Assembly: GCA_043797665.1 (NCBI GenBank) | Contig: JAZDPL010000006.1 | Location: 1-43,109 of the forward strand | Direction: 5' to 3' | DNA from: Candidatus Omnitrophota bacterium | Lineage (GTDB): Bacteria; Ratteibacteria; UBA8468; MWAK01 | DNA length: 43,109 nt | Shown: one piece after another, positions 1-43,109 of the stretch | How the letters are laid out: the number at the start of each line of letters is the position of its first letter | Position numbering within the stretch: the stretch's first letter is position 1 | The notes under the pieces: model-generated | Database searches by the model: none | The model's input: only the letters and a program-made list of their open reading frames with translations | What the model was told of the DNA's origin: nothing | Made by a program: the position numbers and the translations under genes

Positions 1-22
1 GGCTGCGCTACGCCCCGAAACG

Positions 23-817
23 TTATTTAATTTTGCCTTCGCGGAAAGCGGTGAGGTATCCCAGGCAAAACTGGTCAAGACCCAAAAGTCCTTCGGTGGC
101 AAAGACCGCGGTAAGCATGTTTTGGTCAGTCGGGTCAATCAAAGCCGAATCAAGCCCGGCGCCAATTGCCAGGGTCAAAAAATAACGGTTGAGTATCCGG
201 CGTTCCGGCAAACCAAAAGAGACATTGGAGAGACCACAGGTAGTCTTAACTCCGGGAAACCTTTTTTTGATAGCGGTAACGGCTTCCAGGAAGGTTAAGC
301 CGTTATCGGGGTCAGTCCCTACCGGCTGGACCAAAGGGTCGAGATAGATGTCTTCTATCCGTACACCACAGACGGTGAGACCGGTAATAATCTTCTCCGC
401 AATCTCCAGGCGTCTAGCCACGTCTGAGGGAATACCCCGGTCGTCCATCGTTAAGCCGATAATCTTGCCGGTATAACCTTTCATCAAAGGAAACATCGCT
501 TCCATCTTTGCCTTTTCACCGTTGATGGAATTGACCATTACCTTACCTTTGACCAGGGGCAGAGATGACTCCAAAGCTCTGGAATTAGCACTGTCAAGGC
601 AGAGGTCAATATAACCTGCCTCCTGAACCGCCTCTACCAGCCAGCGTAAGTCCTCGGTTTCGTCTCCGGCACCTAAACCGGCGTTGAGGTCAAGATAAGA
701 AGCGCCCGCGGATACCTGAACCTGTGCTTCCTTCTGAATTAAAGATTTATCACGCGCTCTCAGCGCCTCCGCGATTCGCTTGCGGGTCGCGTTAATCCGT
801 TCTCCGATAATCAGCAT
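23..817 (-). CDS. acsE: Methyltetrahydrofolate:corrinoid iron-sulfur protein methyltransferase (pterin-binding TIM barrel)
   Basis: N-terminal MLIIGERIN, LDLNAG, LCLDS, VNSING, YLDPLV, TCGLSNVSFGLPER and GLDSALIDP motifs typical of AcsE/MeTr. Confidence 0.8.
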   Translation of the reverse strand: MLIIGERINATRKRIAEALRARDKSLIQKEAQVQVSAGASYLDLNAGLGAGDETEDLRWLVEAVQEAGYIDLCLDSANSRALESSLPLVKGKVMVNSINGEKAKMEAMFPLMKGYTGKIIGLTMDDRGIPSDVARRLEIAEKIITGLTVCGVRIEDIYLDPLVQPVGTDPDNGLTFLEAVTAIKKRFPGVKTTCGLSNVSFGLPERRILNRYFLTLAIGAGLDSALIDPTDQNMLTAVFATEGLLGLDQFCLGYLTAFREGKIK

Positions 818-864
818 ACGTCCTCCGAATTATTATACATTTAATACAAACGTAATAAGTAATC

Positions 865-949
865 TGTCATTCCTGCAGATAGTAAGCAGGAATCCAATCT
901 ACCCTTATATACAGGTATAGATTCCCGCTTCAGACATGCGGGAATGACA
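865..949. repeat. REP-like family C inverted doublet (TGTCATTCC..GGAATCCA / AGATTCCCGC..GCGGGAATGACA)
   Basis: Two palindromic units at 865-896 and 918-949 in inverted orientation; related units recur throughout the window. Confidence 0.85.
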
Positions 950-1054
950 TTTTAATTAATGCGCTTTTATCAGATATGATATAATATTTATCTGTTTTTG
1001 GCAATTGTCCCTTGAACCTACAGGAATTTATATCCTTTATACTGCGTAGGTTCA

Positions 1055-1170
1055 AGGGGGGATTGCTAAGGGGGTGGCGAACCCCCTTACTCAGTAGAGG
1101 GAGTAACAGGGAGCGAAGCGACCGCCATAGGGGGTGTAAACCCCCTTTGGGAAGTTCGCCGAAGGCGGAC
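1055..1170. repeat. G/C-run hairpin repeat (family E): TAAGGGGG-tggcgaa-CCCCCTTA and AGGGGG-tgtaaa-CCCCCT
   Basis: Two stem-loops plus a CGCC-GAA-GGCG mini-hairpin upstream of the xylB start; accounts for the non-homologous ORF extension 1012-1179. Confidence 0.6.
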
Positions 1171-1179
1171 GACTTTACG

Positions 1180-2712
1180 ATGGCAAAGGAACTATTTTTA
1201 GGGATTGACGTCGGTACAAGCGGTGTCAAAGCCCTTCTGGTTGACACTGACGGCAACGTGGTGGACCAAACCACGGAAGAGTACCCTTTATTAACACCCA
1301 AACCACTCTGGGCAGAACAGAATCCGGAAGACTGGTGGTCAGCCACCATTAAAACCTGTCGGACAATTTCCGGGCGAAGCCGAAGTAAAGGAGACATATC
1401 CGGTCTGGGATTAACCGGACAGATGCACGGCTCGGTATTCTTAGACAAAGATGACCGGGTCATCCGGCCCGCTATCCTCTGGTGTGACCAGCGCACCGGC
1501 GAGGAAGTCAAAGAGATTGAAGAACGAATAGGACGGGAACGGATAATCCGGATTACCGGCAACCCGGTCTTCACCGGATTCACCGCACCGAAAATTATCT
1601 GGTTACGAAAAAACGAACCGGCATCTTACCGCAAAATAGCCAAACTACTTCTGCCAAAAGATTACATCCGTTATAAACTCACCGGCGTTTTTGCCTCCGA
1701 GGTTACCGACAATTCCGGAACCAGCCTCTTTGACGTTACGGAAAGGAAGTGGTCTCAGGAGGTTCTGGATATCCTTCAGATTAAAAAAGATTGGCTTGCG
1801 GCGGTCTTTGAATCACCGGAGGTTATTGGCAAGATTACTCCTGAAGCGGCACGCCTCACTGACTTGCCGGAAAACATCCCGGTGTCCGCCGGTGCCGGAG
1901 ACCAGGCCGCCAGCGGCTGCGGGAACGGAGTTGTCTCGGAAGGAATTATCTCGGTAACATTAGGGACGTCGGGCGTGGTCTTTGCCTTCTCGGACCAGGT
2001 ACGGAAGGACCCGGCCGGGAGAATCCACGCAATGTGCCACGCGGTTCCGGACACCTGGCACCTGATGGGTTGTACTCTCTCTGCCGGCGGTTCTCTGCGC
2101 TGGTTCCGCGACAATTTCTGCCTTTCTGAAATCAGCCGGGCGAAAAAGGAAGGTAAAGACCCTTACGAACTGATGACGGAAGAAGCAGGAAAAGTACCGG
2201 CCGGTTCTGAAGGAATGATATTCCTTCCTTACTTAACCGGAGAGCGTACTCCCCACGCCAATCCTTTGGCACGGGCAACATTTTTCGGTGCCACCAGCCG
2301 GCACACCAGGGCGTACTTTATCCGGGCGGTCTTAGAAGGCATAACCTTTGCCCTGAAGGATACCGTTGAAATTATGAAGGAATTAAATCTTCCCATCAAA
2401 GAAGTGCGTATCTCCGGCGGCGGCGCCCGTTCGGACCTGTGGTGCCAGATAGTTGCCGATATCTTTGAAAAAGAGGTGGTGCGCACCGAAAATCCGGATA
2501 CCACCGCTTTCGGTTCCGCCATTCTGGCCACGGTGGCGGGAAGATTTTACCAAAGCGTTCCCGAAGCCTGCCAAAAGATGGTGCGCACTAAAGAACGATT
2601 TCAACCGGACCAAGAAAAAAATAAAGTTCTTCGCCAGAGTTACCAGGTATTCCGCAAACTTTACCCGGTACTGAAACCCTATTTTGACGCCGTCGCCGGT
2701 ATTGGGATATAA
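1180..2712 (+). CDS. xylB: Xylulokinase (FGGY carbohydrate kinase)
   Basis: [53 protein letters not shown] motifs; start moved to ATG 1180. Confidence 0.9.
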
Positions 2713-2725
2713 TAAAGTAATTAGT

Positions 2726-3052
2726 ATGGTAGAAGTAAGCACCGAAGAAATTAAGTTTAATGAACAGGGGCTGGTTCCGGTGGTAACCCGGGATGTTAAC
2801 GGCGAGGTTCTGATGCTTGCCTACGCCAACCGGGAAGCGCTGCAAAAAACGCTTCAAACCGGAAAGGCTTATTATTTTTCACGTTCCCGGCAGAAGTTAT
2901 GGCGGAAAGGCGAGACCAGCGGAAATGAACAGGAAGTAACCGAAATTTTGGTTGATTGCGATGAAGATGCGGTGCTTTACCGGGTCAAACAGAAAGGACC
3001 GGCCTGCCACACCGGCAATCCGACCTGTTTTTATCGAAAACTAATGAAATGA
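2726..3052 (+). CDS. hisI: Phosphoribosyl-AMP cyclohydrolase
   Basis: [43 protein letters not shown]. Confidence 0.93.
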
Positions 3053-4371
3053 AGGGTCTATATTTTAAATTAGTCGGGGTTCTGGCGATAATGGGCTTAT
3101 CCTTCTGGGCATTATGGCCGCCCAAAGATAAAGTGAAGCTGGGCTTGGATTTACGGGGCGGGATGCAGTTAGTCCTCCAGGTCAAGGCTCCCATAGAAAC
3201 CGCCAACGTCTCTGCGACCAATCTTACCGATAGAACGATGGAAGTAATCCGCAACCGGGTTGATTCATTAGGCGTTGCGGAACCGCTTCTCCAGAAGGTG
3301 GGTACTGACCGGATTATGGTCCAGCTGCCCGGAATTGAAAATCCGGAACGTGCCCTGGAAGTTTTAGGCAAGACCGCCTTCCTTGAGTTTAAATTGGTGG
3401 AGGATAACCCTGACCTGACGAAAGAAGCGTTAGCCGGCAACGTTCCGGCAGGTTATCAATTACTCTACGAGTACGAAAAGGATACCCGGGGAATTTCCCA
3501 GCCGTCCACACCTTTTCTGGTTCAGGCTGAACCTCTCCTGACCGGACAGGAATTGAAGAATGCCCGCTTAAGTTACGCGGAAGGTGCGCTTCCCGTGGTA
3601 GACTTAGAATTAAACTCTGCGGCGGGCAAGAAGTTTGCCGAGATTACCGCCACCAACGTCAACCGGAGGTTGGCGATTGTTCTGGACGGAATTATCCAGT
3701 CTGCTCCGGTCATCCGGGAACGCATACCCGGCGGCCGGGCACAGATTTCCGGACGTTTCACCACTCAGGAAGCGGATACCTTAGCCAAGATTCTTGATGC
3801 CGGTGCTCTGCCCGCCAAGATTGAGGTGATAGACCGTACCGTCGTAGGTCCGGCATTAGGTCGCGATTCCATCCACAGCGGCATCAAAGCGAGTCTGATG
3901 GGTGCGATAATGGTCGTTGCCTTTATGTTGTTATATTATACTGCCGGCGGTCTGGTAGCTGATTTTGCTTTAGCGCTCAACATCCTGATTCTCTTAGGGT
4001 TCTTAGCCTATTTCCGGGCTACTCTGACCCTGCCGGGTATTGCCGGCATCGCCCTGACGGTCGGCATGGCGGTTGACGCCAACGTCCTGATATTTGAAAG
4101 AATCCGGGAAGAGTTGCGCGCCGGAAAAACCATCCGGGCGGCTTTAGACCGGGGTTACGAAAGAGCGCTGGTGGCAATCATCGATTCCAACTTGACTACG
4201 GTCATCGCGGCACTCGCCCTCTTTCTGTTGGGCAAAGGCTCGGTCAAAGGATTCGGCTTGACCTTAACCCTGGGTATTCTGGCTAACCTATTTACTGCGG
4301 TCGTCGTTACCAGGCTAATCTATAACCTGGCTTTGTTCAAGTTCCCGGTTAAAAAATTACGCATCGGTTAG
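3049..4371 (+). CDS. secD: Protein translocase subunit SecD
   Basis: [48 protein letters not shown]. Confidence 0.96.
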
Positions 4372-4374
4372 TGT

Positions 4375-4406
4375 TGTCATTCCTGTATGTATTAAACAGG
4401 AATCCA
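4375..4406 (+). repeat. REP-like family C unit
   Basis: TGTCATTCCTGT-atgtatta-AACAGGAATCCA between secD and secF. Confidence 0.8.
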
Positions 4407-4417
4407 AAGGAATCTCT

Positions 4418-5311
4418 ATGAATATCTTTCGCCGCACTCCAAACTTTGACTTTATGGGTAAGAGAGGTATCTTCTTTATCCTCTCAACCGTCATCACCGT
4501 AGTCGGCTTAGTCTTTACCTTCATGCGGGGACCATCCCTGCTCTCCTTTGACTTCACCGGCGGTTATCTTACCCAGTTGCAGTTCAGCCAGCCGATAGAT
4601 ATCGGTACCATACGCAACCTCTTAATCAGCCAGGGGTACGCCGACGTTTCTCTCCAAAAAGTGGGTGAGGAAGGTAAAAAGATAATCATCAAGACTAAAA
4701 AAGGCGGCAGCGAACTCATTCCCATCATCAAAAACAGTTTCCCGGACCAGACGGTAGAGATTTTAGGCGAAGAACAGGTGAGCCCGACGATGGGCCAGAC
4801 CATCCGGAAGCAGACCGCTCTTGGTTGCCTTCTGGCGACCATAGGCATTCTGCTCTATATCGCGGTCCGTTTCGAATTCCGCTTTGGCGTGGGAGCCATT
4901 ATCGCTATCGTCCACGACCTTCTGGTAACCTTAGCCTTTCTGGCTGCGACCGGCCGTCAGATAGACAGTCTGGTCATCGCCGCTTTCCTGACCATTTTAG
5001 GATATTCGGTTAACGACACCGTCGTTATCTTTGACCGTATCCGGGAAAACCTCCGCGGTTTACGGAAAGTTGACAAGCCCGAAGACGTTTTTAACCGCTC
5101 CATCAACGAAACTCTCTCCCGGACCATCATCACCGGCTTCACCACGCTTCTTATCGCGGTCAGCCTTTTCATCTGGGGCGGACCGGTCCTCCACACCTTC
5201 GCCTTCACCATTATCGTCGGCTTAATTACCGGAACATACTCCTCCATTTTCATCGCCTCCGCCATCGTCATCGCCTGGGAAAAACGTGCTCCGCACCGCT
5301 TCAAAACCTGA
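4418..5311 (+). CDS. secF: Protein translocase subunit SecF
   Basis: DFTGG, YIAVRFE, HD, GYSVNDTVVIFDRIRE, TLSRTIIT, GTYSSIFIA. Confidence 0.96.
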   Translation: MNIFRRTPNFDFMGKRGIFFILSTVITVVGLVFTFMRGPSLLSFDFTGGYLTQLQFSQPIDIGTIRNLLISQGYADVSLQKVGEEGKKIIIKTKKGGSELIPIIKNSFPDQTVEILGEEQVSPTMGQTIRKQTALGCLLATIGILLYIAVRFEFRFGVGAIIAIVHDLLVTLAFLAATGRQIDSLVIAAFLTILGYSVNDTVVIFDRIRENLRGLRKVDKPEDVFNRSINETLSRTIITGFTTLLIAVSLFIWGGPVLHTFAFTIIVGLITGTYSSIFIASAIVIAWEKRAPHRFKT

Positions 5312-5322
5312 CCCCTGCTTAC

Positions 5323-5399
5323 TAATACGAACGCATTAAATATTTTAACGTAGGGGTCGGATTTATCCGACCCGCGGGCTTGATAAATCAAGCCCCTAC
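5323..5399 (+). repeat. GTAG-type REP family A (50 bp, 5350-5399) with conserved AT-rich 5' leader
   Basis: GTAGGGGTCGGATTTATCCGACCCGCGGGCTTGATAAATCAAGCCCCTAC; same or near-identical at 30652, 32535, 37001 and 39651. Confidence 0.92.
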
Positions 5400-5402
5400 A
5401 AG

Positions 5403-5425
5403 GTAGCCGCAGGCTTCAGCCTGCG
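5403..5425 (+). repeat. GTAG-type REP family B (GTAGCCGCAGGCTTCAGCCTGCG)
   Basis: Reverse-complement copies at 11319-11341 and 38161-38183; variant at 16783-16805. Confidence 0.85.
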
Positions 5426-5434
5426 TATCTTCCT

Positions 5435-6025
5435 ATGTATATCCTTGCCGGAAAATTCAAAGGCCGTCGTCTTCTTTACCCTGAGGAGAGTGTTTTGCGG
5501 CCCACCACCGGCCTGGTCCGCAAAGCGCTCTTTGACCTTGTGTCACCAAGGATAGTGGGCAGTTATTTCCTTGACCTCTACGCCGGCACCGGTGCGGTGG
5601 GAATAGAAGCCCTGAGCCGGGGCGCAGAAAAAGTGGTCTTTGTGGAGAACGACCGTAAAGTAATCCCTTATCTTGAGCAGAACCTCCAGGCTTTTCAATC
5701 CCAATACCCCTCCCCCGAATCTTCTATCATCCTCTACCGGAAATCAGTAGAAAAGGCTCTGGGCCTTCTGGCAAGAGACGGTCACCAGTTTGACCTCATC
5801 TTCGCTGACCCGCCCTACGCCTTCACCGAAGAACGCCTGCTACGGTTGATTATTGAAAGCCTCAGTCATAAACTGCTTAAACCGGGGGGCATCTTTATTC
5901 TCCAGCACCAGTCCGGCCTGGAAAAAAATCCCCTTTTTCAACAAGGCCTGGCGCTCCTGCCTCTTACCAGAGACACCCGTCGCTACGGCGACACATCCCT
6001 CACCCTCCTCCACCTCCGCGGATAG
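5435..6025 (+). CDS. rsmD: 16S rRNA (guanine966-N2)-methyltransferase
   Basis: ILAGKFKGRRL, RPTT, FLDLYAGTGAVGIEALSRGA, FADPPY, RRYGDT. Confidence 0.93.
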   Translation: MYILAGKFKGRRLLYPEESVLRPTTGLVRKALFDLVSPRIVGSYFLDLYAGTGAVGIEALSRGAEKVVFVENDRKVIPYLEQNLQAFQSQYPSPESSIILYRKSVEKALGLLARDGHQFDLIFADPPYAFTEERLLRLIIESLSHKLLKPGGIFILQHQSGLEKNPLFQQGLALLPLTRDTRRYGDTSLTLLHLRG

Positions 6026-6066
6026 TCTTTCCATTGCCCTTTCCAATCCTATGCGGGTTCCCCCTA

Positions 6067-6141
6067 TGTCATTCCTGCGTGTCCTAAGCAGGAATCTAAA
6101 TTTTCTTGTCATTGCGAGCGACCGAAAGGAGCGTGGCAATT
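6067..6141 (+). repeat. Two tandem family C units (ATTCC and ATTGC subtypes)
   Basis: 6067-6098 TGTCATTCCTGC..GCAGGAATCTA; 6107-6141 TGTCATTGCGAGCG..GCGTGGCAAT. Confidence 0.8.
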
Positions 6142-6165
6142 TCGCTATTACAATAATTCCCTCGT

Positions 6166-6237
6166 ATTCCTCTAATTATAGGAGAGACCATTTTACCCTG
6201 TCTACAGCCTATAAAGGCTATTTTCATTTGACAAAAT
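6166..6237. repeat. Direct repeat copy 1 (~72 bp) containing divergent promoter elements
   Basis: Matches 7082-7154 with few mismatches; TTGACA 6228-6233 on plus strand and TAGACA-N18-TATAAT on minus strand. Confidence 0.85.
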
Positions 6238-6291
6238 CAAACATCTGCGGTACTGTGGCTCGCGCCGCCTGGAAAGAAGGAGAAGTGCTTT

Positions 6292-6724
6292 ATGAAAGCC
6301 CCGGATAAGAAAGTTTTAAAAAAGGTAGTTCAATGGCTAAAATACGGTGATGATGACCTGCGACTGGCTCGTCATGGATTAACCTTAAGAAGCGGATGTC
6401 CATATCGTTTGATTGCTTACCATGCTCAGCAATGTGCGGAAAAATATCTCAAATCTTACCTGGTGTATAAAAAAGTTGATTTTCCTTATACCCACAATAT
6501 CTCTATGTTGTTGGAGTTGTGTGTCGCACAAGGACAAAGCGAATGGACTAAATTGCTCCAAGGATGCAGAAGAATTAACTCCTTTTGCTATTACCACCCG
6601 TTATCCTGGAGTAGAAGAGAAGGTAACCAAAAAAGAAGCTTCGCGTGCTATTGATATTGCTGAACGAGTGCGGCAGGTGGTTAAAGGTTTTCTCGCAAAG
6701 GTAGAAATTGACCTTTCGGCTTAA
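6292..6724 (+). pseudogene. HEPN domain protein (MNT-HEPN type), frameshifted near 6559
   Basis: First frame has WLKYGDDDL, YHAQQCAEKYLK, FPYTHNI; the expected C-terminal half (ELTPFAITTRYPG..EASRAIDIAERV) is in the +1 frame. Confidence 0.8.
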
Positions 6725-6736
6725 TCAGAGACTATC

Positions 6737-7069
6737 TCACTTCTCTAAAGCGGTGCGCAGGATACGGTGGGCGCGTTCTATCTCATCCAACGGCTTGGTC
6801 TTCAGATAACTGGCTACTTCTTCCGCCAGGGAATACTCTTTACTTCTCAACGGATTGCTAATCGGAAAAAGTTCGCAAACCTCAATCTCCAGAGCCCGGG
6901 CTAAATTCTTTATATTAATCAGAGAGATATTCTTCTCGCCCCGTTCCACCGCGCCGACGTAGGTATAGTGCAGACCCGCTTTGGTTGCCAGCCTCTCCTG
7001 AGTTAGTCCCCTGACCTTCCGCAATTGCCGGATTCTTTGTCCAAACTCACCCAGCCTCCCCTTATTCAT
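6737..7069 (-). CDS. XRE/HTH_3 family transcriptional regulator (controller-protein-like)
   Basis: FGQRIRQLRKVRGLTQERLATKAGLHYTYVGAVERGEKNISL; GGGGAG RBS upstream of ATG 7069. Confidence 0.88.
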   Translation of the reverse strand: MNKGRLGEFGQRIRQLRKVRGLTQERLATKAGLHYTYVGAVERGEKNISLINIKNLARALEIEVCELFPISNPLRSKEYSLAEEVASYLKTKPLDEIERAHRILRTALEK

Positions 7070-7081
7070 CGGTCTCCCCGC

Positions 7082-7175
7082 ATTCCTTTTAATTATAGGA
7101 GAGACCGTTTTACCCTGTCTACAGCCTATAAAGACTATTTTTATTTGACAAAATAGCCTACGAATAGTATACAAT
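7082..7175. promoter_or_regulatory. Divergent promoter region for XRE and pilin cassette (direct repeat copy 2, 7082-7154)
   Basis: Minus strand TAGACA-N18-TATAAT toward XRE; plus strand TTGACA 7145-7150 followed 17 nt later by TATACAAT toward the pilin. Confidence 0.65.
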
Positions 7176-7198
7176 AAGTATAAACACAAGGAGGCATA

Positions 7199-7828
7199 AT
7201 GCATAAAAAAGGCTTTACGTTAGTGGAACTTTTAGTTGTTATTGCGATAATCTCGCTTTTAGCCGGACTACTCTTGCCTGCAATACAGAAAGGACGTAAA
7301 CAATCCCTGATTAATAAGGCTAAGGCGGAAATGGCAAGTTTTGCCAGTACCGGCGCCACAATTTATCTTGATTTAAAATCAGAAGGATATGTCCGGTTAT
7401 GTGATTATGATTCCACCGATGCCGATATTACTCTCAGTGCGCCCAATTTTACGGCACCTCTAAAAATAACCGATACCGCTACGGGTTATGCCACCACAAC
7501 CTTCACCACCAATGACTTCACTGACCTTGCTGATTTTCAAAACTATTGGGATGGTCCCTATGCAACATATCAACCCGGGGCAACTTTTAGCTCCAGTACT
7601 GGAACATACCCCAACGTGAGTGGTACCACCTGGGTTCAAAATCAAACCTACTTTCCTTACGGTACTCCCCTTGACCCATGGGGACACCCCTACGGAATGG
7701 GCTGGGAAGATACAAACGAAGAAGTAATGGTAATTTATTCTGCCGGACCGGACGGAAGCTTTCAAACGAATCCAGGGGCTACAACGGTAGCAACGGACAG
7801 TGACGATTTGCTCTATAAGTTCAGGTAA
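7199..7828 (+). CDS. Major pseudopilin/type IV pilin-like protein (GspG-like)
   Basis: [16 protein letters not shown] prepilin cleavage/methylation site; DPWGHPY and YSAGPDG C-terminal GspG motifs. Confidence 0.85.
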   Translation: MHKKGFTLVELLVVIAIISLLAGLLLPAIQKGRKQSLINKAKAEMASFASTGATIYLDLKSEGYVRLCDYDSTDADITLSAPNFTAPLKITDTATGYATTTFTTNDFTDLADFQNYWDGPYATYQPGATFSSSTGTYPNVSGTTWVQNQTYFPYGTPLDPWGHPYGMGWEDTNEEVMVIYSAGPDGSFQTNPGATTVATDSDDLLYKFR

Positions 7829-7866
7829 TACAAACGCAATAAATAATTTGATGTAGGGGTCGGATT
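7826..7866 (+). repeat. Truncated family A element with leader
   Basis: TAATACAAACGCAATAAAT..GTAGGGGTCGGATT, cut 3 nt before the ATG at 7870. Confidence 0.75.
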
Positions 7867-7869
7867 CAG

Positions 7870-9522
7870 ATGATAAAACTAAATAACAAAGGCATGGCGA
7901 TGATAGCCGCAGTATCAACTGCCATCATATTCCTGGGGTTAGTACTGACCGTTACCCTCGTAGCCACTTCTACCCATAAAAAAACCATCCAATCTTCCGA
8001 CCGGATGACCGCATTATCCCTTGCCGAAGCCGGTATCAACGATGCACTATACCGGATGAACTATCAACATTACGGTGGTGGAATTGCGGTATATCCAAAT
8101 GATGGAGATTATCTTGACCCCGACACTACGCTTGCTGATGCCTGGACATCAAGTACAACTCTGAATAACCCTTTTAATCTACCAGCAAGTAATGGGTACC
8201 AGGTTAAATTCGTTGTTGATATCGGACCGCCGGTAATTCACAAACTGGTGTCCACAGGAATTTATAACCGGAAAAGAAGAGTTATTACTGCTAATATCAG
8301 AGGTTCAAACGCAAGTGGTACTGTTCTGAATGGTCCAACCCAGGGTATTTCCGAGGCATTCAACAAACATGTCATATACGCTGACACCGTCAGCGGCACA
8401 GGAGCAACGGTTACCGGCAATATTGCCAGAATGAATATTGCCAATATATCAAGTGCTGCTGCGAACTATACCGTAACCACCGTCCCTTCCCCCCTATTTA
8501 ACCCACCCACTCCTGATGCACCCACAGATTTGCCGACGTACCTTGGCGACCAGGATGTGTACCGGGAAAGTGCGCTTGGAGTTGCTGAATTAAATGGGGG
8601 TGCATTACCGGCTGGGGTTACTTATGATAACGTTACGGATACCTTTATTTTCGGTGCCCTTTACGCTAGGACTCTTAGAGTCTATGTCAGAGCATCTGCC
8701 GAAGGTTCTCCACCCAATAATGGAAATGCCACTATTAACGGAGCAACCATTCAAAATTTTCTGAAGGCAGATGGAACCATTACCATCCAGGCAACTTCTA
8801 CCTTTTCTGGAACAGATACCGCATTAAATCCTTTAAGTGGAACTATTACCATTACCCCCGCCATTACCATTACTGGAAATCTTATAGTGAAAGGAGCAAG
8901 TTTAACCCTTAACAATGTGATTGTAAACGGAAACGTTGTTTCTGACGGAGATATCACTTTTTCTGGGGCGTCTTCTACAATTGATGCAAGCACTGCCACC
9001 GACACTCAACCAGCGATTCTGGTGAAAGCTTCCGGAGCTGCTGCCATAACAATTAGTAGTTCTCCAACCATTATTTTACGTCCAGGTCAAAATGCAGCAG
9101 TTATGTGTTATTCTACCGGAGGGGCGACTGTGAATGTAACTGATAATTTAACACCCACCTATAACGATACTAACGGTGCGCAGGCAGCTATCGTCGCCTA
9201 TTCTTCTGGAGGCACTGCAAATGTAAACATTGGTAGCGGCGGCGCGGTTACCATAGATGAGGCTACTTCTGGTGTTCCTGGAAGAGGTAGACTTATCTAT
9301 TCCGACGGAACTGGTGGTGGAATTACCCTTAATACCACTGGCACAGTATATGGTATTTTGGTTACAAACAAAACCGTTACTCTCACCTCCGGAACTTTAG
9401 AATACGACGCTTCTCTCTTTGTTAACCCACCAAACAATGATTTTGCTACCGATGTTTACAGAGGATTCTCCGGTGGCCGCCGGGTCTATCTTCCGGTACC
9501 GGGAAGTTGGAAAGAAAAATAA
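7870..9522 (+). CDS. PilX/GspK-like minor pilin with large T/G/A/N-rich beta-rich C-terminal domain
   Basis: NNKG|MAMIAAV hydrophobic N-terminus lacking Glu5; ALSLAEAGI motif; LVSTG; terminal WKE typical of PilX-like proteins. Confidence 0.7.
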   Translation: MIKLNNKGMAMIAAVSTAIIFLGLVLTVTLVATSTHKKTIQSSDRMTALSLAEAGINDALYRMNYQHYGGGIAVYPNDGDYLDPDTTLADAWTSSTTLNNPFNLPASNGYQVKFVVDIGPPVIHKLVSTGIYNRKRRVITANIRGSNASGTVLNGPTQGISEAFNKHVIYADTVSGTGATVTGNIARMNIANISSAAANYTVTTVPSPLFNPPTPDAPTDLPTYLGDQDVYRESALGVAELNGGALPAGVTYDNVTDTFIFGALYARTLRVYVRASAEGSPPNNGNATINGATIQNFLKADGTITIQATSTFSGTDTALNPLSGTITITPAITITGNLIVKGASLTLNNVIVNGNVVSDGDITFSGASSTIDASTATDTQPAILVKASGAAAITISSSPTIILRPGQNAAVMCYSTGGATVNVTDNLTPTYNDTNGAQAAIVAYSSGGTANVNIGSGGAVTIDEATSGVPGRGRLIYSDGTGGGITLNTTGTVYGILVTNKTVTLTSGTLEYDASLFVNPPNNDFATDVYRGFSGGRRVYLPVPGSWKEK

Positions 9523-9523
9523 G

Positions 9524-9988
9524 ATGAGATTCTTCGCGGCGCTCAGAATGACATCTTCACACAGGAGGCAAGGGTTTTCACTTCTGGAAATGGTGATTGC
9601 CATATTTATTATTGCTGTTGTTGTCGCCTTCTCGCTTTCTCTCCTGGCCCGCGGCTTGGGAAATTCAGCAAAATCAAGTGATTTAACTATCGCAACCGCC
9701 CTTGCCGAACAGGAAATGTCCCGGATAAAAAATATTACTTTTCCGCCGACCACCGTTGACAGACAAGGGAAATATGCCAAAACAAAGACTGACGCGGACA
9801 TACCTTACAACAACGACTTCCAAGTAGAAGTTACCAGTACCGGTTATGATGGGTCTGATCCCCCCTCTACTACAACAGTAAACGACGACACAATGCTAAG
9901 GAAGATTACCGTAAATGTCTATCGCAAAAGAGGCGACGCAAAACTCGTTACACTCATTACCTATATTGCCCGCAATGGAACGATATAA
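9524..9988 (+). CDS. PilV/GspI-like minor pilin
   Basis: RRQG|FSLLEMVIAIFII, IATALAEQEMSRIK, LRKITVNV; start at 9524 or 9548, both at or inside a repeat. Confidence 0.78.
   Translation: MRFFAALRMTSSHRRQGFSLLEMVIAIFIIAVVVAFSLSLLARGLGNSAKSSDLTIATALAEQEMSRIKNITFPPTTVDRQGKYAKTKTDADIPYNNDFQVEVTSTGYDGSDPPSTTTVNDDTMLRKITVNVYRKRGDAKLVTLITYIARNGTI
9526..9553 (-). repeat. Family C unit (TGTCATTCTGAGCGCCGCGAAGAATC) inside prepilin leader
   Basis: GAGATTCTTCGCGGCGCTCAGAATGACA closely matches the right arms of the repeats at 42955-43016 and 38999-39066. Confidence 0.85.
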
Positions 9989-10688
9989 AAAGGCCCCTGC
10001 CACGGCATACCTGCCCCCTGTCATTCCCGCATGCTGTAAGCGGGAATCCAGAGGGTTTACTTTAATGGAACTTTTAATCTGTTCCGCGATTTTAGTTATC
10101 TTAATGGCATTAATCACGGTTTTGTATAGCCGAGCCGTAAAGATTCAGCGCCTTACGATGCGGAACCGCAATGTTCAAGAAGTCGTCGCGACGCAGATGA
10201 TAGACACGTTCTTAAACGGCGGGAAGACTTTGTCTGACGGTCTAACGTACGCCACCAGAATTGAGGCGATTGACGAAACTAACGGAGATTCACCACTCTA
10301 TGTCACTTTTGCAAACTACAGTGACATAGTAAATAATAGCTATGTCCGGATTGAAATTGGAACTGAAAACTCCGTTACCACAGACACCACTCTCTATCAA
10401 AAAACCGCGTTGATATCAGGAGAATGGCCACCAGGCTCCTGGACAACAACCAAGAACTTAGACCAAAACGACAAGATTAATCTTGAAAGTGGTTCCTGGT
10501 TTGGCTGTTATGACTTAGAAGATAAAAACATCTTTGATGTCTCTGCCTACAATACAACCGAAAAACGAAGGGCGGCTACCTCAAAAGTAGAAATTTGCCT
10601 CAAAGCCAAAGATAAATCTATGCCGGAGGGTATAGCCTTTATCCTGCGCCGAATTATCACCATCCGAAACATATATCATATTGATTAA
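9975..10688 (+). CDS. PilW/GspJ-like minor pilin
   Basis: SRG|FTLMELLICSAILVIL; ATG 9975 overlaps the 3' end of the previous gene; C-terminal ITIRN. Confidence 0.75.
   Translation: MERYKKAPATAYLPPVIPACCKRESRGFTLMELLICSAILVILMALITVLYSRAVKIQRLTMRNRNVQEVVATQMIDTFLNGGKTLSDGLTYATRIEAIDETNGDSPLYVTFANYSDIVNNSYVRIEIGTENSVTTDTTLYQKTALISGEWPPGSWTTTKNLDQNDKINLESGSWFGCYDLEDKNIFDVSAYNTTEKRRAATSKVEICLKAKDKSMPEGIAFILRRIITIRNIYHID
10019..10050 (+). repeat. Family C unit inside prepilin leader
   Basis: TGTCATTCCCGCATGCTGTAAGCGGGAATCCA encodes VIPACCKRES immediately before RG|FTLME. Confidence 0.9.
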
Positions 10689-10716
10689 ACGCAAAATAGG
10701 TGGTACGGGAGAAAAA

Positions 10717-11142
10717 ATGAACAAGATAAAAGGTTCCCTTTTACTTTTGACGCTTCTTCTGCTGAGCAATTCCTCTATCTTGCATTCGCAAGAAGTAGCC
10801 GCCCTCCCAGAAGAACTTACCGGCGAGGTACTTTACGAACAGGGGATGGCCCTCTTTAAACAGGAAAAGTACCAACAGACCATCTATGAAAAAGAAGTAA
10901 CCGTGGAGATGAAGGTGGTGGATTCCTACAATTCCGGCAAGGCCTGTTTCTTCAACTCTCATTCCAACTGGAAGAAATACTTTACCGCAGTAATATTCCG
11001 GTCGGACTTCCATAAGTTTTCTTCAGAACCAGAAAATTATTATTATAACAAAAAGATAAGAGTCTCCGGGGTTCTTAAGGAATATAAAGGAAAACCGGAG
11101 ATAATAGTCAAAACCCCGGACCAAATTGAAATAATAAAGTAG
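10717..11142 (+). CDS. Secreted protein: partial TPR-like helix fused to an OB-fold nucleic-acid-binding-like domain
   Basis: Signal peptide; LYEQGMALFKQEKYQQ; FTAVIF..KIRVSGVLKEYKGKPEIIV..PDQI; GGGAGA RBS. Confidence 0.55.
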   Translation: MNKIKGSLLLLTLLLLSNSSILHSQEVAALPEELTGEVLYEQGMALFKQEKYQQTIYEKEVTVEMKVVDSYNSGKACFFNSHSNWKKYFTAVIFRSDFHKFSSEPENYYYNKKIRVSGVLKEYKGKPEIIVKTPDQIEIIK

Positions 11143-11162
11143 GGGAAAAATCGGCATAAAGA

Positions 11163-11356
11163 GAGATTCTTCGCCCCTGACAGTTACATTCAGTGGCTCA
11201 GAATGACAAGGTAGTTTTAGATTCCTGCTAAAGACATACCCCGAATGACAGAGGGGAAGGGATTGCCACGCCCTGTAGTGGAGCCTTTGGCACACTACAG
11301 GGCTCGCAATGACAAATCCGCAGGCTGAAGCCTGCGACTACCAAAACAGGAATGAC
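11163..11356 (-). repeat. Mosaic REP cluster (BIME-like): three co-oriented family C units, one family B unit and a partial C end
   Basis: Units 11163-11208, 11218-11250 and 11259-11314 all end AATGACA; family B at 11319-11341; CAGGAATGAC at ~11347-11356. Confidence 0.85.
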
Positions 11357-11364
11357 GTTTTTCT

Positions 11365-11592
11365 ATGGATGCGTTTGAGATTACTGAGTTAATCACCGGA
11401 GTGATTATGCTGGTGGCTGGAGGATTATGCCTATGGAAACCGGAAAGGGCGGCGGGAATTGACAGGAAGTGCCTTCCGAAAGTCGCACGACGGGGACAGG
11501 GCGCAACACCGATTCAGGAAAAGTTACTTTTTCGGCTCACCGGCGCAGGGCTGGTGGCGCTGGGGCTAACATTATTAAAAGAAATCTTTTAA
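11365..11592 (+). CDS. Small hypothetical membrane protein
   Basis: 75 aa with two hydrophobic segments; fills an otherwise empty gap. Confidence 0.5.
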   Translation: MDAFEITELITGVIMLVAGGLCLWKPERAAGIDRKCLPKVARRGQGATPIQEKLLFRLTGAGLVALGLTLLKEIF

Positions 11593-11634
11593 TAAGCAGA
11601 CTAAAGTTTGTGACTAAGATTTCTAAAATCGTTC

Positions 11635-11946
11635 TTAATGGCTTAGCCTTTTATAGGTAGCATCCTTTCGCCGGGCTATTAACTCCACTTGAATCACTCT
11701 TTCCTTTGTGTCCAGAGAGAAGACTATTCGAATATCACCAAATTTCATTCGATATTTACCTCTTAACCGTTGTTCCATAAGGGGAATTACCTGCGGATGG
11801 ATGAGAGGATTCTGGAGGGGTACTAATTCTTCAACCTTGGTGAGAATTTTAACCTGCTCTTTTTTATTGAACGCTCTCTTTACAAGTTCTACAAAATCGT
11901 CCGGATATCTAATCTGCCAGCCCGAGCCTTCTTTTGAGTTCGTCAT
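11635..11946 (-). CDS. RelE/ParE family type II toxin
   Basis: WQIRY N-terminus; YRMKFGDIRIVFSLD..VIQVELIARRKDATY; overlaps the upstream antitoxin. Confidence 0.8.
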   Translation of the reverse strand: MTNSKEGSGWQIRYPDDFVELVKRAFNKKEQVKILTKVEELVPLQNPLIHPQVIPLMEQRLRGKYRMKFGDIRIVFSLDTKERVIQVELIARRKDATYKRLSH

Positions 11947-12166
11947 GGGTTAGCGTTTCACCTCTTTTAAACTTAACCGCGCTTTTCTGGATAATATCAA
12001 CCCAATCCGGCCGGGCCAGAATCTCTAAAGATTCTTCCTGGTGGGAAACGTACGTGGCTATTGCTTCCTCAAAAATATCTTTGACCTTTTTGTTCTCAAG
12101 AACCGCGAGTAAACGAACCATCTTGGCACTCTCCGGTGAAATTTTAATGCACATCGTCGTTTCCAT
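11909..12166 (-). CDS. Antitoxin (RHH/RelB-like)
   Basis: 85 aa; N-terminal beta-strand plus helices; ESLEIL..GETLTHDELKRRLGL C-terminus typical of RelE partners; AGGAAGGAG RBS. Confidence 0.75.
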   Translation of the reverse strand: METTMCIKISPESAKMVRLLAVLENKKVKDIFEEAIATYVSHQEESLEILARPDWVDIIQKSAVKFKRGETLTHDELKRRLGLAD

Positions 12167-12205
12167 ACCTGCTCCTTCCTTAGTTCCTATATTTATATAT
12201 ATATT

Positions 12206-12234
12206 ATTTTATTACTTCTATAAATTTTTGTCAA
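12206..12234 (-). promoter_or_regulatory. Sigma70 promoter of the TA operon
   Basis: Minus strand TTGACA (12234-12229)-N17-TAAAAT (12211-12206). Confidence 0.7.
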
Positions 12235-14926
12235 TGTCATGACAAGTGGTGTTTTTCAACCGTTTGACTAATTCCATTGCCCAGAGGGGAAAGGAGGAGA
12301 TGGCGATAACCAGGAGCCAGGCAGGCCCGCTTAAAGGCTCGGTCTTGAATACTCCCTGCAAAAACGGCACGTAGACCGCCGCCATCTGCAACAGGAAAGA
12401 AAAGACGATTGCCAGTAACAGTTTCTTGTTGGTAAACAAGCCTATCTTAAACAGGGATTCGGTCATATTCCGGCAGTTGAAGGAATGGAATAGTTGGCTG
12501 ACGGCAAGGACGACAAAGGCGGCTGTCCTGGCCTCGGTAATTCCTCCCCTTTCCACAAAAAGGACAAAACAGAAAGATAGAAGACTGCAAAAAGCGATAA
12601 AACCACCCTGGACCAGCATTAAATACGACTGGGTTTTGGTCACCACTTTTTCGTTGACCGGCCGGGGCGGACGTTTCATAACGTCGGATTCAATCGGTTC
12701 AACCCCTAAAGCCAGAGCGGGAAACCCGTCGGTTACCAGGTTAACCCAGAGTATCTGAATCGGAAGGAGCGGAACCGGCAGACCGAAGAGGGAGGCGACG
12801 AACATAACCAGTATCTCGCCGGCATTGCAGGAGAGGAGATAATGGACGAATTTCCTGATGTTGTCGTAGATGCCCCGGCCCTCTCTTACCGCAGAGACAA
12901 TGGAGGCGAAGTTGTCATCGGTGATTACCATCCCGGCGACCTCTTTGGTAACGTCGGTACCGGTTATTCCCATCGCGCAGCCGATATCCGCCTCTTTTAC
13001 CGCGGGTGCATCGTTGACCCCGTCGCCGGTCATCGCCACCACTTCGTTGTGCGCCTGCCAGGCGCGGACAATCCTTAACTTGTGTTCCGGAGAGACCCGG
13101 GCATAAACCGGGATATTCTTTACTCTTTCTTTAAGTTCCGCGTCGCTCAGACGGTCTAATTCTTCCCCGGTCAAAGATAGGGAACCTTCCTCAAAAAATC
13201 CCAGATGCCGGGCTATCGCGACCGCGGTGTTTTTGTGGTCTCCGGTAATCATCACGGTTTTGATGCCGGCGGCATTACACTCTTCAATCGCTCTTTTTAC
13301 CTCTTCTCTGGCCGGGTCAATCATCGCGATCAGGCCCAGGAAAGTCAGTCCTCTTTCAATCAGTCCGGATTCATCCTGGGAAGGGAGGCTGTCCAGAACC
13401 CGGCAGGCAACTCCCAAAACCCGCATCGCTGAATCGGTTAATCCGTTGTTAGCCTTAAGAATATTTTCCCGGTCTTCTTCGGTTAATCCGCGTCTTATCC
13501 CCTTTTCTTCAATGTCAACGCAGTCGTTCAGAAGAACGTCCGGCGCACCCTTGACGAAGGCGACAAACCTTTCTTTCTCCCGGCGCACCACCGTCATCTT
13601 CTTCCGCTCGGAATCGAAGGGGAGTTCATCAATGAAAGTATATTCCTTCTCTGCTTCTTCTTTCCATATCCCGGCTTTGGCGGAGAGAGTCAAAATCGCA
13701 CCCTCGGTCGGGTCACCCACAATCCGGTAGCCTCCGTTATCTTTTACCAGTTGGGCGCCATTGCACAATACGCCGGCGAGCAATGCTTTACTCAAACCAG
13801 GATAAAGGGAAAGAGATATTGGCTCTTCGCTGAGTAAAAATTCTCCTTGTGGGTCATAACCGATGCCGGTTACTTTAAATAACCGGTTGTCCGCAAAGAC
13901 CGCCTGAACGGTCATTTCGTTTTTGGTCAGAGTTCCGGTCTTGTCCGAACAGATAACCGTCGCGCATCCTAAGGTCTCTACCGCAGAAAGTCTTCTAATC
14001 AGGACATTCCTCTTTATCATCCTCTGGACGCCCAAAGATAGGACGATGGTAACCACTGCGGGAAGTCCTTCCGGAATTGCCGCCACCGCTAAACTGACTG
14101 CGGTCAAAAACATATTCAGGAAACTTCCCCCGCGCAGAATGCCCAGGAGAAACACCATACTGACCAGGACAAAACAGAGATAGACTATCCACTTACCAAA
14201 TTCCTCTAACTTTCTCTGCAAAGGAGTGGACTCCTGCTCAATCTCCTGAATCATTCCGGCAATTTTGCCCAACTCGGTATTCATGCCGGTTTCCACTACC
14301 AGAGCCTTTGCCTTGCCGGAAGCGACCGAGGTCCCCAGATAGGCCATATTGGCTCTTTCCGCCAGGGGAACCTCCTTTTCATTCAAAGGATGGGAGGTCT
14401 TTATTACCGGCGTTGACTCTCCGGTGAGGCTGGCTTCCTGAACGCTGAAGTTGGCGCTCAGCCAAAGGAGACGGCTGTCTGCGGGAACGTGGTCGCCGGA
14501 TTCCAATTCAATTATGTCACCCGGCACCAATTCTGCGGAAGGAATGAGTAAACGTTGACCGTCGCGGATAGTTTTTGAGAAAGGTGCGGATAATTCCTTT
14601 AATGCAGATAATGACTTCTCGGCTTTATACTCCTGGATAAAACCCAGGATGGCATTCAGGATAATAATTACGATTATCGCTAACGCATCAACCCATTCTT
14701 GCAGGAAAAATGAAACTAAACTGGCACCAATCAGAACCCAGATGATAAGGTCCCGGAACTGCCCATAGAAAATACGAAAAGCAGAATGTCCCCTTTTTTC
14801 TTTTAACTGGTTGGGACCAATCTTATCCCGGCGCAGACGGACTTCTGAAGATGTAAGCCCTTTTTCCGAATCAGCGCCAAGACCATTGATTACTTCCTGA
14901 ATACTCATCTGCCACCAGGGTTTCAT
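12218..14926 (-). CDS. P-type ATPase, Ca2+-transporting (type IIA, SERCA/PMR1-like)
   Basis: LTGES, IPEGLP, CSDKTGTLT, KGAPD, MITGD, MTGDGVNDAPA, WVNLVTDGFPALAL. Confidence 0.95.
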   Translation of the reverse strand: MKPWWQMSIQEVINGLGADSEKGLTSSEVRLRRDKIGPNQLKEKRGHSAFRIFYGQFRDLIIWVLIGASLVSFFLQEWVDALAIIVIIILNAILGFIQEYKAEKSLSALKELSAPFSKTIRDGQRLLIPSAELVPGDIIELESGDHVPADSRLLWLSANFSVQEASLTGESTPVIKTSHPLNEKEVPLAERANMAYLGTSVASGKAKALVVETGMNTELGKIAGMIQEIEQESTPLQRKLEEFGKWIVYLCFVLVSMVFLLGILRGGSFLNMFLTAVSLAVAAIPEGLPAVVTIVLSLGVQRMIKRNVLIRRLSAVETLGCATVICSDKTGTLTKNEMTVQAVFADNRLFKVTGIGYDPQGEFLLSEEPISLSLYPGLSKALLAGVLCNGAQLVKDNGGYRIVGDPTEGAILTLSAKAGIWKEEAEKEYTFIDELPFDSERKKMTVVRREKERFVAFVKGAPDVLLNDCVDIEEKGIRRGLTEEDRENILKANNGLTDSAMRVLGVACRVLDSLPSQDESGLIERGLTFLGLIAMIDPAREEVKRAIEECNAAGIKTVMITGDHKNTAVAIARHLGFFEEGSLSLTGEELDRLSDAELKERVKNIPVYARVSPEHKLRIVRAWQAHNEVVAMTGDGVNDAPAVKEADIGCAMGITGTDVTKEVAGMVITDDNFASIVSAVREGRGIYDNIRKFVHYLLSCNAGEILVMFVASLFGLPVPLLPIQILWVNLVTDGFPALALGVEPIESDVMKRPPRPVNEKVVTKTQSYLMLVQGGFIAFCSLLSFCFVLFVERGGITEARTAAFVVLAVSQLFHSFNCRNMTESLFKIGLFTNKKLLLAIVFSFLLQMAAVYVPFLQGVFKTEPLSGPAWLLVIAISSFPLWAMELVKRLKNTTCHDIDKNL

Positions 14927-14963
14927 CTCCTGTATTTTAGCATAATAAAAGAAATTCGAAAAA

Positions 14964-15034
14964 AATCCCCCTAAATCCCCCTTTTACAAAGGGAGAGACT
15001 CCCCTCTTTAGAAAAGAGGGGTCGGGGGAGATTT
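14964..15034. repeat. C-run/G-run hairpin repeat (family D)
   Basis: AATCCCCCTAAATCCCCCTTTTACAAAGGG..CCCCTCTTTAGAAAAGAGGGGTCGGGGGAGATTT; related hairpin at 16806-16862. Confidence 0.7.
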
Positions 15035-15099
15035 TCTGTTCGCCGAAGGCAATTGACTTGTCTGGATTAAAAGCCGCCGGATATGGTAAAATAAAAAAG

Positions 15100-15603
15100 A
15101 TGGGAAAAGAGGTGGTCTACCCGGGCAGTTTTGACCCAGTTACGTTAGGACATTCAGATTTAATCAAGCGGGCGCGTACTATCTTTGACCGGGTGGTGGT
15201 TGCGGTGGCTGACAATTCCGAAAAGAAACCAATCTTCAGTCGGGAAGAAAGGCTGCAGATTTTGAGAGAAATAACCCGGGATATTCCCGGGGTTGAAATT
15301 GACTATTTTTCCGGTCTTCTGGTAGACTACCTGAAGAAGAAAGGGATAAAGACAATCCTGCGGGGTCTGCGGGCGGTCTCTGATTTTGATTACGAATTTC
15401 AGATGGTCCTGACCAACCGCCGGTTAGCACCCGAAATAGAGACGGTCTTCCTGATGCCGCAGGAAGACTACTTCTTCTTAAGTTCCAGTTTGATAAAGGA
15501 GATTGCCCATTTGGGTGCGGACCTCTCTGCTTTTGTGCCCAAAGCGGTAGAGAAAGCACTAAAAGAAAAGTTGGAGGTGAAAAATGCCAAATCCTTTCCG
15601 TAA
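15100..15603 (+). CDS. coaD: Phosphopantetheine adenylyltransferase
   Basis: [37 protein letters not shown]. Confidence 0.96.
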
Positions 15604-15772
15604 GCATTCCCATTCGGCCAGCGCAAAACGCCGCCGGGCAAACCCTTTGGAAATACCCGGCTTAACCAAATGCAGTAACTGCGGGGAAGTCGTTCTGCCG
15701 CACCAGGTATGTCCGGATTGCGGTTATTACCGGGGCCGGCCAGTGGTGATAATGAAAACCAAGGGTAAATAA
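15584..15772 (+). CDS. rpmF: 50S ribosomal protein L32
   Basis: MPNP.RKHS....[33 protein letters not shown]. Confidence 0.95.
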
Positions 15773-15783
15773 TAATTCTGTCT

Positions 15784-16746
15784 ATGGTACGGGTTGCGAT
15801 TGACCTGGCCGGAAGCGAAAAAGGAGCCCGGGAAGTACTGTCCGGCGCTAAAGCGGCGCTCAATGACGGCGGTTTAGAAATAACCCTGGTGGGACAGCGT
15901 GCCGCCGTAGCAGGCGAAGACCTCTCAGTCTTTTCTTTTGTGGAGGCGCCGCTGGCGATTCCGATGGCGGAAAAGGTCACCCGGGAACTCCTGCGCAATC
16001 CGGACAGTTCTTTATTCCAGATTGTCCGCCTGGTAAAAGAAGGGAAAGTAGACGCTGCGGTAAGCGGCGGAAATACCGCCTGTTTTGTGGCACTTGCCAC
16101 GTCCCTTCTGGGAACCGTTCCCGGTGTTGACCGACCCGGCATCGCCATCTTCTTACCTAAAACCTCCGGCTCCACCATCCTCATTGATGCCGGCGCTAAT
16201 ACTACTACTATCTCTAAACATCTGGTTTCCTACGCAATAATGGGCAGTTACCTCTACCGGGCAATCTTTAAAAAGGAAAATCCCCGGGTTGGCTTACTCA
16301 ACGTCGGTGAAGAAGAAACGAAAGGCAACGACCTCTACCGGGAGGCACACACCCTCTTAAAAACAAATCCGAAAATAACGTTTATCGGGAACGTGGAGGG
16401 ACATGATATTCTTGAACCAAAAGTTGACGTAGTGGTGGCTGACGGATTTACCGGTAACTGTATCCTTAAAACGATCGAAGGGGTCGCGGAAGATTTTGCC
16501 GGTTTTCTGAAGCAGGAAGTGACGAAAAAGGGATTGGACAAGGACCCGGAAATTGCTGAACTGGTCAGCGGTTCTGTCCGCCGGGCTGATTTTGCGGAGC
16601 ACAGCGGCGGTTTTTTGATGGGTGTGGAAGGAATCTGCATTATCATCCACGGCCGTTCTGCGGCTGAGGCTAACCGGAAAGCCATCCTGCGCGCAAAAGA
16701 AGCGGTTACCCAGAACCTGATGTCAAACCTGCACCACGTATTTTAG
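15784..16746 (+). CDS. plsX: Phosphate acyltransferase
   Basis: Follows rpmF; GVDRPGI, DAGAN, PRVGLLNVGEEETKGN, FIGNVEG, DGFTGN, HGRS. Confidence 0.92.
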   Translation: MVRVAIDLAGSEKGAREVLSGAKAALNDGGLEITLVGQRAAVAGEDLSVFSFVEAPLAIPMAEKVTRELLRNPDSSLFQIVRLVKEGKVDAAVSGGNTACFVALATSLLGTVPGVDRPGIAIFLPKTSGSTILIDAGANTTTISKHLVSYAIMGSYLYRAIFKKENPRVGLLNVGEEETKGNDLYREAHTLLKTNPKITFIGNVEGHDILEPKVDVVVADGFTGNCILKTIEGVAEDFAGFLKQEVTKKGLDKDPEIAELVSGSVRRADFAEHSGGFLMGVEGICIIIHGRSAAEANRKAILRAKEAVTQNLMSNLHHVF

Positions 16747-16782
16747 CAAATAAGGGTGGGGTTCCACGGTCACCCGAAACAT

Positions 16783-16862
16783 GTAGGGCAAGGCTTTAGC
16801 CTTGCATTCCCCACATTCCCCTTTTTGTAAAAGGGGTGGCAGCCGAAGGCTGACGGGGTATT
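16783..16862. repeat. Family B variant plus family D-like hairpin
   Basis: GTAGGGCAAGGCTTTAGCCTTGC; CCCCTTTTTGTAAAAGGGG; CAGCCGAAGGCTG. Confidence 0.7.
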
Positions 16863-16886
16863 CCTTCCCCTTCCAGATTTTACAGC

Positions 16887-17399
16887 ATGGAAAAACTGAA
16901 ACTACGGTATTATCCGGATGCGGTATTAAAAAGAGAAGCCGAAAAAATTAAGAAGTTTGACGCCGAGATTGAAATCCTGGCACAGGAGATGATTTCAGTA
17001 ATGCAGGAAGCCAAAGGGGTGGGACTGGCCGGTAATCAGGTGGGGAAGTTAAAACGTATCATAGTAATCGGAATTATCCCGGAAATTCTGGACGAACCGC
17101 TTGTCCTGCTCAATCCGGAGATAAAAAAGATGGAAGGCTTATTGGTGGAAGAAGAAGGCTGTCTTTCCTTTCCGGGTGTTTTCGCTTCGGTCCGGCGCCA
17201 CCTTATGGTTCGCGCCAATTTCCGGAACCTGGCCGGCGAGAAGATGCAGATAGACGCAAAAGGAACCCTGGCCCGGATTATTCAACACGAGATGGACCAC
17301 CTCAACGGGGTTCTCTACCCGGACCGCCTGCCGTTCTTCGCGCGAAAAAAACTCCTCAGGGATTACCGGCAGAAAAGAAAAACAGTGAATACTCAGTGA
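16887..17399 (+). CDS. def: Peptide deformylase
   Basis: GVGLAGNQVG, EGCLSFP, QHEMDHLNG. Confidence 0.96.
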   Translation: MEKLKLRYYPDAVLKREAEKIKKFDAEIEILAQEMISVMQEAKGVGLAGNQVGKLKRIIVIGIIPEILDEPLVLLNPEIKKMEGLLVEEEGCLSFPGVFASVRRHLMVRANFRNLAGEKMQIDAKGTLARIIQHEMDHLNGVLYPDRLPFFARKKLLRDYRQKRKTVNTQ

Positions 17400-17414
17400 A
17401 CGCCGTTCTTTCTC

Positions 17415-17473
17415 TGTCATTCCCGCATGTGCCTGCCCCTGCATGCGGTAAGCAGGGGTTAATCGGGAATCCA
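17415..17473 (+). repeat. Family C unit with nested internal hairpin
   Basis: TGTCATTCCCG...CCCCTGC-atgcggtaa-GCAGGGG...CGGGAATCCA at the left edge of the catabolic island. Confidence 0.8.
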
Positions 17474-17543
17474 TCGGCATATGCCCGCAAAATCAACTCC
17501 AGCGCGCCGACATGCTTGTCAAACGGGTCTCGGACATACCTGT

Positions 17544-18596
17544 ATGAACAGAACCATCAAAGCCGTCGTGTTTGAAAAACCCGGTCAGATTACGCTGAAA
17601 ACCTTCCATTTACCACCCTGCGGTCCGGAAGAAATCATCTGTAAAACAATTTACAGTTTTGTCTCTCCGGGCACGGAACTTCGCATTCTTGGCGGACAAA
17701 AAGAATCAAAAGGACGTTTCCCGCTTATCCCCGGGTATGCCTGGGTAGGCCGTGTGGTGGAAACCGGCGCGAATCTCAGGGGCTGGGATGTCGGCGAAAT
17801 GGTAACCGGCCGCAACCCCTTACCCGTTCCGGGCATCAATGCGCTCTGGGGCGGACAGGCCAGCCTTCACCGGGTAGAAGTATCCGGCTACGACTGCGTC
17901 TTGAAACTTCCTGCGGACGCCGACCCCTGGCATTATGTTCACGCGGAAGTGGCGGCCATCAGCTGGCGCGGCACAAGCATCGCCTATCCCGCCCCGGGTG
18001 AAACAGCGGTAGTAATCGGACAGGGCATCATCGGCGCCTTCGCCGCCAGATGGCTTATTTATCACAAAACAAAGGTCATGGTGGTTGACCTGGAAGAATC
18101 CCGCCTCAAGCAAGCCCGCAAGTGGGGGGCTGCAGCCGCCTTCAACGGCCGGGAACCCGATGTCCGGGAACAAATACTGAACCGGTGTCCAGGCGGTGTT
18201 GATATCGTTATTGAAGCCTCCGCCAGTCTCTCCGGCGTTAAACTGGCCGGTTCTCTCCTGAGGCAGCCGGCCCCCAGAGTTCTGAGTTCAAACTATCCAA
18301 TTGCGGATATGCATACCAATGCCCACCTGTGGCCGCGCCTGGTCTTACTGGCCACCTACTCGCAGACGTTGGAAACCGAACCCGGCGGGCTGTTCAACAC
18401 TGAGGGGGCTGTGGTCCTGAAACCGGGGGACCGAACCGTAGGAGACCGGCGGGAAGTGATTGAACGCATACGCTGCGGTGATTTACCGATAAGCGATATC
18501 GTTGAGGCGCCGGTACCGGTGGAGGATGCGCCGGCCGCTTACGCCCGATTGCGCGACAATCCGGCACAACACAACGCGCTGGCTTTTCGCTGGTAA
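17544..18596 (+). CDS. MDR-superfamily oxidoreductase (alcohol dehydrogenase-like, canonical Zn ligands absent)
   Basis: KAVVFEKPGQI, SFVSPGTE, PGYAWVGRV, VIGQGIIG, VDIVIEAS. Confidence 0.8.
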   Translation: MNRTIKAVVFEKPGQITLKTFHLPPCGPEEIICKTIYSFVSPGTELRILGGQKESKGRFPLIPGYAWVGRVVETGANLRGWDVGEMVTGRNPLPVPGINALWGGQASLHRVEVSGYDCVLKLPADADPWHYVHAEVAAISWRGTSIAYPAPGETAVVIGQGIIGAFAARWLIYHKTKVMVVDLEESRLKQARKWGAAAAFNGREPDVREQILNRCPGGVDIVIEASASLSGVKLAGSLLRQPAPRVLSSNYPIADMHTNAHLWPRLVLLATYSQTLETEPGGLFNTEGAVVLKPGDRTVGDRREVIERIRCGDLPISDIVEAPVPVEDAPAAYARLRDNPAQHNALAFRW

Positions 18597-18604
18597 ACAC
18601 GATT

Positions 18605-18931
18605 ATGGAAACGGTCTCTTCCCTGATTGAAATGGGCATTGACATCCTTCAGGCGCTCCAGTTTGATACCAGAGGGATGGACCCTGTGGTCTTAAAAGAG
18701 CAATACGGCAACCGCCTTTCTTTTGAAGGCGGCATCAGTGTCCAGAAAACGCTTCCGTTCGGAACTGCAGAAGATGTAAAAAAAGAAGTTTTAGAACGAA
18801 TACAGGTTCTGGGTAGAAACGGCGGATATATCCTGGGTCCTTCCCATGCAATCCAAACCGGGACCCCTCCGGAAAATATTGTCATGATGTTTGATACCGC
18901 CGGGAAGAGTGGGTCAATAATTTCTGATTAA
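18605..18931 (+). pseudogene. C-terminal fragment of a uroporphyrinogen decarboxylase (URO-D/MtaA-CmuA) family protein
   Basis: LIEMGIDIL, GGISVQKTLPFGT..V, GGYILGPSHAIQ..TPPENI; only about the last third of the barrel. Confidence 0.75.
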
Positions 18932-18981
18932 GCCGGAAAGCTAATTCCTGTCTTATATTATACCCTATCTTACCACCGAAC

Positions 18982-19033
18982 TTGACATTGTTTTTTATTC
19001 CTGGTATAATCTGTATATAGTATACAATATACA
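18982..19033 (+). promoter_or_regulatory. Consensus sigma70 promoter with GntR/FadR-type operator
   Basis: TTGACA(18982)-N17-TATAAT(19005) with extended TG; palindrome TGTATA-TAG-TATACA at 19012-19026 plus a further TATACA. Confidence 0.85.
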
Positions 19034-19702
19034 ATGAGTAAAGAAGAAAAGATAAACCGTCCCAACCTGAGTGACGAAGTATACCATGCTTTAGCCAGGA
19101 GAATTATTAAACAAAGGCTTCGGGCAGGCACAAGATTAGTTGAGAATGAAATGGCTGAAGACTTTGGTATCAGCCGAATCCCTATCCGGGAAGCACTGAA
19201 CCGTCTGGCCCAGGACGGCCTGATTGAATTGACCCCGAGAAAAGGAGCGCGAGTGAAGCAGCTGAAAATTCAGGATGTGGAGGAGGTATATGACCTGCGA
19301 CGGATACTGGAAAGTTTTGCCATAGAGAAAGCGGCTACTTCAATAAAGAAGGAGGAACTGAGTCAGATAAAGAGGCTTTTAAAAAAGAGCGAGGGTCCTT
19401 CAAAAAAGAGGTTGGAATACTTTCTTGATTCAGACCTCAGGCTCCATAGTTTGTTTATCAACTGCTGTAATAACGGCCGTTTAATTAAGATACTCAAAAA
19501 TCTTCACAATTTTATCAATAGTTTCCGTATCCTTGATGCCCAATATGAAGAAAGAATCAGACAGGCACACCAGGAACATAAAGATATTGTAAAGGCGCTG
19601 GTTGAAAAAGATGCCAGGCGGGCCAAATCCCTGATTGAAGAGCACATTGAAAATGCCAAGAGACATATTCTGACTGATTTTGAATTCCGGGAGGGGAGAT
19701 GA
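19034..19702 (+). CDS. GntR family regulator (FCD domain)
   Basis: GTRLVENEMAEDFGISRIPIREAL wHTH; DLRLH, EHKDIV, HIE in the FCD domain. Confidence 0.93.
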   Translation: MSKEEKINRPNLSDEVYHALARRIIKQRLRAGTRLVENEMAEDFGISRIPIREALNRLAQDGLIELTPRKGARVKQLKIQDVEEVYDLRRILESFAIEKAATSIKKEELSQIKRLLKKSEGPSKKRLEYFLDSDLRLHSLFINCCNNGRLIKILKNLHNFINSFRILDAQYEERIRQAHQEHKDIVKALVEKDARRAKSLIEEHIENAKRHILTDFEFREGR

Positions 19703-20481
19703 AACTGGAAGGGCAGGTGGGAATCGTTACCGGTGCAGGCTCCGGCATTGGTAAAGCCATTGCCTTAGCCATGGCAAAGGAAGGGGCGGATGTCGTCGTT
19801 GCGGATTGGAACCCCGAAATAGGGAAGAAAACCACGGAAATGGTCAAAACCATGGGAAGGAGCTCGCTATTCGTGAAGACAAACGCAAGTCAGGAGTCTG
19901 ATGTGGTGGCGATGACGAAAAAGGTGTTGGACCAGTTTGGGAAGATCGACATTCTGGTGAACAACGCCGGGATTATCCTTCCCAGGAAGATGGTAGAAAC
20001 GACTGTGGAAGAATGGGATAAGATTCTTAACAACAATTTAAAAAGTTGCTTCCTTTGCACCCGGGAGGTCGCCAAGATAATGATTGTAAAGAAGACCAAC
20101 GGGAAGATTATCAACATCTCTTCTATTCACGCTACCTTGTCAGAACCCAACGCCTGTTCCTATACCGCGGCGAAAGGAGGAATGGAAGCCTTCGCCCGGA
20201 CCTGTGCTACAGAACTGGCCCCCTACAAAATTCGTGTCAATACCATTGAGCCGGGAGCTACCTATACAGAATTGACCGTGCCGATGTATACGGAAGCCGT
20301 TAAAAAATCTCTTTACCGGCGGATTCCGATGAAAGAAATCGCCCAACCGGAATGGATTGCCAGTGTAGCGGTATTTTTGGCAAGTGACGACTCTCGCTAC
20401 ATGACCGGGACAGTTCTCACCGTAGATGGTGGTTATGTGATGGATGGCAGCCTGCCCGGCGCTGAATACTGGACGAAATAG
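19699..20481 (+). CDS. SDR family oxidoreductase
   Basis: TGAGSGIG, NNAG, YTAAK, DGG. Confidence 0.92.
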   Translation: MKLEGQVGIVTGAGSGIGKAIALAMAKEGADVVVADWNPEIGKKTTEMVKTMGRSSLFVKTNASQESDVVAMTKKVLDQFGKIDILVNNAGIILPRKMVETTVEEWDKILNNNLKSCFLCTREVAKIMIVKKTNGKIINISSIHATLSEPNACSYTAAKGGMEAFARTCATELAPYKIRVNTIEPGATYTELTVPMYTEAVKKSLYRRIPMKEIAQPEWIASVAVFLASDDSRYMTGTVLTVDGGYVMDGSLPGAEYWTK

Positions 20482-20587
20482 GAGCAGTATTTTAGAACCC
20501 CAGATATTGCCGGGAAAAAAAGTAAGCCAGTCGGAGGGATAATAGAATATCAGTCGGGAAAACTCCTGAAAAGGAGAAAGGAGAAAT

Positions 20588-21412
20588 ATGGTTAAGAAAA
20601 TACTAAAGAGGTTGCTTAATCCCTTCTGGATGGGATTAAGGGTAGGTAGGAGGGGTATTGACCCTTTTGAGACACGTTTCTATTTAAGGGGTAACGAACC
20701 ACACTTGTTAGCGGATAAAGACAGCCAATATGTCTGGACCAGACACAATCATGCCTTCACCTTGATAGAACTTTTGGTCGTCATCGCCATCATAGCGCTT
20801 CTGGCGGCGATGCTGCTGCCGGCGCTCAGTCAGGCAAGGGAAAAGGCCAGGCAGTCACAGTGTATGAACAACTTGAAACAAATCGGACTGGCTATCGTGA
20901 TGTATGCCAATGACTATGAGGATTGGATGCTTCCCAACAATCAGGTCGACGGTATCCCAAGTTTCTGGGTTAATGTCCTGTCGGGAAGGTACCTGCAAGG
21001 AACAGGCGGTGGCACAACGTGGCATAAAGCCTTCCACTGCCCTTCCGACCAGACACCTTACGATCACATCTGGACTGCCGGCAAAGAAAAATTGAGCTAC
21101 GGTTACAACAACTCGATGGGTGATGCAGAATACTATATTTGGTGGCCTGCGCTGCAGAATAGGCATTCCTTCAAAAAGATGGGGTATGTCCCACCAGACA
21201 CTGCACTGGTAACAGAAGTAGGGATTGATCAGTCTACCTCCACTTACTATATGCGTTGGAACGTTACCAACTATAACGCAGATTCCCTCATGAGTTTTCC
21301 CCACGCTGGGAATAAGATCGCCAATGTCCTCTTCATTGATGGTCATGTGGAATCGGTCTCAACTTCGCAGGCATCATCGTGGGTTTGGCCCAAGTGGTTG
21401 GTTTTCCAGTAA
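20588..21412 (+). CDS. Prepilin-type N-terminal cleavage/methylation and H-X9-DG domain protein (DUF1559-like)
   Basis: [59 protein letters not shown]; unusually long leader. Confidence 0.9.
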
Positions 21413-21444
21413 ACAGGGTTTTATTATGAAAGGGAAGGAGGATT

Positions 21445-23778
21445 ATGGGTAGGTTTTGCAATTTAGGAACAATATTTGTTTTTATGGCACTGGCACTGCC
21501 ACTGCGGGCAGGAGAACTTGTCCTAGCGGAAAAGGGAACAGTATATACAATTGTCGTATCGGGTAATGCGATTAAACCGGAGACCTATGCGGCTGAGGAA
21601 TTGGCAGGTTATCTCAAGAAAGTAACCGGGGTGCCGTTTCGTGTAGTAAAAGATGTTACCAGTGTGGATAAATACAGGATTATTGTGGGCCAAAACGCTC
21701 TCTCCAGAAAGATACTGGGTGAAGAGACGATATCCGGGCTGGCGGAAGAAGAGTTTATTATCAGAACCGAAGGCAGTGACCTGCTGATTGTCGGCGGGAG
21801 ACCAAGAGGTACGTTGTACGGAGTTTACGAGTTTTTGGAGAAGTATGTGGGGTGTCGCTTTCTTAACTGGTGGGGAGAGGAGTATGTGCCGCAGAGGGAG
21901 AATCTTGCCGTAAGCACCATTGATAGACGTCAGTCGCCGGCTTTCCGCGTACGGGACATCGTCGTTCACACCAATCCCTATGCCAACCGGGAAGTTCTCC
22001 GCAACTTCTTGGTTCGTAACCGTTGTCAGGGACCCGAACTGAATTTCACCGGCGGTATGGACACTTATGGAGGGACTACCCACACCTATGTGGTGCCTCC
22101 TCACATAGTACACACGTCCTTCTGGCTTATAAGCCCCCTTGATGGTCAGATTCCTGACATTTTTGCAAAGCATCCTGAGTACTTCACTTTCAACGGTTCC
22201 AAACGTACACCCAGTCAGCTCTGCTTCTCCAATCCTGGGGTTAGAAAGATTCTGACCGAGAGGATTCTGGACAGGTTTGAAGAGGTTGGGGGAAAAGGCA
22301 CTCTCTCCCTTTCAGCGCAGGATTCTTCCTCTGGACCGCTCTGTGAATGTCCTGACTGTCTGGAACTGATTGAGCGGGAACATACCCCAGGGGCTCCGCT
22401 ATTTGACTTTCTGGCAGAACTGGGCCCTATTCTCAAGCGCAAGTACCCGGAAGCGTTCATTTCAACGATAGCGTATCGCAGAGCACAGACAGAGGTGCCG
22501 CCGCAGAACATTACCCTGCCGGAGAACGTAATCATTATCTTTGCTCCTATCGACAACAACTTTGGGGCTCCTTTTGAGGACCAGTCAAACGAAGAAACCT
22601 TTGAAAATATTAAGGCCTGGACGTCAGCAACCAAACACCTCTGGGTCTGGTACTATACAAACCCTTATTGTGAGGTCCTTCCCATAGGGAACCTTGAAAA
22701 TACTGCCAAAGACTTTCGGTTTTTCCGAAAAATCGGCGTGGAAGGATTCTTCCTGCAACATGATGCCGGTGTCGCTGAGTCGTATCGCCTTGCGGATTTG
22801 CAGACGTGGCTATTAACCAAACTGATGTGGAACCCGGACCAGAATTTCAATACACTCATAGAAGATTTCACCAATCATTTCTATGGTAAGGCCGCTCCTT
22901 TTATCCGGAAATATCTCTACGCATTGGAAAAAGCGACTCAAGAAATGACCACCCCCATGTCCTGGCGTGCGCCAGCCGGTGAATATCGTTTTCTGACGCC
23001 AGAGTTCCTGGTCGCCTTACAGAAAACCTTTGCTCAGGCGGAAGAAGTGGTTCTCAATGATCCGGTTCTCCTGCTCCGCGTCAGGCAGGCCAGAATGAGT
23101 CTGGACCGCGCATCTATCCTCTTCTGGGGAAAGCTTGCGGCCATTCCGAATTCAGGATTAGAACGTAAAGAAATAGCCCGGCGTTACCGTGACACCTATC
23201 AGAAGACGATTGAAAAAATACCGCAAAACAGGCCAGACGCTTCCGGAGTGGAAGATTTTCTCAGGCCGCGGTTGATGATGAATCCGACGCTCAAACCCTT
23301 GCCTGCCCCACTCAATGAAATTCCCGAAGGGAAGGCCCAACAGGTGACTCCGGATTTTGCAATCGAGCTCTCTGCTTACTTCCCTCCTGCAACGATCGAA
23401 AAAGACCCAGACTCGGCTGCCGGAATAACCGTAGCCAGAGTGCCCGGAAGCGAACTTCCCTTCAACTTAGGTTATTATGACGAAATCACCAAACGACAAC
23501 TGCACCGCAACATAACGGAGAACGAAATATGTTCCAGCGGCTACAATCTTTATAAGATTGGCCGAACAACCTTGAACGAACAGTGTACAGTCTGGATAGG
23601 TAGTTCCTGGGTACCACAGTTTCCTGTATCTGCTTTTTACGATGTTCAGGACCCGGAAAAAGAATGGGACATTTACGCCTCTCTCCGGTTTGAAGGACCA
23701 ACCTACCCTCACGGTCAAAAGGGTACGGTCGACCGGGTCTTTGTGGACCGAGTGGTGCTGGTTCCAGTCGGGGAGTGA
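21445..23778 (+). CDS. Secreted DUF4838-like putative glycoside hydrolase (GH20/GH67-type N-terminal domain)
   Basis: Signal peptide; AAEELAGYLKKVTG, RGTLYGVYEFLE..GCRF, HPEYF, QLCFSNP, CECPDC, LMWNP. Confidence 0.75.
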   Translation: MGRFCNLGTIFVFMALALPLRAGELVLAEKGTVYTIVVSGNAIKPETYAAEELAGYLKKVTGVPFRVVKDVTSVDKYRIIVGQNALSRKILGEETISGLAEEEFIIRTEGSDLLIVGGRPRGTLYGVYEFLEKYVGCRFLNWWGEEYVPQRENLAVSTIDRRQSPAFRVRDIVVHTNPYANREVLRNFLVRNRCQGPELNFTGGMDTYGGTTHTYVVPPHIVHTSFWLISPLDGQIPDIFAKHPEYFTFNGSKRTPSQLCFSNPGVRKILTERILDRFEEVGGKGTLSLSAQDSSSGPLCECPDCLELIEREHTPGAPLFDFLAELGPILKRKYPEAFISTIAYRRAQTEVPPQNITLPENVIIIFAPIDNNFGAPFEDQSNEETFENIKAWTSATKHLWVWYYTNPYCEVLPIGNLENTAKDFRFFRKIGVEGFFLQHDAGVAESYRLADLQTWLLTKLMWNPDQNFNTLIEDFTNHFYGKAAPFIRKYLYALEKATQEMTTPMSWRAPAGEYRFLTPEFLVALQKTFAQAEEVVLNDPVLLLRVRQARMSLDRASILFWGKLAAIPNSGLERKEIARRYRDTYQKTIEKIPQNRPDASGVEDFLRPRLMMNPTLKPLPAPLNEIPEGKAQQVTPDFAIELSAYFPPATIEKDPDSAAGITVARVPGSELPFNLGYYDEITKRQLHRNITENEICSSGYNLYKIGRTTLNEQCTVWIGSSWVPQFPVSAFYDVQDPEKEWDIYASLRFEGPTYPHGQKGTVDRVFVDRVVLVPVGE

Positions 23779-23815
23779 AGAAGCAGATAAGATGGCTGAT
23801 ATGGAAAGGAGAAAA

Positions 23816-23890
23816 ATGGTTAAGAAGATGCTGAAGCGGATGGTTAACCCCAAAAACCACCAATATGTGTGGACTAAACACAATGGTTAA
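23816..23890 (+). pseudogene. 5' remnant (RBS and leader only) of a paralogous prepilin-type gene
   Basis: MVKKMLKRMVNPKNHQYVWTKHNG* matches the leader of the 20588 gene, with the same GAAAGGAGAAA RBS. Confidence 0.7.
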
Positions 23891-25931
23891 AGTAGATATA
23901 AATACGGGAAAACTCTTTTCCGCAAAGATGAAGATGGTCTTTGCCGATAGACCTTATTGCTACGGGTTATCCGGTCGGATAATGGGGAAAGGACAAAGGT
24001 TTGATAGTGCGGTTCTGCTGGAGAAAAGATGCCGGTTAAGGAAGGATACGATAACCATCTCGGGATGTCTCTTAAATGGTTGTATCCAGTTTTCCCAGGT
24101 TTTCCGTCAGGAGGAAGACCATCTGGAAGAAGTGATAATGCTTAAGAACGCCGGCGCAGAACCGATAGAAATATATAATATCAAACTGGGATTTACGGCA
24201 GACATAACAATTCGGCCAGAATGGCGGTTCTGCGCTATCCCTTTCCGCGTTCAGCTGGACGGCAGCATGCACGATTACTCAACCGAAGCACTGGTTAACG
24301 GCAAATTCGGCAATGCAGTGTACACCGACAAGACGCGTCCCGAACCTCCCCTGGCCGACAAGGGGTGTCTGTGGTCTGAGGCCTGGACCTGGGGCACCAA
24401 TAAACAAGGTCTGGTCATAATCAAGTACAACAATAAGGATATTGAACTGTCCGTGGCCCACGTTCAAAGGGAAGGTGGAAAATCGACTCTGCGTTTTGGC
24501 GGCGCAGGTTTTTCCTTGTACGGAGAACCTTCAGCCGCCAGATCCTTGGCTCCAGGCGAAACTGTCGTTTTCGGAACCACCCTTTATTATCCCTTTGAAG
24601 GCGGTCTCACCCGGGCGTTCACCTGCTACCGAAAGTTTCTCGACTCCAGAGGGCATGGATTTCCAAAAAAATACAATCCGCCGGTAAACTGGAATGAATT
24701 GTATGACATAGGATGGTTCCACTCGGATGCCAAGTCGCTGAAAAAGCACTATACCCGCCAGGCTCTGCTCCGGGAAGCCGAGAAAGCAAAGGCCTGCGGC
24801 TGCGAACTGCTTTATCTTGACCCCGGCTGGGAGAAAGCGGAAGGAACAACCCTGTGGGATGAATCCCGGCTGGGAAAAGTTTCCGGATTGGTAAAGACCT
24901 TAAGAAAAAATTACGATCTTAACCTGGGATACCGGACGATATTGCGGTGTTATAAAGACCACTGGCCGCAGAAGTATCTGGTTAAACACTCCCCGGGAGA
25001 AGAGTCGGGCCGGGCGATAAAATCAGGGGAGCAAATATTCTGGGAACCTTGTCTGTGCAATGAGGAATTCCGGCAGAAAAAGTTGCAACGCATCCTTAAA
25101 ATATCAAAGAATGGCATCCGTTTCATGATGTTTGATGAAATGGACTGGCGTGGTCCTTGTTACGACCCCACCCACGGCCATACCGTTCCAACGTCTCCTT
25201 TGGACCACATATCGGCTGTTTATGCCCTGTCCGAAGAGGTACGTAAGCAATGTCCGGGTCTTATTGCCGAGGTTCACGACCCGGTCTGGCCCTGGCTCAT
25301 TTCAAGATACGCACCCACATACTTCCGACAGGGGTTTGGAAAAAACGGTTCTTACGATGAAAACTGGGGTTTTGAATATATGTGGGACTGCATCAATGAT
25401 TTAAAATCTGGTAAAGCCCTGGCGTTGTATTACTACAACCTTGGCTGTAACGTCCCCCTTTATCTTCACATTACCATGGCCGCCGATAATGACCAGTGTC
25501 TCTTCTTCTGGTGGGCTGCCTCCACGGTGAGACACCTGGGAATCGGCGGAAAACAGAGTCACAAATCCATAGAACCCCCGGAGGGATTTCCTGCATATAA
25601 CCCTGAAAAACGCTTCGCCGCCTACAAAAATCAGATGAAAACATACCGGAAACTCAAACCTTATTTTACAAGAGGTGAATTTCACGGTCTGGCGGAAAAC
25701 ATTCATCTACATACCATTCCAAAAGCGAAAGGAGGGGTCGTCGTCGTTTTCAATCTGGAAGAAACTGAAGAAAAAATCGAGTTTTTTATTCCGGCTGAAT
25801 TACTGGGCGGGATGTCCAAAATGGCCGTGAGAGGCGCAGAAGCAGAATGGACGGAAAAAGGGGTGAAACTTCAATTGAATCTGCCGGGGATGTCTCCGGG
25901 TGTGATATACATCGCGTCTTCCAATAAATAG
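23883..25931 (+). CDS. Putative glycoside hydrolase, GH36/alpha-galactosidase-like
   Basis: beta-sandwich N-terminus, then NWNE, LYLDPGW, WEPCL, FMMFDEMDW barrel motifs; ATG 23883 preferred over GTG 23865. Confidence 0.55.
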   Translation: MVKVDINTGKLFSAKMKMVFADRPYCYGLSGRIMGKGQRFDSAVLLEKRCRLRKDTITISGCLLNGCIQFSQVFRQEEDHLEEVIMLKNAGAEPIEIYNIKLGFTADITIRPEWRFCAIPFRVQLDGSMHDYSTEALVNGKFGNAVYTDKTRPEPPLADKGCLWSEAWTWGTNKQGLVIIKYNNKDIELSVAHVQREGGKSTLRFGGAGFSLYGEPSAARSLAPGETVVFGTTLYYPFEGGLTRAFTCYRKFLDSRGHGFPKKYNPPVNWNELYDIGWFHSDAKSLKKHYTRQALLREAEKAKACGCELLYLDPGWEKAEGTTLWDESRLGKVSGLVKTLRKNYDLNLGYRTILRCYKDHWPQKYLVKHSPGEESGRAIKSGEQIFWEPCLCNEEFRQKKLQRILKISKNGIRFMMFDEMDWRGPCYDPTHGHTVPTSPLDHISAVYALSEEVRKQCPGLIAEVHDPVWPWLISRYAPTYFRQGFGKNGSYDENWGFEYMWDCINDLKSGKALALYYYNLGCNVPLYLHITMAADNDQCLFFWWAASTVRHLGIGGKQSHKSIEPPEGFPAYNPEKRFAAYKNQMKTYRKLKPYFTRGEFHGLAENIHLHTIPKAKGGVVVVFNLEETEEKIEFFIPAELLGGMSKMAVRGAEAEWTEKGVKLQLNLPGMSPGVIYIASSNK

Positions 25932-26069
25932 ATATATCGGAGTAAAATATGATGAATAAGACAGGATGTTAGGCTAAAATATCTCTTTTTGATGGACAAA
26001 TGGAGGATTCCATATGAATTCTATTGACATTTTAAGTAAGCAAAGGCCGAATACACTGTTTATAGAAAC

Positions 26070-27107
26070 ATGAAGGCGATTCGTATTCATGGGCCAAATG
26101 ACGTGAGATTTGAAGAGGTATCTATGCCTGAAGTTAGACCAGATGATGTCCTAATTCGAGTGAGGGCAGCAGGTATTTGTGGTACTGACCTTGAATTGTG
26201 TGACGGGACGATGTTTTATATTACAAGTGGCATGACAAAATTACCCATTATTCCAGGCCATGAATGGTCTGGTGAGGTAGTAGAAATCGGCTCTAATGTG
26301 AAGGGATTCAATGTTGCTGATAAAGTTACTGGAGAATGTTCTGTTGGGTGTCGTTCTTGTTTATATTGTATTCGTGGGTGGTATAACCAGTGTCAGTTTC
26401 GTACAGAGACAGGAATATTGAACCGTGACGGTGGTTTTGCCGAGTATATCGCATTTCCCAAACAATTTTTGCACAAATGCAATGGCCTGGAATACGATGA
26501 AGCTGCTTTCATAGAACCGACAGGCATTGCACTTTATCCGACAAAGTTAACCAAGATATCACCTCAAGATCATGTTGCTATTATGGGACCAGGTCCGATT
26601 GGTCTATTTGCAGTGCAAACTGCCAAGGCGTATGGTGCACGCAAGGTGATTCTCGTTGGCACAAATGAGGTTCGCTTGGCAATTGGCAAACAAATAGGTG
26701 CAGACGTAACGATTAATATAAATACAGAAAATCTTGTTGAAAAGGTGAAAGAGGCAACAGATGGGCATATGGTAGATGTAGTTATTGAAGCAGTTGGCAA
26801 GCCTAAGGTATGGGATAATATCGCTTCAATCATCGCGCCACGTGCACGTATTGGCATGACCGGACTTTTTGCCGGCAAAAAATGCAATGTTGACTTTGAC
26901 CCATTGGTTGTCAACAACATAACCATTTTTGGATGTTTGGGTGGTCCGAGTCTATGGGATGAAGCAATTGACCTGCATGAACGTAAGTTAGTAACGGCCA
27001 AACCATTGATAACACATCATTTGCCATTGGAAGATTTTGAAAAGGGGATAGAGATTATGCGCCGTCGGATAGACAATGCTATAAAGGTAGTAATAGAACC
27101 ATGTTAA
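26070..27107 (+). CDS. Zn-dependent alcohol/sugar-alcohol dehydrogenase
   Basis: GICGTD, PGHEWSG, C-x2-C-x2-C-x7-C, EP, GPGPIG. Confidence 0.92.
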   Translation: MKAIRIHGPNDVRFEEVSMPEVRPDDVLIRVRAAGICGTDLELCDGTMFYITSGMTKLPIIPGHEWSGEVVEIGSNVKGFNVADKVTGECSVGCRSCLYCIRGWYNQCQFRTETGILNRDGGFAEYIAFPKQFLHKCNGLEYDEAAFIEPTGIALYPTKLTKISPQDHVAIMGPGPIGLFAVQTAKAYGARKVILVGTNEVRLAIGKQIGADVTININTENLVEKVKEATDGHMVDVVIEAVGKPKVWDNIASIIAPRARIGMTGLFAGKKCNVDFDPLVVNNITIFGCLGGPSLWDEAIDLHERKLVTAKPLITHHLPLEDFEKGIEIMRRRIDNAIKVVIEPC

Positions 27108-28057
27108 AAATAACCTCCTTTTCTCACATTCGAGGATTTAATTATCAACCCAGCTATGGGAGTCACGGTTTGGAAATCTGGGGAGAAAAGTTCAATGCCT
27201 CCAAAATCGAAAGAGAAATATTCCTTGGGAAAAAATATTTTCCAAGAATAAACACTATTCGACTGTGGCTTTCTCATGACGCATTTATTAGGAATCCTAT
27301 CACCTTTACTCGCAATTTTGAGATAGTCTTAAAAATTGGAGAAAAATATGGTTTGTCTTTTATTCCAGTGCTCTTTAATGGATGGCATAGTTACCCTGAT
27401 TTTGGTGGTATATCACCTGAGCAGATTTTCTACTGGGGTAGCGAATTAAATTTCTTCAAGAAGGTCTACTTTTCGTATCTTAAAGCAATAGTTTCGCGAT
27501 ACAGAAGAGACGAAAGAATCTTGCTTTGGGACCTTTGCAATGAACCATTTAATAGCGCTCCAAGTCAGGAGGCAAAAGATATCATACTCAGATGGCTGAC
27601 AAAAATCTACTATACGTGCAAGAAATTTGGGGTCAAATCTCCTATTTGCGTTGGTTCTATACCCGGTATCGATGCTATCAAATTGGTTGAACCCATTTCG
27701 GATGTCATTACTTTCCATCCATACTATGCCTGGAATGCGTGGGTAAAAAGTAAAAAAGACTTCAAAAATTTCTTGGATGAATCCGTGGTTTTTGCAAACA
27801 AGGTTAACAAACCGTTACTTGCCACGGAAACGGGTTGGGGTTCGCTCAACGATAAACAGCGTTCAGAGACACTAATTTTTGAACTCAAAGAATTAAAAAA
27901 AAGAAACATTGGATGGACAGCGCATTTATTACATCACACGTTGGTTGCCGATGGACACAAACTAAAATTTGGTCCGATAAGTGCAGCGGGGTACATGGCC
28001 TTTATAGAACTAAACGGTTCACTTCGACCTTATCATGAGGTGTATAACGAATATTAA
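27101..28057 (+). CDS. GH5/GH-A clan glycoside hydrolase
   Basis: RGFNY, NTIRLWL, WDLCNEP (acid/base), TFHPY, LATETG (nucleophile). Confidence 0.8.
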   Translation: MLKITSFSHIRGFNYQPSYGSHGLEIWGEKFNASKIEREIFLGKKYFPRINTIRLWLSHDAFIRNPITFTRNFEIVLKIGEKYGLSFIPVLFNGWHSYPDFGGISPEQIFYWGSELNFFKKVYFSYLKAIVSRYRRDERILLWDLCNEPFNSAPSQEAKDIILRWLTKIYYTCKKFGVKSPICVGSIPGIDAIKLVEPISDVITFHPYYAWNAWVKSKKDFKNFLDESVVFANKVNKPLLATETGWGSLNDKQRSETLIFELKELKKRNIGWTAHLLHHTLVADGHKLKFGPISAAGYMAFIELNGSLRPYHEVYNEY

Positions 28058-28156
28058 AAATGGAACACACGACTGCTCCGTGACACTCCTTTCCGTTACC
28101 ACACTATGGTGGTTATCCAGGTAAGGGAATAACCCGAATATGAGAAAGAGGTGAAG

Positions 28157-29449
28157 ATGGGAAACGTTACAAATTTTTTGGAAAAAGTCGCTTACAATGT
28201 TATTAACCACTGCCGGCGCGAGGCAATAGCTTATGTAGATGGAAAAGAACAACCAGTAATAGTCTATGTGCCAGGAGGAGATAATAAATACCCGAGTTTT
28301 TGGCTACGGGATGCGGCGATGGAATGTGCAAGTGGTGTCATTCCACTGACAGAAATGATCACGATGATAGATATCATCTTCAGTTACCAAAATGATGTAA
28401 AGGTAAGAAGATTTGAAAATGGACTCATTGTTCATCCTTGGGCCTTTCCCGACCATATCAACCTGAAAGGAATAGGAGAAGTAGTACCAGGTGCTGTCTT
28501 TTTTCCGGGAACCTATGACCCTTCAGATAATCAAGGGGCAGGACGGTTCGGAAACTTGAATGTGGCGGATAGTCCTTATGAAGTGGTGGAACTTGCGTAT
28601 TTAATATCTACCAGGATGAACAACGAACCTGAAATTGTTAAATTTCTCAATAAACCAATTAACCGCATGCCCCGGATTGAACGGATGGACCTTTCTTTCA
28701 GTTCCGTAAATATAGACTCTGAGACCGGGTTACATTTTAATCAAAAAGACCGTTGGGCAGCAGAAAGTTTCCATGATGTTCTTATCAAGATGGGTTTTGT
28801 GTTATTAAGTTCCTGCCTGCGTTTTCGAGCGACAAAACGAATGGCTGAGTTTTATAAATGGCTTGGTGAAGACAAAAAGGTGAAGCAGTACATCACCATG
28901 TCAAAACAGATTTCGGAAAACATCTCCCATCGGTTTATTCTCAATGACGGTTGGCTTATGGTTGCCACCGAGGTTGACAAACAGGCAGATGTCTGGGGGA
29001 CAAGCCTTGCAATCTATGAAGGAATTCTTAAGGACGAGGAAGAAGGCAAAGCGTGTCAAGCAATGTTAAAAGAATATCTTTCTGGAACTGTTACTTGGAA
29101 CGGTTATTTACGAGGTACCCCAACTACTTATGATGCGGTTCCAGGGAAACAGGTGTGGGAAGACGACAAAGACGACGACCCCTTTAGAAAGTATGGTATA
29201 TATATCGACGGAGGTTATTGGCCACAACCAGTGGGATGGTATGTCTACGCCCTTTCCAAAGTTGACACTGATGCAGCAAGGAAACTAACTACGGAATTTA
29301 TAGACCATACCCGACGTTTTCTCGAAGAAGGATCCCCATTTGAATGGATAAGTCCAAGCATTCCACTTCTGGAAACCTCCGGCCTGGGACGCTGGTATGG
29401 TCCCTCAGTCGCTCTACCGCTCAGTGCCTTAAAAAGATTGGGTTGGTGA
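28157..29449 (+). CDS. (alpha/alpha)6-barrel glycosidase-like protein
   Basis: YPSFWLRDAAM, FHD, Y.DGGYWPQPVGW, PFEW; GAGGTG RBS. Confidence 0.6.
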   Translation: MGNVTNFLEKVAYNVINHCRREAIAYVDGKEQPVIVYVPGGDNKYPSFWLRDAAMECASGVIPLTEMITMIDIIFSYQNDVKVRRFENGLIVHPWAFPDHINLKGIGEVVPGAVFFPGTYDPSDNQGAGRFGNLNVADSPYEVVELAYLISTRMNNEPEIVKFLNKPINRMPRIERMDLSFSSVNIDSETGLHFNQKDRWAAESFHDVLIKMGFVLLSSCLRFRATKRMAEFYKWLGEDKKVKQYITMSKQISENISHRFILNDGWLMVATEVDKQADVWGTSLAIYEGILKDEEEGKACQAMLKEYLSGTVTWNGYLRGTPTTYDAVPGKQVWEDDKDDDPFRKYGIYIDGGYWPQPVGWYVYALSKVDTDAARKLTTEFIDHTRRFLEEGSPFEWISPSIPLLETSGLGRWYGPSVALPLSALKRLGW

Positions 29450-29451
29450 AA

Positions 29452-30720
29452 ATGAAAGAAAAAAGAGAACGCCAACCGGACCAGGAACGGATAAAGGGAT
29501 TGCAAGAAGCCCTGGAAAAGAACGGACTTGACCTTTTGGTCTTACGTCTGCCGGAAAATGTCACCGCGTTCGGCGGCTACTATCCGCTCACCGGACTGAA
29601 TTTTTTACTCTTTCCCAGAGAGGATGAGCCGGTTCTGTTGGTGCCGGAGAGTGAAAAAAGTGAAGCCGAAGAGGGCTGGTGGAATAATCTAATTACCTTT
29701 GAATTCGGAACCATAACCGCAACGGCACCGTACCGGAGGATTGAAGAAATCTTAAAGGAGATAACCTTCCGAAAAGGAAAACAATGGAAACGAATCGGTT
29801 ACGAAGGTAGTTTTGAGTTTCTGGCACCGGCTCTTTTGAGTGGGGAAGGCTTTTATCCGGCTCGACCTACCCACAAAATTCTGCAAAAAACCTTTGAAAA
29901 TGGAGAACTGGTGGATTGTACGGACCTGCTCCATAATCTCCGGGCGATTAAGACCAAAGAGGAAATCGTAAAACTCCGGACGGCCGGTAAAATTGCGGAA
30001 ATAGGACTGGCAAAGTTTAAAGAAGTAGCCGCTCCGGGCAGGAGTCCCGCAGAGATTGCCGGATTGGTCACCTCGGCCATTATGAAAGAGGGCATCGGAA
30101 TTGGTGGCGCCCAAAAAGTTGGTGTTTTTCCCCAGGTTACCTCTGGTCCGGAAGATACTGCCAAAGCCTGGCGTCCCTGCGTCATTACCACCAATCGTGT
30201 AATTCAAGAAGGAGACCTGGTGTTGATAGAATTGGGAGTGGTCGCCGACGGATTCTGGGCGGATGTAACCAGAACCCGGGTGGCCGGAAAGGCTTCGGCA
30301 AGACAAAAAGAAGTATTCCGGGTAATCCTGGAAGCCCAACAGGCCGCAAAAGACAAAATCCATCCCGGGGTTGCTTGTTCTGAAGTTGATGGGGCCGCAC
30401 GTACCATCATAGAAAAGGCTGGCCTCGGCGAATATTTCGTCCACATTACCGGACACGGCATCGGGTTCCGTTACCATGAGCCCATTCCCTTCTTACATCC
30501 GGCAAATACCGATATCCTTAAGGCCGGCATGGTCTTTTCTGTGGAGCCGGGAGTATATCTTCCCGGATTTGGCGGCATCAGGATAGAAGACGTCGTAGCC
30601 TTAACCGAAAAGGGAATTCTTACCTTAACCAACTTTGAACGTGACTTAGATGTAGGGGTCGGATTTATCCGACCCGCGGGCTTGATAAATCAAGCCCCTA
30701 CGATTGTTGATGTAAATTAA
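29452..30720 (+). CDS. M24 family (Xaa-Pro peptidase/creatinase-like) hydrolase
   Basis: RAIKT.EEI, GFWADVTRT, HITGHGIG, HE, SVEPGVY..GGIRIED; C-terminal tail is REP-derived. Confidence 0.88.
   Translation: MKEKRERQPDQERIKGLQEALEKNGLDLLVLRLPENVTAFGGYYPLTGLNFLLFPREDEPVLLVPESEKSEAEEGWWNNLITFEFGTITATAPYRRIEEILKEITFRKGKQWKRIGYEGSFEFLAPALLSGEGFYPARPTHKILQKTFENGELVDCTDLLHNLRAIKTKEEIVKLRTAGKIAEIGLAKFKEVAAPGRSPAEIAGLVTSAIMKEGIGIGGAQKVGVFPQVTSGPEDTAKAWRPCVITTNRVIQEGDLVLIELGVVADGFWADVTRTRVAGKASARQKEVFRVILEAQQAAKDKIHPGVACSEVDGAARTIIEKAGLGEYFVHITGHGIGFRYHEPIPFLHPANTDILKAGMVFSVEPGVYLPGFGGIRIEDVVALTEKGILTLTNFERDLDVGVGFIRPAGLINQAPTIVDVN
30652..30701 (+). repeat. Family A REP inside the 3' end of the M24 gene
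   Basis: Exact 50-bp copy, translated as VGVGFIRPAGLINQAPT. Confidence 0.92.
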
Positions 30721-30729
30721 GTTACAACC

Positions 30730-31761
30730 ATGAAGGCATTGGTGAAGTATCAAAGAGGGGATGGCTTTGTGGAGATTCGTGATGTCCCGGTACCGGTCCC
30801 AAAAGAGGATGAGATCCTGATTAAGGTGTCTGCCTGCGGTATCTGCGGAAGTGACCTCCACATTCTCCATGACCAGTTCCCTAACAATCCTCCGGTAATC
30901 ATGGGACATGAGTTATCCGGCACAATTGTGGAACTTGGCAGCCAGGTGTCTAATTGGTTTCTGAATGACCGGGTAGTAACTGAGCTGCACACCTCTGCCT
31001 GCGGAAGGTGTACACTGTGTCGGACCGGAAATCAACATATCTGCCCGGACAAACAGCCTCTGGGCTCAAAGACCGACGGCGGTTTTGCCGAATATATTAA
31101 GGTACCGGTACGACTCATCCATCGGATTCCGGATAGCGTGGATCTTGTTGAAGCGGCGCTTACCGAACCCATCGCCATCTGCATCCATGCTCTGTCTGAA
31201 TTCGGCCGGATAGGGATAGGTGACTTTGTAGTTATTCTGGGTCCCGGACCGATCGGCATTATCTCGGCATTAATAGCCAGGAAAATGGGGGCAAGCCAGG
31301 TAGTGCTCTGCGGAACAAACAAAGACCAGGCAGTGCGATTAAAGGTGGCGCACTCCTTAGGAGTTGATACCATCATCAACGTAGAGAGGGAGAATCTCTT
31401 GAAGGTTATTGAAGATCTTACCGGAGGGGTTGGCGCGGATGTAGTGGTGGAAGCATCCGGTGCCCCCCCGGCGATAAGACAGGGAATTAAAATATGCCGG
31501 CGCCAGGGTACGTTCATTGCCATCGGTCTTACTCAAGAAAAAGAAATTTCTCTGGCCTGGAATGAAGGCATTATTAAGGAGACAAAGATACTTATGCCCT
31601 TCAGTTCTACCTGGACAAGTTGGGAATTAGCGCTGCAGGTTTTGTCTCAGGGCATCATTAAGGCAAAGTACCTGACCAATTACCGGCCCTTAAAGGAATG
31701 GCAAAAGGCCTTCCAGGATTTGGAAGAAAGCCAGGTGATAAAAACCCTGTTATTACTTTAA
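30730..31761 (+). CDS. Zn-dependent alcohol/sugar-alcohol dehydrogenase
   Basis: GICGSD, MGHELSG, CGRCTLC..C, EP, GPGPIG. Confidence 0.92.
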   Translation: MKALVKYQRGDGFVEIRDVPVPVPKEDEILIKVSACGICGSDLHILHDQFPNNPPVIMGHELSGTIVELGSQVSNWFLNDRVVTELHTSACGRCTLCRTGNQHICPDKQPLGSKTDGGFAEYIKVPVRLIHRIPDSVDLVEAALTEPIAICIHALSEFGRIGIGDFVVILGPGPIGIISALIARKMGASQVVLCGTNKDQAVRLKVAHSLGVDTIINVERENLLKVIEDLTGGVGADVVVEASGAPPAIRQGIKICRRQGTFIAIGLTQEKEISLAWNEGIIKETKILMPFSSTWTSWELALQVLSQGIIKAKYLTNYRPLKEWQKAFQDLEESQVIKTLLLL

Positions 31762-31766
31762 AAGAA

Positions 31767-32507
31767 ATGTTAAATCCTGTAAGTATCGTTACCGGTTCCG
31801 GTCAGGGTATTGGAAAAGATATCTCCTTAGGCTTAGCCAGAGAAGAAGCCAGGCTGGTACTGGTGGATATTGATGAAAAAAGACTAAAAAGGGTGGGAAG
31901 AGAGGCTGAAAAGATAGGAAGTGAAGTGTTATTACTCAAGGCTGACATCTCAAGTCCTGAAGATAGAGAAAGAATAGTTAAGACTACCCTGGATAAGTTT
32001 AAAAGAATAGACCTCCTGGTTAACAATGCCGGCTTATGTTCCCGCAAGTCCATCTGCGAAATCTCCGATTCGAAATGGGACCAGATAATGGAGGTTAACC
32101 TCAAAGGGACGTTCTTCCTTTCCCAGAAAGTGCTCATCATTATGAAGAAACAAAAGAGAGGAAAGATTGTCAATATTGCCTCGCTGGCCGGTAAGATAGG
32201 CGGGATAGCCGTGGGAGCAGACTATGCCGCCTCCAAGGCGGGAATTATCTCTTTGACCAAGTCCCTGGCTAAAGAGGCTGGACCTTACGGGATTAATGTA
32301 AATTGCGTCTGTCCCGGAGTAATCAGGACAAGGATGACCTCCTCCCTTCCGAAAAAGGTAATAGAAGGCTACAAAAAGGCTATTCCCTTAGGTAGAATAG
32401 GAAGTCCGGAGGACGTGGCCAATGCGGTACTATTTTTAGCCTCGGAGAAAGCAGACTATATTACCGGCGAGATACTGGACGTCAATGGTGGCTTATTAAT
32501 GGACTGA
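31767..32507 (+). CDS. SDR family oxidoreductase (FabG-like)
   Basis: TGSGQGIG, NNAG, YAASK, IPLGRIG, VNGG. Confidence 0.9.
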   Translation: MLNPVSIVTGSGQGIGKDISLGLAREEARLVLVDIDEKRLKRVGREAEKIGSEVLLLKADISSPEDRERIVKTTLDKFKRIDLLVNNAGLCSRKSICEISDSKWDQIMEVNLKGTFFLSQKVLIIMKKQKRGKIVNIASLAGKIGGIAVGADYAASKAGIISLTKSLAKEAGPYGINVNCVCPGVIRTRMTSSLPKKVIEGYKKAIPLGRIGSPEDVANAVLFLASEKADYITGEILDVNGGLLMD

Positions 32508-32584
32508 TACAAACGAATTAAATATTTTTTTGACGTAGGGGTCGGATTTATCCGACCCGCGGGCTTGATAAATCAAGCCCCTAC
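32505..32584 (+). repeat. Family A REP (32535-32584) with leader
   Basis: Exact 50-bp copy; leader begins with the SDR stop codon. Confidence 0.92.
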
Positions 32585-32586
32585 TT

Positions 32587-33807
32587 ATGAAGAGAAATAA
32601 AAGATTAAGGGTGGCATTTGTCGGGGGTCCCATGTATGATTATCCTTATTCTAAAATCCCGGAGTTTGAACGAGAAACAGGCTATCAGGTTGAGCTGGGA
32701 GCAAAACTTATTCATCCTCAACTTAACGAACATATCGCGGATTTATATAGTAAAGGAAAGGGTGCGTATGACCTTATCACCACCCATTCCAAATATGCCC
32801 CTTCCCAAAAAGAGTGGCTCAGTTCCCTGGATGAAGATATCGGTAAGGAAGAATTAGCCGGTTATATTCCTGCTACGATAGAACTGATGAGAATCAACGG
32901 GAATCTGATGCAATTACCCAGGAACATTGACGTGAAATTAGTTTACTATCGCAAAGACCTCTTCGAAGACCCCAAGGAAAAGAAGGGTTTCAAAAAAAGG
33001 TTCGGGTATGAGTTGGAACCACCAAAAATCTGGCCGCATCTAAGGGATATCGCCAGGTTTTTTACCCGTCCACCCGACCTTTATGGATTTGTTTTTCCCG
33101 GAAGATATTCCGGGCTCTTTGGCCATTTTTTTGAACTATTGGCCATGGCTGGCGGGACACTCCTGGACAAAAACCTTAAACCAAAATTTACCAGCCAGTC
33201 AGGAGAATGGGCTTTGGGATTTTTGCGCGGACTCTATTTTGTAGACAAAAGTTGCCCGAAGGAAGTTCCGGACTGGCACTACGATGAAGTAGCACAATTT
33301 TTCCGGGAAGGAAAGGCAGCCATGACCACCGACTGGCCCGGTTCCTTTGCTGACTACAAAAACCCGACCATCTCTAAGGTGAAAGACCGATTTGCGGTGT
33401 GTATATATCCGTCTGGTCCATCCGGTAAAAGACGGGTATATGCGGGAGGCTTTTCTTATGCTATCCCCAGGAGTTGTCAGGATAGGTCAGGGGCTTTATC
33501 TCTGATGCGTTTCCTCCTCTCTGACCGGATGCAGTATGAAGAGGCAAAGAGAGGAGCAATTCCGGTAAAGAAGGCCGTCCGGGAAAGAATTAAAAAGGAG
33601 GCGCAGACAGGCTCAATGGAGGAAAAGCGTCTTCTGATGTTAGAACAGACCGTAAATGAGTCTCTTCTCATTCCACCAAAATTCGCGAAGTACCCCCTGG
33701 TTGAAGATGTTCTGTGGAAATTTCTGCAAGATGGATTTACAGGCAAAAGTGACGTAAAAAAGGTACTTGAAAAAGCAGCGGATAAGATTGGTCGAATTCT
33801 AAAGTAA
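32587..33807 (+). CDS. Sugar-binding protein of ABC SBP family 1 type, without signal peptide
   Basis: YDLI, LPRNID..YYRKDLF, PPKIW, F.EGKAAM..DWP, GGFSYAIP; no hydrophobic N-terminus or lipobox. Confidence 0.82.
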   Translation: MKRNKRLRVAFVGGPMYDYPYSKIPEFERETGYQVELGAKLIHPQLNEHIADLYSKGKGAYDLITTHSKYAPSQKEWLSSLDEDIGKEELAGYIPATIELMRINGNLMQLPRNIDVKLVYYRKDLFEDPKEKKGFKKRFGYELEPPKIWPHLRDIARFFTRPPDLYGFVFPGRYSGLFGHFFELLAMAGGTLLDKNLKPKFTSQSGEWALGFLRGLYFVDKSCPKEVPDWHYDEVAQFFREGKAAMTTDWPGSFADYKNPTISKVKDRFAVCIYPSGPSGKRRVYAGGFSYAIPRSCQDRSGALSLMRFLLSDRMQYEEAKRGAIPVKKAVRERIKKEAQTGSMEEKRLLMLEQTVNESLLIPPKFAKYPLVEDVLWKFLQDGFTGKSDVKKVLEKAADKIGRILK

Positions 33808-33822
33808 ATGGAGGGATAGACT

Positions 33823-34584
33823 ATGAAGCTGAAAGATAAAGTGGCGATTGTGACCGGTTCAAGTAAAGGCATTGGCGAGGGTATTGCGCGGGTCTTTTCC
33901 CAGGAAGGAGCCCGGGTAGTTATTACCTGCCGGACGGAAAACGAGGGCAGGAAAATGGCCGACGAATTGGGTGCTCCGGGAAAAAAAGCCGTATTTGTCA
34001 AAACTGACGTTAAGAACAGCCAGGAAATTCAGGCAATGATTAATGCCACCATCGCGACATTCGGCAAGATTGATATCCTGGTGAATAATGCCGGATATCA
34101 TCTTTCCAAGAACGTGGAAGAAACGTCGGAAGAGGAATGGGAATTTATCATAAACACAAACCTGCGCAGTACGTTTCTTTGCAGTAAGTATGCCATACCG
34201 CATCTGCGTAAAACCAAAGGGAACATAATTAATATCAGCAGTATGGTGGGTTTGGTCGGCCAACCCAATGCCGGAGCTTATTCGGCTACTAAGGGGGGTC
34301 AGATAGCCATGACAAAAAACATGGCCATAGACTTTGCGCCGGATGGTATCCGGGTTAATGTTATCTGCCCGGGCTGGATCCAAACGCCGTTGGTTGAAGA
34401 CTGGTTCTCTCAACAAAAAGACCCGGACGCGGCCCGTAAGTATATCTATGGCCAGCATCCGCTTGGCCGTATCGGCACCATTGAAGAATGCGGTAAGGCA
34501 GCCCTTTATCTGGCAAGTGATGATGCGGCTTTTGTCACCGGTATTACGCTCAATATCGATGGCGGCATAACCCTGGGATACTAA
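33823..34584 (+). CDS. SDR oxidoreductase, HSD17B14/L-fucose dehydrogenase-like
   Basis: TGSSKGIG, NNAGYH, INISSMVG.VGQ, YSATKG, TPL, HPLGR, GG.TLGY. Confidence 0.85.
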   Translation: MKLKDKVAIVTGSSKGIGEGIARVFSQEGARVVITCRTENEGRKMADELGAPGKKAVFVKTDVKNSQEIQAMINATIATFGKIDILVNNAGYHLSKNVEETSEEEWEFIINTNLRSTFLCSKYAIPHLRKTKGNIINISSMVGLVGQPNAGAYSATKGGQIAMTKNMAIDFAPDGIRVNVICPGWIQTPLVEDWFSQQKDPDAARKYIYGQHPLGRIGTIEECGKAALYLASDDAAFVTGITLNIDGGITLGY

Positions 34585-36048
34585 ATGGACAAAACAATCT
34601 ACAAAAACTACCTTGATGGAAAGTGGCGGGATTCATCTTCGGGAAAGAAATTTCCGGATATCAACCCCGCTGACCGAGAAGAGGTAATCGGCTACTTCCA
34701 GCAATCAAACATCCAGGACATCAAAGAAGCGATTGAATCGGCAGGCAAAGCCTTTGAAGCCTGGAAAAGGTATCCACCTCAAAAAAGGGCCCAGGTTCTC
34801 TCGCAGGCCCTTCTCCTGTTGAAGAAGAGAAAAGAAAGATTAGCCAGAGATTTAACCCGGGAAGAGGGAAAAACTTTGAGAGAATCAGAAGCAGAGATTG
34901 ACTCGGCCATAAAGGAGATGGGATTTCAAATTGGCGAGGGAGAAAGAATCTTCGGCAAGACCTCTTTTTCAGAAAAGGCGCAGACCCTCTCCTATACTAT
35001 GAGGCAACCCCTTGGCGTAGTCTCAATCCTGAGCCCGTGGAACTTCCCCGTAAATGTTCCCTGCCGAAAGATTGTTCCCGCCCTGGTTGCCGGAAACACC
35101 GTCGTTTTTAAACCGGCTTCTTTTACCCCCCTTTCCGGCTTAAGGTTTGTGGAGATATTTATTGACGCCGGTCTCCCAAAAGGAGTTTTGAACTTTGTTA
35201 CCGGCTCTGGTTCGGAAATAGGGGATGAGATGGTTGCTAATTCCGCGGTTAAGGCCGTATCCTTTACCGGCTCCACCGAGGTTGGAATGAGGATAAACAG
35301 CATTGCCTGCCGGAATATGACCAAAGTGCAATTAGAGATGGGAGGGAAGAATCCCGCGGTTGTCCTGGAAGATGCTGACCTGGAGACTGCTTCCGACAGC
35401 ATCCTGTTTGCTGCTTATGCCTGTTCCGGACAGTGGTGCACCTCAACCAGCCGGCTAATCCTGGTTGAGGAAATAGCCGACAGATTTATAAAAATCCTGG
35501 TAAAAAAAGTAAGGAAGATTAATCCTGGCAATGGACTTGACCCACAAACCTCAATGGGACCATTGGCCGGAGAAACACAGATGAAGAGGGTCATGGATTA
35601 CATAGCGATAGGCAAGCAGGAGGGAGCAAAGATTTTGGTGGGCGGGAAAAAAATGGCCGCCTCTCCCCGGGAAAAAGGCTTTTTTGTGGAACCCACTGTT
35701 TTTGTTGACGTTAAACCGGAAATGAGAATTGCCCGGGAGGAAATCTTTGGTCCGGTACTTTCCGTAATAAAGGTTAAATCTTTTGAAGAAGCATTGGAGG
35801 TAGCTAATAAAGTTAGGTTTGGACTCTCTTCCTCAATCTATACCAATGATGTCTCAAGAGCCTTAAGGTTTATCGAAGAAAGTCGGGTAGGAATCAGCCA
35901 TCTTAACCTGCCCACAAGTTACAAGGAAACCCATCTGCCTTTCGGGGGAATTAAAGATTCCGGATTTGGTCTTCCGGAAGCGGGTGAGACGGGGATTGAA
36001 TTCTTTACCGAAAATAAATCCGTATACCTGAATTATGGAGATAGATAA
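34585..36048 (+). CDS. Aldehyde dehydrogenase (2,5-dioxopentanoate dehydrogenase-like)
   Basis: PWNFP, FKPAS, FTGSTEVG, LEMGGKNP, SGQWCT, EEIFGP, PFGGIK. Confidence 0.92.
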   Translation: MDKTIYKNYLDGKWRDSSSGKKFPDINPADREEVIGYFQQSNIQDIKEAIESAGKAFEAWKRYPPQKRAQVLSQALLLLKKRKERLARDLTREEGKTLRESEAEIDSAIKEMGFQIGEGERIFGKTSFSEKAQTLSYTMRQPLGVVSILSPWNFPVNVPCRKIVPALVAGNTVVFKPASFTPLSGLRFVEIFIDAGLPKGVLNFVTGSGSEIGDEMVANSAVKAVSFTGSTEVGMRINSIACRNMTKVQLEMGGKNPAVVLEDADLETASDSILFAAYACSGQWCTSTSRLILVEEIADRFIKILVKKVRKINPGNGLDPQTSMGPLAGETQMKRVMDYIAIGKQEGAKILVGGKKMAASPREKGFFVEPTVFVDVKPEMRIAREEIFGPVLSVIKVKSFEEALEVANKVRFGLSSSIYTNDVSRALRFIEESRVGISHLNLPTSYKETHLPFGGIKDSGFGLPEAGETGIEFFTENKSVYLNYGDR

Positions 36049-36994
36049 TTATATCCTGGTGGATATGTTAAAGAAGATGCTCACCATCAGATACTTTGAG
36101 GAGGCCATTTTTGATGTCTACACCCGCGGCCTGATGCCTGGTCTGGCCCATCTTTATATTGGTCAGGAAGCAATTGCGGTAGGAGTCTGCGAAACCCTGG
36201 AGAAAGAAGACCTTATTACCAGCACGCACCGGGGCCATGGCCACCTGATCGCCAAGGGCGGCAACCTGAAGAAGATGATGGCCGAAGTAATGGGTAAGGA
36301 AACAGGTTATTGTAAAGGAAAGGGCGGTTCCATGCACATTGCTGACCCGGAACTGGGAATCATTGGCGCCAATGGAATTGTTGCCGGCAGTATCCCGGTG
36401 GCTACCGGCCTGGGCCTGGCCTCAAAACTTAAGGATGACGGAAAGGTGATTGTCTGCTTCTTTGGAGAGGGCGCTTCCAATCAAGGTGCCTTCCATGAAG
36501 GTATTAATATGGCTTCTTTATGGAACCTGCCGATAGTCTATGTCTGCGAGAATAATCTTTACGGAATTTCGGTCCACCAATCAAGGGCGCAGAAAATAAA
36601 GGATGTGGCTGTTCGGGCCGGTTCCTACGACATCCCGGGAGAAATTGTAGACGGGAATGACCTCCCGGCCGTCTACCATATTGCCAAGTCTGCTATTGAA
36701 CGAGCCAAAAAAGGTGGAGGCCCGTTCTTCATAGAGTGTAAAACATATCGTTGGGGAGGCCACCACGTAGGGGACCCGGGTACGGCCTATCGCCCAAAAG
36801 AAGAAGTCAGTTTATGGAAGGACCGGTGTCCGATAAAGAGGTTTAAGGAATCCCTCAGAAAAGAGAAAGTAATAAGTGAACCACAAATAAAGTACCTTGA
36901 GGAAAGGATAAAGAAAGACATAGAGGAAGCAATCTCATTTGCTAAAGAAAGCCCCTATCCTCTCCCGGAAGAAGCACTGGAAGATGTCCTGTAA
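36035..36994 (+). CDS. TPP-dependent dehydrogenase E1 alpha (acetoin/pyruvate dehydrogenase type)
   Basis: HLYIGQEA, STHRGHGH, GKGGSMH, FFGEGA..ENN, TYRWGGHHVGD. Confidence 0.92.
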   Translation: MEIDNYILVDMLKKMLTIRYFEEAIFDVYTRGLMPGLAHLYIGQEAIAVGVCETLEKEDLITSTHRGHGHLIAKGGNLKKMMAEVMGKETGYCKGKGGSMHIADPELGIIGANGIVAGSIPVATGLGLASKLKDDGKVIVCFFGEGASNQGAFHEGINMASLWNLPIVYVCENNLYGISVHQSRAQKIKDVAVRAGSYDIPGEIVDGNDLPAVYHIAKSAIERAKKGGGPFFIECKTYRWGGHHVGDPGTAYRPKEEVSLWKDRCPIKRFKESLRKEKVISEPQIKYLEERIKKDIEEAISFAKESPYPLPEEALEDVL

Positions 36995-37000
36995 GGAAAT

Positions 37001-37056
37001 GTAGGGGTCGGATTTATCCGACCCGAATAAGCGGGCTTGATGAATCAAGCCCCTAC
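37001..37056 (+). repeat. Family A REP variant (short central insertion)
   Basis: GTAGGGGTCGGATTTATCCGACCCG-aataa-GCGGGCTTGATGAATCAAGCCCCTAC. Confidence 0.9.
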
Positions 37057-37064
37057 CTTACTAT

Positions 37065-38042
37065 ATGAGAGAGATTACCTATGCCCAGGCGATTTCAGAA
37101 GCCATTTCCGAGGAAATGTCCCGGGATAAAGACGTTGTCATCCTGGGTGAGGATGTAGGCCTGTTGGGTGGAAACTTCCGGGCCACCGCCGGGCTTTATG
37201 AAAGATTTGGCCAAGAAAGAGTCATGGATACTCCGATTTCAGAAGCAGGCATCATTGGTTGTGCCTTAGGTTTAGCCATCAGGGGTATGAGGCCGATAGC
37301 CGAGATTATGTTTGGCGATTTTCTTTGTTCTGCCATGGACCAGATTGTCAATCAGGTAGCCAAGGCCAAATATATGTCCGGAGGAAAGATAAGCGTTCCC
37401 CTGGTTATCAGGACCAACATCGGTGCCGGAAGGTCTTCGGCCGGGCAACATTCCCAGAGCCTCCAGGCCTGGTTTTTACATACCCCGGGGCTTAAATTGG
37501 TAATGCCCTCCAGTCCTTATGAGGTAAAAGGGCTCTTAAAGAGTGCCGTAAGGGATGATAGTCCGGTTATTGTCTTTGAACACAGGATGCTCTACAATAA
37601 AAAAGGTGATGTTCCGGAACAAGAATATACCATACCCCTGGGAACCTCTGAAGTCAAAAGAGAAGGCCGGGATGTAACTATTGTGGCCAGTTCCTCGATG
37701 GTGGGTGAATCGCTTGCTCTGGCAGAGGACTTAGCCAGGGAAGGGATAGGCCTGGAGGTGATCGACCTGCGCAGTCTTTTCCCTATGGACAAAGAGACTA
37801 TCGTCAGGTCGGTCAAGAAGACCGGACGATTGGTCCTGGTTGATGAAGGAGTAACCAGAGGCGGCATAACCGCGGAAATCGCCTTTGTGGTTATGGAAAA
37901 AGCCTTTGACTACCTGGATGCACCCATGGAAAGGGTCGGGAATGAGAATACCCCTATCCCTTTCAGCCCGGTTTTAGAAAGGTATGTGATACCCACCAGA
38001 GAAAAAATTGAAAAGGCGGTCAGAAAGGTCATTAACAAATGA
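37065..38042 (+). CDS. TPP-dependent dehydrogenase E1 beta
   Basis: GEDVG, DTPISE, EIMFGDF, QHSQ, FEH, IDLRSL, LDAP. Confidence 0.93.
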   Translation: MREITYAQAISEAISEEMSRDKDVVILGEDVGLLGGNFRATAGLYERFGQERVMDTPISEAGIIGCALGLAIRGMRPIAEIMFGDFLCSAMDQIVNQVAKAKYMSGGKISVPLVIRTNIGAGRSSAGQHSQSLQAWFLHTPGLKLVMPSSPYEVKGLLKSAVRDDSPVIVFEHRMLYNKKGDVPEQEYTIPLGTSEVKREGRDVTIVASSSMVGESLALAEDLAREGIGLEVIDLRSLFPMDKETIVRSVKKTGRLVLVDEGVTRGGITAEIAFVVMEKAFDYLDAPMERVGNENTPIPFSPVLERYVIPTREKIEKAVRKVINK

Positions 38043-38160
38043 TATAGAAAAAGGCAAGTAGTGGTTGATGTTCTCCTGGATTCTTCTGTCCTCGAAAACT
38101 GTTCTATTTTCCGCTAATATGATATAATAGAAATAATTACTCCAAATCATGAATTTGGTA

Positions 38161-38216
38161 CGCAGGCTGAAGCCTGCGGCTACCTGGATTCCCGCTTAAT
38201 ACACGCGGGAATGACA
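38161..38216 (-). repeat. Family B plus family C units at the right edge of the island
   Basis: CGCAGGCTGAAGCCTGCGGCTAC; TGGATTCCCGC..GCGGGAATGACA. Confidence 0.85.
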
Positions 38217-38259
38217 ACCTAACGGATATACAATTGGGAAATTAAAAAAAGGATTGATT

Positions 38260-38967
38260 ATGGCGGAGACACTTAATTGCTACGCAAGGGAAGAGATTGG
38301 GAAAGGGGCGGTAAGAAAGTTACGGAATAAAGGTTTTATTCCCGGAATCATATACGGACACAAAGCAGAAACGGTTTCGGTCTATACCCCGGAAAAAGAG
38401 TTTACCAAGATCTGGAGTCATATCGCGGGCAAACAGGTGATGCTGGAAATAATTATCAACAAGGACGGTAAAGAAACCAAAGCAACCGGTTTCCTGCAGG
38501 AGTTCCAGCAGAACCCGATAACCGGCCGGTTTGTCCATCTTGATTTCCATCAGGTCCGGGCGGCCGACAAGATTCGCGTGGCGATACCGGTGGAACTGGT
38601 CGGCGAAGCGTTAGGCATAAAGGAAGGCGGAATTGTAGACCATCTTTTACGGGAAGTAGAAGTAGAGGCTTTACCCAAAGACCTGCCGGAAAAGTTCACG
38701 GTAGACGTAGGAAATTTACAAATCGGGGATACTATCTATGTCTCGCAGTTAACGGTCGGAGAAGGAATTAAGGTTCTCAGCGGTCCGGAAGACCCGATCG
38801 CATCGGTTCTGGCGCCGAAGAAAGAAGAGGTCGTTGTCGAAGAAGTCGTTGCACCCGTCGAAGAAGAAAAGGTTGAACCGAAAGTAATCAGCGAAGAAGT
38901 AACTGAAGAACGCCGGAAGAAGAAAGAGGAAGAAAAGAAAGAAGAGAAAAAAGAGAAAAAAGAATAG
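38260..38967 (+). CDS. rplY: 50S ribosomal protein L25/Ctc
   Basis: GKGAVRKLR..GFIPGIIYG, HLDF, GIKEGG, E/K-rich tail; adjacent to pth. Confidence 0.95.
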   Translation: MAETLNCYAREEIGKGAVRKLRNKGFIPGIIYGHKAETVSVYTPEKEFTKIWSHIAGKQVMLEIIINKDGKETKATGFLQEFQQNPITGRFVHLDFHQVRAADKIRVAIPVELVGEALGIKEGGIVDHLLREVEVEALPKDLPEKFTVDVGNLQIGDTIYVSQLTVGEGIKVLSGPEDPIASVLAPKKEEVVVEEVVAPVEEEKVEPKVISEEVTEERRKKKEEEKKEEKKEKKE

Positions 38968-38998
38968 TTGAAAAGCGTCAACGAATGCCGTTCCCGCA

Positions 38999-39066
38999 TG
39001 TCATTCTGAGGAGCACAGCGACGAAGAATCTAAAAGATAGATCCTTCGCTACCGCTCAGGATGACA
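38999..39066. repeat. Family C inverted doublet (TGTCATTCTGAG..GAATCT / AGATCCTTCG..CAGGATGACA)
   Basis: Near match to 42955-43016. Confidence 0.85.
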
Positions 39067-39089
39067 CGTACCTTACTGAATATTCGCGA

Positions 39090-39626
39090 TTGAATATCGG
39101 AGACAGGTTTTTGATAGTGGGCCTGGGCAACCCCGGAAAAAAATACGAAAAGAACAGACACAATTCAGGTTTTCGCATTATCGACCGTCTGGCAAAGGAT
39201 ACGGATTTCCGAAGGACGTCAAAAGCATTAGCAGCAAAAACAAAGATAGCGGGAAAAGAAGTCCTCCTGGCTAAGCCGCTCACTTACGTCAATCGCTCCG
39301 GAGAAGCCGCCTTAAGCCTTCTGACCCGGTATCGCTTAAAAAAAGAATCCCTGTTGGTGGTATGCGATGACTTTTCTTTACCGTTCGGTACCATCCGGCT
39401 CAGAATCCAGGGAAGTTCCGGGGGACATAACGGTCTTCAGTCCATCATTGAAACCATCGGCAGCGGATTTGCCCGTCTGCGAATCGGGATTGGCAATCCA
39501 ACTACTTCCGCGGATTGGTCAAATTACGTTTTAAGTAATTTCAGCCCGGAGGAAGAAAAGAATCTGCCGGAGATTTTAGATAACGCGGTAGAGGAAATTG
39601 TTAGTTATCTTAAAGGCAGGAACTAA
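39090..39626 (+). CDS. pth: Peptidyl-tRNA hydrolase
   Basis: LIVGLGNPG..Y..NRHNSGF, KPLTYVN.SG, GGHNGL, RLRIGIG; start probably TTG 39090 or 39111 rather than 38985. Confidence 0.93.
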   Translation: MNIGDRFLIVGLGNPGKKYEKNRHNSGFRIIDRLAKDTDFRRTSKALAAKTKIAGKEVLLAKPLTYVNRSGEAALSLLTRYRLKKESLLVVCDDFSLPFGTIRLRIQGSSGGHNGLQSIIETIGSGFARLRIGIGNPTTSADWSNYVLSNFSPEEEKNLPEILDNAVEEIVSYLKGRN

Positions 39627-39700
39627 TGCAAACGAATTAAATACTTTAACGTAGGGGTCGGATTTATCCGACCCGCGGGCTTGATAAATCAAACCCCTAC
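39624..39700 (+). repeat. Family A REP (39651-39700) with leader
   Basis: One mismatch to the 50-bp consensus; leader begins with the pth stop codon. Confidence 0.92.
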
Positions 39701-39718
39701 AAAATACAGAGGAGAGGT

Positions 39719-41803
39719 ATGAACTGGATAGGCGTAGTTCCGTTAATCGGCACTTTAATTATTGCGGTCTTTGTCTCTTTCTTGATTCGTAAAATCAAGT
39801 CCGCGGACGAAGGCGATGAAGAGATGAAAAAAGTCTCTGCCGCAGTCCGGGAGGGCGCTTTTGCCTATCTGAAACGTCAGTACACCAGCGTGGGAATCTA
39901 CGCCCTGGCTTTTTTTGTCGTGCTGATTATTATGGAGTTGACCAACCTCCTGCCTCTTTTTTCCGGAGCCGCCTTTCTTACCGGAACCCTCTGCTCCGCT
40001 TTAGCCGGCTTTATCGGAATGAATATCGCCACCCAGAGCAGTCACCGCACCACCGCCGCGGCCCGTTACTCCTTGAATGGAGCCCTCCGCGTCGCTTTTT
40101 CAGCCGGTGCGGTTATGGGGCTAACGGTCGTTGGCCTGGCTCTGGCGAATTTAGGCATCTGGTACCTCATTCTGAAGTGGTACTACCGGTTCTGGCCCGA
40201 AGCCGAGACGATACGCAAGATTGGCGCAACTTTGTTCTGTGCCGGAATGGGTGCCAGCGGACAGGCGCTCTTTGCCCGGGTCGGCGGCGGAATCTTCACC
40301 AAAGGCGCGGACGTTGGAGCGGACCTGGTCGGTAAAATAGAAATCGGCATTCCGGAAGATGACCCGCGGAACCCGGCGGTCATCGCGGATAACGTCGGAG
40401 ACAACGTCGGCGACATCGCGGGTATGGGCGCTGACCTCTACGAATCCTACCTTGATTCTATTGTCGCGGCCATTGCTCTTTCGGTTGCGGCCGGTCTTTC
40501 TTACGGCGGTGTTGGCCTGCCGATAATTTTTGCGACCGCAGCCGCAGTCGCTTCCATCGCCGCCACCTTCTTTGTCCGGACCGGCGAAAAAGCCTCGCAG
40601 GCACAATTGTTGACAGCCTTACGCCGGGGCACCTACGGTGCGTCAATACTGACAGCCATATTTGCTCTTATTCTGGTCAGGGTGATAACACCGGACCACT
40701 TCGGAATATTCTGGGCGATTATGGCCGGTTTGGTCGGGGGAAACCTCATCGGCTTTATCACCGAATACTTTACTTCGGACAATTACCGGCCTACTCAACA
40801 GGTTGCGGAATCGGCCAGGACCGGTCCGGCGACCGTGATTCTGGAGGGGATTTCCACCGGTATGTTTTCCACCCTGGCACCGGTTTTGATTGTGGTCATT
40901 GCCAGTCTGACCGCGTATTATCTGGCCGGCGGAAAAACCATGCCCGAATTAGGTCTTTACGGCATCGCCATATCTGCGGTCGGCATGCTCTCTACGCTGG
41001 GAATTACCTTAGCAACCGACGCCTACGGTCCGGTAGCGGATAACGCGGGCGGAAATGCGGAGATGACCCATCAGAAACCGGAAGTCCGGGAACGGACCGA
41101 TGCCCTTGATTCTCTGGGAAATACGACCGCAGCCACCGGAAAAGGTTTTGCCATCGGTTCCGCCGCCCTGACCGCCTTAGCGCTTTTAGTCTCTTTCCGG
41201 GACCAGGTTATCACGCTGGTACCGGGAAAGATGACCTTCTCCGTATTGGACCCCAATCTCATCGCCGGGATATTCCTCGGCGCGGTCTACCCGTTTTTCT
41301 TCTGTTCCATGGCAATCAAGGCGGTGGGCCGGAATGCCCAGCTGATTGTGGAAGAGGTACGAAGGCAGTTCCGCACCATTGCCGGGCTTCTGGAAGGCAA
41401 AGCCAAACCGGACTATGCCCGGGCAGTGGATATCTGTACCCGGGGCGCCTTAAAAGAAATGCTGGCTCCTTCCATTATCACCATTGTCACGCCGATTGCG
41501 GTGGGAATCTTTTTAGGAGTGGAAGGCGTGATGGGGCTTCTGGTGGGTGCCATCACCTGCGGTTTTGCGGTCGCGGTGATGATGGCAAATTCCGGGGCCG
41601 TCTGGGATAACGCCAAAAAGTACATTGAAAAAGGACACTTGGGCGGTAAAAAGTCTGACCCGCATAAGGCCGCGGTCATCGGCGATACGGTGGGTGACCC
41701 GTTCAAGGATACCGCCGGTCCGGCTCTTAATATCATGATTAAGTTAATGTCCATTGTGGCGATTGTCTTCTCTGCCTTTATCGTTAAGTTCAGCCTCTTC
41801 TAA
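39719..41803 (+). CDS. hppA: Membrane-bound K+-dependent (probably Na+-translocating) pyrophosphatase
   Basis: ADVGADLVGKIE..IPEDDPRNP, DNVGDNVGD, GNTTAA (Ala at the K+-dependence site), GDTVGDPFKDTAGP. Confidence 0.93.
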   Translation: MNWIGVVPLIGTLIIAVFVSFLIRKIKSADEGDEEMKKVSAAVREGAFAYLKRQYTSVGIYALAFFVVLIIMELTNLLPLFSGAAFLTGTLCSALAGFIGMNIATQSSHRTTAAARYSLNGALRVAFSAGAVMGLTVVGLALANLGIWYLILKWYYRFWPEAETIRKIGATLFCAGMGASGQALFARVGGGIFTKGADVGADLVGKIEIGIPEDDPRNPAVIADNVGDNVGDIAGMGADLYESYLDSIVAAIALSVAAGLSYGGVGLPIIFATAAAVASIAATFFVRTGEKASQAQLLTALRRGTYGASILTAIFALILVRVITPDHFGIFWAIMAGLVGGNLIGFITEYFTSDNYRPTQQVAESARTGPATVILEGISTGMFSTLAPVLIVVIASLTAYYLAGGKTMPELGLYGIAISAVGMLSTLGITLATDAYGPVADNAGGNAEMTHQKPEVRERTDALDSLGNTTAATGKGFAIGSAALTALALLVSFRDQVITLVPGKMTFSVLDPNLIAGIFLGAVYPFFFCSMAIKAVGRNAQLIVEEVRRQFRTIAGLLEGKAKPDYARAVDICTRGALKEMLAPSIITIVTPIAVGIFLGVEGVMGLLVGAITCGFAVAVMMANSGAVWDNAKKYIEKGHLGGKKSDPHKAAVIGDTVGDPFKDTAGPALNIMIKLMSIVAIVFSAFIVKFSLF

Positions 41804-41804
41804 A

Positions 41805-42965
41805 ATGGATGTTTACCAGCAGTCGCTTGCCCTCCACCTGAAACATAAGGGAAAGATTGAAGTCTGCAGTAAGGTTCCCCTTAAGGATAAATCAGACCTT
41901 TCTTTAGCCTATACACCGGGCGTAGCAGCCGCCTGCCGGGAAATTGAAAAAGAACGAAACCGGGTTTACGATTACACCAGCAAGGGCAATTTAGTGGCGG
42001 TGGTAACCGACGGCAGTGCGGTCCTGGGTCTGGGTAACATCGGGCCGGAGGCGGCGCTCCCGGTGATGGAAGGCAAAGCCATCCTTTTCAAAGAATTTGG
42101 CGGGATTGACGCTTTTCCCATCGCCATCGCCAGCCAGAATACCGAAGAAATTATCCGCACCGTAACCTTGATTGCGCCTGGTTTCGGCGGAATAAACCTG
42201 GAGGATATCTCCGCACCGCGTTGTTTCTCCATAGAAGAACGCCTCAAGGAAACACTGGATATCCCGGTCTTCCACGACGACCAGCACGGCACCGCGATAG
42301 TGGTTTATGCCGCATTAATTAACGCGTTGAAACTAACTTCGAAGAGATTGACTGAAATTAAAGTGCTCATCTCCGGTGCCGGTGCGGCGGGTATCGCCAT
42401 CACCAAGTTCCTTCTGTCCGCCGGGGTTAACGAAATTATCCTTTGTGACCGGGAGGGTGCCATCTACGAAGGCCGGACGGGACAGACTAATTATGCCAAG
42501 GAAGAAATTGCAAACCTAACCAATCGTCAAAAAAAAGCCGGTTCAATCTCCGACGTTCTACCAGGAACCGACGTCTTTATCGGTGTCTCGGTCTCGGACC
42601 TTTTGAACGGTCAGATGATAAGGACAATGGCAAAAGACCCTGTTATTATGGCGATGGCTAATCCGGTCCCGGAGATTATGCCGGAGGAAGCGAAAAAGGC
42701 AGGGGCAGTGGTGGTGGCAACCGGTCGGAGTGACTTCCCTAATCAGGTCAATAACCTCTTAGCCTTTCCCGGAATTTTTAGAGGTGCGTTTGCCGCCAAA
42801 GCCAGGAAGATTACCGAAGAGATGAAACGAGCGGCCAGTATGGCGATTGCGGAATTGGTTTCGGAGAAGGAACTCTCGTCTGACTATATCATCCCCTCCC
42901 CTTTAGACCTCCGGGTTGCGGAAGCGGTCGCCTCCGCCGTAGCGCGCGCCACTTCGTCATCCTGA
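41805..42965 (+). CDS. NAD(P)-dependent malic enzyme (short bacterial type)
   Basis: LSLAYTPGVA, LGLGNIG, VMEGK, NLEDI, FHDDQHGT, GAGAAG, NQVNN; stop codon lies within a repeat. Confidence 0.94.
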   Translation: MDVYQQSLALHLKHKGKIEVCSKVPLKDKSDLSLAYTPGVAAACREIEKERNRVYDYTSKGNLVAVVTDGSAVLGLGNIGPEAALPVMEGKAILFKEFGGIDAFPIAIASQNTEEIIRTVTLIAPGFGGINLEDISAPRCFSIEERLKETLDIPVFHDDQHGTAIVVYAALINALKLTSKRLTEIKVLISGAGAAGIAITKFLLSAGVNEIILCDREGAIYEGRTGQTNYAKEEIANLTNRQKKAGSISDVLPGTDVFIGVSVSDLLNGQMIRTMAKDPVIMAMANPVPEIMPEEAKKAGAVVVATGRSDFPNQVNNLLAFPGIFRGAFAAKARKITEEMKRAASMAIAELVSEKELSSDYIIPSPLDLRVAEAVASAVARATSSS

Positions 42966-43016
42966 GCGATAGCGAAGGATCCAAGAAATAGATTCTTCGT
43001 TTCACTCAGAATGACA
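42955..43016. repeat. Family C inverted doublet supplying the malic enzyme stop codon
   Basis: CGTCATCCTGAGCGATAGCGAAGGATCC / AGATTCTTCGTTTCACTCAGAATGACA. Confidence 0.85.
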
Positions 43017-43037
43017 TGGTAGGAAAATTAGGGTTTA

Positions 43038-43109
43038 TCACCGTTGGGAAGCACCCCAGTCGCTGTATTCGGAAAGGTAGGTGCCGTATTCTTCCGAGGC
43101 AATATTGAG
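43038..43109 (-). CDS. Possible 3' end of a convergent gene entering from outside the window
   Basis: Open frame ..LNIASEEYGTYLSEYSDWGASQR* to the window edge; too short to identify. Confidence 0.3.
   Translation of the reverse strand, partial: LNIASEEYGTYLSEYSDWGASQR

Follow-up and report, generated by a model that had tools for sequence, protein, structure and literature searches.

The pilin operon and its repeats

The window, that is, the whole stretch of 43,109 nt analysed here, contains a compact pilin operon of four genes, located at 7199-7828, 7870-9522, 9524-9988 and 9975-10688 according to its list of open reading frames. Palindromic repeats lie at the 5' ends of the last two. The following features can be differentiated:

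7199..7828 (+): major-pilin/GspG-like prepilin, first gene of the operon, with a short, repeat-free leader (MHKKG); PF07963 at 33.7 bits and a weak T2SSG match
7870..9522 (+): open reading frame of a putative PilX/GspK-like minor pilin, matched by the gene order in the genome G004; its stop lies 1 nt before ATG 9524
9524..9988 (+): minor pilin 1, starting at 9524 (17-aa leader) or at 9548 (9-aa leader); Gly(-1) at 9572-9574; PF07963 at 32.1 bits
9527..9553 (-): CGTC-type REP-like hairpin in reverse orientation, 27 nt or 9 codons long, core 9528-9552; absent from the G004 and G013 orthologues
9975..10688 (+): minor pilin 2, whose ATG overlaps the end of pilin 1; 27-aa leader; Gly(-1) at 10053-10055; PF07963 at 28.5 bits
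9994..10047 (+): insertion of 54 nt, in frame, as seen in the alignment with the G004 orthologue; its ends are uncertain by a few bases
10019..10051 (+): CGTC-type REP-like hairpin with a TGTC tag, an 8-bp stem, a 9-nt loop and a CCA tail; core 10020-10048

In the Pfam search, the prepilin N-methylation motif (PF07963) was above its cut-off in three of the four genes, and 7870-9522 had no match. The position of the latter gene, its KKG|M motif and the absence of Glu+5 suggest a PilX/GspK-like protein; minor pilins 1 and 2 are probably PilV/GspI-like and PilW/GspJ-like, respectively. The class III signal peptides (SPIII) of type 4 pilins have a hydrophilic, cytoplasmic leader of variable length which ends in Gly and is cut off by the peptidase, together with Glu+5 and a hydrophobic helix (Pelicic, 2023; PMC10191384). 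Both minor pilins carry the whole set expected of a type 4 prepilin, namely a hydrophilic leader with a terminal Gly (or Ala), Glu+5 and a hydrophobic stretch of 20-25 residues, as judged from PF07963, charge and hydropathy. The genome also has one match to the prepilin peptidase family PF06750, in an open and intact frame of 275 aa, and, for the assembly machinery, PF00482 and PF00437 matches with several assembly ATPase and platform genes.

In the frame of pilin 2, the hairpin encodes VIPACCKRES (10020-10049); the next codons are those of Arg, Gly(-1) (10053) and Phe (10056). The preliminary description, which had placed an in-frame repeat with this peptide just before the G|FTLME site, was right. 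The region 10012-10060 has a fold z of -3.5. As regards composition, the leader contains six K/R and two D/E residues and no transmembrane-like stretch (maximum 13-residue hydropathy of 1.2, versus 3.2 in the helix of the same protein). A Rfam search of 9400-10200 returned a single match at chance level (E 0.82).

Both repeats exceed chance, since the CGTC-type pattern has 419 matches in the 2.69-Mb genome versus nine in a shuffle; the figures for the GTAG-type pattern are 550 and 11. The family of each window repeat has approximately 240 genomic copies, and CGTC-type elements are 25-33 nt long. Profile searches of the genome yielded 1079 units in 642 clusters (1112 units when one further family is added). 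These clusters are mostly intergenic: 567 of 658 are not wholly within called genes, while 79 of 642 are wholly within them and 51 of 642 lie deep inside genes. Among the 524 clusters near a stop codon, 327 begin between -15 and +29 nt from it. Two matches to Y1_Tnp (Y1 transposase-like) are present in the genome, one of them a 161-aa frame on contig C47.

Several minor observations concern the same repeats and the surroundings of the operon. The ATG of the PilX-like gene (7870) is adjoined by a truncated GTAG-type repeat (7852-7868). A cluster at 11160-11345, made up of four repeats from different families, separates the OB-fold gene from a ParE-like toxin-antitoxin pair (11635-12166), and a GTAG-type dimer (30650-30702) is translated as the C-terminal residues of the called gene 29452-30720. 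Just 5' of the operon, a 65-nt direct repeat with 95% identity (6173-6237 and 7090-7154) flanks a split HEPN-like region and an HTH gene; the pair may be the mark of an insertion or duplication. The HEPN-domain frame (6292-6724) appears divided between two reading frames (6292-6654 and 6413-6724).

Start codons and history of the insertions

Whether the repeats are translated depends on the start codons. In minor pilin 2, ATG 9975 is the sole in-frame ATG, GTG or TTG from 9975 to the cleavage site, which bears out the earlier statement that no start lies between repeat and site; rare-start codons upstream of the site are CTG 10011 and, inside the repeat, ATT 10023. The database gene call (237 aa) uses 9975 as well. 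In G004, the orthologue can start only at this same ATG, which again overlaps the upstream gene; its leader has nine residues and lacks exactly 54 nt. Orthologues begin with MERYRTKKG or MAQYRRKRG, that is, with nine residues instead of 27; three database proteins, 58-59% identical to pilin 2, start with MERYRTKKG|F, compared with MERYKKA...RESRG|F here. The insertion starts with some 25 nt that are unique in the genome and otherwise consists of the greater part of the repeat. Another repeat was considered as the source of those first 25 nt, and a second copy was not found in the genome.

In minor pilin 1, the repeat lies between ATG 9524, which it adjoins, and the G|FSLLE site. ATG 9524 directly follows the upstream stop, as does the pilin 1 start in G004 and G013, and without the 27-nt repeat the leader would have eight residues, much as in G013. 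The other candidate, ATG 9548, is inside the end of the repeat, supplied by its reversed tag, and results in a normal 9-residue leader; it is the 9548 form, and not the 9524 form, that is present in the protein database. Hence, of the proposal that a repeat overlaps both ATGs of this gene and is translated, the repeat itself proved real, but its translation is not forced. It is translated only with ATG 9524 in use, for which the chances seem evenly balanced.

In the strongest rival explanation, neither repeat is translated: each would belong to the 5' sequence, with the start of pilin 1 at 9548 and that of pilin 2 either at 10065 or at a rare codon within the repeat. That many 5' REPs are mis-annotated starts is a caveat raised by Di Nocera et al. 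(2013; PMC3733652), who treat most N-terminal copies as possible mis-annotation. The database call at 9548 and the predicted pairing of ATG 9524 (unpaired probability 0.01) agree with this rival, and so does a GAGGG upstream of ATG 10065 (Met+4), from which a leaderless product could arise, ATG 9975 being without a Shine-Dalgarno motif; moreover, the conservation of ATG 9975 is partly imposed by the Asn-Gly codons of pilin 1. Against it, for pilin 2, stand the orthologues that begin MERY or MAQY at the same ATG and the database call from 9975. Met+4, furthermore, is not conserved in the orthologues, and a start there loses Phe+1. For pilin 1, the rival has to face the position of ATG 9524 right after the upstream stop, shared with G004 and G013. 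In pilin 1 the repeat may plausibly be untranslated, in pilin 2 this is unlikely, and as an account of both the rival is rather improbable.

Orthologous leaders were compared, as recommended in the preliminary description. Pilin 1 has matches in 39 of the 65 genomes of the phylum, its own included. None of the 29 foreign orthologous loci (pilin 2 is present in 27) carries a leader repeat in either pilin, as far as can be told with repeat profiles trained on the own genome, which may miss diverged families. The minimal leaders at these loci have 4-18 residues; two lack a common start codon and one has repeats 5' of its start. The polarity of the change is given by G004, with its 9-residue leader and 54 nt less, and the leader insertions are recent and lineage-specific.

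Orthologues of the window pilins were not found in the sister genome G001 (70% complete) with the queries used. Three other pilins do provide pairs of empty and filled leaders between G001 and the present genome: 6 versus 37 aa; 7 versus 20 aa; and two copies versus one of a 9-codon unit. The mature parts of these pairs are 83-97% identical, with dN/dS values of 0.17, 0.12 and 0.05 (0.15 in a repeat-free control pilin). For window pilin 1 versus G013, dN/dS is 0.15 at a near-saturated dS; comparisons with G004 are saturated. Mature pilins behind repeat-filled leaders are under purifying selection and, since their dN/dS lies between 0.05 and 0.17, they are not the pseudogenes that had been contemplated.

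Repeats in prepilin leaders across the genome

The genome contains 82 prepilin-like motifs, 60 of them of one paralogous type, which were used as anchors (gene calls and anchors were obtained with custom scripts). Two controls were compared with them: (i) 647 genes whose anchors come from homology with 1.20 Mb (of approximately 1.6 Mb) of one relative, G003; and (ii) 354 genes with the anchor placed at a hydrophobic segment of the N-terminus (signal or transmembrane). Control genes with no N-terminal match, at a contig edge or with no start were dropped, the relative's own repeats were masked, and anchors were trimmed. Translation was considered forced when the stretch from the last possible start to the anchor includes 15 nt of repeat or more.

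The expected enrichment of repeats within 150 nt of prepilin motifs did not materialize: 25 of 82 prepilins have such a repeat, compared with 196 of 647 other genes (p = 1.0); among all non-pilin called genes, the count is 460 of 2189. Forced translation gave a different picture. It applies to 13 of 82 prepilins versus three of 647 other N-termini (p = 8e-11) and six of 354 signal/transmembrane N-termini (p = 2e-6). With paralogous events collapsed, 10 of 79 remain (p = 3e-8 and 8e-5 against the two controls), and with the 27-nt element described below also dropped, six of 79 (p = 9e-5 and 0.011). All 82 prepilins have an in-frame start; for intergenic repeats, 1339 of the 5028 frames tried (27%) are open from a start codon. 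Equal proximity together with an excess of forced translation indicates that repeats survive in leaders and are not drawn to pilin genes generally. The notion of the leader as a safe harbour for repeats, advanced in the preliminary description, is therefore supported in the form of passive tolerance. Repeat density, nonetheless, is approximately 5.2 per kb of non-repeat DNA in leaders, 2.4 in intergenic and 0.04 in coding DNA; a leader density above the intergenic one speaks against pure tolerance, which does not predict an excess.

Leaders are the most permissive coding site and not the sole one, as the 51 clusters deep inside other genes illustrate. Among the nine coding clusters that are comparable with G001, seven differ by zero or by multiples of three, the two exceptions being at gene ends; non-coding length differences, in contrast, are evenly spread over the frames (34/30/27). 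One repeat lies in frame within the N-terminal tail of a gene (G000 C79:122009-122584) that presumably encodes signal peptidase I. In-frame repeat dimers are found deep inside the genes at C1:3116-5587, C21:42118-44592 and C33:32411-34270 of the same genome, which we take to be DNA polymerase I, a tRNA synthetase and GidA. The 60-member prepilin type, of which window 20588-21412 is a copy with a DUF1559 match, includes several non-repeat leaders of 40-60 codons, and many of its leaders end in Ala or Ser instead of Gly. A scan of GTDB with a pattern too loose to give an estimate of prevalence retrieved at least 121 loci, with a full repeat in two among the matches listed.

What is directly established comprises the insertion and the frame it lies in, a start codon that is conserved, an operon and a peptidase gene that are both intact, and, across the genome, an excess of repeats with forced translation in prepilin leaders. 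Translation of the repeat followed by cleavage of the leader is likely. The explanation that we consider probable is that in-frame REP-type insertions in pilin leaders, translated and then removed by the peptidase, persist as near-neutral passengers. Mobile REP-type hairpins would land just 3' of stop codons, as their distribution suggests (the repeat cores start 6 nt after the upstream stop in pilin 1 and 32 nt after it in pilin 2). Because the genes of a pilin operon are tightly packed or overlapping, a repeat after the upstream stop falls inside the leader of the next pilin. The repeat of pilin 2 would then be translated within the 27-residue leader and cut off at G|F by the prepilin peptidase. 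Constraint on a prepilin begins at Gly(-1) and not at Met, because what comes before is a variable, cytoplasmic leader that the peptidase takes off (Pelicic, 2023; PMC10191384); therefore, an insertion is likely near neutral as long as the frame stays open and the leader hydrophilic. Selection on the leader would demand only (i) an open frame; (ii) a hydrophilic, positive leader; and (iii) Gly(-1).

It had also been suggested that the hairpins tune translation or the stoichiometry of the minor pilins, in which case they would be retained for, e.g., coupling the initiation of pilin 1 to the termination of the upstream gene. REPs near stop codons can affect translation. In the predicted fold of the pilin 1 hairpin, ATG 9524, one base past the upstream stop, is buried. 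On the other hand, 9515-9600 folds no better than shuffled sequence (z 0.14), the pilin 2 hairpin begins 44 nt 3' of its ATG, and families, orientations and copy numbers vary, also between sister species. With no leader repeat at any of the 29 orthologous loci, the trait is lineage-specific, and retention for tuning is unlikely. The idea that pilin heads or leaders are exchanged by recombination at the repeats fares worst and is very improbable. In its favour, the CGTC-1 elements of Neisseria are the dRS3 elements (PMC3733652). The latter are linked to recombination, and gene conversion could account for six different pilins having the same 27-nt hairpin in identical register. But the two window repeats belong to different families in opposite orientation, and head swapping fails because both are located ahead of residue +1 and the mature parts of the pilins can be aligned over their whole length with orthologues that are syntenic and free of repeats.

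Known repeats and the 27-nt hairpin

Intragenic REPs and Rickettsia palindromic elements (RPEs) are already known; no description of repeat-filled prepilin leaders was found in the literature searched, which took in few subscription papers. The window repeats resemble the CGTC-tagged REPs of Di Nocera et al. (2013; PMC3733652) in that (i) they have a terminal tag, TGTC at 10019 and, on the minus strand, at 9553-9550; and (ii) there are hundreds of copies, mainly intergenic and just past stops near gene 3' ends, some of them in frame within genes. Those REPs also have a CCA tail and a stem of 8-9 bp starting with AT; the pilin 2 repeat shows both (with 8 bp), and the stem of the pilin 1 repeat is interrupted. 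The 9-nt loop of the pilin 2 repeat, however, is longer than the 4-5 nt typical of those REPs, from which a few species differ, and, in consequence, the window repeats are called CGTC-type and not placed in families 1-4. The word "pilin" is absent from the text of PMC3733652 and from four of its supplements. In comparison with that study, the cleavage motif here anchors the reading frame and reveals a class-specific excess.

RPEs are likewise palindromic repeats joined in frame to unrelated proteins (PMC10969869), and 79 of the 642 clusters here are such insertions in unrelated genes. But while RPEs, at approximately 150 bp, are proposed to contribute to the protein product, the insertions described here have 27-54 nt and would be removed by processing; the elements, of 25-33 nt, do not fit the RPE-1 type, which has that larger size and a conserved encoded peptide. 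With respect to class III signal peptides, the leaders agree in their hydrophilic, cytoplasmic nature, Gly, Glu+5 and hydrophobic helix (PMC10191384), and differ from the usual ones in that their length comes from recent repeat insertion, their orthologues having minimal leaders.

Since the G|F motif fixes the reading frame, the old doubt over N-terminal intragenic REPs (real insertion or mis-annotated start) could be turned into a measured, class-specific effect. The implication is that prepilin peptidase and membrane targeting ignore most of the leader sequence. No new pilus function is indicated. For annotation, a warning follows: long repeat-derived pilin leaders are often real, and starts at Met+4 lose the pilin signature.

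A different element is a 27-nt (9-codon) hairpin with a 4-nt tag, present in 65 genomic copies: 40 non-coding, 19 in called genes and six on prepilin junctions. The junction copies lie exactly between the Gly(-1) and Phe(+1) codons, and the 3' end of the hairpin re-creates Gln-Gly before Phe; one empty/filled pair differs by 27 nt. Within the phylum, the hairpin occurs in 10 of 65 genomes and on pilin junctions in three of 65. Copies lie on C7, C63, C68 and C86 of the genome, and tandem copies occur in G001. Junction copies are also present in G001, in G011 and in three metagenome contigs, two of them near-identical to G001; the G011 copy sits at the G|F junction of a likely orthologue (as judged by eye) of the 7199-7828 prepilin.

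An insertion target of the type GG-purine^T would explain the register of the junction copies, because leaders hold 14 internal sites of this kind versus approximately 40 junctions. It would not explain their rate: the 12 copies at GGG^T comprise the six junctions and six coding sites, with none at the 2828 non-coding GGG^T sites of the genome. Gene conversion is an alternative, as three of the six junction copies lie in one operon. That the prepilin cleavage junction is a true landing hotspot of this hairpin, and not only a refuge, is a tentative and somewhat unlikely proposition. If it were so, a DNA parasite would be homing to the site of a host protease and be erased from the protein by the host peptidase, a silence comparable to that of inteins, reached with no catalytic domain of its own. 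As for the non-coding copies, many are nested in other repeats; the one in the window (17432-17458) is nested in a CGTC-type repeat.
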